DNA of 64,000 nucleotides from Octopus vulgaris (lineage: Eukaryota). A model generated the notes under the pieces. The model was not told the origin of the DNA. It was given only the letters and a program-made list of their open reading frames with translations, and searched no databases. How positions within the stretch are numbered: position 1 is the stretch's first letter; the number at the start of each line of letters is the position of its first letter. The translations under genes were made by a program, and so were the position numbers. The DNA lies in NCBI GenBank assembly GCA_951406725.2, contig OX597819.1, positions 104,718,001-104,782,000 of the forward strand, written 5' to 3'. This document shows positions 1 to 64,000 of this stretch, piece by piece.

Positions 1-151
1 GTCATGGTCAAAGCGACGATCACATAGTACACAACTTCCTTCCAAGCATGTTAAAACGGAGTTGAAGGTCAATCTGTTCCAAGCAGCTTCACTCTACATG
101 CTTTAGCTTCGTTACTGTTGTAAAAGCCCGGATACTTATTGATCAGGCCTA
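1..151 (-). mobile_element. 5' end of a mariner-type DNA transposon (continues outside window)
   Basis: Minus strand begins GGCCTGATCAATAAGTATCCGG, resembling a mariner terminus, and reaches an ATG at the window edge. The second TIR is not visible. Confidence 0.4.
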
Positions 152-180
152 GTTTGTTTGTAGGTATGTGTCTCTCTACA

Positions 181-2920
181 CTAATATGTGAATCCACCTC
201 TGATACGTGGCACTTGATCAACAAGGGAGTTCGATGCTGCTGCCCGCATCTGCGTCTCCTGTCGTGAGGTAGGTTCATCTGGGACTCCCGACAAGAAGAG
301 ATCCAGTTTAGTTTTAAAGAAACCCACATCCACACCATGCAAGTTTCTCAGGCATTTAGGGAGGATGTTAAAGAGCTGTGGTCCTCTGAAACCCAAGCTA
401 TTGCTGTATCTGGTCCTGTATTTTGATGGTGATGTTGGAATCTTTGGCACCATGCAGTGGCGCCCCGTTCTGCGGTTGGGGTAACTTTGAATGCCAAAGT
501 TTGGGACAAGACCTTCCAGGATTTTCCAGATGTATATCACCGCATATCTCTCCCGCCTCCACTCTAGGGAGAAGAGGTTTAATACTTTCAGTCTTTCCCA
601 GTAGCTGATATTTTGCATTGAGACGATCTTCTTTGTGTAGTTTCTCTGAATTGCTTCGAGTTCTGCTGTTAGTTTTATATTGTGTGGTGACCATAGTTGG
701 GAGCAGTAGTCCAAGCGGCTGAGGACGAATGTTTTCCAGAGGACCATCAGTGTCTACTTCTCTCTTGTTCTGAAAGTTCGGAGAATCCATACAGCTAGCC
801 GTCTGCTTTTATCACCAGATTAGTAATATGCACTTGGAAAGATGCATCATTGCTCATGTCAATGACTAGGTCACGCACTGATTTTGACTCAGGGATTGCA
901 ATTCTTCCTGGGCCAGTGTATCCAGTCTGCACGTCGTTTACCTTTGTGTGCCGGTAGCGCAGGGCCTGGAACTTACCTGCATTAAACTACATGTTGTTGT
1001 CCTCCGCCCACCTGTATATTTTGTCCAACTCCTGTTGCAGATGCGCAATATTTTCAGGGTTTTGTATTGTGTGGGAGACTTTTGTGTCATCTGCATAGCT
1101 AGCAAGGGTGGCCATCGTAGCAACTGAAGGCATGTTTGAAAGGGCCACTATGAACAGCAGTGGCCCCAAGACAGTGCCCTGTGGAACACCGCTTGTTATT
1201 TGTGTTTCCTTGGAGGTGGCTCCATTGCTCACAACTGCCTGTCTTCTATCTTTTAGGAAGTTGTGCAGCCACTCTCCAAGTTTTCCGACTATGCCGAGAC
1301 CACGCAGTTTGTGACAGATCATACTATGGTCGACTTTATCAAAGGCTTTTGCAAAGTCGAGATATATTACATCCACATTTGAGCCATTTAGTAGCTGTTT
1401 TAACACCCAGTCATAGTGTTGCAGGAGCTGTGTTAGGCAGCTTCTACCTGGTCGAAATCCATGCTGGGTGTCAGACAGCAAGTCATTTTCTTCAAGGAAC
1501 ATGATTAGTTTCTTGCGGACCATTCATTCCATGACTTTGCTGATGTGTGAGGTCAGAGAGATAGGCCTATAATTTTTAGCATCTGCTCTGCTACCTCCCT
1601 TATGGATAGGGCATACTACCCCCTCTTTCAATTTGACTGGGAGCTTACCACTTGCAAGAAAGCTCTGAAAAAGAAGCTGTAGCGGTTTTGCAAGGGCTCG
1701 TTTGCACGATTTGAGAAGGATCGCTGGAAATCCATCAAGTCCAGCAGCTGAGTTTGTGTCAATCTCATCTATGGCTAGTGTGATATCATCATCTTCAATG
1801 TTGATGTACTCAATTTTTTCCTCTTTGGCCGCAGGTAAAGTGGCAAAGAATTCTTCTGGGTTGTTTACCTGCCTGTGTCCCAGAGGTGTAGTGAACACAC
1901 TTTGGAATTGTTCGTTCAGTATTTCACTTATCCTCGTGGGATTTCCTGTGAGAGAGCCATCTTTTTGGAAGAGAGGTCTTATTCTCTGGTGCACTGTGGC
2001 TGTCTTTTTGGCAAACTTAAAGAAAGCTTTAGGGTTTGATTTTATATTTTCTATTACCCAAACTTCTTTATCTGCTCTCTCCTTTTCATGGGATTGATGC
2101 AGACTTTTCTCAATTTCCATTAGCATTCTCTCGAGCCGAGACTTCTCACCACTTTTGGTGTGCTTGCTCAGGTGGTTCGCAATCCTTGTCCGTCGTCTCA
2201 TAAGAATCCTCCTTTCTCTAGGGATCCTGTTTTTTGTTTTTGTGTGTGCTGGCCCTGTACACTGGGACATATTTGTCACATATGGCTTGTATTATGGACA
2301 TGAAGTGTTTGTGTCTCATGTTAATGTCCGGTGTGGAGAGACATTTAGACCAATCCTGTTTGAGGATCTCTTTCTCAATCAACTTCCAGTTTGCTTTATG
2401 AAAGTTTAAGTTGGAGAGATGGTGGATGCTTCGTATAGGCTGTGTGTCTACGGGGGCTTTTGCTCCATACATAGACAGCTCTATTATGGTGTGATCCGAG
2501 GTCATTGTCGGCATCATTTAACATTATGGATAATATCCATATTGCTGGTGAAGCAGAGATCCAGTATATTATCTGCCCTTGTTGGTTGCAGAACTATTTG
2601 CTCCATGAAAGAGACATTTGTGAGATGGAGCAGGGACTCTGCCTGTGCCTGCTGATGGTGTGTCATCCCTGAGGGCATCTGCCCCCCCCCCCCCCAGGTC
2701 ATTCCACATTGGAAAAGTTAAAGTCACCCATGAAGAATACACTGTTGTGTTGTTCAAGGTTGGTGAGGATTCTTCTATTTTTGTTAGGCAGTCTTAAAAC
2801 ATGCCTGGGTGATTTGGGGCATCCGGTGGGCGATATGTAGTGCATATGACAATATTCAGTTGTCTTATGTGTACAATTTGAGTGTCACACACTGAGTTTG
2901 AATATGACAACAGGACCTGC
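181..2920 (-). mobile_element. CR1-type LINE ORF2 (APE endonuclease tail plus RT), frameshifted and 5'-truncated
   Basis: ORF pieces give YRPISLTS, QHGFRPGRSC, YLDFAKAFDKVDH, GVPQGTVLGP, YADDTK and [13 protein letters not shown] motifs (YRPP, PTR..NILDL) lie near 2550-2850. Confidence 0.93.
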
Positions 2921-3034
2921 ACACACACACATACACACATATGCAGAAGTAATTTTGAACACAATATGTGCATTTTATATAGCTTTATGAATTTACTTCA
3001 AAATTGAAATATTCCCGCTTCTACAAAGATTTAC

Positions 3035-3118
<84 letters not shown>

Positions 3119-3196
3119 ATGTATGTATATATATATATGCATATATATATATGTATATATATATATGTATATATATGTGCATATATATGTATATAT

Positions 3197-3922
3197 ATGG
3201 CAATGAAATGTAGACGGCTGGCTGGATGGATTCTTAGAACCTTTAGAACAAGAGAACAAGAGAACAAGAGACCATGATGGTCCTCTGGAAGACACTTGTC
3301 CTAAGCCACTTTGACTATTGCTCTCAGCTATGGTCACCATCCAGTGTCAGGATGATCACAGAACTTGAGGCGATCCGGCGAGGCTACACGAAGAGGATGG
3401 CCTCTGTGCGGCATGTGAGCTACTGGGAAGGACTCAAGAGATTAAAGCTCTATTCCCTGGAGCGTAGGCGAGAAAGATATGCCATAATATATATCTGGAA
3501 GATCCTGGAAGGACTTGTCTTAAACTTTGGCATCGAGAGTCACACAAATGCCAGAACCGGGCGCCACTGCGTAGTACCAAGGACTCCAAATTTGCCATCA
3601 AGATGTAGGACAAGATATTGTGATAGCCTGGGCTTCAGAGGCCCACAGCTCTTCAATATCCTCCCAAAGAACCTGAGGGACCTGCATGGTGTAGATGCGG
3701 ATGTCTTTAAAGTAGGACTGGACCTCTTCCTGTCAGGTGTCCCGGATGAACCATCTTCACGGCAGGAGGTGCAGATGAGGGCAGCTGCATCGAACTCTCT
3801 CATGCATCAGATGGCGTTTGCTAAAAAGCATCCGTGAGGTAAAATCGTGTAGCAAACCAAATGGCGGTGCCCCAGCATGGCCACAGCTCATTAGCTGAAA
3901 CTGGAAAAATCAAGATCAAAAT
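3197..3922 (+). mobile_element. CR1-type LINE 3' fragment with 3' tail, between (TA)n tracts
   Basis: ORF 3274-3837 ([21 protein letters not shown]) is paralogous to 181-747. The tail is GGCGGTGCCCCAGCATGGCCACAGCTCATTAGCTGAAAC. Confidence 0.9.
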
Positions 3923-3994
3923 CATATGCATATATATGTATGTATATATATATATGCATATGTATGCATATGCATATATATGTATATATATATA

Positions 3995-4037
<43 letters not shown>

Positions 4038-4255
4038 ATATATATATGCATATATATATGGATATATATGTATATATATGTATATGTATGTATATATATA
4101 TATGCATATATATATGGTTATATATGCATATATATATGTATATGCATATATATGTATATATATGTATATCTATATGCATATATATGTATATGTATATGTA
4201 TATGCATATATATGTATATATATGTATATATATATATGCATATGTATATGTATAT

Positions 4256-4320
<65 letters not shown>
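3923..4320. repeat. (TA)n/(TATG)n microsatellite
   Basis: Directly visible; one of many TA/CA/TATG/GATA/TAA tracts in the window. Confidence 0.95.
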
Positions 4321-4321
<1 letters not shown>

Positions 4322-5109
4322 ATGCGTACGTGTGAACGTGCGCGTGTGTATATGCACATGTTTGTGTATAGAGGTATGTCTGTATCAATCTACATACATA
4401 CATTGCTCGCCCGCCATTTCTGACAGCAGGAATTTGGTAATCTCTGTTTTCCCTTACCAGTAGAAGGTAAATTTGACTAAGCATAGGTTTGTTCACGAAT
4501 GATTTTTATTGATCACTCGCATGACGGAGAAATACGGATTTACATTTCGATTTACATTTCTGTGTAATTCTCGTGTGATGCACATATTTTCATGTATCTT
4601 GACACTGCACAATGTGCCTTCTGCAGTAACACAAAGATTTATATGTTGAAATATGCTTGACTCATATTCGAATCCCTAAGAAAGCCGTTTACTGTATTTT
4701 GTAGTGGAGACAACTTCCAGCTCCAGTCAAACAGTGAAAATAGACCAAAATCAGCTCTCAGTGTCACCTACCCAGACTTTGAGATGCAAGTATTTCGGAG
4801 TGATTATTTCGTCTTCAATCACAGAAATCAGAGAGTTGATCTTAGAAACTGTCTCTCTTATGACAGAGTTGATCTGAGAGACTGTCTCTTTTATATTCTC
4901 ATCATCGTACAATGGACTAGTAGTGCTAATCGGTGGATCACTGCAAACTAATTATGTGTTGGCAATGTTAAGCAGGTATGTATATAAATACATGGCTTTT
5001 ATCAGTTCAAATATACTTGAGTCATATTCCAAACAGTTAGAAAGCCATTCAGTGTGTTTTGACGCGGAGAAAGTTTCTCGCTTCTACACAAATGGTGTAA
5101 ATATGCCAA

Positions 5110-5463
5110 AATAAACTTCAAGACTTTCCCTTCGCATCCTATATTCAACTGCCAATTTTTGCACCGTTGATAAAGCTGGAGTGCCATTCCCTAACGTAGC
5201 AAGTATAGCAAAATGAATGTCCTTGAATGCTAAATCCTTTTGCTGCAGGTATTTGATAACACCACAATACCAAATTTTGTTCATTTTCAAAAGAAGTTGC
5301 TACTGATCACATTTGAAGTCTTCCTTGAAAAGTAAGTTATTGATATATCTGGAAAGAAACAAAGCACTTATTAATAAGAATCGTTGAAATTAATACACGT
5401 AAGATTTCACAGATCCTGCGTCACTCCTTCATAGTTAGCTTATGAACATTTCAGACCACCTTC
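5110..5463 (-). mobile_element. mariner 5' fragment (N-terminal HTH of transposase)
   Basis: ORF 5084-5290 VIKYLQQKDLAFKDIH...PALSTVQK...RRESLE matches the mariner first HTH. A terminus-like GAAGGTGGTCTGAAATGTTC lies near 5445-5464. Confidence 0.7.
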
Positions 5464-5832
5464 TTAATTTCTTTTCGAATAGAGTTCACCAACGCAAAGT
5501 TACATCCAATAAGATTTAATAAATAAAGATATTCTTACGGGGGCAGAGTTTCTCAGTTAGATTTTTAAAGAATTCTGTACACACTGTGTTTTTTTCTTGT
5601 TCAGCACATTTTTTTAACACAACAATGCGTCTGGAAGAAGAAAATAAATCGCAAATTTTTATTTCAAAATTTAAAAAAGATGATAATCTTGAGCTTTGTT
5701 TTTAATCAAATTTTAAAATACCCGCAGAAATAAAACGCATTGGCAAAATATTTTATGTTATTTAAAAGAGAATTTGTTGCTCTTCAAGAGCAGGTGTGTT
5801 TTCATGTTTTAATTTTATTAAACACACACACG

Positions 5833-5886
<54 letters not shown>

Positions 5887-5916
5887 TACACACATACACA
5901 CACACACACACACATA

Positions 5917-7359
5917 TCTTTATATATATAAAACTGAGAATGTGTGTCTGTCTGTCTGTGTGTTTCCCTAAAACTTGAGAACTACACAACCAATTTCACC
6001 AAATTTTACACATGCCTTACTTATGGTCCGGGGAGTGTCATCGGCAAAAAATAATTTTTAACTTTTTGCCTAGGGCGAGCCCACAGCAATATCATATCTT
6101 CTCCACTACGATTGCCTAAAACTTAAGAATTACACAACCAATTTCATTCAAATTTTATACATGCCTTACTTAGGGTCCATGTAGTTTCATGGGCAAAAAA
6201 ATGTTAAACTTCTGGCCTAGAGCGAGCCCATAGCAATTTCATATCTTCTCCACTATTTCAGTATTACGTGTTAAAAGTGAAACAAAAACGTTTCTCTATT
6301 TTATGTCAGATACTTTCACTTTAGCAATAAAAATAATAATAACAATTGAATTATATGTAGTAAGTAATAATTAAAATCAACTAAAGTATAATATAATCGT
6401 AATATAACAAAAGTAAAAATAGCAATTGGTATAAAATTGCATCAATGATTTGAACTTGATTAAGTGGTTTCACATGAATGGGAATAAATAAAAAATAAAA
6501 TTTAAGTGCAGAAATGGAATAGTCCAGATGGATAATAAAAAATTAAATTAAAGAAAAGACTATTATCTATAAAGTATACAATGTAGAGAAAAAAGAAGAT
6601 TTGAACACATGGAGGAAAGCACCTTCGAAAAGTGTCTTAGTGCGACTTTGAAAGACATCTAATCAGAGGCGGTAAATTCGCCACAATAGAAACAAGGTTC
6701 GAGTCAACGGAGCGTGCAGGGGAGTACTCGACTCGAACTTGCAAAGTGGAAATATTTTATTTTTACTTTTATATCTGGGACGTAGGACGTCCCGGATAAA
6801 AATTTTAAATGCCCCTTCCCCACCCCCACCCCAGAAGTAGAGGTAGGCTGGATTGTAGCCACACTTCTATACAAAAGCTCTATCTGCGACGATTTCATCT
6901 CAATCGAAGGAGAGGGGCTTTCTCCGTCCGGGTTGCGGATCCGTGGAATAAGCTGCCGGACGAGATAGTGAAGATGCCGACGACCGCTTGGTTCAAAGTC
7001 TCCCTTGACCATAAGTGGCCTGAACTCTTTACATGAACACCACCCTGTACATAACTCCATGTCCCCCTACATGGCCTTGCTTTTTGAGCCAAAAGATTAA
7101 CTAACTAACTAACTAACTAACTAAACAAGAGGGAGGACAAGATACAATTGATCGAAATTACAAGAGACGGGCTAACAATTCCAGTCTGTTATATATTTTG
7201 AGTATTGTTATCACTAGCGATATCAAAATATGACTTTGTATTTTGTATTTTATGTGTAGATGTATATATATAGATGTACATGTAATATGTACGCATATAT
7301 ATACACATATATACATGCAGTAGCACTATGACCCGGCAACGAGGGGACTTTAATACTAG
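5917..7359 (+). mobile_element. non-autonomous Helitron-like element with internal ~148-bp tandem duplication
   Basis: Starts A|TCTTTATATATATAAAA with (GTCT)n, and ends with a GC-rich decayed hairpin (ACCCGGCAACG) then CTAG|T. Direct repeats lie at ~5968-6108 and ~6115-6257. Confidence 0.6.
6870..7124 (+). mobile_element. CR1/L2 LINE 3' end with (TAAC)n tail
   Basis: FSVRVADPWNKLP...FKVSLD C-terminal motif, stop at 7036, then a (TAAC)n tail at ~7098-7124. Confidence 0.8.
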
Positions 7360-7387
7360 TATATATATCTTTCTTTTTTAACTTTAA

Positions 7388-7704
7388 CTCCGCCGGTTAC
7401 GACGACGAGGGTCCCAGCTGATACGATCAACGGAACAGCTTGCTCGTGAAATTAACGTGCAAATGGCTGAGCATTCCACAGACACGTGTACCCTTAACGT
7501 AGTTCTCGGGGATAATCAGCGTGACACAGAGAGTGACAAGGCTGACCCTTTGAAATACAAGTACAACTCATTTTTGCCAGCTGAGTGGACTAGAGCAACG
7601 TGAAATAAAGTGTCTTGCTCAAGGACACAACGCGTCGCCGGGAATCGAACTCACAACCTTACGATCATGAGCCGAGTGCCCTAACCACTAAGCCACGCGC
7701 CCTC
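7388..7704 (-). mobile_element. tRNA-derived SINE
   Basis: A box TGGCTTAGTGG and B box GAGTTCGATTC, then core GTGTCCTTGAGCAAGACACTTT shared with 43353-43624 and 54716-55056. Confidence 0.85.
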
Positions 7705-8034
7705 ATGTATATATATAATACAATTTAGATTCAGTTGGATTAGGTACTTAAATTCAGGCATCTTGTTAGGACGAACGTATTTGTACACTCAAACAATATT
7801 AGGTATCAAACTCTACATAGAATTTTTTCCACCCAATATTTATGCAGTGTATGCAAATGGAACAATCCAACTTAGTGAATCAATACGCTTTTGTTTGTTC
7901 ACACATGTAATCTATATAAAGATACTTTCCAAATACTTCCGAAGAGTAATTACAAGGGTCGGTGAATAAGATATACATGGTTAACAAAGATAAATTGACA
8001 CTTATACACTTTTGCTATTCATTTATATTTTTTA

Positions 8035-8097
<63 letters not shown>

Positions 8098-8209
8098 CAT
8101 ACCTACATATATACATATATACATACATACATACATACACACATATCTATCTATCTATCTATCTATCTTTCCCTCTCTATATATATATTTATACACATAC
8201 ATATATATA

Positions 8210-9475
8210 TAGGGTCATCCCATAAATAATGCGGTTTTTCACATTCCTTTATTTTTCAAAATTAAGATAAACAAAGTTCTTTTTTAATCTAAAATATGCT
8301 CTCCTTCATTCTCTACAATGTTTTTCCATCTATCTTGCAAATTTGCAAGGCCCTCTTCCAAAATTCACTTTTCCGTGATGAAAAATACTCCTCCAATATT
8401 GTTCTCAGCTCGTCTACAGAATTCGTATTTTTTCTGTCCAAATCATTTTGAAGTCTGCGAAATAAATGATACTCAGATGGGGAAATGTCCGGCAAATATG
8501 GCGGATGGGGCATCGTTTCCCATTCAAACTGTTCCAGCCTTTGGAATGTCATTCTTGCTGTATGTGGCCGAGTATTATCCTAATGGAAGAACACCTTTCG
8601 TTTTGATACCAAACATGGTCGTTTTTCTGCTAGCTGCTCGCAGTAGATCTTTGTTAAAGTTTGGTTTAGGCTTAAAGTTTCAAAGTGGTCTAAACCTTTC
8701 ATATCTCACCAAACAGGTAACAACACCTTACTAGGGTAAATACCCTCTTGGGGTACCAGTGTTTCTCCTTTCCCTACTCACTGTCTTCGGCGCTTGACAT
8801 CTTTATAGAGAACCCATATCTCCTCCCAGTCACTATTCGGTCAAAAAAAAAACATTAGGTTCATTCGTGTGACATGATAGCAAAGAGAGGTACACATTCA
8901 CTCTCTGCGTGCGATTAGACTCGAAAATTTTGTGAGGAACCCATTGTCCCAATTTGCTGACTTTTCCGATACCTCGCAGGTGTCGATGAATGGTTCAATG
9001 ACCAAATCCAAGCTGCTCTGCCAGCTCCTCACCAGTTACGATGGGATTTTGTTCCACCAGTGTTTGCAGAACGTTCTCGTTGAGCTCAACAAATCTTCCA
9101 GCACAAGGCTTGTCTTTTAGGCTGTAGTTTCTGGCTCGGAATTTCTGGATCTACCGTTGACACTGGTCTACGCTTATTGTGCTATCGCCATATACTACAT
9201 TAATATCCCCACACTTTCCGTTGCGTTCTTACCTTTATCGAGAGACTGTTTCTCTTATGATATTCCCATCATAGGATATACTCTTTGTCACTTCCATTAT
9301 AACTTTGAAAAGGTAACTGTTAAAATCGAACTGCACTCTTCAAAACTTGCACAAAGAATAAGGACAGGGTAAAATTACTCCCTCCTTTTATAGCAAGTTG
9401 ATGTAGTTTATCCCGTCCCCTCCGACTTTTAGTTTATGTATTTTAAAAAACCGCATCATTTATGGGATGAACCCG
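8210..9475 (-). mobile_element. full-length decayed mariner (DD34D) transposon
   Basis: TIRs AGGGTCATCCCATAAATAATGCGGTTTTT and AAAAAACCGCATCATTTATGGGATGAACCC with TA flanks. Motif HPPYLPDISPSEYHLFR is present. Confidence 0.9.
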
Positions 9476-9480
9476 TATAT

Positions 9481-9956
9481 ATACAAGAGTTACGGAATTG
9501 AGTAGAAAAGACCCGGGCTACATATGTTTCACAGCGAGCAGTGCCTCAGAAGTGGTAAATATCCAGGCGAGGTATATACCGTAGGCTATTCTCCAGGCCA
9601 AAGATATCCTGATTAAATGAAAATTTGCATAGTCGCAAACAGCCCTATTGAATACTACCGGTAAATGACATTGCTTACAATTCCTCATTCCTCTCACTTC
9701 TTTTTTCCTTCTTTTAATACTTATTTCTCTCTTTATATATTTTCTCTTCTACTGTGCTCTCTACATATTCTGATTGAATCTTTCATGTTTTAACATCGGG
9801 ACAATGTAAACTTTCATTTAATCAAGACATACTTGGCCTGAGAAGTAGCTTGCGGTACACACCTCGCTTGGATAATTTACCACTTCTGAGGTTTCACTCG
9901 CTATGAAACATATATGTAGGCCGGATCTTATCTACTCCATTCCGTAACTCTTGTAT
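9481..9956. repeat. fold-back element with ~155-bp imperfect inverted arms
   Basis: ATACAAGAGTTACGGAA... (9481-9635) is the reverse complement of ...TTCCGTAACTCTTGTAT (9800-9956). Confidence 0.85.
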
Positions 9957-10022
9957 TCTTATTTTTATATTTACTACGGATTGTTGCAGCTATCTTTCTT
10001 CGTTCATCCTCGATACCTGGAT

Positions 10023-10066
<44 letters not shown>

Positions 10067-10240
10067 CATATATATATATATACATTCATACAAGTAAAGG
10101 TTACAAACCAGATTCAGGGACAGCAAAATTCTTTGAAAGTACTGGTTAGTTACCTATACAAAGAATTTTATCAGTTAACGGTTTGCAGCCGTTTACTCAA
10201 CATGCACGAATTGACTAACTATTCTGTATATCTTAAATTA

Positions 10241-10322
10241 CCTCTGACGAGATTCGAGTTTCAAAATTCTTAAATCTTATTAATTAATTTTCTGAAGGTC
10301 TTGAATTGAAACAGGTGTAAGG
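10241..10322 (+). ncRNA. type I hammerhead ribozyme motif (intact core)
   Basis: CCU-CUGACGA-GAUUCGAG...CUUGAAUU-GAAAC-AGGU-GUA-AGG: stem I CCU/AGG, 8-bp stem II with G-U pairs, short stem III, GUA cleavage triplet. Confidence 0.75.
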
Positions 10323-10416
10323 AACGTTTGTCAAATTGTTAATTAATAATTAATAATTTATTAATTACCTCTCTATTTTCGTATCTTATATATATATATA
10401 TAAATATACACACACA

Positions 10417-10519
<103 letters not shown>

Positions 10520-10702
10520 GTACGACGGGCTTCTGTCCTCTTTTGCCTACCAAATCCACTCACATGAACATTTTGAAGTAAAATATCTGCTCTTTTTATC
10601 TACTCTTGGATATGTCCGAGAAAGATGGGATAATTTAAGTCAAACGCATGGTTTATACGTATATACTATTCCATATATTAGCAGTAAATATAATCATAAA
10701 AT

Positions 10703-13352
10703 CAGTGGTTCTCAAACTGGGAACCGCGGTCGCCTGTGGGACCGCGAAACGATTTTGGGGGCACCGCGAATGGACGCTAAAGTATCGTGAAAACGGGTGG
10801 CTTGAGAAAGTTAAGTTAAAATATTTCAAAACTTCCAATTTTTCGCATGCTATCATTCTTTGTTGTTGTCGACTTCAAAAATCTATGCTACTCCTACACA
10901 CTCATTTGCTAATCACACTAGTTGTACAACAAGTGTGATTATCCGATGGAAAATATGTGGGTATAACGGTTGATCGTGCATATGCTGTCGCTGTTCTACG
11001 CTCACATGATCCACCACTCCACTACTGCAATCCACACATTTGCATGTCTCTCGCGGTCGTTACCCTCATCGGTACATATTGAAGCATGACATAGCTCTTT
11101 GTCAGACAGCCATTCTCATCCTGCATGTCGGCTGGGCTTTGCAATGCAAGGTCGTTTGGCAAAGTGTTCCGACAGAATTGTATTATCAACGGTTATCAAT
11201 TCACGAAGGTTCATCAACAGAAAAACAACGTTCACATACGCTTTGCTTTTCTTCCACAACTAAGAGTGAGAGGGGTAAGCATTATTGCTAATTAGCACAT
11301 CCAAAAGCTGGCATATATGATAAATGCCAAATAAATATAGAATGTAGTAATATTAAATTAGTTTATTGAATTTTATCTTTTAACAATGTCTCCCCCAATA
11401 AATTGAAAAAAAAAGAGGAAATTGAGTATGACGAATCTTATTTGAAATTCAATTTTACAGCGAGAAGAGGAGCCACCAATTTCCTGCAAAAACCTCAGCA
11501 CCAAAACAACCGCAAGTGAAATATTTAATAAAGTGGGCAAATGTTTTGAGACTCATGATATCATCTGGGAGCATGTCATTGGCGCATGCACCGACGCGCT
11601 CCAGCGATGCTTGGTTGCCGTTCCGGTTATCAGATTTAGGTGAAAGAAAAATCCCCAGCTGCTAATGGTGAAAACCATGCTTAATGAATTACAAAATGTT
11701 CTAAATTACGTGATTACAGCGGGGAACTTCATCAAAGCAGACACACTCAACTTTCATATGGTTGCCGAGTTGTGCGAAGAAAGTGGTTCTGAATTCGAAA
11801 CTCTTCTGTTGCACTTACAAGTGAGATGACTTTCGAGACAAAAAACAGCAAGGAGGGTCTTCCTACGAAAAGAAGTGAACTACGTTTTACAGGATGCCAA
11901 GCCATGTTCGTTTTGTGATCTGCTTGGCATTTTTGGCGGACATTTTCGAGTCAGTAAATGCCGTCAATCATTCACTGCAAAGGGAAAATATAGCTATGCT
12001 TCATTCTCATGAAAAAATAAGTGCTTTCAAAATGAGGCCTCAACTTTTGCACCCAAAGTTGGATACAAAGAATTTTGCATCATTTCATCAGCTAAACATA
12101 TTTATTGATGAGAACGAGTTTCAAGTCGGTGACAATATCGTTGAACTCAAAACAACACTTGTCAATACTTGGCAGGGAAATATATTTTTATTTCCCCGAT
12201 CTTCAGCACTGACGAATAGTGCCGCTTTATCAGGAATCCCTATGTCCTCTCTATTAGCGATCTGCCTACAGAAGACAATTTAATTCAAGAGCAGTTCATT
12301 GATTTGGTCAATAATGGAGGTGCAAAATGTTTTTTTTTCCTCTGTGAAATGTGCTGTTCTGACTTTTGGAATGAAATGGCACGGTCATATCCTGATATCG
12401 CAAAGATGGCTCTTGGAGTACCAATGCCATTTCTAACCACCTACGAGTGTGAGACTGCATTTTCCACTCTCTTTGCCATCAAAGCGAAGTAACGAAATCG
12501 ACTGGATGTCACACCAGAAATGAGGGTTGCCATCTCCAGAACAGAGCCGAACATAAAAGAGCTGGTCACTGCAAAGCAGGTACATCTATCACATTGAACT
12601 TCGCTGTAAATAAAATAACAGCTAGTCTGCGTTTGTAAATAAATAATTTCTTATATACTTTTTGTTGTTGTCATGTTATGTATCAGGGATTCAGGAAGAG
12701 AGATGGCTAACTTCAAGGAAGGAGGAGAAGACAGTTCTACTAAAATTGTGGTTTTCCGTGCATACTAGTGGTCCAATTGGCAGAAACTTCTGTACATTTC
12801 GGGATGCTGTTACAATTCTTCTGCTGAAAATAGCTAAATTGGTTGAAATGCACCTCTTGGATAATGAATATGAGGAATGACCAGTGGAGAGGAATAGCAT
12901 CCCAAAACATTGCAGAAGGGGAAGGTGATATCAAAAGCTCGGCAACCACTGTTATGTACGTATATGTGCCGTAGTTTACGGTGTATGACCCGCGTTTTGC
13001 TGTCTGCTAAATAGGCATAAATGAGTCTTACACAGTTGTTAATACAAGATGCTCGCTATATTTTCGGACTGTTTTTGTTTCTCATTTGTTTTGCAACCAA
13101 TTGATCAACTGATTCCCCATATTTTTATGTGTATTTGCTGTATCCCTATGGGGTGTTGCGAGGATTGAGTCGTGGTTTTCGGGGTTGTGGGCCTATGGGC
13201 AGTGCAGTTCATATTCCGGAAAATACGGTATACGAATGTACGTCATTGTTTTCCAACTTAATAATCCTGCTTTTTATAGGGGACCGCGAATCATCGAAAA
13301 AACTGTAAGGGGACCGGCGCATAAAATTTTTTGAAAAATTTGAGAACCACAA
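10703..13352 (+). mobile_element. hAT (Charlie/Buster-type) transposon, decayed
   Basis: TIRs CAGTGGTTCTCAAA and TTTGAGAACCAC with subterminal GGGACCGCG motifs. Transposase remnants include APAMLG, LAFLADIF and PFLTTYECETAFSTL (11390-12600). Confidence 0.88.
12969..13228. mobile_element. pogo/Tigger-like MITE nested in the hAT element
   Basis: Imperfect TIRs CCGTAGTTTACGG and CCGGAAAATACGG, followed by TA. Confidence 0.45.
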
Positions 13353-13396
13353 CATTATTGTTAGCAATGATAATATTAGCGGTTAATATATATATA

Positions 13397-13568
<172 letters not shown>

Positions 13569-13656
13569 GGGTAATAAGAATTATAGAAATTATTATTACC
13601 AGTGGCCTAGCACAAAAAAAAAATATTCAGTAGACTATATATTATTCACATAAAAA

Positions 13657-13936
13657 TATCGTGTACATTAGTACACGTTAAGAGGCTTCCAAATATGAAA
13701 GCCTTCAGTAGAAAACTCAAACCACTAATTATGGATAAATTCTCGAAAGGATTGAAAATTAAAAACGTTTACCATCAACCATGGTAAACGTTTTTAATTT
13801 TCGACCATCGTAAACGTTTTTAATTTTCAATCCTTTCGAGAATTTATCCATAATTAGTGGTTTGAGTTTTCTACTGCTCTTTCTAGCACAAGGCTTTTCT
13901 ATTTGGAAGTCTCTTAATGTGTTCTAATGTACACGA

Positions 13937-13938
<2 letters not shown>
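13657..13938. repeat. fold-back element related to the HHR-bearing unit at 41.7 kb
   Basis: Near-perfect inverted arms (13657-13775 vs ~13810-13938). The arm GTAAACGTTTTT...TTAGTGGTTTG...ACTGCTCTTTCTAG matches 41732-41805. Confidence 0.85.
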
Positions 13939-13984
<46 letters not shown>

Positions 13985-13985
13985 C

Positions 13986-14064
<79 letters not shown>

Positions 14065-14304
14065 CGTACATACATACATACATACATACATGCATACATA
14101 CATACATATATACATACATACATATACATACACATACGTACTTGCAATAATCGAAATCTGGTTGATCTATAGGATAATCTCTTACAGCTTCGAAGCAAGA
14201 TTCTGTGAACATTTCCATGCAGTCTCGAGGCGCTAGTTGAGCTACAAAATTGAAAGGTTTTATCATTAATTTTTGAAATATTCTTACAAAAACGATGAAG
14301 TATT

Positions 14305-14470
14305 CGTTTCTACTCTAGGAACAAGGCCCCACATTTTTTCTTGTGGGGGTGGGGCAGTCGATTAGATCAACCCCAGTACGCAAATGGTACTTAATTTATC
14401 GATCCAGAAAGGATGAAAAGCAAAGTCGACCTTGGCAGAATTTGAAATCAGAACGTAAAAAGAGATGAAA
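14305..14470 (-). mobile_element. SINE fragment (Nin/Deu-domain family)
   Basis: Matches the 24628-25583 family (CTTTCATCCTTTC..GATAAATTAAGTACC; tail AGAGTAGAAA). Confidence 0.8.
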
Positions 14471-14879
14471 TATTGCAACAGTGCTTAAATCATCATATCA
14501 TTTTTCGCAAAGCTGGTGCCAAATATCTAGGAATTCTCGTAAAATACCTATGTCAATAAATTAATTATTAATAAATCTATATTCATTTCGTTTTACGAAA
14601 TTAGACGTGGTTTAAAACGCACTTTATGAAGAGCGCTGTTGTAAGTCGGGAGTCTGGCTTCCTTCTGCATGGAGAGTTTTTTTTTTTTTTGTCTTTAGCA
14701 TATTTCTTGGATTCTCTTACTACTATTTTCACGGTTCAATTAAGGTTTAAGGGTGTTCATCCTTTTACACTTAATATTTTCATGTTTTATTTGAAATGCT
14801 GCATTACCTACAATATCTACTCCATGAAATTTTGAAGTATGTACGTATAAAACTATGTTGATAGACATCAATAACACAA

Positions 14880-15650
14880 ACTGACGGGTACTTTCTTGTC
14901 AGGACGATTTTATCTGATTTGAAAGTCTTTTAATATGCTGAGACCATTTTGTCTCTTACATCTATATTTCAAGCTACCCAATCTCCACAATCATTAGTGG
15001 GTGATATACGTGGACTTCGGTTTCCTTAATTTTCTCCTAGCGCAACAAAATATCCACGCTTTTTGTGTATGTCGGACAGTAGGGAAAACATGGAGTGGTC
15101 AAAGAATGGTTGCAGTGAGAGTCTTTTAATGTGGTTGAAGAGCCTTTATTTCTGCTGGGGGAAAATCATTCTACAACCATATTCAACTTGGAATAATGAA
15201 ACAGTTTGATTATGCTTCGAATAAAGATGGAAAGCACTTTTACTTTCTCTGCCGCGTATTTCCTCGTCTGAGCAGTGAAAAAATAAAGTTGGTGCATTTG
15301 CTTGACCTTAGATTTGAAAATTGATGATTGATGGGAACTTTGTTAATTCAGTGAAATGCAGGGAAGCATCAGCATCGAATCCATTTGTAATAGTTGGAAA
15401 ATATTTTCTTGGAAGAAGAAACAATCAACTATGCCGAAATAGTCGACAACATGCAAGAGAACTTTTAAAAGTTGCGAGCAAATACGCACAAATATCTGGA
15501 GTATCTCTACTGTCACCTTTATAAATTCCCTGAAAATATTGGTGACACAAGTGATGAACAGTGAGAACGTTTCTATCACAACATTAAATCAATGGGACAA
15601 AAATATCAAGGCAGGTGGGAAATGTGTATGATGGTGGACTACGGCTCATG
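14880..15650 (+). mobile_element. Chapaev3-like (CMC) transposase remnant
   Basis: Frameshifted motifs IQLGIMKQF, FPRLSSEKIK, FPENIGDTSDEQ*ERF and YQGRW..MMVDY. Superfamily assignment is from recall of the family motif. Confidence 0.6.
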
Positions 15651-17221
15651 GCAAACAATATTATCATAGCCCCCTCCCCCCAAAAAAAAACAGGTTTCTT
15701 ATTTAAAAATCTAAATGTTAAAAATATTCTACATTAATTGGGTATGAACTCATTACATAACATCACAAAAGTAATTTTATTTTTCGAGTATATTTCTTTG
15801 ATAACATAAAATTCATTTCTGAATTCAAGACTTCCGTTAATAATAAAATACCTTACCTTTACATTCACCGAAATACTGATTAGCGAAGAAATCTTTGCAT
15901 TCATAGTTTTTGATTGCAGAAGCACATGACGCATATATGCGCAAGCGTCTGGAAGGTGAAGCAAAATAGATATCATCATTTAATATGCAACTGAGGTGAT
16001 TATATCCAACTAGTGTTTCTAAACTAGTTACCACTTTAAAATATCTGGTAACATTTACAATGTTTTACATTCTGAGGCAAAATTTGTGCAGTATTTAATT
16101 TTTCTGTGATACAAGCGCGCTTAGTCAAATAAATAATTGATGAGGTGTGAGTTATATTTTTAAAAGACTGTTACATGAATTGATGCTTCGCAGTTAATTT
16201 CAGTTCATCACACTTCGGATAGAAATCTACTGGCGTATTTCTCATGAAATATTTAATTAAAACTATTCTAGACAAAATATAAATATAGTCAAAATATTGC
16301 TTACCTCATTTTATTAATTATATAGTTTAACAAAACCATGTACAATAAAATTTTTAAATCCTTGAAACGATTTTGTAAAAATTAATTAATTTAATTCATA
16401 ACAAATTATTACATAGTTTTCTATATGACATTTTATTTTAATATATTTTTATTGCAATATAGATACATGCTGAAACTTACATTTTTCTAGCTTACTCAGA
16501 TGTGTGAACATTTCACAAATATTCTTATTATTAATTTTAATCATTGTGACTGAAGAAAACGTGATATTTAGAAGGTCAGTATTAAAATTCAACGTAGCAA
16601 TTTACATTTATATGTGGTTATATTTCTAAAATATTAGGGGTGTTTATTTCATGCTATGTGAAAATGAGATCTTTTCTGTTGTTGTTTCAGTACTTTTACA
16701 TTAAAAAAATTGTTTCAGTTGTTTTCAAATTTGGTGTAGTGATGTAGTTTTGTATACTAATTATGAAAATGTAATTTATTTTTGCTACAAACTAATAAAC
16801 AAAAAGTTAGTAGATTTCAAAGTTTGAAAATTTAGGGTAATTTTAGCCAATCGATTCCTTTCGGTTCCTATTTCCATTGTAACAAGCGACGCTGTCATTT
16901 GCTTAAACTACCACCACATGTTTTTCTTTACCTGTGTATTTTCATTGTCAAGTACCTACATCCTGAACTTCCATTTTTTAACTTTCGCTATAAAATGTCT
17001 ATATAAGGTGAACTATTACTACAGTATAACGTTCAGTTTGATCTTTTTTTGTAAGTTTTCGCTAAAAAATTCATTCAGGATTTTCCTTTCTTAAATTGTT
17101 TACATGCGTGTTCAACTGTTTCAACCCTAACCTTAATCTGACACTCAAACCATAAAATCTAACTCTAATCGCAACCCCTGAATCTGAACCCTAATTTTAA
17201 GATAAGTTTACCAAATGGTTC

Positions 17222-17620
17222 TCGCAGAAGTGGCTGTGTGGTAAGTAGCTTGCTAACCAACCACATAATTCCAGGTTCAGTGCCACAACATGGCACCTTG
17301 GGCAACTGTCTTCCACTGTAGCCTCAGGCCGACAAAAACCATGCGAGTGTATGTGGTAGATGGAAACTGAAAGACGCCCGTCGTATATATATATATATAT
17401 ATACATATGCTTGCGTCTGTTTGTCTTCCCACCATCGCTTGACAACCGATGTTGGTGTGCTTACGCCCCTGTAACTTAGTGATTCGGCAAAATAAAGCAA
17501 TAGAATAAGTACTAGGCTTACAAAGAATAAGTCCTAGGGTCGATTTGTTCGACTAAAGGTGGTGCTCGAGCATGGCCGCAGTCAAATGACAAACAAGTAA
17601 AAGAATAAAACAATAAAAGA
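17222..17620 (+). mobile_element. tRNA-derived SINE with internal microsatellite and CR1-like tail
   Basis: TGGCTGTGTGG A box and GGTTCAGT B box; same family as 33165, 36441 and 51591. Confidence 0.9.
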
Positions 17621-19580
17621 TTAGTTGAAATCTGGGCGACGCCGGACTGTTCCACTGATATAGAAGACATAGAAGAGCTGTAGCATCCTTTTCTGGAATC
17701 AAATGTTGTGTCTATTTAAATCGAAGATTTGTGCTCCAGAACGTTTTAAAAAAATTTTTCTCCGTGTTTTGTCTCGGATTTCCATATGAAATTTGGCTAA
17801 AAGTTCCGTGAGTAATGGTGATGAAATGTCGAAACAAACAGTTGTGCTTATAGATGTAAGTAACTGTTGAAAATATATTACATGTAGTTATATAAATACG
17901 TGAATATTACATGCAGTAACAATAGAAAGAAATTGTATCTACCTGCAATAATGCTTATCGGGGTTACTGACAGGATGAAAAATTAAAGCATGTTTACATG
18001 TTTGTTGAGCCCTTCGAAAGCAGTTTTCTAACAACGTACGACCTAGAAATTTAGTAAAATATATAATTTAAGCTCTTCAGTATTGTTAACAAACTGAAGG
18101 TTTATTACATGGGACATTTAGATTGCAATATTTAATTATTCTCTGTAATACGTATGTTATCGACAGCAAAGATAAGTTTCTGTTTTTAAGTATATTTTAT
18201 GATATTGTGTATGGAGACAACGTGGCATTAATTGCTTTTCATTTATATTTAACAAAAAATGAAAAATGAAAAATATAAATATTATCATGCTGGATTTTCT
18301 CTACTTTTTGGTGTCATTTTTTAGGCTATGAATATGTAAAAATTTTGAGTTCTGAATAGTATATATCGATTTACATAACTCCTTTGCCATTTATTAGTAT
18401 TTTACAATATATATATTGGTTCACGGAGTCATGCAGGAAGTACAGTGTACGAGAGTGTCATGTAAGATTCAGGATGTTGGTAGATGACGCGTATGATTTT
18501 GCCTTCTGAGTGAATCTTTTGGAGAAATGCCTGACAAGATGTGTCGTATTTGCTTAGTAGTTGTATTTGTATTGTCTGATGTTGATCATGTTTATTAAAG
18601 TGTGACTGATTATGACACTGATGTTGATAAATTCTCCACAGTATCTTAACAATCGTTTATATATTTATGCTGTATAAACATTATTAACATTCACAAACAT
18701 TACAAATGAAATCTACGTTCCTTTTAATTCTAATTGACATCGCAAAACATCTGTTGATTATTTTAACAGCATCCTATACATTTCTGTGAATAAGAAAAAA
18801 CTTGAAACGCTCGATGGTAAACTATCTATCGGTTTGAGAATCCTATTTATTTTTGTATAACGAAACATTTTTAATGATTCACATCCAGGACACAGTAATA
18901 CAAAGATACGTCATACCACTTACTGTTTTAAAATCATACGTTTCTTAACATTTCAGAAAACATGTGTGGCCCATTCCAAAACAACATCTAAGTTACGTCA
19001 CCAGTCATACAGTACGTATAGCTGCACATAAATTTGTATACAACATGAGTCACATAGATATAAAGACAATCACTTCTGAATATATCGGTGACTGGCGGTA
19101 TTCGAGAGGCAGTATTCGAACACACACCAATTCAGAATGTGTGTACACTGTCATACAATCCTTGCATATGTAATATGTAATATATATGTAAAGGTATGTG
19201 TGTGGATGTGTGTGTCGGAACACGAGTACGTATATAAGTGTATATGCGTGTGGGAGCATGTATATATGGGTGGGTATACATGTAGATATATATAGAACGA
19301 TGTGTTTGTACATGCAAGCTTATTAACTGATTGACCAGTGAAGTCTTGACGGTCAGCCATGGACAATGACAATTGTAACCAACCACAAAGAATAAATTAA
19401 CAGCACAAAAAAGACGAATGACACTCCCTTCAATATCAACATCCATATCATAGCCACTATCCTACACCATCCACACAGTCAAAGCGGTTTATCAACCATC
19501 TTTCACCCGCACCACATTTTTTTATACACTTAGTGACAGACAGAAAGGATGAGCTTGAAGCTGAGAATTTGAGCTTATGG

Positions 19581-19688
19581 AATCACCTGAGGAAGCACAA
19601 TTAGATCACATAATGCAGGGAAATTATTACGAAACCAAATACCACCAAACCTGAAGAACTAAGTTTCGTGAGAACAATTGTAGTGATT
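19581..19688 (+). ncRNA. decayed type I hammerhead ribozyme motif
   Basis: AAUCAC-CUGAGGA...GAGAAC-AAUU-GUA-GUGAUU: perfect 6-bp stem I and palindromic ACAAUUGU stem III, but the GAAA core is altered. Confidence 0.5.
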
Positions 19689-19736
19689 ACAAATATATGT
19701 CCAACTGTACTTCTCTTTGATGACCCCAGCTCATTC

Positions 19737-19771
<35 letters not shown>

Positions 19772-19775
<4 letters not shown>

Positions 19776-19870
19776 TAAATTAAAGATAAAACCACTATTA
19801 GGCAAATCATACAATGAAAAACTTAAGCTAATACATAAGATTAATTAATTTATATTATTTTAAATATATA
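19772..19870. repeat. fragment of the HHR fold-back family seen at 49460-49832
   Basis: TATTAAATTA.AGA.AAAACC.CTATTAGGCAAATCATACAATGAAAAACTTAAGC is nearly identical to 49461-49560. Confidence 0.85.
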
Positions 19871-22148
19871 TCGTAGAACCTCATTGTGAAAGATTGTTCT
19901 GACTAAACTAAAATGAATAACAACAAATCAGAAACGTATCTTTCAGCTACTACATCAGACTCCGGTGAATGCACATACACTCTCTGTGCTCATGTGTACG
20001 ACGGACATAGAATTATATTTTCTGGTATCTCTGTATTGAAGTAGAATTTACTGAGCTTCTATACCTTTTGCTTGAGCTACATCTAAACGAGCAAACAGCG
20101 AAGCCCTCCAGTATCATGTTGTTTGACGTGAATCGCTCCTTACACGCCGAAGAAAAGGCAACTGAAACTGTATAGTAAGAAATGAGATCCACTAGCTTTG
20201 AAGACTACTCTTCGAGGAATTGTGGTTAAGAAAATGCAGAAAAATGTGAAGAGAAAAAGATGATTGGACAGCAAAATGATATTGGAAAGTTAGAAAAGAA
20301 TAATGCAACAGAGTCAATCAATATGGAATAGAGTGGTGCACAGCTTGTCACGATATCATTGCTACTATACCATTAGAATATGAAGGTTATACGTGGGCAA
20401 TAAACACTTCTGAATAGAAAGTCACAATCTTTTTTATTTCCAATGTAGTACGTTCACAATATTTCAAGAAGAAAATTTAAAAAATAATCTTACCACAACA
20501 TTCATGACTAAATGTTTTTCCGAAATAGCTTTTGCATTCCTCACCTTGATGACCACATTTTTTATATTGGTACAAACGTCTGAAATACGAATTATATCAG
20601 TGAGCATTTTTTCAGAATTGTAGGAAGGATTTAAAAATTTGAAATATTCTGGATTACTTATAAAATGAGTTTACATCGCACCAGGGTGCTTCAAATATCT
20701 GCCCCGAACATCTATGCTTACATTCTGAGTGCAAACTTTCACCCCGTCTAATTTTCCTATCTGTTTTTCCTGAATGAGTTTGATAATTTCTAATGAAGAT
20801 TGGTGAACAGTAGATTGGTGACATGACTCGTACTGTGTTGAAAATCAGCTATATACTAAATAATCAACCAACAAAATGTGGGCTATTTCCCTATTATTAC
20901 ACCATTTATCATTATGATACTAGTCCGGTATTGTATCACTCAACGGCAGTACCCTATTTGAAAGTTACACTCCGAGTAACTACTTCTAGGTTTGTGCCAG
21001 CTTAGGAAGTAATAGTACTAAACAGCTGATGATATTACTTCAGATATATACATATAAACATGTAAATATTAGATTTAAAATTACTGTAAGAGAAGTAAGA
21101 AAGTATATTTACTTGCAGTGGCCCGAAACCATGGAAATATTAGGACATCTTGAATCATACGATACAGTGCAGTTGCTCGCCATAAAATCTCCTAGAAATT
21201 TGACATTATGTTATTTATGAGCGCTTCCAAACTTCTAACACAATGCAACATAGATTAAAACAGTTAATTCTATTCTGAATTTTTGCTCCTTAAAACCCTC
21301 CACAAATACCGTAAAGCATTCCTTAATGTTCTACCTATTCTGTAGCCGGATACCTTTTCGATGACTTTAATCATATCAACAAGTTCAATTTTATTTATTT
21401 GTATTTTTATACGTACCTTGTGAAATGTTTGTTTTTTACAATTTCTTTATTGGTTTACGGTGCAGATATACAGTGGCGAAATGACAGCCTACATAGAGGG
21501 TGTCAAAAATGTTTTTTTATTATTTATCTTAAATATAATTATTTCAAATTTTTGCCACAAGACCACTGGTACCTATTTTATTGATGAATTCTTAGAATGC
21601 ATCATGAAAATTTATAATTTATATATGCATGTTTGTGTGTTAAAGTGTGTGTGTAACTGTATAAGAGGACATACATTCGGTTCGAAATTCATAACACCTG
21701 CTTCAGCAGCATTTTATTGATGAATTCATAGATTGCATCATGACAAAAAATCCGCTATCTTTATGTGGTTTTAAACAAACAAAAGTGTAATGTTCGAACA
21801 TTTAAGTTGTCCTGCTCACCACATTATATTGAGGCAAATGAAGTTATCGAAAGAATCGTAGGATTTAGAAAGGCCGATAGTAAGACTCATAAAGGTAAAG
21901 TGAAAAAACTATCCAATGCCCCCGCTATTTTAATTAGCTTATGGCCAGAAATGGAGGATTAAGGAAGATAATCATACGGTAAAAGCGGAAAACTAAGAAT
22001 AATTAAAAGACAGAAAGTTCTCAGGAGAGCATTGCAGATAGACATCAAACAAGGGATCCAGTTTTCGCCGTTTATCCTACACTAGAGCACGTACGTATAT
22101 ATATATTTTATTACATGTATATATATATTTTATACATGTATATGTATA

Positions 22149-23411
22149 CGAAGGAGTACCCAAAAGTGACCGGAAACGCTCTCTGTGGGACAAGCCCGTT
22201 GTCATTCAGGCTTCCGTCGCTTGAGGCCACTTGATGCAACTTCCAGGCATTAGTCTGCCGACCGGCGTCGTGCTCTCAAAATCATACTGCCACGTGGTAC
22301 GTCTTCGTTTTGCTGTGTTTCTCCATTGTTCGTCGACGTTTACGATAGCTGAAACAAAAGAACCGTGTTTTTGTGAAATTCTGTTTTCTGCAGGGGAAGC
22401 GGCGACTGAAGCAGTTGTCATGCTTCAAGCAGTTTACGAGGACGCTTCTATGAGCAAAACACAAGTTTACGAGTAGTTTTCACGCTTTAGAAATAGTCCT
22501 TTATCGCTTGAATACCAACCTCGTTCAGGGTGACGGACGACCTCGCGAACGAATGAAAATATAAAAATTCATAAACTGATTTTGGAGGAGACGTCGCCGG
22601 ACATTTGTCTAGCGTGTTGATATGACTAGTGTGTCCTGAAGCTCCTGCCAATGAATTTTGAGCGAGGAATTGCGAATGAAAATACAGCAAAATTTGTGCC
22701 TCGCTTCCTCACGGAAGATCAACAGCTGTCACGACTGAATGCGTGTCGAAAGTCATCACTGGTGACGAAAGCTGTTGCTACGGCTACAAACCTGAGACGA
22801 AAAAGCAATCAAGTCAGTGGAAGCATTCAATGTCACCACATCCCCAAAACGGGAGTCAAATGAATCTCGGTGTCAAGATGATGTTAGTTTGTTTCATCGA
22901 TGTGAAAGGAATAGTCTACACAGAATTTGTTCCATCTGTCCAAACTGTTAACCAGAGATTTTATTTGGCAGTTCTGGAGCATTTGCGAGACGCAGTGAAA
23001 CGAAAAGGTCATGACCTGTTCGAAAGTAGAGAGTGGTTGTTTCATCAAAACAATGTGTCTGCGCACCCCGTCTTGAATATTAGATAATTTTTTAAACAGA
23101 AATGGCATGACCCCGCTTACCCACTACTCCTATTCACCCGATGCTGCTCCCTGCGACACTTTTTTGTCCTCCCAAATGAAAAAGTCTTTAATGGAAAACG
23201 TTTTGTGGATGTGGAAGAGGTGAAGAGAAAAATGACGGAGGCGTTCAAAGGCATCACTTCGTAAGAGCTCCAGAACTGTTTCGAACAGTGGAAAACGCGT
23301 CTAGACCGACGCATAGCTTCAAATGAAGAATACTTCGAAGGCGATAAAAGAGTAAAGCTAGGTGAATAAAATAATATTGTAAAATTACGGATTCTTTTGG
23401 TTACCCTTTCG
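22149..23411 (+). mobile_element. full-length decayed mariner transposon
   Basis: TIRs CGAAGGAGTACCCAAAAG and CTTTTGGTTACCCTTTCG with TA flanks. Motifs VITGDESCCYGY, FHQNNVSAH and YSPD are present. Confidence 0.9.
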
Positions 23412-23910
23412 TATGTATGTATGTATGTATGTATGTATGTATGTATGTATGTATGTATGTATGCATGCATGCATGTATGTATGTATGCATGTATGCATGC
23501 ATGCATGCATGTATGTATGTATGTATGTATGTATGTATGTATGTATGTATGTATGTATGCATGTATGTGTGTGTGTATATATATTTATTTACACACAAAC
23601 ATATTTATACACACACACGGGGGCATTGGATAGTTTTTTCACTTTACCTTTATGAGTCTTACTATCGGCCTTTCTAAATCCTACGATTCTTTCGATAACT
23701 TCATTTGCCTCAATATAATGTGGTGAGCAGGACAACTTAAATGTTCGAACATTACACTTTTGTTTGTTTAAAGACTTGTTTTATTTATATTCCTGAGTGC
23801 CATACTAATACAATTGTTTGTTTGTATTCCACCTGCCTTCGTCTTTTGTTTATTTTAATACAAACAAACAATTGTATTAGTATGGCACTCAAGAATATAA
23901 ATAAAACAAG

Positions 23911-23948
23911 TCTTTTACGTTTCGAGCCTACGCTCTTCAACAGAAAGA
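23911..23948 (-). ncRNA. minimal Penelope-type hammerhead-like motif (CUGUUGA variant)
   Basis: UCUUU-CUGUUGA-A-GAGC-GUAG-GCUC-GAAAC-GUA-AAAGA, adjoining a ~58-bp-arm hairpin (23771-23914). Confidence 0.55.
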
Positions 23949-24042
23949 TACACAGAAAAGGAACACGGAAAGAAACAAGGAGAGAAAAAAATGCGTGCAG
24001 AAGCTAGTGAATCAACATGTATATATACATATACATATAACG

Positions 24043-24096
<54 letters not shown>

Positions 24097-24257
24097 TTAT
24101 GCATACTCATATATCATTACATACGTATAAATACACAAACGCTCGTTTACAATATGCACACTTATCTTTAGAAAAATTCATCCTCACCCGAATATAATAT
24201 GTCTTTGTGCCCAGCAAGCGCATCCATACCTGTTTGCAACTAATCTAAGTATTAATA

Positions 24258-24327
<70 letters not shown>

Positions 24328-24627
24328 GCTATCACATGTGTACATATACATACCTATAGAGATATAAACACACAGAGACATAAAAACATAGACACACACA
24401 GACCTGTCACCATTCTCATATATACACACCCTCATTTATATTTTCCATGTACACTATAAATAGCGCTGTAATGTAAAGATATAATTGTAACAAAGTAACA
24501 TAGAGTAAAATGAAATAAAAGTAAATATAGCGATCAACGATAACAGAAAAAAACGAGATAAAATAAATAATAAATTTTAAATAATGAATAACAAATGATA
24601 GATAAAACAATAAATAACAAATAATTG

Positions 24628-25583
24628 GGCGGTGAGCGGGCAGAAGCATTAGCACGCCGAGCGAAATGCGTAGCTGTATTTCGTCTGCCATTACGTTCTG
24701 TGTTCACATTCCGCCGAGGTCGACTTTGCCTTTCATCCTTTCGGGGTCGATAAATTAAGTACCAGTTACGCACCGGGGTCGATATAATCGAATTAATCCG
24801 TTTATCTGTCCTTGTTTGTCCTCTCTGTGTTTAGCCCCTTGTGGGTAGTAAAAAATAGGTATTTCGTCTGCTGCTACGTTCTGAGTTCAAATTCCGCCGA
24901 GGTCGACTTTGATTTTCATCCTTTCGGGGTCAATTAAATAAGTACCAGTAACGCACTGGGGTCGATATAATCGACGTATTCCGTTTGTCTGTCCTTGTTT
25001 GTCCTCTCTGTGTTTAGCCAGTTGTGGTATTTCGTCTGCCGGTAAGTTCTGAGTTCACATTCCGCCGAGGTCGACTTTGCCTTTTATCCTTTCGGGGTCG
25101 AAAAATTAAGTACCAGTTACGCACTGTGGTCGATATAATCGACTTAATCCGTTTGTCTATCCTTGTTTGTCCCCTCTATTTTTAGTCCGTTGTGGGCAAT
25201 AAAGAAATAAGAAACGTTAGCTTTCCGGGCAAAATGCTTTGCGGTATTTCGTCTGCGGCTACGTTCTGAGTTCAAATTCCGCCGATGTCGACCTTGCCTT
25301 TCATCCTTTCGGGGTCGATTCAATAAGCACTAGTTACACGCTGGGGTCGATATAATCCACTTAATCCGTTTTGTCTGTCCTTGTTTGTCCTCTCTGTGCT
25401 TAGCCCCTTGTGGGTAGTAAAGAAATAGGTATTTCGTCTTTACGTTCTGAATTTTTTCCGAAGTTGACTTTACCTTTCATCCTTTCGGGATCAATAAATT
25501 AATTACTAGTTGCTTACTGGGGTCGATCTAATCGACTGGACCCATTTCCAAATATTTCGGGTCTTGTGCCTAGGGTAGAAAAG
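24628..25583 (+). mobile_element. pentameric tandem array of a Nin/Deu-domain SINE flanked by a 19-bp TSD
   Basis: Five ~170-230 bp units, each with CTTTCATCCTTTCGGGGTCGA-like core. AATAAATAACAAATAATTG occurs at 24609-24627 and 25584-25602. Confidence 0.9.
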
Positions 25584-26423
25584 AATAAATAACAAATAAT
25601 TGATAAACCAAAAAATTTTTTTTTAATGAAAAAAGGAACCATACCTGTGAAGTTATGCGGTGAAGCAATTATTCTTCCTCTTACTGAAATGAAGATATAG
25701 TTAATTTCCATTTATGAGGTATAAACGACAGGGTAATAATTTTAAATTAATTCTTACACAGCAATATCCGAAATAATAAATATGGATAGATGTTATATAG
25801 GAAATATATCCATATTATGTAACACGCTTGAAGTATGCTAATGCACATCGAAATTAGGCAAGCAGCGTAACCTTATCTACCTCGCTTTGTTGGGAACGTT
25901 ACCTTGAATTTTAAGAATCCAACACAATTCAGTACAATAAAAGGTACACCCATATCCATTATTTGAGTACAGTGATGCTTTCCATATAATGCTCCAGATT
26001 TTTATTGAATTGAAAGTTTTTATCATTCAACTCTCACACTTTCTCTGTCAGTGACGCAACACAGGCCTTACCACGATTTTTAAAGAAAATGAGTGATTAA
26101 ACAAACTTTTGAAGGTACAGCTGGTCGGGGCTATATAGTTAAAATTATTCATATCAGTCGTTACATCACACTTATAGACAATGTTATAAGTTAAACAAGC
26201 GTTATTGAAATGAAATTCTATAGTTCGACTATGTGTTCATGCGCTTACACAAACAACGGTAGGAAAGTTAATTGCTCCCTCATCCCCTTCTATTTTACAG
26301 TTGTCTTGCATCGATCTAGGATTGAGTGCAGCTAAATCAGAAGACGGACAAGCAAGTGGACGATTGATACTTTATCAACTTGCTACGTTACTAATACAAT
26401 GAGTTCTAGTTTAATGTATGATT

Positions 26424-26840
26424 TCTTTACTGCCCACAAGAGGCTACACACAAAGGGGACAAACAAGGGCAGACAAACGGATTAAGTCGATTATATCGAC
26501 CCCAGTGCGTAACTAGTACTTATTTAATTGACCTCGAAAGGATGAAAGGCAAAGTCGTCCTCGGTGGAATTTGAACTCAGAACGTAGCGACAGACGAAAT
26601 ACAGTTAAGCATTTCGCCCGGCGTGCTAACGATTCTGCCAATGTATATTTAGAAACTCATTACGTTGCCACTATGTGTGTTACTATGGTTACCTGGATTA
26701 ATATTCTTTTCTACTCTAGACACAAGGCCTAAATTTTTTGGGGAGGGATCTCTTTCGATTAGATCCACCCCAGTACGCAACTGGTACTTAATTTATCGAC
26801 CCGAAAGGATGAAAGGCAAAGTCGGCCTCGGCAGAATTTG
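26424..26840 (-). mobile_element. two SINE copies of the Nin/Deu-domain family
   Basis: 26424-26640 and 26703-26840 are reverse-complement matches to units of the 24.6 kb array. Confidence 0.85.
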
Positions 26841-28554
26841 TACATGGACTAATATTGTTTCGGTTGACAGTAACCACTACTACAACTTTTACAATTGTTT
26901 CTATTGGTATCACTACTATCATCTACATATTAATAGGCTAAGGCCAAAATGCGTTACGCTGTCAAGTGATTAGTCGAAAAGAAATGTGAAGAACGTGAGA
27001 GAGAGAGAGAGATGGGGAGGGAGAGAGAAAGATAAAGACGGAAAAAAGACGAAGAGAGAGAAAGGGGAGAGAGAAGTGTGAATGACGGAAGGTAGGTTAG
27101 CATAGTATTTATTACGTAAAAAAAGAGCTAAATACAATGCATAGCAGGAGGATGAGGCTAAAGAAAGCCAAAACGAGAGAGAAGGATTGAGAAAGAAGGA
27201 AAGAGCCAGAATGAAGGAGAGATAGAAAGAAAGAGGCGAGAGAGCCAGACAGATAGAGAGAGAGAGAGAATGGGAGAAATAAAGAGAGAAAAAGAAAGGG
27301 AGAGGAGAGAGAAAGGGAGGGAGAGAAAGTGGGAGAGGGAGAGCTGGAGAGAGAAAAAAGAGAGAGGTGAGAGAGTAGTGGAGCTATTTCTAACCAATGC
27401 ATTAAGCTGCCATGTGGAAATAAAAGGTGAAAAGAGAGAGAAACGATAACGGTTTGACAGGGGGGATGACATGTTTAAAAGGTTTATTGATGTTGGAGGT
27501 AGAGAGAAGAGGGGGAGAGAAAGCTATAAAGTGTTAAGTAGAGGGAAATTTTAAACATCATAAAAGTATTATTGTGAATAACAAGAAAATAGTATTTTAA
27601 TATTCAGTTTTTTTTATCTTCTATCTGTGGATCTATTTATTTATCGATCCATATCCACAAATACATCGATGGGTCACGAGAGAAGGAATGATAATGATAA
27701 ACATATGAGAGAAAGATGGATTTTTCAACGTAAGTGAAATAACTTAGTTAACTAGATGTAGAAGTTATTTAAGAAGAATTCGAACTTTGTATTGACAGCA
27801 AGAAAGTAGATATAAACAAACAAATGAACTGAAATGAAAGCAAATAATTTTGGTTGGCAAACAATTTTGACTGAGCTTCGTTACTAAAAACTATAATGAT
27901 GGTGCTGGTGGTAATGGCGATGGTGGTGATGATGATGGTGGTGGAGTAGGCGGTGGTGAGTGGAAAGTGAAAAGTGTATTTTAAAAATTTAATTGAACTC
28001 ATTTTTTATATATCACCTATCACTTAATGCATGCGCACGAGTGCAATTATTTATTGTCTAATCGCTTGAAAGTTAATATTTGTTTATACAATATGGATAG
28101 CAGACGATGCAAGCTAGCAAAAAAAATAATAAGACAGTATAAGCAATGACGTAAAGAGAAGCAAGGGTCGAATCGCTAGAACAAGCACGGGAACATTAAA
28201 AAGTATAGAGTGAGTATTTACAAGAGATAAAGGGAACGTGCTCAAGATACAATATAAAATGGGATTCACAGAAAACGTAAAGATATGTAAAGTTGAAAGT
28301 TACAACGTAGTTGATATGAAGATTCCTTGTAATCACTGTAATCTAAGAGATTTATAAATGTGCCTCTGATGTGTTGGGAGAATGGAAAAGTCATGCTCCT
28401 TCAATTACAAACTTCTCCAGAATAAATATATGTATGATAAAACATTACTTGAAAACAGGCAAACGGTGACCACAAGAAGGGCATCCAGCTATACAGAATT
28501 TATCTGATCCATGCAAGCATGAAAAAATGAATGTTTCTGATATCTATATATCTA

Positions 28555-28677
<123 letters not shown>

Positions 28678-28700
28678 CGTTCACATAATGACATAATGTA

Positions 28701-29952
28701 CAGGGTGTGTAAGATATTTGAGGACAGATTTATGTTCATAGAAAACAGATATATAATAACAGATAATAACTTTATCAAAAAAATGCGATGAGGATAAAAA
28801 TAAACATTCTTTTCTATAATGTTACTCAATAGAGCCACCTTCAGCTTCAACAACTGCTTCTATATGACATCTAAATCATCTACATGTTTGAATCAAATGA
28901 CCCTGGTTATTTTGGACATTACTCAGTCTATGGACAGCTTTCATAGAATCTTTGTTGTTATGAAAATGTTCATTAACCTCTCCATTAACAACTTTCCAAA
29001 TATAATAGTCCAATGGATTGAGGTCTGGGGAATTAGGAGGACAAATGTTAGGGCTTATGTGATCATGAAAATTTTTAGCCATCCATTCCTGTGTTACTAG
29101 AGCCATGTGTGATTGTGTAGAGCCTTACTGAAACACATATGGCTTTCACTTGCATGCACTGTCTATCCAGGGTTTATCAGTTATTTCCAGGACCTCAGTG
29201 TAGGCGGCAGAGTTAATTCTACGGCCTTGTGACCTTGTGGAAGGAAGTAAGGAGGCATCTTATGTCCCTCATTTCTGACAACCGCTAAAGCCATGAGAGT
29301 TGCAGAAAAATTTTGTATGCAAACTTCAGAAGGGTCTGCATATAACCATCTGTCATTTCTTCTGTTAAATTTTTTACCTTAGTCGAAGTTTTTCTCGTTT
29401 GAGAAAAACCAAATCAAATATTCATGTGCTGGATTTTTTAGTTTTGTTTAAGAGCCTTTAAGATCTGATGTAGTGATTTTCTTTCGCTTTTTCTGACAAA
29501 TTGACTTTTCCTCATTATATAAGATTATACATAAGATCTGATATAAGATTATATAAGATCTGATGTCTTCGTGGATAAAATTTCTGACTGTTCCTTCTGA
29601 CACATGGAAATGTCTTGCAGTTGATATCATGGACTTTCTGTCATTGTAATCAATGGTCTGATGGACTTGCTTGACAAATTAAGGTGTTCTGATGATTTCA
29701 GAGCGCTTAGAATGCTTTTAATGCTTTCATACTGGTGATACGTTTCTATCTTCATTCTCTAGCTTCTTACAAACTTTGTAGACGAAAGATCTAGCAACTT
29801 TTAAAACTCGAGATATTTCTAAATCACAGTGCTCTGCTTTTATAACCACAATAACATTACTTGAGTAAGCTGAAGGTTTGCCATTATTATTTTCTGAAAG
29901 ATTATATAGAGTGAGCAAAAAAGATATGTCCTGAAATACCTTACGCACCATG
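28701..29952 (-). mobile_element. IS630-Tc1-mariner element, DD37D/maT-like, decayed
   Basis: TIRs CAGGGTGTGTAAGATATTTGAGGAC and GTCCTGAAATACCTTACGCACCATG with TA flanks. Motif PPNSPDLNPLDYYIW is present. Confidence 0.85.
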
Positions 29953-30648
29953 TATGTATCTCTCTACATATACATATATACATACATCATGTTGACAATA
30001 TTTTCATCTGAGACGTTGCAAACGTTTCTGATGCTTCAAGTGCTTCAATTCTGTATATATGCATTTACTAGAATGCTGACATATAGCAGTTTTTTTCTCT
30101 CGTTGATATGCCATTTTCTATCATTAATAAAACTGTCGGTATTTTCGGCGACATAGGAATACTAGTTGTTAAATTTTTTTTTTTTTTTGCAATATATATA
30201 ATTAGCCTCTGTCCAGAAATGGAGCCCTATTATAGTACTTATTAAGAATGGTTCTAATCAGTGAACTCAGTGAAACTTAGTGAACCTGTTGTTAGGTCTA
30301 CCAACGAAATGGGGCTAACGACTACTTATAGAAAGTCATACAAACTATTTTATCTCTCCTTTCACCAAACAGAAATGATTTCTTTTGCAAATTTATGTAA
30401 ATGTCTATCTGAATGAATTCTAATGATTTAAACACTGTTGAAATATGTTACAGCTCAAGCATCGAAAACATTTGAAAGGATCATTTACAACTAGATTTTA
30501 TCAATTTATCCGATGTGGATATTAGTGGTTTTGATGGTTTATCCAACGACTCTTTAGAAGTAGATCGATTCCGGCCATAGTAACTAACTCTCTGTTGAAG
30601 GAAATGTACACCTTAACATAAAATCATTGACAGAAAACTATGTTCGCA

Positions 30649-30838
30649 AGGCGGCGAGCTGGCAGAAACGTTAGCACGCCGGGCGAAATGCTTAGCGGTA
30701 TTTTGTCTGCCGCTACGTTCTGAGTTCAAATTCCGCCGAGGTCGACTTTGGGGTAGATAAATTAAGTACCAGTTGCGTACTAATCGAATGGCCTCCTTCC
30801 CAAAAATTTCAGGCCTTGTTCCTAGAGTAGAAAAGAAT
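30649..30838 (+). mobile_element. SINE (Nin/Deu-domain family), internally deleted
   Basis: Head GGCGGCGAGCTGGCAGAAACGTTAGCACG and tail CTAGAGTAGAAAAGAAT. Confidence 0.85.
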
Positions 30839-30999
30839 ACTACTTTGGATAATGATAATCTTTATTTTTTTTGTATTACTTATTTCAGGTGCTAGACTGC
30901 GGCCATGCAGAGGCGCCGTCTTGAATAATTTTTGTCGAACGAATGGACCCCAGTATTTATATGTTTTTAAACTTCGTATTCATTCTACGAATTGAAGAA

Positions 31000-32250
31000 A
31001 ATTCATAGGTATCCTATGGAAAGAAAGTTTGTAGGGATTGTTAACATTCCAAGTGAAGTGTGGAATCACGTTGGAGAAGCCAGAATAGTTATACATACAA
31101 ATATGTACAATAAGACTATTGAACAAGCTCGTTGGAGCGCTGCAAAGATCGAGTGCTTCCTAAGAAAGACAATCTGCAACTATATCAAAGCATGAGTCAC
31201 TAGGAGACCTTAAACAATAAATATAACCGAACAACAGGTAAGATCCCATAAAGTCACAAGTAATACTCAACAGATAATCAAACTGTGTGCCTTCTTCTAG
31301 AAATACCTTTACATCTTAGAGCTAGATCTTTCGTTTTCTCATAAAATTAAGGAAGAAATTAGATAATAGTATAGCGTGATGGTTTACGGGACACTATGAA
31401 GAAAGTGTCCTACTACCATAGGAACTGGTAGTGCTAACTATTCTTCATCACTTCTCAATTTCTTCCTGGAGATAATTATATTCAGATCTCTTGGGAGTAA
31501 GGAGACTTAAATCTTCCGACAGCATTGACGGGCAGAAGCAAGGGAGATGGAATAGGTTGAACGAGTTTGCACAATCGGTCATGTGCCAGATCATCCAAAC
31601 TTTTAACAAACACTAACGTTTTCATCAACACAAAATGCTGTGTTCAAGGACAGGAACTTCAGGTAATGCAGAAGATATGGTATTATGCATCACTGCAATA
31701 ACCATACTCTAGTTAAAATGGATAGATAGGAATACATCGATGAAGAACAAGGTCAAAATCTTGCGAACCCTGGTACTCGGTACTCTCATTTTTATTGAAT
31801 GCATGTGAGGAATGAAATGTTATAGGCACGTATGCAGAGACATGCATCCACATAGAAGCGAGCCCTCAGACATAGATACAACGGAACCTAACATATTCAT
31901 GGACGTTTAGATACAGAGACAAATAAAGATAGACCACAAATGGATACGAATCCTCATAGATACAGAAACAGGGATTCTCCCAGAGGTATAGGCCCTCACA
32001 AATAGAGACACTGTGAGAGAGGCAGACTATAGAAACGAGTTGTCAAGACAACGCTTTAGGCATCTTGTGGCTGGACCATATCACAAATGAACAGGGTCAC
32101 AACAACATCCGGCCCCTGGTAGTCATGAATTTCCCATCACAATGTTGAAGAAAGTAACTAGACATTGTGACCTTGGTCCATTCTTTAAAGGAGTATGAAG
32201 AAGAGAATAACGAAAAGTGGACAACAATGTAGAGACAAAATTAATGAAGG
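31000..32250 (+). mobile_element. highly decayed RTE-type LINE
   Basis: Remnants DRNTSMKNKVKILRTLV and LGILWLDHITNE resemble RTE C-terminal motifs. Boundaries are uncertain. Confidence 0.5.
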
Positions 32251-32515
32251 TACTGACAAACCATTAGCGGTGGTTTAGTATCTGGCACACAGCAGTTAAT
32301 ATATTACAATCTCACAAGATATCATAAATTTGTGAGAGGCATTTTGTCTTCTAATTGTGAGCATAATTTCAGGTAAAGAAAATTTTGCAAACATAGCTTT
32401 ACGTATATATGCATATAATAGACATCACTCCTCTAAATATTTCCTCTTTACCATAGTGTGCGCGTGTGTGTCCTTGTGAAGAATTATCAAGAAGAATTAT
32501 AGATTGCATACGCAC

Positions 32516-32679
32516 TCAAAGTTTACTATTCGTGGTACCGTTGACTACAACATCAGCTTTCTCCTCAGAGACCTCACAGTCGGGCAAGTCAACGGCTAGG
32601 ATCCATTGTAAAACCTCTGGCAAATAATTCTTGAATGCTCTTCGTGTAATGTAGTCAAGAATTGAAATGACGTATATTG
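32516..32679 (-). CDS. candidate terminal coding exon of an unidentified membrane protein, ending SKL-stop
   Basis: Acceptor CCTCCTTTGTTCAG, then open frame IYVISILDYITRRAFKNYLPEVLQWILAVDLPDCEVSEEKADVVVNGTTNSKL*. Phase is compatible with exon 38751-38807. Confidence 0.55.
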
Positions 32680-32759
32680 CTGAACAAAGGAGGTAATTCA
32701 GAAATAAAATCTAATTGAATGTGCCGCAGAGTTGAAGCTTCAATTCCAAGTCAATTCAA

Positions 32760-32790
<31 letters not shown>

Positions 32791-33164
32791 TGTATGTATG
32801 TATGTTTTTATGCATGCATGCGTGTACGTGTGTGGTGTGAGTGCATTTATAGTATATTCATCTATCCATTCATATTCCTCCCTTACTATTCCGGAAAGGG
32901 TCGTGGTTTATATATTGCTCAAGCAAACGCTGTTTCCAAAGGGTCCTATCTCAGGCAACCGTCATTGCACTTTCCGGCTGGATTGCCAACCGTGACCAGC
33001 TGAGACTATGATAATATCCAAACACCTAAATCTACTGTCCGCTGGCTAAGCTTAAAGAATCTGTCTTCGGAGCCTTCCCTTCGACATTCTAATCACGTTT
33101 CGCTAGTAGCCGGGCTATAATCTCCCATTACAGACGAGTAGCAACGTAATCTGGAGAAAATTCC

Positions 33165-33553
<389 letters not shown>

Positions 33554-33559
33554 TGTATC

Positions 33560-33945
33560 AATCTTTTTTTAGCTATGCTGGTAGTTGAGTGCTGATACTT
33601 CCAAGCGCGTCTATCGCTATTGGCTTCCCGTCCACTTTCTTCATTGCCCACAACCTACGTATTTCCTACTTCAAGTCATCACGGTTGTTCACTTTTTCTT
33701 CTTTCTCTTTGATCCTGTTGTCACCAGGACATGCTATGCCGATTATCAAGCATATTTTTTTTGTTTATTTTCTACTCACCACAATAATGTCAGGTTTCCG
33801 ATGTCTAATCTGATGGTGGCATTGAATCATTGCATCTCACAGGATTTTGTAAACCTCATTCTCAGTAACTCTCTTTGGGTTTTGGTCATACCATGTTTTT
33901 GATCTTTCTCGGCCATAATTTTCACAAAGCTCCCAATGGATCATT
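33560..33945 (-). mobile_element. Dong/R4 restriction-like endonuclease fragment
   Basis: WYDQNPKRVTENEVYKIL*D...HRKPDIIVV is homologous to WYRHTPEKVTENEKATILWD...NRPDIVV in ORF 60140-60730. Confidence 0.7.
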
Positions 33946-34004
33946 ATCATCATCATCATTGTTGTTGTTGGTGTTGTTGTTAATATTACTGTTGTTAACG
34001 CACT

Positions 34005-34405
34005 GAGGTGGTAGAATCTTTACTACGCCGGACAAAATAGTTAGTGGCATTTCGTCCGTCTTTGCGTTGTGAGTTCAAATGCCACTGAAGTCGACCTTAC
34101 CTTTCCAACTTTCGGGGTCGTTAAAATAAGTAGCAATCTAAGCGCTCAGATCGATGTGATCGACTTATCACCTCTTCCAAACTTGCTGACCTTGTGCCAA
34201 AATTCAAAACCAATAAAGGTGGCGAACTGGCAGAGTCGTTAGCTTGCGAGGCAAAATGCTTAGTGGTGTGTTCAAACTCTGCCAAGGTCAACTTTGCATT
34301 TCATCCTTTCGGGGACGGTGAAATAAGTGCCACTTACGCACTGGGGTCGATGTAATCAACTTATCTCCTTCCTTCGAATTGCTGGCCTTATGCCAAAATT
34401 TGAAA
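34005..34405 (+). mobile_element. two decayed Nin/Deu-domain SINE copies
   Basis: Units ~34005-34215 and ~34217-34405, both ending CTTGTGCCAAAATT-like. A further head fragment lies at 34617-34698. Confidence 0.75.
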
Positions 34406-34428
34406 TCATTATTATTATTATTATTATT

Positions 34429-34560
34429 CAGTAGTTTTATTTTTATAGCGTGCTTTCACTTCACTACCGAGCGCAGCTCTGTGTGCCTTGGGTATGTGCT
34501 GTGATTTGTTGTGATGCTCTGATGGTTATTGTATGGAAAGTGTTCTGCGTAGGATGTGTG

Positions 34561-34561
<1 letters not shown>
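34429..34561 (-). mobile_element. short 3' end of Dong/R4 element inserted in (TAA)n
   Basis: Nearly identical to 59948-60081, with (ATT)n on both sides. Confidence 0.9.
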
Positions 34562-34612
<51 letters not shown>

Positions 34613-34696
34613 GCGAAGGCGGCCAGCTGTCAGAATCGTTAGCACGCTAGTCGAAATGCTTAGCGGTATTTCGCCCGTCGCTACGTTCTGAGTTCA

Positions 34697-34729
<33 letters not shown>

Positions 34730-34730
34730 A

Positions 34731-34855
<125 letters not shown>

Positions 34856-34869
34856 TTATTTATATATAT

Positions 34870-34922
<53 letters not shown>

Positions 34923-34931
34923 TATATTTAT

Positions 34932-35312
34932 ACGAGCAAAACACCACCCGTTCAATGGACGGTGCTTAGTTGTCAAACCAAATTTGAGACTTTTGGGGTC
35001 TCTTAAATATACTGCATTTTGTGGCATTATTTCAAGCAAACCGGGTTTTTTTGCGCAAACTGCATGTGCATTTTTCTCGCGTAGTATCGATCGCAAGAGC
35101 TGATGTACTTGCGCGTACAAATGCACGTTCCCATGGCTTTATCTATCGCATTCTCACCTGGAATCAATTTTTGTAATGTTTTCAAGACTTATACAGGCCC
35201 TGATACCGTCGGTATCTACATTTCAAATTTGAGCGCAATCGGATGGAGGATGCCCGAGATCCTAAAAGACACACATACAGGCAGACAGAATGGATTTTTT
35301 ATAGTAGATATA
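34932..35312 (-). mobile_element. non-autonomous Helitron-like element
   Basis: Minus strand begins TCTACTATAAAAA with CTGTCTG, and ends with hairpin CCGTCCATTGAACGG then CTCG|T. Confidence 0.5.
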
Positions 35313-35375
35313 AGATATATATGTATATATATAAAACTTATATATATCTATTTAAATAAATTTATATATATATAA

Positions 35376-35420
<45 letters not shown>

Positions 35421-35939
35421 AACAATTTGTTTTAAATCTCTGAGCCAGAGATACTCAGTAACAGTGCCGAAAAGTTTATATGCCAAGAGAATGTGGAAGT
35501 CTTATAAAGGACGATGTTACTGTAGTTTTAGCCCCAGGAAAACATTTTTTTCAGCTGGCCACCGACACACGGTCTGTGTCCGCATAGCATTTGCAAGGGA
35601 AGTCATCGCTCTCTTCTCTCACCTTACGAGATACTCACAGAACTAGGTTTCTCGGTGGTTACTCAGCTGTTACGGCATTAACTAACGGCGTCAAACATTG
35701 TCACATGACATTAAAGAACGAACGTATCGGAGAACTTACAATAATTTCTAAAACAGATACTGCTTGTGCCATGTTCTCTCTATCTAAACTTTTGAAAATC
35801 AGGGAAATGTTTGAAACCAATTAAGTCTTTACAAATTAAAAAATAGAAAATCTAGAAGAATCCCAGTGCAAATTCAACTTAGTTGGTCTATATTTGTACA
35901 CATGTGGAATAAAGTGACTTTTTTTTCTCTCTCTATCTC

Positions 35940-35981
<42 letters not shown>

Positions 35982-36072
35982 ATTTTGAAGTGATGTACAG
36001 ATATTGTATATTGAGAATAATAAGGTAGTCAGAATGTTGGATGATTATATATATATATATAGTTTTATTTAT

Positions 36073-36112
36073 ATTTTTAGCGCTTTCTTCCGTTATCGGA
36101 TTAATCAAAAAT
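36073..36112 (-). ncRNA. decayed hammerhead-like motif
   Basis: AUUUU-UUGAUUA-UCCG-AUAA-CGGA-A-GAAAG-CG-CUA-AAAAU (approximate parse): stems and palindromic AGCGCU retained, core mutated. Confidence 0.35.
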
Positions 36113-36179
36113 GTGGTTTATTGTAAGTTTACTTCGCCTTTTTATATAAAACTGAAACTGATGATGTTTTAGAAAGAAA

Positions 36180-36212
<33 letters not shown>

Positions 36213-36440
36213 TAAGAGAGGGGGAAAGAGAGGAACAAAGTAGAGGTAAAATTCAAGATCTTGCCTCCTATAAATGCTCAAACTTCAGAAAACCAATGGA
36301 ATTATATTTCATAAAGAAGTTCTCACCGAAATTAAACGGTTAATTTGGAAATATGTGGATGAGGAAAATTCAAGCAACGCAGATCATATTTATGAGTTTT
36401 TTAAAAGAAATCCTGCGCCAAGAATGTAAATAAAAATGTT

Positions 36441-36594
36441 GCTATGTGGTAAGTAGCTTGCTTACCAACCACACGGTTCCGGGTTCAGTCCCACTGCGTG
36501 GCATCTTGGGCAAGTGTCTTCTACTATAGCCCCAGACCGACCAAATCCTTGTAAGTTTATTTGGTAGACGGAAACTAAAAGAAGCCTGTCGTGT

Positions 36595-36639
<45 letters not shown>

Positions 36640-36849
36640 TGTGCCTGTGTTTATCCCCCAAAACATCGCTTGACAACTGATGTTAGTGTGTTTACGTCAC
36701 CGTAACTTAACGGTTCGGCAAAAGAGACTGGTAGAATAAGAAATAGGCTTACAAAGAATATGTCCTGGGGTCGATTTGTTCGACTAAAAGTAGTGTTCCA
36801 GCATGGCCGCAGTCAAATGACTGAAACACATAAAAGAATAAAAGGAATA
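36441..36849 (+). mobile_element. tRNA-derived SINE
   Basis: Same family as 51591-52015. Confidence 0.9.
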
Positions 36850-36878
36850 ACCATCCAACATTCTGACTACCTTATTAT

Positions 36879-36920
<42 letters not shown>

Positions 36921-36977
36921 ACTCTCTCTCTCTCTCTGTCTCTCTCTCTCTATATATATATACATACATATATATAT

Positions 36978-37080
<103 letters not shown>

Positions 37081-37927
37081 TTTCTCTCCTTCCTTCCTGA
37101 GCGTCCAATAATACTATATTTGTTCCATGTCCTCGCGTTGTTGTGTTTTCTCTATGTGTTTTCATGTTTGGATTAACTTTATATATAGAGAGAGAATACC
37201 AAACGAGTTCCCTATGGATACCGTATTTATTACAAGTCACGAGTTGTAATAAATACGGTATCCATAGGGAATGAGTTTGGTATTTTATTTATTACACACG
37301 AATAAACGACCATATTTTATTAACCCAATAACTAAATTCTTCACATCGTGTTGAAGCGCGCATGAATACAGCTTGATTTCACGTCAGTGACGTCACAATG
37401 TGTAACTGTAAAAGATGTCATGCCGCAGGAAGATAGTCCGACTTTATAGCGCTAAGTTTTCAGGTGAAATGACTGATAACTGATGACTGTTTAACATTTT
37501 GTTAACATTCAAGTTCACGTTCAAGAAATACATAACACAGATTGAATCTTCAATAACTTTAATAATACTCAAACCTGTTTTCGAGTAGCAATGTCAGTCA
37601 GAGTAGAACAGAGGAAATATGTTGTGATTTTTTTGGCAACAAAAAATTGAATTACCACCAGAAATGTTTATATTTTATGTGTATATGACTTTAAGTGATA
37701 TCTGGTATAAAAAAGATAGTATGTTTGTTTAATTACATGGCTACATTCTACCTGCTCGTGAAAGTAATGAATGAAGTTTAGTTGTAACTTATGAATGACA
37801 AAAGTAGTGCCGTCACCGTGACCTAGGGTCATCACCATGGATTGACCAATCAGAAGCAGCGCTCACAGTATCTGACATATGTTAGATACCAAAAATATCT
37901 CAAAGTGTTCTCACTCACATGTGTGTA

Positions 37928-38008
<81 letters not shown>

Positions 38009-38750
38009 GGAACAAAAATGCAGTAGAGGACAATAAAACATTCGGTCGGGCAGACGATACAAAAGCGGACAGGAGAACAGGAGAAACAACAATGAAAAGG
38101 ACAGGAAAAGAAAAAAAAACACGGGTCATTAATGACCTTCTTTCATCAGTGAAGTTTACAAGAAGTTGTTACTGTTTCGGGCAGTTATAATTGAGACAGT
38201 TGACTTGGTTGCCTCACAAAAAGTCTAAGCTAGGAGCATTAGATTTTTTTTCCAAGAAACCTAGCGAATGTATACGGCAACAAAGTTAAAAAACGGAGAA
38301 CATGGTACGCAATTACAAATACAATCAACAAGAAAAATAACAACATGAGTATTTCGACTGAGAACTAATCAAATTGAGCTGGCGTGTATGAAGTGAAAGC
38401 TTAAAGGGAGGAACATAGGAGATGAACATAAGAGATGTTGGCGGTCGGCAGAGAGAGAGAGAGAGAGAATGAGAGATAGAGAGAGAGAAAGTGAAAAGAT
38501 GAGAGGGTGAGAGAGAAATCGAGTGAAATAGAAAGATATATAGAGAAGCAGATAGACAGACACATAGATATTGATAAACAAATATATAGATGAGGCACAA
38601 ATAAAAATTGTCTAGATCATATTATTGAAACAATATGTGTGGGAATGGGAATGTGTGCCAGTTTATATGTGTATGTGTGTTTATATATTTTAAAATCCCA
38701 AATGTATGTATTTATGAGCGTGAAGGAAAAAATAAAATATCACTACTTAC

Positions 38751-38807
38751 CAACAGTAAGAAAACATATAGATATAAAATATATCATTGTATTTATTCGT
38801 GTTGAAC
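38751..38807 (-). CDS. candidate internal exon (57 bp, phase 1-1), hydrophobic
   Basis: Acceptor CACATTTTAG, donor G|GTAAGT; encodes STRINTMIYFISICFLTV. Confidence 0.55.
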
Positions 38808-39031
38808 CTAAAATGTGATGGTGTTATACCCTTGTATCTGCTCTGACCTATGGCTTATATAATAATGAAAAAACTACATAACAGATGTTTACCTAATTAA
38901 CACCTAATAACATTGATGTAAAACATATACATTGAAAATTTATTGTGACAATCTGTATGATTTAGATGATATATCTATATTTTTCACTGCTAAAAAGCAA
39001 ACAAACGAAATTAATTTATGTATCCACTTGC

Positions 39032-39100
39032 CGAAGAAATACACATACATTAACATTAAATGACTTTCATGACAAAACATTAGTATACATGCAGAGATAT
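39032..39100 (-). CDS. candidate internal exon with GC donor (alternative start 39115)
   Basis: Acceptor CACTTATCAG, donor G|GCAAGT; encodes ISACILMFCHESHLMLMYVYFF, phase 1-1. Confidence 0.4.
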
Positions 39101-39210
39101 CTGATAAGTGTTTATCTATAAACCGCCCCACATGATCATTCATAATAATTTATGTTCTCATATGCATTGCACTGTCACATTCATAAATACAGACAGACAC
39201 ACATGCACAT

Positions 39211-39260
<50 letters not shown>

Positions 39261-39319
39261 TCAAATATATTTGTATATATTCATATATATATATATATTA
39301 TATATATATATATATATTA

Positions 39320-39350
<31 letters not shown>

Positions 39351-39356
39351 ATATAC

Positions 39357-39651
39357 GGAGGCGCAATGGCCCAGTGGTTAGGGCAGCGGACTCGCGGCTC
39401 GGAGGATCGCGGTTTCGATTCCCAGACCGAGAGTTGTGTGGTGTGTTTATTGAGCGAAAACACCTAAAAGCTCCACGAGGCTCCGGCAGGGGGGGGGGGG
39501 TGATACCTGCTGTACTCTTTCACCACTCTTTCGTCTGTTGCCCTGCTCGCTTAGCCAGCGGGGTGGCGTCGTTCGAAGGCTAAAACAATGCGAACGCATT
39601 ATGACCAGCGATGTGTAGCAACATCTGATGGTCAGTCACGTGATCACGTGA
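39357..39651 (+). mobile_element. tRNA-Arg-like SINE (octopus OR-type)
   Basis: A box TGGCCCAGTGG, anticodon-like CTCG, B box GGTTTCGATTCC. Head is shared with 53972. Confidence 0.8.
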
Positions 39652-39903
39652 TATATATATATATACACACATTTCGTTTTTGAATTTGGTTTGCAAGTTC
39701 GTGTGTTGAAGCATATTCTGTTGTGTCTGGGGAGAGTCATTCTCTTTTAGTGCCTTATTATTTAACACACTCACCGGTAAAATTTCCACTTACTTTTATT
39801 TTCTAAAGTTTTCGTTGCGTCTTGCAACCTTTTCAATAGTCTTGATTCTGTTCGTTATATACACTGCGTTCCCTTTTGTTAGTTTGTGCGCATGTGCGTG
39901 TGT

Positions 39904-39944
<41 letters not shown>

Positions 39945-40496
39945 TGTGTCTGTGTGTGGGTGTGTGCCTATACATGCGTACATGTACGTATGTATGTGTG
40001 TGTGTTTGCATGTGTATGTATATATGTGTGCGTATGTATGTATGTATGTATGTATGTATGTATGTATGTATGTGCATCTGTATGTACGTATCCTGCATAT
40101 TTATGTGCTTTCCTGTCCGTGTTTGTGTATTTTCTACGTATGTGTGTGTGTGAGCTTGTGTTTATTTATGTATGCACCTCTGTCTCCCTGTGTGTGCATA
40201 TCTGTGTGTGTGTTATGTAACTATGTACCATGTTTGTATGTATGGATGTGCATCTTTATATGTGTGGATCCGTGTCTCCATATGTGTCTGTTCTTTTAAC
40301 CTATGTACCTATCCGTCTGTATGTTGATCTGTTTACTTACATATCTAAATGCTTACATACAGAAATAAAAAAATGAAAAAATAAAAAATAAGAAATATAA
40401 AAATAAAAAAATATAAAAATATAACAAAAGCAAAACATAATAATGATTTTAAAAAGGGCATACACACACACACTCACACCCACATACATATATACA

Positions 40497-41270
40497 TTTA
40501 TCAACCACATCTCCAGCTATACCTACACCAATGGCTACACCTTGAACCTGCATGTAAAGTTTTTTATTAAACTTTACTATGTGGTTTTTCAAGGTGGTTT
40601 TTACGCTGGCCCCTATTGCATATGCAATCATTTCCCTCACTTGATTGTTGTTCTCAGGGTTTTGGGTGGGTGCGGTCCAGCCACTCCAGCGCTCTGTGGT
40701 GCTTTTCTTCACCGCTGAAGTGATCGTGGGTGGTCTACCTCTCTGTGACCTGGTGGGGAAGAATTTACTAAGGTCAATGTCATCTAAATAGCTATTGTCA
40801 TAGCATAGTCTGAGGAGGAGGCCCAGTTCCCTGGTGTTGACCTTACGGAATTCCACTTCACTCTCACAGATTGCTTGAATGCATTTCTCCACAGCAAAAT
40901 CTATGTCTATAGATGGGTAGAGTGAAATTACATCCATACTACCCACTATACAACCTGTGAGGTCGTTGGTGTGGTTGCAAGTACTGATTTTACTGAGGAG
41001 ATCTTCTGTACTCATACACACATCCGGAGACAAATCTATGAGAGGTCGCAATACTTGTGAGAGGAAGTAGGACAGTCTATAGTTGCTGGAGATGTTTGCT
41101 CCGCAAACTGGTCTGGTTGGGGGCCCTGCGACAGGATTTATGTAGGGTTTGTGGTCTTTGCGTAACCCGTATAGTGTAGGAACATCATTGTTGGATGTCT
41201 GGAAATTGTGTGCTGTCCTTTTTGTAGGTTGGAGTATGTTGTACCACATTCCCATGTGTGCATTGAGGTG
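40497..41270 (-). mobile_element. Penelope-like element reverse transcriptase fragment
   Basis: LYGLRKDHK, PTRPVCG, SMDVISLYPSI (motif A) and YMQVQGVAIG (motif B'). Truncated by a (CA)n tract before the YxDD motif. Confidence 0.8.
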
Positions 41271-41276
41271 TATATA

Positions 41277-41947
41277 CATGCCTCGAGTATATATGCTATA
41301 ACTTTTCAAAATCCACCACACTCGCGCGGTTTTCTCAGCAGTAAATATAAACTGCCCATTTAATTTCAAAATTAGCCAAAAAATCATTAATTAATAAATT
41401 TTAGGGTAACAAAAAATTCTAGAAAAATTCTCTAGGGTAGCAAAAACTTCTAGAAAAAATTTTCTAGAATTTTTTGCGACCCTAAAATGTATTAATGATT
41501 TTTTCGCTAATTTTGAAATTAAATCGGCAGTTTATATTTACTACTGAGAAAGCCGCGCGAGTGTGGTGGATTTTGAAAAGTTATAGCATATAGACTCGAA
41601 GCATGGTTATTATCGCCTGCTTCGTGACTATATGGTAGTCCTTGGCTTTCTGCTGAAGAGGCACGCCAGTCATAAATAAATTTATTTTATTTACAAAAAA
41701 GATTGCCGAAACTATGCATAGTCCAGAAAGGGTAAACGTTTTTATTTCTCTTTCCATTTCAGAATTACAATTATTAGTGGTTTGGAGTTTAACTGCTCTT
41801 TCTAGTGAGTCGGATGTCCTATTATGGCCATCCCTTATGCGTTTGAATGTATATTACATAGTCTATTGACAATTTTTTCTTTCTCACTTGACCGCTGGTA
41901 GCGGAGAATTTTTCTAGAAGTTTTTGGTACCCTAAAATTTATTGATA
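41277..41947 (+). mobile_element. ~450-bp pLTR/retrozyme-like unit with terminal direct repeat and inverted partial copy
   Basis: TTTTCTAGAA.TTTTTG..ACCCTAAAAT recurs at ~41460 and ~41909. 41277-41430 is the inverse of ~41460-41605. The unit contains an HHR. Confidence 0.75.
41646..41730 (+). ncRNA. type I hammerhead ribozyme (complete consensus)
   Basis: CUUUCUG-CUGAAGA-GGCA...UGCC-GAAAC-UAUGCAUA-GUC-CAGAAAG: 7-bp stem I, G-C closed stem II, palindromic ACUAUGCAUAGU stem III, GUC cleavage site after 41723. Confidence 0.9.
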
Positions 41948-41978
41948 TATATATACATATATATATAAAGATATATAA

Positions 41979-42032
<54 letters not shown>

Positions 42033-42149
42033 GTGTATATATATATATATATATATTCATTGAACAGCAGATACAAAATAAATTAAAGCAAATCGAAGTT
42101 GCTTTTAATTTAATCGATAAACTGAGATGTGTTTTCTCTTCGAACACAT

Positions 42150-42395
42150 CACCGGCGCAACAACAACAACTTCAGCAGCATCAACAACAACAACCTCAGC
42201 GGCAACAACAACAACAGCAGCAACAACAACAGAATGAACCACTCCTTGATTCGTCTACAACGGCCGATTTGTTAAACGAAACGATTGACCCCTCCCCAGT
42301 CACCAGGGTCTCACAGCAGGAAGCACCATCCCTTCCTTTCACTTCCCCAGTAGCTCAATCATCATCACTGTCAACATCATCGCTTCTGCCTACTA

Positions 42396-42427
<32 letters not shown>

Positions 42428-45400
42428 ACCTCAAGGAATCTACCTCCAACTACTTGTTCAAGAACTCTACCTCCCACAGGTCACAAAGTTCGCCAAAACC
42501 TCAGCAAACTATCATCTACACCTCTCACAACTCACACAAGCACCCACACACCCACTCGAAACCCCGTCATTTGCCGATATTCTCTCCGCTATAGATTATG
42601 CACTGATAGAGACTGCAAGTTCACCCATTTACCTGGGACAGAAAGCTCTATCCCCACAAACTACAACAGCCACCACCATAATACATACTCTATTACAACA
42701 CCACCACAACCACCAATATCTCAAACAAGGAATCCCCAAATCTGCCGCTATTCCCAGCGAGAAAGATTGTGTATGCACAGGGATTGTCCCTTTATCCATC
42801 TCCCGGGGACTCGTCGGACAAATGATAATAAAAATAAAAATAACGGCAAAAAAACATATAACTCATATAGAAATAACCACTCATATAAAAATAACCACAA
42901 CAAAAGTCACCTACAGTTCCCTAGACAGGAAACTTTTTCCTCTTTTGTAGCTATAAGGAATCTAGCAAAAGAACTGGAAAAAAAACATCCGAGCTATCAC
43001 CTACCACCATCCACCACTATCACCCCACTGCACATGCCATTAAAAAGCAAACATAAACAAAACGCCAAAACTATTAAAACCATCCACTCTCACCTCAACA
43101 TTTTTGCTTAATGCCCAAGACATCAGTCCTTCCACCAATACTCAAAAATGGAAGTTAAAATTCCTGGAGGACTGGGTCGATGCCTATCCAAACCACATCC
43201 CTTTCTTCGTCCTCACTGAAACCCATCATAGTAACCTCCACTTGGAAGCCGGGGTGAAAGTTAAAAATTTCAAAGCCATTAATGCTGATCGTGCTGGCAG
43301 AAGAAAGGATGGGACTGCCGTTTATGTTCTTGATTCATTCCCAACAGAGACTTGTGACCCCCTTCGGTCAGACACTGACCATGGGTTTTCACCTACAGAG
43401 TTACCCTCTGAGGCACAAGTCTGGACAAGGTTTTTTTTTATGGAAGACCAGCAGTCGCCCATGCATACCGGCCTCCCCTCTCCACGTCACCGATGTTGTC
43501 TAAGGGAAAGGCAAGGGTCGATACAGCTTGGCACCTGTGACGTCGCAACTCATTTCTACAGCTGAGTGAACTGGAGCAACGTGAAATAAAGTGTCTTGCT
43601 CAAGAACACAACACGCAGCCCGGTCCAACAGAGACTATGGACATATTTTCTAATGGATACTGCGAAACAGTCGCTGTATTCAGTCAAACCAACAACTTAA
43701 TAGTAGTTGGGCTCTACAGACTACTCCAAACGCCCCTACCATGTTTCAAGGAATGCCTCAACAACATAAAGTGTTTCCTCCAGCAGTGTCAACCTGACAA
43801 CATCTTAATGGTGAGAGACTTCAACCTTCCCGGGGTTGACTGGTCTACAAACAGTGTGCCGCCAGGTTCTTCTCTTTGAACTCCTGACAGGGAGGCAGTG
43901 GAATCGCTTCTTGACTTCATGGATGATTTCTTCCTGTCCCAACTTGTGCTCGAACCAACAAGATCTCACAAAAAAGTCGTAGACTTAATTTTCAGCAATC
44001 ATACTGACACTATCCACAATATTGCAGTGGAGAAAGCTCTACTCTCTGATCATGACATGGTTCTCTGTGATCTGAGATTTCACCGGCCAAAATACAAAAC
44101 AAACGTCATCCCTCTTGTACATCCATTTGACACTATGGATTTCCACAACGCAAACTGGGAAGCGATCAGTAATGATCTTGAACAAGTCGATTGGTCCTTC
44201 ACGCACACATACACACCCACTAACATCAAAAAGTCCTGGCAGTCATTTGTAGACACCATTACCAACATATGTGCAAAGCACACCCCATTAAGATCTGCAA
44301 ACAAATCTAAGTGCAGAATCCCTAGAAATAGAATAACTCTCATCAGGAAAATTAAAAGAATTAACAAAAAAATCAACAAGCTAAAATACTGGCAACAGCA
44401 ACACACCAACCTGACTGCCATCACGTCACTAGAGATTGAAAAACATAACCTCCAAAACAACATGATGTCTATCATCAATAGTCAGAGAAGAGCTGAAGAG
44501 TCCTGGGCCATTGAGAAGATCAAACTCAATTCCAAAGTGTTCTTTTCATTTGCAAAAAAAAAACACGAAGTCACTGGCTCTACTGTTGGCCCTCTGATTG
44601 ATGAAAATGGTACTCTTCAAGACAATGCCAAAACCATGGGAGAGATGCTGCAGAAACAATATTGTTCTGTTTTCAGCAATCCTTATATTACTGATCTGGG
44701 TTGCATCAGTGATGTTACTCCCCTATACACTTTATCGGACATAACCTTTGGCGCAATAAAAGAAATGAAGCATAATTTAGCAGTAGGTCCCGATAGGTTC
44801 CCTGCTTGTGTCTTGAAGATGTATCAACACCAACTTGCACCCCCCTCTAGCCAATCTGTGGCGGAACTCACTGGATGCTGGATATATAGCAGAAAACCTA
44901 TACCAGTCTGTTGTCCCAGTTTTCAAAAAAGGAAACAAATCGCTTGCCGTGAATTACCGTCCAATCTCACTCACCTCTCATATCATTAAGGTATTTGAGA
45001 GAGTGCTGAGATCGCAAATGACTCACTCCCTTGAGAGTCATAATATGCTGAACTCCAACCAGCATGGATTCCGTAATGGAAGGGATTGCCTGACGCAGCT
45101 ACTGCATCATTTTGATGATATTTTGAGAGCCTTAGGAGAGGGTTCCAACACTGATGTTATCTACCTTGATTTCATCAAGGCCTTTGACAGGGTTGATCAT
45201 AAGAACCTTTTGAGAAAGCTGTCCAATATTGGTGTCACTGGAAAGCTGCTGCAGTGGATCAAGTGCTTCCTGTCGAACAGAACCCAACATGTTGTAGTCG
45301 AAGGAGTCAAATCCAGCCCAGCCAAAGTCAGTAGTGGTGTCCCACAAGGCACTGTGTTGGGCCCACTTCTCTTCATCATCTACATTAATGACATTACTGA

Positions 45401-46402
45401 TATCATCAATCACAGTAACATCAGAATTTTCGCTGATGATTCCAAGCTCCAGAAGGTCATCAATGGCGTGGATGACCGGATAAGCCTTCAGTCAGACCTA
45501 CTTGCTGTTGTCCAATGGGCGGAAAAGAACAACATGTTGGTAAACGAAGACAAATTCGAACTGATCCACATTGGAAGGGAGGACGCTCTGAAACTCCCAT
45601 ACTCCCTTCCTTCTGGAGAAATTCTCATAGCGTCTAACAACATCAGAGACTTTGGAGTAACTGTGGACAACAACATAAGCTGGGCTACACATATAAGCAG
45701 CAAAGTTGATATGGCCCGCAGAATGTGTTCCTGGATTCTCAGAACCTTCCAGACGAGAGATTCCCACACCATTATCCTTTTCTTCTCCACTTGTGCCCGA
45801 CCCCACCTTGAATACTTCTGTCCATTGTGGTCTCCCTACACGAAACACAATATCATGAGAATTGAAGCTCCCCAAAGGTCAATCACAAAAAAGATAGATG
45901 GCATGTCAGACCTCGACTACTGGGGTCGACTAGAAAAGCTGAAACTGTATTCACTCCAACGACGCCGTGAACGCTACATTATCTGTATTATGTGGAAAAT
46001 ATTCCATCAGCACTGTCCAAATGATGTTGGCATCACCTTTAAAATACATCCAAGTCTTGGACCACATGCCATCCGTCTACAACAAAAATCTGAATCGTAT
46101 CTCATAAAAACAGTACGGCACAATTCTTTCACCCCAATTGGACCCGCTCTCTTCAACATTATACCAGGACAAGTCAAAACAGAAACTGACCACACAAAAT
46201 TCAAGAAGTCTTTGGACAAATTCCTTCAAACAGTCCCGGACAAACCATCCACACCCGGATATGTCTCCGCAAACAATAACTCTCTGCTTGAATGGGCCTT
46301 GGTGCCCAAATCCTGAATTGAAAGACTTCGCCAGGTGTTGCTATTAAGTTAGACATGGCCTGGGCCAATACTGACCAAAACCTTTCTAAGTTATTCTAAG
46401 TT
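42150..46402 (+). mobile_element. near full-length CR1-type LINE: ORF1 with two CCCH fingers, disrupted ORF2 (APE plus RT)
   Basis: ORF1 has CRYSLRYRLCTDRDCKFTH and CRYSQRERLCMHRDCPFIH. ORF2 has LTETH, DFNLP, LSDH, YRPISLTS, GVPQGTVLGP and FADDSK. Tail is (TTCTAAGTTA)2. Confidence 0.93.
43353..43624 (-). mobile_element. 5'-truncated SINE inserted in the LINE endonuclease
   Basis: 12-bp TSD CCAACAGAGACT at 43341-43352 and 43625-43636; homologous to 54716-55056. Confidence 0.92.
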
Positions 46403-46459
46403 ACATATATATATATTTATATATGTACATATGCATATATTTATATGCATATGTATATG

Positions 46460-46545
<86 letters not shown>

Positions 46546-46638
46546 TTACTTGGAGAATAAGAAAGCGACGCGTGGCGTTCAATCATATGATAACAATTTA
46601 ATAAATAAAACATATGCATACATACACACATACATACA

Positions 46639-46671
<33 letters not shown>

Positions 46672-47415
46672 GCACATACCTACATCTATATGTATATATA
46701 CATGCATATATGAGTACAGGACACCACAAATAAACGTAGAACACAACGAGAAACGAAAACATAAAATCAAACAAGGAAACGGACTTTTATTAACAACGAA
46801 AAAACAGAGTGCAAGAGAAATCAGCTGCTCCTGTTTCGACTCAATACGTGTTTCGAAGGTAAAGGCAGAACACGATCCGGCCGAAGCAGTCCTCCTTGCA
46901 AAATGAATTAAATAAAATTCTTTTGCTGAGGGGTAAAAAAAGTGACAAGAACAGGACGTACAAGCAATACAAATGAAGACAAAAACAGTACACATATAGA
47001 ATAAAAGCAGGACAAGGAAACCAACAATAAGGGCTTTTTTTAAGCCTAGACGGTGGAAAAATTCGTTAGAACGTATTCTGAAGATCGGCTTGCGGATGAC
47101 AGAAGAAGGTCGATGTTGACTTGTTGAAAGCAGCCGGCAGAAATAAAGTTACCAGTCCGGTCAGCGGCCAGAGAGAGGAGGAGTGTGAGAGAGAGAGAGA
47201 GGAGGAGGAGGAGTGAGAGAGAGAGAGAGAGCAAAAGAAACCAGAAAGGGTGAAAAATAAGGAGAGAGACAGGTAGAGAGGAAGACAGACAGGCAGGGAG
47301 GAAAGGTCAAGTAAAGAGCTAAGAGTGCGCGTCATAAATATTATAATAAAAACTTACTTGGAGAATAAGAAAACGACGCGTGGGGTTCAATCATAAAATA
47401 ACAATTTAATAAATA

Positions 47416-47505
47416 CAACTTTTCCCCAGACTTGAAAACATAGAGAGGCATCTTTTTTCCGTCAGAAGCCACGACTCCGAATACCATGACTTGAGCTGGG
47501 TGCGT
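47416..47505 (-). mobile_element. DD37D-like transposase fragment
   Basis: [19 protein letters not shown] motif in ORF 47341-47523. Confidence 0.65.
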
Positions 47506-47521
47506 GATCCTAAATATAAAC

Positions 47522-47631
<110 letters not shown>

Positions 47632-47669
47632 GAAAGAAGGTTTGAAAACGCAATTTAAAAAATGTTTAT

Positions 47670-47714
47670 TTACTTTACCGGTTTCACTCTTTGGAAAATG
47701 ATTGTCAAAAGTAA
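47670..47714 (-). ncRNA. decayed hammerhead motif (duplicated at 57717-57761)
   Basis: UUACUU-UUGACAA...GAAAC-CG-GUA-AAGUAA: 6-bp stem I, palindromic ACCGGU, core two transitions away from CUGACGA. Confidence 0.45.
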
Positions 47715-48319
47715 CATGTAGAAGTTTGATTGCGTTAATTATTGGTTGTTACAAATTGCTACATTACATATATACAGTCTTTGGTAACAGCGACATGTTA
47801 AGGACATAAAAAAGTTCAACAAGTTCCTTAAAATATTGGGCACAAAGGATTACTACATAAATAATCGTTCTCAAGGACATGCTTAAGATAGTTTCCAGAA
47901 GGAATTGATATTGGTATTGGTATTGTATCTGTATATTCAAACATGCACAGAATATTGGTTGACACAGAGTACTACGATCCATATAAATATACATTCTTTG
48001 GCGACAAGAGCATGTTGAGAATATAAAAAAGTTTAACAAGCTCATTGAAATAATGGGCACAAAAGATTACAACAAATATATTATACATTCTCAAGATAAT
48101 TTCCAGAAGGAATTATTAAAAAAGTTCAGTATACACGTACAGAATATTATGAGTTCAAAAAGATTTACATTATAATAGTAGTGAAGCTAAAACTAACCTG
48201 TCCGCTATGGTAGCGTAAAAGGAGGAGTAATGTGGAACTGAAAAGAATTTACCCTTTTTTTGTCTCTCCTTCAAGCATCAATGATTTAGGGGTCAGGATG
48301 GGGTGAGTGTGTGTGTGTC

Positions 48320-48363
<44 letters not shown>

Positions 48364-49141
48364 CATATATATGTGGAGTGAATAGATGTGTCTGTGTGTC
48401 TGTAAGACTTGGTAGGATGGTGTGTCCGTTTGTCAACCGCGTGTGTGGTTGTCTTGGTGTTGTGTGTGTGTGTGTGTGTGTATGTATGTGTGTGGATGGC
48501 ATTTGGCATGGAGCTGCGTGTGTATATGTGTGTCTGTATGGAGGTGAGATTGGTGTGAGTGTGTGCATATACATGTATACATGTGTTTGTGTGGGGGGGG
48601 GCTGTTTTTGATTGGTTCCAGGGTGGTGTAAATAGATGTGTGTTATTTAAAGAATTTTTTGGGGTAGGATGGTGTGTGTATATGTGTGCCCGTTTGTGTG
48701 TGTGTATGTGTGTGGTTAATGTTTATTAGTGTGTTGCGTGTGCGTTAGTGTGAATGTGTTTGTTCGTATGTGTGTCCATGTCTGTTGGGTGTATCTGTGT
48801 GGCATGTGTGTATATGCGTTTTGCGTGTGTTGGTATTGAGTATGTGTTTGTGTGTGTGCGTACATATGGTGTGGGTGTACGCGTCTTTGTGTGTGTATAT
48901 ATATGTATACATGTGTCTACGCGTGTGTGCGGGCCATACATACACACAACATATATATACATATACATATTATACATATACATTACACACACACACACCA
49001 TACTTATATATACACCACACATACACACATACAACACATATATACATCTAATATACACACACGCAATATACACACACACAACATATATATATATAATACA
49101 CACACACACATATATATATATGCATATATATACATGTACGC

Positions 49142-49225
<84 letters not shown>

Positions 49226-49459
49226 TTATATATATGTATATATATACATATATATATATGTATATATATATATGCATATATATATTTATATAAATATATA
49301 TTTAGACACACATATATATACAAACATATAAATGCATTTATACACATACATATATTTATAAATATATGTGTATGTATACACACTCGCACACACACATATA
49401 TGTATATGTATATATACATATATATATATATCTATACATATATATATATATATATAAAT

Positions 49460-49920
49460 ATATTAAATTAGAGACAAAACCTCTATTAGGCAAATCATAC
49501 AATGAAAAACTTAAGCCAATACATAAGATTATTTAATTTATATTATTTAAATATAACAAAATTATTTAAAAAATATAATTGATATAACACTACGATCGTT
49601 TCATGGCTGTTAATTTCTTTAAATTTTCGAGTTACAGTCATTCATCAGGTGGTTTAAATATTTTTCTGATGAAAGAAATTAACAGCCATGAAACGATCGT
49701 AGTGTTATATTAATTATATTTTTCTAATAATTTTGTTATATTTAAATAATATAAATTAAATAATCTTATGTTTGGCTTAAGTTTTTCATTGTATGATTTG
49801 CCTAATAGTGGTTTTGTCTCTAATTTAATATAATATAATATTTTACTATAAAATTGGATTCAATCCTAAATCTGATTTTTCCCTATAAGTTTGGATTTAT
49901 TCCCTAATATTTATTATTAT
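49460..49920. mobile_element. fold-back pLTR-like insertion in (TA)n carrying HHR motifs on both strands
   Basis: ~160-bp near-perfect inverted arms (49460-49620 vs 49672-49832); absent from the paralogous site near 59520. Confidence 0.85.
49588..49651 (-). ncRNA. type I hammerhead ribozyme (intact core)
   Basis: CAC-CUGAUGA-AUGACUGU...ACAGCCAU-GAAAC-GAUC-GUA-GUG with palindromic ACGAUCGU stem III. Confidence 0.82.
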
Positions 49921-49925
49921 ATATA

Positions 49926-49957
<32 letters not shown>

Positions 49958-50250
49958 GATATATATACGTATATAAATGTGTGTGTACAAAAATGTGTGT
50001 ATGTATGTATATATGTATGATGCATGCATGTATTTATAAACTTTTTTTATATGTCCGTGTGTTTATGTTTTATACTATTTGTGTTCATTAACTGTCATCA
50101 TCGTCATCATCATCATCATAATCATCTTTGTTATTATTGTTTATTTTTATTCTTTATTCTACTGTTACTACTTTTACAGAGATTAGTTATATTAGTGGTA
50201 GCTACTGTTATTGTTCCTTTGAATGTACTTAGGGTTCTCGTTGCAGTTAC

Positions 50251-50326
<76 letters not shown>

Positions 50327-50327
50327 G

Positions 50328-50880
50328 AGTGAGAGAGCAGTGCATGCCATTAAAGTGACACTGGGGTAAAATATACGAAGCCCAGTATACCCATCATTAC
50401 CCGTCTGATAAGGGTACACTAGGCACATACATCACAACCATATGTGCGCGACATGGTGATCTCATATCAAGATAAACAGCACATGATCTTGCAGGTGGGG
50501 CCCACTTAGAATTTTCTTCAGGTCGAGTAACCCATCCTGCTCAAAAGGTCCCTGAATAAGGGTTGTTTAAGGATGTTGAATGAAACACCCATGTTTCCAG
50601 AGGTGAAGTATTCAAACCCCAAAGAATCCCTCTCAACACATGGCTATGATGCTCCCCTACTACTTCTGCTCGTGATCAGAGATGTACATATCGTCAGCCA
50701 CTAAGGGACATGCTCAACTGGTTACGGTCAAACAACTGACAAGCAAATCTGTGGTATCGAGCAGAATATTTGCTGTAGCCCATCTTTTATACCAAGACAA
50801 AACAATGTACATGATAACACTTCTAATCAGTTAAGATCAGAAGCCATGAGAGCCACTGCCTGGTACTGTATCAGGGCATT
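50328..50880. mobile_element. ~550-bp non-coding element inserted in (TAA)n, probable non-autonomous retroposon
   Basis: Complex sequence precisely bounded by (ATT)n tracts with no ORF. Classification is inferred from the target. Confidence 0.55.
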
Positions 50881-51029
50881 TATTATTGTTATTATTGTTA
50901 TTATTATAATTATTATTATTATTATTATTATTACTTTTATTATCATTATTATTATTATTATTACTATTATTATTAATATTATTATTAATATTATTATTAA
51001 TATTATTATCATCATCATCATTATTATTA

Positions 51030-51161
<132 letters not shown>

Positions 51162-51337
51162 TTCTACTGTTGTATTTTAGTCACTGCTTTATTTCCTTCC
51201 ATTTTGGTATTTCTTTGGAGTTTTTTCTTTTATTTTTTTACAAAAGTCACGCCACACTATTATAATAAATCCTGAGTGATGGTATTCTTCGCCTCGTACA
51301 CATACACACACAAACACACACATACACACATATATAT

Positions 51338-51412
<75 letters not shown>

Positions 51413-51590
51413 AACTTATACATATACATATATGAACCTATATATATATATATACATGCCCATACACACACACGCACATATATTATATATGCATGCATAT
51501 ACAAACATATATATATACATATTTCTAATGTATAAACATATATATATACACATACATACAAACATACATACATATATATGCATACATATA

Positions 51591-52015
51591 GGCGCAGGAG
51601 TGGCTGTTTGGTAAGTAGCTTGCTAACCAACCACATGGTTCCGGGTTCAGTCCCACTGCGTGGCATCTTGGGAACGTGTCTTCTGCTATAGCCCCGGGCC
51701 GACCAATGCCTTGTGAGTGGATTTGGTAGACGGAAACTGAAAGAAGCCTGTCGTATATATGTATATATATATAAGTGTGTGTGAATATGTTTGTGTGTCT
51801 GTGTTTGTTCCCCTAGCATTGCTTGACAACCGATGCTGGTGTGTTTACGTCCCTGTCACTTAGCGGTTCGGCAAAAGAGACCGATAGAATAAGTACTGGG
51901 CTTACAAAGAATATGTCCCGGGGTCGATTTGCTCGACTAAAGGCGGTGCTCCAGCATGGCCGCAGTCAAATGACTGAAACAAGTAAAAAGAGTAAAAAAA
52001 GAGTAAAAAAGAAAG
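51591..52015 (+). mobile_element. full-length tRNA-derived SINE with CR1-like tail
   Basis: Head GGCGCAGGAGTGGCTG, B box GGTTCAGTCC, tail CAGCATGGCCGCAGTCAAATGACTGAAAC followed by A-rich repeats. Confidence 0.92.
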
Positions 52016-52039
52016 AGTATACATATATACATATATAGG

Positions 52040-52117
<78 letters not shown>

Positions 52118-52935
52118 GCATACACATATACGGATATATACATACATACACACACACACACATACACACACAAGCATATATATATATATATTTACATATA
52201 TATGTTTTCATATTCACACACATACGTGTGCACGTGTATATGATGTGTATACGATGTGTATATATATATACGTGTACGTGTGTGCAAATGTATGATTATG
52301 TAGAGGCAGATCTTTTACTCGCCTATCCAATCTTTTATGTATCTCTGTTGGCCCTTACAGCAAATATAGAAGAAACCACTAGTGACCTTATTTTATCAGC
52401 ATAATCATTATATTAATAACAACAACACCAACAACAACAATAATAATAATAATTCATAATTATTATCACCATCATTATTGTCATTATCATTATCAATAAC
52501 ACTCTCGATTGTCTCATGTAAAACCGCCACAACCGCCACAAACACACTACCGCCACCATCGTCACCATGATCCTCCTCCACATGTATCACCACACACATT
52601 CCCCGTCCATTCTCTCCTGCAAAAGAACGTCAATAGCGAGGATAATATAAACCAATCAATTGTAATCAGATAATTTTTAAAGCTTTCCTTCTTTCTTTTC
52701 GTTTCTTGTCTTTCTTTCTTATATGCCATCCATTAATTTTGAGTTGGGCTCCGAGTGAGACACTATGTCAAACATACATAAAATATAACACGGCTGGATA
52801 CCATGTTTTCCCCCTCCCCCTCCCACCCCCACCCCCATTCCTCGCCACCATCTTTGTTTTTGTTAAAAATATATATATACATACATCTATACGTATGTGT
52901 GTGTTGGTGAATGCATATGTATATATATTTATGTA

Positions 52936-52966
<31 letters not shown>

Positions 52967-53159
52967 TTGTATCTGTTTGTATGTTGTATATAATTATATA
53001 TATGAAAATATATATAAATACATATATACATGTATATATATATGCATATATATATGTAGGCATATATATACATGTATGTATATATGAATATATACGTGTG
53101 TGTGTATATATGTATGCATATGTATGTATGTTTATAAATATATATATGTATGTATGTTT

Positions 53160-53220
<61 letters not shown>

Positions 53221-53971
53221 TATATATATTTGACTTTGCTTTGTTATTTTACTTTTTATTTGTTCTTGTATTACTTTATGTTCGAGTTTGTTTTGTTTTA
53301 CTTGGCTGGATGGCTGGTTGGCTGGTCTGTTATGTATTATTTTTTTCTTGGAGAAAGAAAGAGTTAGAGTATGTGCTTGGGAAAGAAGAAGAATGTGAGA
53401 AAGAGAGGAAAAAAAGGAGAGACAGATAGACGACTTAAAGAAAAAGAGAGAGAAAGAGAGACAGAGAAAGGAAGAGGGAGACTGAAAGGAAAGAGAGAAA
53501 AAAAGGGAAAGGGAGAAGTAGAGTTAAAGAAGAGAGCGAGGAAGAGAAAGAGAAAGAGAGAAAGAGACAGAAAAGGGGGAGACAGAAATAGATAAAAGGA
53601 AGCATAAAGAGAGAGAAAAAAGACAGAAATAGGAGAAATTTATTAAGAGAAGGGGAGAGAAAAACAGAGATGGAAAGAGAGAAAGAGAGCGAGAGAGCGG
53701 GAACGAGAGAGAGCGAGAGAGACTCAGAGACGGAAAACGAAGGAAAAGAGAGCGAGAGAGAGGCATTTATATTCATTGATACCTATTATTTTATGCTTAA
53801 ATTATTATGTTTGTAATGTTGTTCTCTATGTTACTGTATGTTATATGTTTATGCACATTAATATTCTTTTCTACTCTAGGTACAAGGCCCGATGCACATA
53901 AATATTGTATGGGGTATATTAATGTGTTTATATTACTCTATGGTTTTATTACCGTGTACATATGTTATTGT

Positions 53972-54272
53972 GGAGGCACATGGCCTAGTGGTTAGACAAG
54001 CGGACTCGCGTTTGAGGGATCGCGGGTTCGAATCTCAGACCGGGCGATGTGTGTGTTTATGAGCGAAACACCTAAGCTCCACGCGGCTCCAGCAGAAGGT
54101 AATGGCGAATTTCTGCTGACTCTTTCGCCACAACTTTCTCTCACTCTTTCCTCCTGCATCTTGCAACTCACCTGCGACGGACCGGCGTCCCGTCCAGGTA
54201 GGGAACCTATATGCCAAGGAAACCGGGAAACCGGCCCTTATGAGCCAGGTGTGGCTCGAGAAGGAACAAACA
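53972..54272 (+). mobile_element. tRNA-Arg-like SINE (OR-type) with (AAC) tail
   Basis: A/B boxes TGGCCTAGTGG and GGTTCGAATC; TSD ACATATGTTA at 53958-53967 and 54273-54282. Confidence 0.88.
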
Positions 54273-54715
54273 ACATATGTTACTGTATCGTTGTGGCTAT
54301 ATAACATCATCAACACCTGAATATTACTGTCTCGAGTTCTATGAGTCACAAGGCCAGTTATTTGGTTTCCATTGCGCACAATTTCCAAGATCACAATACT
54401 TCCACTGAACGGAGCGCCTGTCCATTACAGGGTTACCCATTTACAGCTGAGCGAACTGGAGCAACGTGAAATGAAGCGCTGTCTGCTCCTTCCTATTTCG
54501 TTCATATTATTGCATGGTTATATTAATGTATGGCTTATATTACAGTATGGTTATATTATTATTTGGTTATATTATTTTATTGTTGTACAGCATGTTTATA
54601 TTACTGTTTTTATATATTACAGTAAAATTCTATTACAGGATCATTATATTGTTGTTTTGTCATATATAGTTACATTACTGCATAGCTACATTTTTGTATA
54701 GTTATTGTATGGTTA

Positions 54716-55056
54716 GTGAAGGCGCATGGCTCAGTGGTTATAGCGTCGGGCTCACAATCAAGAGGTAGTAGGTTCGATTCTCGGACCGGGTTATGTGTTG
54801 TATTATTGAGCAAGGAATTTTATTTTACATTGTTCCAGTTCACTCAGCTGTAGAAATAAGTCGCGATGTCACCGGTACCAAGCTGTATTATTCTTTGCCT
54901 TTCCCTAGGATAACATCGGTAGCGTGGAGAGAGGAGGCTGGTGTGCATGGGCGACTGCTGGTCTTCGATAAACACCCTTGCCTGGACTTGTGCTCTGGAA
55001 GGGTACTTTCTAGGTGCAATCCCACGGTCATTCATGACCGAAGGGGTTCTTTACCC
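54716..55056 (+). mobile_element. full-length tRNA-derived SINE
   Basis: A/B boxes TGGCTCAGTGG and GGTTCGATTC; TSD TGTATGGTTA at 54706-54715 and 55057-55066. Confidence 0.9.
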
Positions 55057-55249
55057 TGTATGGTTATAATACTATATAGTTATTGCATGGTTTCGTTACT
55101 TTATTTTTATGGTATCTATAACAATGTATGGTCATTTGCAATATAGTGACAGAAATTTCTTTATATTACTGTATTATATGATTATATTACCTTATTGATC
55201 AATCATCAAGTAGTGCAAATCGATCAAGCCACCCATCACAATCCCACTC

Positions 55250-56000
55250 AGCATTCAGGATGTTAACAGGGTATCATATCCCGTATCCATACAGAGCTGG
55301 TTGAGGATTGTTTGTGCCTGGCGGAGTAGACATAGGTAGGTATTAGTCACTAACGAGTTCTTGCTTAGCTTTCCAACAAGAATCCTGAAAAACGCATGCA
55401 TCTCTTTTTGATGGCATCAATGACTAAAAGAACATTGCCATACAGTCGGTGCTTGATAGAATGCCTTTTTCACAATGTATTCTCATTGGTCCGTAACATA
55501 TGTAACATGCTTCTGGGTGTTTTGTGAATGTCCAAGCAAAAGACTTTAAAAAAAAACACTGGTTACACATCACGAAATAAGATTCTCTTGAAATCATCAG
55601 GTAGCAGGAAACTTGCAGATGATTCTGAGGTTAACAAGAACATACCATGTTTTGCGAGACGAATTTTTACATCCTTTTTTTAGGTGAATACGATGCTACG
55701 TTTTAAGTATACTCTTTGGTTATACTGCGCAGCCTGTAGATGATTGTGGTGGAAAGAAAAGTGAGACTTGCAGATTACATTTTCCTACTGCCAGAACAGC
55801 GAATATCCAAGACAACTATACAAAGGGTATCACCAGACGGACGAAGAAAGAGAGGAAAGCCTAAGAAGACATGAAGCACCATTTGCGAAGATCTGAAACA
55901 ACTATGCATCATCTGGGAAGATGCAAGCGACTATGCTCAAAACTGGGATATTGGAGACTTCTTGCTGCCCAACTGTACTGGAGGAAGTATGACTAAGGCC
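55250..56000 (+). mobile_element. decayed RTE LINE 3' region
   Basis: DGRRKRGKPKKT...EDLKQLCIIWEDASDYAQN at ~55835-55945 is a typical RTE C-terminus. The 5' limit is uncertain. Confidence 0.6.
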
Positions 56001-56615
56001 AAGTCTCAGATGGTTCTAATGCATTATGTTTATTTTACAACTTGGTTAAAATATTGCAATCCTATGTTGCTTCTTAATATGATTATATTTCTGTAAGTTT
56101 ATATTATTGAATAGTTGTGTTGTTTTTCATGAAATGTGAGGGAAAGCGAGGATATGAGAAGAGAGAAGATGAGATGTATTAGTAAGAGACTATGAGAAAA
56201 CGAGAAAGTTAGAGAGGGCGACAGTTGCAGTTATATTCATTTATATCTACGCTTCTGTTCCTATATTCGTTTACAGAATTTTCGTTGTGTTTTTTTTAGT
56301 TGTTTTATGTTTTCATTTTTCTCTCTCCTTTTTGGTAGTGAGGCGGATGCTCATGTTCATATTGTTTATAAAACAATCAATGCAAAAACGACAACAGAAA
56401 CAACACAGACCAACTCTTCAGAACCACAATTCCAAAGGAAATCAGTGAGTTGATGGACAACAAAAATAAAACTTTTCAGTAAGCTATTTTACTTATATGC
56501 CTGTAAAAAATAAAATACATGCGCATGGAGAGAGAGCGAAGACGAACTCCATTTCACAAAACCGCCACTATTTGACCTCTGGAGAGTACCACAGAAGGGA
56601 TTAAGAGAGACTAAC

Positions 56616-56681
56616 GAAAAATATTCCCTTTAAATAATGAGGACATAAATATATGCTGGATGAGAGGGCCTTTGAAAGCAT
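56616..56681 (-). CDS. candidate upstream exon (66 bp, phase 1-1)
   Basis: Acceptor TCTGGTTTCAG, donor C|GTTAGT; encodes AFKGPLIQHIFMSSLFKGNIF. Confidence 0.3.
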
Positions 56682-56794
56682 CTGAAACCAGATTACCCAG
56701 CTCTTTACCTTTTAATATAGGTTGTGTAAAAATCATGGACAAGGGAGAAGAAAAAAAGTTGATCAATAGGATCGTAATCACAGATAGATAGATG

Positions 56795-56882
<88 letters not shown>

Positions 56883-57023
56883 TGTTTATATGTGTGTATG
56901 CATACAAGGTTTGTACATACAAACATACATACACACTCACACAGTGAAAGTAGTGCGCCAGGTGTTAACTCATAAATTACGTATACAATAATATATTATA
57001 TATGCATACACACACACACACAT

Positions 57024-57092
<69 letters not shown>

Positions 57093-57109
57093 AATATACA
57101 TCCATATAG

Positions 57110-57140
<31 letters not shown>

Positions 57141-57165
57141 TATATATTATATATATAATGTTGAG

Positions 57166-57217
<52 letters not shown>

Positions 57218-57620
57218 CCATTTAGTATTCTTAAAAATTCATTTAGTTTTTGGAGAAAATTCTTTCAATAACCTCTAATTAACGTCAACGAGAAAACGGT
57301 ATTGTTGTTGCTGCTATTGACATTGATGATGATGGTGGAGGTGGTGGTGGTAACGGTGAAGGTGGTGATATGGTTGTGATAGTAGCGGAGATGGTGATAG
57401 TGTCCGTGGTTGTAGAGGTTTGGTGGGTATGTAGGTAATGTGGTAGTGGTAGCTGTGGTGGCGGCAGCGGCAGTGGTGGTGCTGGTGCTGGTGCTGGTGC
57501 TGGTGCTGGTGCTGCTGGTGCTGGTGGTGCTGGTGGTCGTCGTCATGGCTGTGGTCGTGGTCGTGGCTGCGGCGGCGGCACTGATTAATATTGGCATGAT
57601 AGTAATAGATGTTGTTGTTG

Positions 57621-58366
57621 TTGAGCTGGGTACTTGATCCTAAATCCTAAATATAAATATAAATATATATATACATACGAAAGAAGGTTTGAAAATGCAA
57701 TTTAAAAGATGTTTATTTACTTTACCGGTTTCACTCTTTGGAAAATGATTGTCAAAAGTAACATGTAGAAGTTTGGTTCCGTTAATTATTGGTTGTTACA
57801 AATTGCTACATTACATATATACAGTCTTTGGTAACAGCGACATGTTAAGGACATAAAAAAGTTCAACAAGTTCCTTAAAATATTGGGCACAAAGGATTAC
57901 TACATAAATAATCGTTCTCAAGGACATGCTTAAGATAGTTTCCAGAAGGAATTGATATTGGTATTGGTATTGTATCTGTATATTCAAACATGCACAGAAT
58001 ATTGGTTGACACAGAGTACTACGATCCATATAAATATACATTCTTTGGCGACAAGAGCATGTTGAGAATATAAAAAAGTTTAACAAGCTCATTGAAATAA
58101 TGGGCACAAAAGATTACAACAAATATATTATACATTCTCAAGATAATTTCCAGAAGGAATTATTAAAAAAGTTCAGTATACACGTACAGAATATTATGAG
58201 TTCAAAAAGATTTACATTATAATAGTAGTGAAGCTAAAACTGACCTGTCCGCTGTGGTAGCGTAAAAGGAGGAGTAATGTGGAACTGAAAAGAATTTACC
58301 CTTTTTTTTTGTCTCTCCTTCAAGCATCAATGATTTAGGGATCAGGATGGGGTGAGTGTGTGTGTC

Positions 58367-58422
<56 letters not shown>

Positions 58423-58529
58423 TGTGTGTGTACATATATATGTTGAGTGAATAGATGTGTCTGTGTGTCTGTAAGATTTGGTAGGATGATGTGTCCGTTT
58501 GTCAACCGCGTGTAGGGTTGTCTTGGTGT

Positions 58530-58568
<39 letters not shown>

Positions 58569-59871
58569 GTGTGGATGGCATTTGGCATGGTGCTGCGTGT
58601 GTATATGTGTGTCTGTATGGAGGTGAGATTGGTGTGAGTGTTTGTGTCCTTGTGTGTGTGTATATACATGTATACATGTGTTTGTGTGTGGGGGGCTGTT
58701 TTTGATTGGTTCCAGGGTGGTGTAAATAGATGTGTGTTATTTAAAGAATTTTGGGGGATAGGATGGTGTGTGTATATGTGTTCCCGTTTGTGTGTGTGTG
58801 TGAGGATGTGTGTGGTTAATGTTTATTAGTGTGTTGCGTGTGCGTTAGTGTGTATGTGTTTGTTCGTATGTGTGTCCATGTCTGTTGGGTGTATCTGTGT
58901 GGCATGTGTGTATATGCGTTTTGCGTGTGTTGGTATTGAGTATGTATTTGTGTGTGTGCGTACATATGGTGTGGGTGTACGCGTCTTTGTGTGTGTATAT
59001 ATATGTATACATGTGACTACGCGTGTGTGCGGGCCATACATACACACTACATATATATACATATACATATTATACATATACATACTACGCACATATATAC
59101 ATCACACACATACACACCATACATATATATACACCACACATACACACATACAACACATATATACATCTAATATACACACACACAACATACATATATATAA
59201 TACACACACACATATATATATATATGTATATATATATACATGTACGCGTATATACATATATATATACATATATATAAGTATATATATGTATATATATACT
59301 TATATATATGTATGTATATACATATATGTATGTATATATATATGCATATATATATTTATATAAATATATATTTAGACACACATATACATACAAACATATA
59401 TATGCATTTATACACATACATATATTTATAAATATATGTGTATGTATACACACTCGCACACACACATATATGTATATGTATATATACATATATATATATA
59501 TCTATACATATATATATATATAAATATATATATCTATACATATATATAAATATATATATATATCTATACATATATATATATACGTATATAAATGTGTTTG
59601 TACAAAAATGTGTGTATGCATGTATATATGTATGATGCATGCATGTATTTATAAACTCCTTTTTTTATATGTCCGTGTGTTTATGTTTTATACTATTTGT
59701 TTTCATTAACTGTCATCATCGTCATCATCATCATCATCATAATCATCTTTGTTATTATTGTTTATTTTTATTCTTTATTCTACTGTTACTACTTTTACAG
59801 AGAAAAGTTATATTAGTGGTAGCTACTGTTATTGTTCCTTTGAATGTACTTAGGGCTCTCGTTGCTATTAC

Positions 59872-59944
<73 letters not shown>

Positions 59945-59945
59945 T
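57621..59945 (+). repeat. local segmental duplication, copy 2
   Basis: Matches 47491-50327 from TTGAGCTGGGT to the (ATT)n tract. Confidence 0.93.
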
Positions 59946-62900
59946 TTCAGTAGTTTTATTTTTATAGCGTGCTTTCACTTCACTACCGAGCGCAGCTCTG
60001 TGTGCCTTAGGTATATGCTGTGATTTGTTGTGATGCTCTGATGGTTATTGTATGGAAAGTCTTCTGCGTAGGATGTGTGCAGTGCCTAGTAGTGCAATTT
60101 TATGTATGTTATATGTGTTTGTAAGTCCTGGTGTTTTTGTTATGAATTTGTCTGAATATTTTTTATCATGCCTAATGCACCTACTATGATAGGAATTGTT
60201 TCTGTTTTTAGATTCCACATTCTGGTTACCTCTATTTCCAGGTCTTTGTATTTTGAAAGTTTCTCCATTTCTTTTAGAGATACGTTGTCATCTGCCGGTA
60301 TTGATACATCAATTAGAAAGCATTCTTTTTCTTCATGATCTCTGACAACTATATCTGGTCTGTTGGCCTTAATTTCTCTATCTGTGTGTATCGGCATATC
60401 CCAGAGTATGGTTGCTTTCTCGTTTTCTGTGACCTTTTCTGGTGTGTGCCTATACCATCTTTTTTCTGTTGTTATTCCATAATGTTGGCATAGCTTCCAG
60501 TGTTTGTAGGTTCCAACTCTGTCATGTCTGTGAATATATTCCTTCTTAGCCAGGACTGGGCAGCCAGAGATAATATGATTTATTGTTTCTTGTCCATCTC
60601 CACATATTCTGCAGTTACTTGTTATATTTCTTTTCATTACATGCTTTTGGTAATTTCTGGTGGGGAGGCTTTGGTCTTGTGCTGCAATTAAAAATCCCTC
60701 TGTATCTGCTTTGAATCCTGAGCTTCTCAACCATTGCTGGGATTGTTCTTTGTCTATTTCTTTTGCGTTCAGTTTAGTCCAGTATTTACCATGAAGGGGC
60801 TTTTCTTGCCATCATTTTATCATGGTTCGTTGCTGTTCTATTTTTAGTTTGGATTTCATTTGTTTTATAGCTTTTGTTGTTTCTTCATCTTCTTTTTCTT
60901 CTTCATATTTATTAGGTGGTATGATTTCTTGTTTGTATTTATCAGCTTCCTTAAATATTGAGAACAGTTTTTTGTTTTGCTCGTGTTTTGCCGCTATTTG
61001 TATCAGTTTTCCTTCCTTCTGAAGTAGATATTTTTGCAGTCCTATGGTGGTTATTTTATAGTAGTTTTCCAGCTGTATAAGGCCTCTACCACCTTCTATA
61101 CGTTGTATATATAGTCTTTCTATATCAGATGCATCCTAGATCCTGTCATTATTTTTCTTGTTTTTCTATCTATTTTGGTCAGTTCATTTAGTGTCCAGTT
61201 AAGGATATTGTAGCTGTAACTTATAACTGGGACAGCTAAAGTGTTAATACCTATTGTCTTGTTTTTAGCATTGAGCTCTGTTTTTAGTATTGATCTAACT
61301 CGTCTATAATATTCTTTTTTTATTTTCTCTTTCATTTGTATGTATTGTGTCTTATCTAGTTCATGGATTCCTAAGTATTTGTAAGTTTGGCTTTGGTCTA
61401 ATTCTTTTATTTCATTGATTTTATCTAGTGTGATGTTGCTACTCTTAACTAGTTTTCCTCTTTTCATGGTTACTTTGGCGCATTTTTCTAATCCAAATTT
61501 CATATCTATTTCTTTGGTAAATCCATGAACTGTCTTTAATAGCGTTTCCAGCTGTTTGTCATTTGCAGCGTATAGTTTTAGGTCATCCATATATAAAAGG
61601 TGGCTGATCGTTTTGCCGTAACATTTATATCCGCATCCAGTTCTATTTAGCATATCAGATAGAGGTGACAGTGCCAAGCAGAAAAGGAGTGGAGAGAGCG
61701 TGTCTCCCTGGAATATTCCTCTTCTAATGGGGATGGCTTTGGTTTTCATGAGTCCTTCTTTTGTTTGGAGCTGTAGCACTGTTTGCCATTTATTCATAGA
61801 GTGCCCTATGAATTTTATAATTGTTGGTGCTACTTTGTTAATGGCTAGTATTTCGAAGATCCATGTGTGGGGGATGCTATCAAACGCCTTTTTGTAGTCG
61901 ATCCAGGCCATACTGAGGTCTTTCTTCTTTCTGTGGCTGTCTTCAGTTATGGCTTTATTAATCATTAGTTGATCTTTACAGCCATATGAGCCTTTGCGGC
62001 ATCCTTTCTGCTCTTCTGGAAACAGGTTGTTTTCGTTCAGGTGCTTGTTCAACCTTTGCGATATCACTGCAGTAAATGCCTTATACATTGTAGGGAGACA
62101 GGTTAGTGGTCTGTAGTTTTCTGGTTTTGCTGTCTCATTTGATTTGGGAATTAAGATGGTTTTCCCCCTTCGTGAGCCATTCAGGCATTGTCTCTGGCTC
62201 GCTAGTATGTTGTTAAAGTTTTCAGCCAGCTTTTTGTGCATTCCTGTTAGATATTTCAACCAGAGGTTGGGGATCTTGTTATGCCCAGGTGCCTTCCAGT
62301 TGCTTAGTCTTTGCAGTGCCTGGGTGACCTCTTCAGTTGTTATGGGGGTCCAAAGTTGCTCAGATGCTGAGTTTGTTGTTTTAATACTCCTTTTTTTTTT
62401 TGGTTGCTCGTTCGCCGACCATATTTCTCTCCAGAATTCTTCCACTTCTTCTGCTGTTGGTGCTGCAGTGATTTCTATTTTATTTTTGCCAAGTTCTTGG
62501 TAGAAATTTTTGGGGTTGGAGTTGAACTTTTTGTTTTGTTCAAAGAAGCGCTGGCGTTTCTCGTACCGGCGGATCCTTTGTACTTTGGCAAGGATATCTT
62601 GCTTCAGCTTTTCTTTTATCTCAGGTAAATCTTTTTCTGTGATGTTATATTTGCAGAGTATTTTTGTTTTCTTTTTGTTGCTCAGTAGCGTTGATTGTCT
62701 ACTGATTTCATTAAGAATCGACAGATCTTTTCTCATTTTTTGTATTTTGTTTTGGATGTTATTTATCCACAGGGTTTGTTTGGGTAGTGGTACTCCTGTT
62801 TGGATGGGTTTGAGTGAGTATCCAGCTTCTTTTGTGGCTGCAGTGGCTGCTGCGTATACTAAGTCATTTAGCTCAGTGATATCGCTTTTTGTTTCAGTGG

Positions 62901-63550
62901 CTATTAGTTCCGTGACGGCTAGGTTTATGCTGTTTATAATTGGTGTTGTTGTTTCGTCTATTTTGATTTTTGGGAGGTATGGTCGGCGGTCCATTTTGAG
63001 CTCTGTGGTTTTCAGTTCTTTGATTATTTTACTTTTTATATTATCATAATCATTAGGCTCCCCTTCGTTGTTTCCAGCTTCTAGATTTATGTCGCTTTCT
63101 TTCTTATTTATATGTTTGTTCGCCGTGTTTTGGCTTGCTGTTTGTCGTGTATTATTATGCATCCTTACGTTCTGGGTTTGTTGTTTTTTGTTTACATCGT
63201 GTTTGTTGGGAATGTTACGTTTGTCTTCGTGTTTTACTGTTTCAGTGTTTATATTATTGGGCATTGTTGTCTGGCTTCTATCTACATTTTCCTGACGTAT
63301 TTTTTTCTTTTAGATGTTCTATTTCTATTTCTGATATTTTTTTGCGTTGAGAATGTATCTTCGTACGTTAGCTAGTTTATTAGGGTTCATTGCTGTATCC
63401 AAGTCTATATTTATGTTATTTTCCTTCCATATTTTATATGTATGTGTTGTTGTGTTTTCATTTTTTGGGTAGAGCACTGCTGTGAAGTATGCGTGTAGGA
63501 TAGAAATGTATTCCTCACGTGTTCATTTATGTCTTTTGGGTTTTATTTGC
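59946..63550 (-). mobile_element. Dong/R4-clade non-LTR retrotransposon (RT plus restriction-like endonuclease), frameshifted
   Basis: YRPLTCL, EEQKGCRKG, WIDYKKAFDS, GIFQGDTLSP, LYMDDLKL, CCHC finger CRICGDGQETINHIISGC, RHD and RPDIVV..IDVSIP. The 3' end abuts (TAA)n. Confidence 0.95.
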
Positions 63551-63554
63551 AGGA

Positions 63555-64000
63555 CATGAGGAACAACGTTCCAGAGAACAAGGTGTCATCATACCACTTT
63601 TCTCCTCCTTTGTACGGCCACACCTCGAATACTGCTGCCCACTGTGGTCTCCCCATACAAGACAAAACATCTTGAGGATTGAATCACCCCAGAGAGCACG
63701 CACTAAACGAATTGAAGGCATGGCTGCTCTCGATTATTGGGATCGCCTTAAAGCCTTGAAACTCTACTCTCTCCAGCGTCGCCGTGAGCGGTACATCATT
63801 TGTACGATATGGAGAATATACCGCCAACTTTGCCCAAACGACCTGAACATTAGCTTCAAGGTTCATCCAAGACTGGGACCACGGGCCATACGTCCCCTGC
63901 CCAATTCAAGATCACAGCATACATGTACACTACAACATAATTTATTTTCCTCAACAGGCCCTGCCCTATTTAACATTGTCCCGAAAGAGATCAAAGAGGA
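63555..64000 (+). mobile_element. CR1-type LINE 3' region fragment
   Basis: RPHLEYCCPLWSP...LKLYSLQRRRERYII is paralogous to 45795-46160. Confidence 0.88.

Follow-up and report, generated by a model that had tools for sequence, protein, structure and literature searches.

Retrozyme-type repeats are already known in animals, including mussel. Metazoan non-LTR retrozymes are described as short, ORF-less repeats of low GC content with a type I hammerhead; solo monomers are common among them, and an origin of the class from Penelope terminal repeats has been proposed (PMC7229834; bioRxiv 10.64898/2026.07.22.740005). EN+ Penelope insertions, in turn, are reported to combine a direct pLTR with an inverted one placed head to head, a palindrome at the 5' ends and a tail of ~31 bp, and for Adineta vaga mobilisation in trans via the terminal repeats is described (PMC3846280). 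Penelope insertions also show a bias towards microsatellites together with an inverted copy (PMC8557442). In vitro work on the anole Penelope describes the use of uncut RNA, internal starts of reverse transcription, and cutting and extension of both strands; the hammerhead of this element requires protein and is dispensable for insertion in vitro (PMC11167929).

Here we describe a locus of Octopus vulgaris at which a retrozyme-sized unit and a Penelope-type inverted insertion structure are united. It lies in a stretch of 64 kb that was analysed as a whole and is called the window below. In the explanation that we prefer, with a probability of roughly 0.55, a 450-nt ORF-less hammerhead repeat, likely derived from a Penelope-like terminal repeat, entered a TA microsatellite and probably owed its copying to Penelope enzymes supplied in trans. 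The unit itself is, judging by its sequence, most likely a retrozyme-type offshoot of such a terminal repeat. The locus is an ordinary member of the known class and adds one host to it. Its combination of unit and insertion structure fits the view of animal retrozymes as non-autonomous Penelope derivatives that is put forward in bioRxiv 10.64898/2026.07.22.740005. Among the papers that literature searches listed, no title or abstract opening tells of an octopus retrozyme or Penelope-hammerhead family.

Architecture of the insertion

Table 1. Features of the insertion, its flanks and the hammerhead motif (positions within the window).
Feature	Position	Strand	Remarks
Penelope-like RT ORF, internal fragment	40505–41268	-	starts before motif A, reaches motif B; ends GIAGDV
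Spacer	41269–41276		8 nt, TA-like, TGTATATA; RT fragment to its left, inverted arm to its right
Inverted arm	41277–41432	-	copy of 41457–41606 plus 3 nt (GAG) from the unit's end
Extra inverted copy of terminal repeat	41431–41460	-	~30 nt; palindromic middle of the hairpin; putative PLE tail
Unit	41457–41906	+	one unit, 450 nt, ORF-less, 35% GC
Repeat A	41457–41496	+	first 40 nt of the unit; holds palindrome TTCTAGAA
Hammerhead motif, type I	41646–41730	+	core intact; predicted cleavage after C41723
Stem I	41646–41652 / 41724–41730	+	CUUUCUG / CAGAAAG; 7/7 Watson-Crick; open-ended
Core strand	41653–41659	+	CUGAAGA (consensus CUGAnGA)
Stem II	41660–41663 / 41704–41707	+	GGCA / UGCC; caps a 40-nt loop; G10.1-C11.1 pair is G41660-C41707
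Core GAAA	41708–41711	+	
Stem III	41711–41722	+	ACUAUGCAUAGU, perfect 12-nt palindrome
GUC site	41721–41723	+	C17 is C41723
Repeat A'	41907–41946	+	beginning of a second unit; right end of the insertion
(TA)n tract	41947–42056		likely insertion target

The insertion amounts to 1.09 units, read through the intact cut site (Table 1), and extends for 223 nt from this site to its right end. Repeats A and A' lie at a period of 450 and are identical at 34 of 40 positions, differing at 6; the recurrence of the first ~40 bp that had been noticed in the initial annotation is hereby confirmed. The same annotation placed an inverted partial copy to the left of the unit. This copy is indeed present, since 41277–41429 agrees with 41457–41606 at 139 of 149 aligned bases, and it ends 40 nt before the hammerhead in unit coordinates. 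What had been overlooked is the extra inverted copy next to it, which is identical to 41909–41934 at 25 of 26 positions. Together, arm and extra copy reach the hairpin centre at ~41460 and form a head-to-head arm of 41277–41460, within a hairpin of 330 bp across 41277–41606. A single substitution (one site only) is common to A' and the extra inverted copy and absent from A and the inverted arm. A small hairpin, CGAAGCA / TGCTTCG, is located at 41598–41626; the inverted arm stops on top of its 5' strand, which may mark an RT start site.

Both ends of the element are flanked by TA repeats, in which no target-site duplication is readable. Using 40 proteins, no tblastn match at E ≤ 1 was obtained in the 450-nt unit, and an N-terminal profile built from seven full-length relatives of the RT found no match there either. 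The 64-kb window holds no second full unit, only a related copy at 13567–13946, and the locus holds no second hammerhead. Matches at 34732, 35316–35418 and 49875 were considered as unit copies and rejected as TA tracts.

Head-to-head inverted arm, TA flanks and direct repeat support the Penelope-type architecture proposed earlier for this locus. The head-to-head inverted copy measures 184 nt, compared with 181 bp in Pen2a_Av of Adineta vaga (PMC3846280). Further features shared with EN+ Penelope pLTRs are the palindrome at the junction, the extra piece of ~30 nt and the microsatellite target (PMC3846280, PMC4209133); TA repeats adjoin both ends here, and the terminal sequence of the related 13567 copy is (AAT)n. 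For the tail of 30–40 bp there are two candidates, the ~30-nt extra copy at the hairpin centre and the 40-nt repeat at the right end. In contrast to EN+ Penelope elements, no RT-endonuclease ORF lies between the direct repeats, the RT fragment being outside the unit and on the other strand; the right repeat comprises 40 nt only; and the outer ends of the insertion are offset by 110 nt in unit coordinates, which exceeds a 30–40-bp tail.

The likeness to metazoan non-LTR retrozymes (PMC7229834; bioRxiv 10.64898/2026.07.22.740005) extends to the GC content, for which <45–50% is the criterion, and to the size, which lies within the 51–972 bp of Li et al. and slightly above the 350–390 bp of mussel. 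With 1.09 units and one hammerhead, however, the locus falls outside the active-copy definition of Li et al. (bioRxiv 10.64898/2026.07.22.740005). Where tandem units with at least two hammerheads would be expected, the locus has one hammerhead, and the join of unit end to unit start occurs in at least four contigs of three sequencing runs (see below). The inverted arm is a further difference; PMC7229834 nowhere uses the word "inverted".

The hammerhead motif and its predicted activity

All core parts and three stems of a full-consensus hammerhead with a GUC site, as first annotated for this position, were found (Table 1). Stems I, II and III comprise 7, 4 and 4–6 bp, and the 40-nt loop 2 contains an AU-rich hairpin. 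In a descriptor scan of both strands of the 64 kb this motif was the sole match, and an equally good match occurred once in 100 shuffled windows. The motif exceeds chance expectation. The call is based on a custom descriptor rather than a library model; Rfam gave no match at gathering score in the 64-kb window, for which the 40-nt loop 2 is a likely cause. Like the pLTR hammerheads in PMC4209133, the motif is of type I, on the sense strand, and has a palindromic stem III. It differs from canonical metazoan retrozyme motifs, described with a palindromic loop of 2–4 nt, by its 40-nt loop 2 and its 12-nt palindrome. At position 41672 the bulk of the contig depth from public runs has G, which would extend the hairpin in loop 2 by one pair. 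In some copies 41728 is followed by AGGAG, which might lengthen stem I; the consensus of one group of loose contig ends merely hints at a corresponding insertion on the 5' side.

The palindrome ACUAUGCAUAGU is calculated to form an intermolecular 12-bp duplex at −15.9 kcal/mol, compared with +0.4 kcal/mol for the monomer hairpin. Folding thus predicts a hammerhead built to act as a dimer via stem III, as has been reported for hammerheads of metazoans and of Penelope elements (PMC4209133). In the minimal RNA 41644–41731 the active fold costs 1.8 kcal/mol, rising to 5–11 kcal/mol once the flanks extend to 41620 or 41760. For the 41630–41760 RNA it lies 9.9 kcal/mol above the ensemble, with a stem I probability of 0.0, and in the whole linear unit it costs 11 kcal/mol. 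The model consequently predicts that the hammerhead is blocked in its sequence context by about 10 kcal/mol.

The locus had been rated the best candidate for an active ribozyme. We do not uphold this rating in view of the one hammerhead at the locus, its dimer-type stem III, the penalty of 9.9 kcal/mol and the stem I probability of 0.0. The intact core is weak evidence of activity in an aged copy: by our estimate, ~45 constrained bases would remain unchanged in about 1 of 6 cases at ~4% divergence. Published cases vary. Lone minimal Penelope hammerhead motifs gave no cleavage (PMC4209133), one of nine Xenopus hammerhead dimers cleaved (bioRxiv 10.64898/2026.07.22.740005), and a mussel retrozyme cleaved at about 0.1 per minute (PMC7229834).

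Related copies in public sequencing runs

Assembled contigs of four public runs were aligned to 40400–42100 at ≥80% likeness. Two runs (X1 and X3) are guessed to be DNA; the other two (X14 and X19) are guessed to be RNA and were counted solely as presence of related sequence. X1 gave 1784 contigs and X3 2304, most of them below 95%. Because just 176 and 232 of these, respectively, reach ≥99%, the family of the 450-nt unit is multi-copy and varied, as far as assembled contigs reflect it. At least eight positions of the unit deviate from the bulk of the contig depth, and hence the copy studied here is an aged one.

The joint 41423–41913, on opposite strands, was present in at least one, two and one contigs of X1, X3 and X14; it represents the unit's end continuing into repeat A, with the positions in register. 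Among the contigs listed, G at 41600 occurs in 19 and 22, with up to 52 letters on each side (41548–41652), and contigs with a variant at 41357 span 41288–41426, which is up to 69 letters on each side. Loose ends at 41618, in 8 and 13 of the listed contigs, look like the 5' flank of the hammerhead. Every join of the 450-nt cycle thus appears in other copies, as short pieces only. Neither a tandem array nor a complete second unit was seen among the listed contigs, which are short pieces. Two contigs that span the hammerhead exit the window at 41569 and 41564 and continue upstream with 268 and 203 other letters.

The reverse transcriptase fragment and autonomous relatives

The RT fragment is an open frame of 247 codons without a stop. 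It is truncated at both ends, stops before YxDD, and a microsatellite lies past its 3' end. Its best relative is an Octopus vulgaris protein with 66% identity over 256 aa (41267–40500). A protein search restricted to longer proteins yielded 41 RT homologues. In 20 of them a YxGE[ST] motif of GIY-YIG type lies C-terminal of the catalytic YxDD, in none N-terminal, and a CX2-5CxxC linker is present in 22. Going by these motifs, the fragment is a Penelope-like RT of the C-terminal-endonuclease type, the endonuclease being seen in full-length relatives only. The C-terminal place of the endonuclease motif, together with the CX2-5CxxC linker, spoke against assigning the fragment to Naiad, Chlamys or Hydra.

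Motifs A and B are typically separated by about 60–75 aa. Their spacing is 133 aa in the window fragment, and 131–140 aa in the fragment together with 24 of the 41 relatives. Set against this general baseline, the spacing looks long and would correspond to an insertion at the position of the telomerase IFD. The predicted structure of the Octopus relative (mean pLDDT 74) finds its best structural matches in telomerase RTs, at ranks 1, 2 and 5. Neptune/Nematis-type Penelope ORFs (PMC8557442) resemble the relatives in the C-terminal GIY-YIG-type motif and the CX2-5CxxC linker; they appear to differ in the A–B spacing, canonical C-terminal elements being described as free of an insertion there. 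A further difference is that the DKG motif reads DKSG.

Pfam assigned no family to the fragment, and eight relatives gave sub-threshold matches only. A sequence search of solved structures returned two weak matches to bacterial RT, and in a protein atlas the RT falls among unnamed animal RT/GIY-YIG clusters. Two Octopus vulgaris gene models (P0019 and P0021) join a fragment of the RT family to unrelated host sequence, one such fused model being named dynein regulatory complex subunit 6-like; these are likely annotation artefacts or cases of exonisation.

A PLE RT fragment joined to the inverted copy had been annotated initially. The RT is present on the opposite strand as claimed, but its membership in the unit is not supported: three of the listed contigs leave the window at 41266–41268 and continue with 55, 73 and 31 other letters, and none of the pieces listed bridges the junction between RT fragment and inverted arm. 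The junction looks specific to this locus. It is likely that the RT fragment is a separate remnant or a template-switch passenger, rather than a demonstrated parent of the unit.

For a view of autonomous elements, 33 metagenome loci encoding relatives of the RT were searched for hammerheads. Two of the 33 carry a full three-stem hammerhead; each has a palindromic stem III and follows the ORF match on the sense strand, at distances of 390 and 680 nt. In either contig the first 123–130 nt recur at the end, as expected of tandem units. A looser bare core pattern was found in 9 of the 16 loci with at least 350 nt of 3' flank, four of the nine being one family. Since hammerheads were found behind the ORF in these loci, a sense-strand hammerhead ~200 nt before the unit end is normal for the clade of this RT. 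In loci L003 and L022 the order is ORF, 3' UTR, hammerhead and, within ~200 nt, the ORF start again. A parent element with the terminal repeat of the unit was not found, and none of 31 pattern matches in viral contigs was related. One locus (L001) has direct terminal repeats of ~936 bp (1–936 and 5118–6053), which contain tandem arrays of 21/105 bp; its hammerhead core is at 4973. Another (L006) has an inverted terminal copy (1–61 and 3126–3186) and hammerhead cores on both strands.

Insertion mechanism and alternative explanations

We propose the following course for a copying in trans. Head-to-tail copies of the unit would be transcribed into a multimeric RNA, and the (TA)n tract would be cut by the GIY-YIG endonuclease of a Penelope element. 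Reverse transcription would then begin inside the RNA near repeat A' and pass the uncut hammerhead and one full unit. A shorter second copy, primed at the opposite end of the break, would be joined head to head, so that the products meet at their 5' ends and the second becomes the inverted arm. Cutting by the hammerhead would occur chiefly in dimers paired through the 12-bp palindrome and would trim multimers to monomers. For this lone, aged copy, weak or no activity is predicted.

A circular or multimeric RNA template had been suggested for this locus. The intact hammerhead, read through within more than one unit, indicates a template longer than the 450-nt unit; a circle as such does not follow, because a linear multimer serves equally well and one substitution pairs A' with the extra copy and A with the arm, a pattern not expected from a single circle. 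In the published retrozyme cycle, cleavage by the hammerhead is followed by ligation of the monomer, here of 450 nt, into a circle, which the RT would in this case copy 1.1 times. Such a course would agree with the 40 nt of terminal redundancy and with the GC content, and mussel retrozymes of 350–390 bp are reported to yield circular RNAs (PMC7229834). A model circle folds at −114.3 kcal/mol compared with −93.6 ± 5.6 kcal/mol for 40 shuffles (z −3.7), and the linear stretch 41497–41946 has a z of −3.08. Strong folding is not specific, however: among 14 random 450-nt segments of the window one reached z −3.7 and four reached −2.0 or lower. Moreover, A and A' disagree at 6 of their 40 positions, and the substitution that unites A' and the extra copy is lacking in A and the arm. 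The active fold is predicted to be allowed in most metazoan retrozyme circles, whereas its cost here is that of the linear unit given above. Contigs are by nature unable to reveal circles. Overall, the substitution pattern slightly favours a template that held two unlike copies of A. A circle could have served as template but is not required, as a linear multimer gives identical DNA, and we regard the complete circle route as unlikely.

About equally doubtful is that the locus represents a rare gutted autonomous Penelope, with a 5' terminal repeat, an ORF deleted near 41565–41610 and a hammerhead-bearing 3' end, and that no self-standing family exists. The order of parts in L003 and L022 would be the expected starting point of such a deletion product. 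The two contigs diverging at 41564–41569 would be consistent with a longer parent that had its deletion breakpoint near 41565, and the inverted arm passes from the equivalent of 41606 into the RT fragment, like a differently deleted copy. Yet both arms share their sequence across 41565–41606, other copies cover 41548–41652 and 41288–41426, the unit is without an ORF remnant, and a TA-like spacer of 8 nt separates arm and RT fragment.

A MITE or foldback DNA transposon with a chance hammerhead-like string is highly improbable and was rejected on its non-inverted ends: the 330-bp hairpin would suit it, but this hairpin is internal and one-sided, the fixed terminal inverted repeats of a MITE are absent from the locus (the initial 30 nt do not resemble the reverse-complemented final 30 nt), and the hammerhead is beyond chance and is borne at the same place by Penelope relatives.

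Start points of copies and neighbouring sequence

For the family as a whole, a further reading is that the hammerhead is active in living cells and that its cleaved RNA serves as a main template for insertion. Most copies would then begin exactly at 41724, and rarer ones like the present copy would stem from uncut multimers or circles. We consider this only a tentative and rather unlikely extension. Summed contig depth climbs 6.1-, 6.3-, 2.5- and 2.5-fold in the four runs from bin 41654–41710 to bin 41711–41767; contig depth is not equivalent to copy number, and relatives having just the downstream part may produce the same step. Two X1 contigs have a TG microsatellite immediately before CAGAAAG. 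The related copy at 13567–13946 (~79%) is a head-to-head pair, both arms of which begin within about 10 nt after the equivalent of the cut site; no hammerhead was seen in this copy itself. Its left arm runs up to TACCCT, followed by (AAT)n; the extra copy stops at this same point, at 41433. If 5' ends pile up at the cut site, they would offer a genome-wide test of the action of Penelope hammerheads in transposition, and, if the reading is true, the genome would hold written evidence on the role of these hammerheads.

Directly after the TA tract, 42060–44000 on the plus strand is occupied by what we take, from its motifs, to be a decayed LINE. Its Gln/Thr-rich ORF1 has two Cys/His repeats (CRYS...LC...DC.F.HLPG); behind it lies an APE-type endonuclease frame that is broken by shifts and stops.

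Follow-up and report, generated by a model that had tools for sequence, protein, structure and literature searches.

About 455 bases (49464-49917) in the TA-rich tract of a duplicated unit of the Octopus vulgaris genome are very probably the product of the enzyme of a Penelope-like retroelement (PLE), consisting of two head-to-head, 5'-truncated 3' ends of a multi-copy hammerhead repeat with a tail on one side only. The overall pattern is the published anatomy of PLE insertions, of which the insert is a tidy example; the initial annotation of this DNA had left the element type unnamed. Positions refer to the window, that is, the whole stretch of 64,000 nucleotides analysed (GCA_951406725.2, contig OX597819.1, positions 104,718,001 to 104,782,000 of the forward strand), and its features are collected in Table 1.

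Table 1. Features of the window discussed in the text
Feature	Position	Strand	Remarks
Left arm	49459-49663	-	5'-truncated 3' end of the family; ends at the short terminus, no tail
Type I hammerhead motif of the left arm	49586-49653	-	Core complete; predicted cut between 49591 and 49590
Apex	49641-49673		8-bp inverted match around a 17-base loop
Right arm	49666-49832	+	Second 5'-truncated copy, opposite orientation
One-sided extension (tail), about 85 bases	49833-49917	+	Runs to the long terminus; shared across the family rather than local DNA
15-base direct repeat, left copy	49449-49463	+	Candidate target-site duplication; inside the TA-rich tract
15-base direct repeat, right copy	49918-49932	+	Directly 3' of the insert
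Duplicated unit, copy 1, filled	47631-50330	+	Borders of (TA)n and (ATT)n
Duplicated unit, copy 2, without insert	57678-59951	+	Matching site at about 59508-59550
Solo copy of the short terminus, 97 bases	19772-19868	-	94% match; adjoins (TA)n; without ribozyme
Second hammerhead family	40452-41943	- (RT fragment)	Hammerhead, fold-back and RT fragment
Second-family type I motif, canonical-looking	41653-41723	+	7-bp stem I, 10-base palindrome
Second-family fold-back	41277-41605
Fold-back beside (TA)n	13636-13960		79% like the second family downstream of its ribozyme; no ribozyme core left
LINE	59951-63309	-	RVT_1 (E 3e-32) and zf-RVT; 3' end adjoins the (ATT)n tract ending copy 2
LINE remnant with RT ORF	43044-46316	+	RVT_1 (E 1e-28)
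LINE remnant with RT ORF	181-2517	-
Inverted repeats	9481-9956, 23770-23915, 37195-37284		No alignment to either ribozyme family
Exact 155-base inverted pair	21770-21924 and 23618-23772

Anatomy of the insert

The element had been described as a fold-back insertion, and two head-to-head arms are indeed present; however, it is not a plain palindrome, since 49833-49917 have no mirror, and this one-sided extension had been missed. The outer 5 bases of the left arm overlap the target, two extra T (49664-49665) separate the arms, and over 161 shared columns (the last, boundary column being left out) the arms differ by four substitutions and one 1-base gap. In the right arm a deletion of 22 bases, with microhomology of 2 bases, comes after CUGAUGA (at 49666), and next comes the 3' half of the ribozyme, with GAAACGAUCGUA at 49690-49701; the comparison of the arms thus bears out the earlier claim that the mirror arm keeps these two words and lacks the 5' strand of stem II, which falls within the missing 22 bases. 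The arms contain no long ORF in any sense frame. The tail also holds, at 49845-49910, three units of loose mutual similarity spaced at about 20 bases, along with an 11-bp hairpin predicted by folding, and these could be a protein-binding site.

An inverted, head-to-head 5'-truncated copy, a tail on one end, a hammerhead and a (TA)n target, by which EN+ PLE insertions are recognized, are all found here. In the portions of the literature available, PLE insertions are described as carrying at their 5' end a 5'-truncated copy in inverted orientation, together with a tail of 30-40 bp on one side and a bias toward (TA)n (PMC8557442), head-to-head inverted pLTRs are accompanied by a tail and a target-site duplication (TSD) of 8-10 bp (PMC3846280), and pairs of PLE hammerheads lie on opposite strands, 100-700 bp apart (PMC4209133). 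With the EN+ PLEs (Penelope/Poseidon, Neptune, Nematis and Hydra), as presented in the accessible parts of PMC8557442 and PMC3846280, the insert shares the head-to-head truncation, the one-sided tail and a hammerhead near the 3' end, as well as the (TA)n target, partial tandems and a possible short TSD; it differs from them in the length of its tail (about 85 bases against the published 30-40), in carrying no ORF and in the 22-base deletion of its mirror ribozyme. The RT ORF of the insert's family was found neither in the window nor in a metagenome scan, and the upstream motif of the family had no match in the window.

A multi-copy repeat family

Sequence words from the insert were matched in 20 of the 24 sequencing runs listed (8 studies, 3 organisms); no RNA run is listed among those with matches, and the run richest in them may be the source sample. 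In the four of these 24 runs that were examined (3 organisms), 8843, 2477, 2799 and 2745 contigs aligned to a 469-base reference at 88% likeness, which makes the insert a member of a multi-copy family; contig depth was not used as copy number, and the shallow coverage at 49664-49679, common to the four runs, was given no weight as evidence. The tail is covered by contigs in all four runs and is therefore family sequence, and one listed contig (record 32 of run X7, spanning 49804-49877) bridges it to the arm with at least 31 letters on each side. The family has two termini, with and without the extension: among the loose ends listed, those at 49837 run into TA repeats in 42, 18, 24 and 27 contigs of the four runs, and further ones near 49911 were seen in 9 and 7 contigs of two runs. 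The targeting of (TA)n, proposed earlier, is supported both by these TA loose ends in four of four runs and by the fragment at 19772, which adjoins (TA)n; that fragment, formerly placed at 19772-19870, is confirmed as a relative by its match over 97 bases. A metagenome scan with a 28-base ribozyme pattern returned no locus.

Family contigs continue upstream past 49663 with other letters, so the apex of the insert is a truncation point. Joints between the arms were also found elsewhere in the family. The main list shows 15 of 18 joints, 12 of those shown leading from left to right arm, and one more from a supplementary table brings these to 13, two opposite-strand rows, one deletion at the arm-tail border and two back-steps having been set aside. 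The 13 other joints listed lie at scattered places; each is represented by one contig (one of them in two runs) at 88% likeness with sides of 21-41 bases, so they are soft, and joints are visible only inside the 469-base reference. The back-steps (e.g., 49901 to 49785) fit partial tandems. A MITE or fold-back DNA transposon was rejected on account of the 85 unmatched bases outside the right arm, the two termini and the scattered internal joints.

Among the contigs listed in the four runs, none spans the insert's own apex, and a divergence of 1-2% is within the allelic range in some octopuses; both would agree with an artefact, either a fold-back hairpin of a read or two haplotypes assembled side by side as a duplication. 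An artefact is nevertheless very remote: a read fold-back was rejected because 4 substitutions, 1 indel and the 22-base deletion distinguish the arms and the tail is one-sided, and a haplotig duplication because the 2.7-kb unit, present twice, accounts for only 2.7 kb of a 10-kb offset and the flanks differ.

The hammerhead motif

The left-arm motif, read on the minus strand, comprises CUGAUGA (49648-49642), GAAA (49602-49599), the palindrome CGAUCG (49598-49593) and UA (49592-49591). CUGANGA, GAAA and UH thus occur in order with three stems, as in type I hammerheads: stem II is formed by 7 pairs interrupted by a single mismatch and closes a 23-base loop, stem III is palindromic, and stem I has only 3 bp before a mismatch. 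According to the parts of PMC4209133 available, the complete core, the long stem II, the short stem I and a stem III of 2 bp, whose palindromic 4-base loop lends itself to dimers, are shared with the type I hammerheads of PLEs. The motif departs from the metazoan minimal-hammerhead consensus of PLEs given there in the A-U that directly follows CUGAUGA, in place of G10.1-C11.1 and with no extra base after position 9, and from the other hammerheads of that source in the length of loop II and in the incomplete mirror motif.

The initial annotation called this ribozyme intact, which holds for the core bases; against it stand the 3-bp stem I, the A-U pair at 10.1-11.1 and the lack of an Rfam match. 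At the gathering score, Rfam gave no match in the whole window, hammerhead included, and a search of 49300-50100 up to E 10 gave 58 weak matches, none to a hammerhead; most were to microRNA models on hairpins and TA repeats, and a microRNA reading was rejected. A loose core pattern matched the window 8 times against 3.6 expected, a number reached in 5 of 100 shuffles, so the core words alone are weak evidence. A descriptor with an obligatory palindromic stem III matched the window 2 times and found nothing in 200 windows shuffled locally, and in the family contigs none of 19 positions in core and palindrome is listed as variable, against 7 of 39 in stem II and its loop (p 0.051).

In the insert itself the ribozyme is predicted to be dead rather than self-cutting, since in a read-through transcript the mirror arm would take up the entire core in base pairs: folding of the full transcript places every core base in such a pair (predicted probability 0.86-1.0) and gives the native stems a probability of 0, against about 0.06-0.12 for the left arm alone.

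Origin of the two arms

For the insert's family we infer a series of steps that begins with a GIY-YIG endonuclease, which would nick AT-rich DNA on each strand, the two nicks lying about 15 bases from one another. Reverse transcription would then start at two sites of the RNA, the long terminus at about 49917 and the short terminus at about 49832. Both cDNA copies would stall, after 205 and about 250 bases, one of them skipping 22 bases across stem II, and the stalled ends of the two target-primed copies would be joined head to head. Since each of the arms extends across the predicted cut site, the RNA that served as template was probably uncut. The accessible text of PMC11167929 reports that the purified Anolis PLE (the Poseidon element PAc) cuts and extends both strands of AT-rich DNA in vitro, that it starts reverse transcription at two sites bounding the tail, and that uncut RNA is its main substrate. 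Similarly to PAc, as far as it is described there, the insert shows two termini, an AT-rich target, arms copied through the ribozyme and an ATG at the start of stem II; unlike in PAc, the frame from this ATG closes after 32 codons, so either the ORF did not start there or it has decayed.

The main rival to the two-start mechanism is the self-priming model, proposed for PLEs in PMC3846280 (as far as available), in which a single cDNA would have folded onto itself through the 8-bp stem at the apex and served as its own template, the endonuclease later trimming one tail. The inverted match with its loop at the apex would suit this model, and where the family is polymorphic the arms carry matching subfamily letters (e.g., T at 49498 and 49511, and no AT insertion at 49550/49736, common variants in the contigs), so both were likely copied from one template. 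Each arm, however, has sequence missing from the other (22 and 15 bases in the left, the tail in the right), so that simple self-copying needs the extra trimming step, and many joints of the family have very unequal arms, some of them beginning inside the tail; self-priming is possible but rather doubtful.

Another reading considered takes the family for a non-LTR retrozyme, tandem and non-autonomous, of which the insert would be an inverted, truncated insertion. Its non-coding, AT-rich nature, the type I motif with palindromic stem III and the absence of a long sense-frame ORF from the arms agree with this, as do the back-step joints, which fit head-to-tail junctions, and the non-LTR retrozymes of PMC7229834 and 10.64898/2026.07.22.740005, as far as these texts are accessible, are likewise non-coding, low-GC repeats with a type I hammerhead. 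The insert differs from them in being inverted, not tandem, and in having one complete ribozyme: a tandem unit with two consecutive ribozymes is absent here, the partner of the complete motif being inverted, and the 30 letters shown upstream of the ribozyme in the family contigs do not lead into tail sequence. The retrozyme reading is accordingly unlikely, and since retrozymes have been proposed as PLE derivatives (in the available part of 10.64898/2026.07.22.740005), its mechanism would be that of PLEs.

A second hammerhead family and other elements

In a second hammerhead family of the window, a direct repeat recurs at a distance of about 445 bases (41460-41495 and 41905-41945). The arms of this family diverge from their shared sequence at one common point (41277 and 41605), one running into an RT fragment and the other toward the ribozyme. 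The fragment is 66% identical to an Octopus vulgaris protein and matched no Pfam family; among 7 relatives of it, Pfam gave a weak RVT_1 match in 3 and GIY-YIG in none. By eye, the relatives show what we take to be a cysteine linker and a GIY-YIG-like C-terminus, as in Neptune and Nematis, and for want of a Pfam family or GIY-YIG match the PLE label of the fragment rests on these motifs. Both ribozyme families end, just before TA-rich DNA, in a 14-base motif identical at 13 of 14 positions (49902-49915 and 41930-41943), a resemblance chosen after the fact that hints at a related enzyme for both. In the fold-back at 13636-13960, two direct starts and the inverted arm begin 2-7 bases before a word that lies 7 bases past the cut site of the second ribozyme. 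These starts fit run-off at a cut end, at one locus whose own ribozyme is not in the window and where the repeat could be slippage.

The ribozyme and the position of the apex

The initial annotation had the fold-back apex fall at the ribozyme. This is so for the insert, and as a rule of the family it does not stand, both arms ending in the ribozyme in only 1 of the 13 other joints listed. That the ribozyme sets the apex, by RNA cutting or by stalling of the reverse transcriptase, would agree with the position of both arm ends within 15 bases of CUGAUGA, with the 22-base skip across stem II, with one joint of the same family (49592) 2 bases from the cut site, and with the sister-family fold-back at 13636-13960, whose starts lie near the position matching the cut site of the second ribozyme. 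Against this, both arms of the insert pass the cut site, by 73 and 36 bases, and among the joints listed there is no enrichment, left breakpoints falling in the ribozyme in 3 of 10 (expected share 0.41, p 0.84; three beyond the reference edge excluded) and right breakpoints in 2 of 13 (expected 0.16, p 0.64). In addition, in the part of PMC11167929 available, ribozyme mutants leave insertion in vitro unchanged. Because both arms stop away from the cut site, a ribozyme cut was rejected as the origin of the insert's apex, which instead marks a truncation; a ribozyme-set apex in general is improbable.

Relative age of insertion and duplication

Alignment of the duplicates confirms the earlier observation that the insert is present in copy 1 and absent from copy 2 (at about 59520-59560), and all the coordinates first given for it proved correct. 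Simple repeats being masked, the duplicates differ at 35 of 1732 positions (2.0%, CI 1.4-2.8), at 7 of 676 (1.0%) in a unique block and at 56 of 2049 unmasked. The unit contains an internal repeat of 167 bases at 74% (47740-47906 and 47953-48114), and may itself be a dispersed mobile unit. The empty site is less simple than had been described: the 15-base word that flanks the insert occurs there twice, 11 bases apart, so the site is not clean. For this reason, and because it lies inside a microsatellite, the 15-base repeat is not a proven TSD; the two words in copy 2 fit a TSD with slippage, a small target deletion or the footprint of a loss.

The insertion had further been held to be recent and to have moved after a young duplication. 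Its youth is upheld, since letters private to it against the family majority (49581, 49724 and 49885, with two substitutions and one gap deduced from the comparison of the arms) amount to about 1%; the order of events is not shown by either the divergences or the likelihoods. The arms differ at 4 of 161 columns (2.5%, CI 0.7-6.2; Fisher p 0.57 against the masked duplicates), and in these comparisons their divergence is not lower than that of the duplicates (p 0.24-1.0), while the likelihood ratio of insertion after against before the duplication is 0.13, 0.42 or 0.91. Near-precise loss of insertions is rarer than gain, and because of this prior we lean toward an arrival of the insert in copy 1 roughly when the duplication took place or soon after.

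An insertion older than the duplication has a smaller, still appreciable chance; it would have been lost from copy 2 by excision of the palindrome between the flanking repeats, or copy 2 would derive from an empty allele or a third paralogue. The divergence of the arms, no lower than that of the duplicates and of the unique block, the likelihood ratios and the footprint-like retention of both 15-base words in copy 2 speak for it; on the other side, errors of reverse transcription would inflate the divergence of the arms, and slippage indels between the copies are so many in the TA tract that duplication of a 26-base unit is an easy alternative to a footprint.

Implications

The insert's family was not found in the literature searched, mainly the main texts of freely accessible papers, and Repbase or supplementary files may contain an octopus consensus; nor did this search find an account that joins the hammerhead, the head-to-head or inverted junction and the cleavage site. 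The filled and empty paralogues, 10 kb apart, could serve as a PCR marker. The in vivo role of the PLE hammerhead is still open, according to the accessible part of PMC11167929; the insert argues against cutting, and the positions of the apex across these abundant families could test that role.

In octopus, loci with the potential to form long double-stranded RNA make up an unusually large share, and hyper-editing is strong (PMC5625713, in the portion available); fold-back PLE scars are a candidate source of such RNA. It is conceivable, at long odds, that the hammerheads of octopus PLEs fix the stop of reverse transcription and the fold-back, and so mass-produce polymorphic hairpins of 160 bp that feed A-to-I hyper-editing; within that reading, reverse transcription would have stalled in the insert and run off at the cut site in the fold-back at 13636-13960. 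If true, hammerhead-fixed stops would be a genomic read-out, not seen before, of PLE ribozyme activity in vivo.
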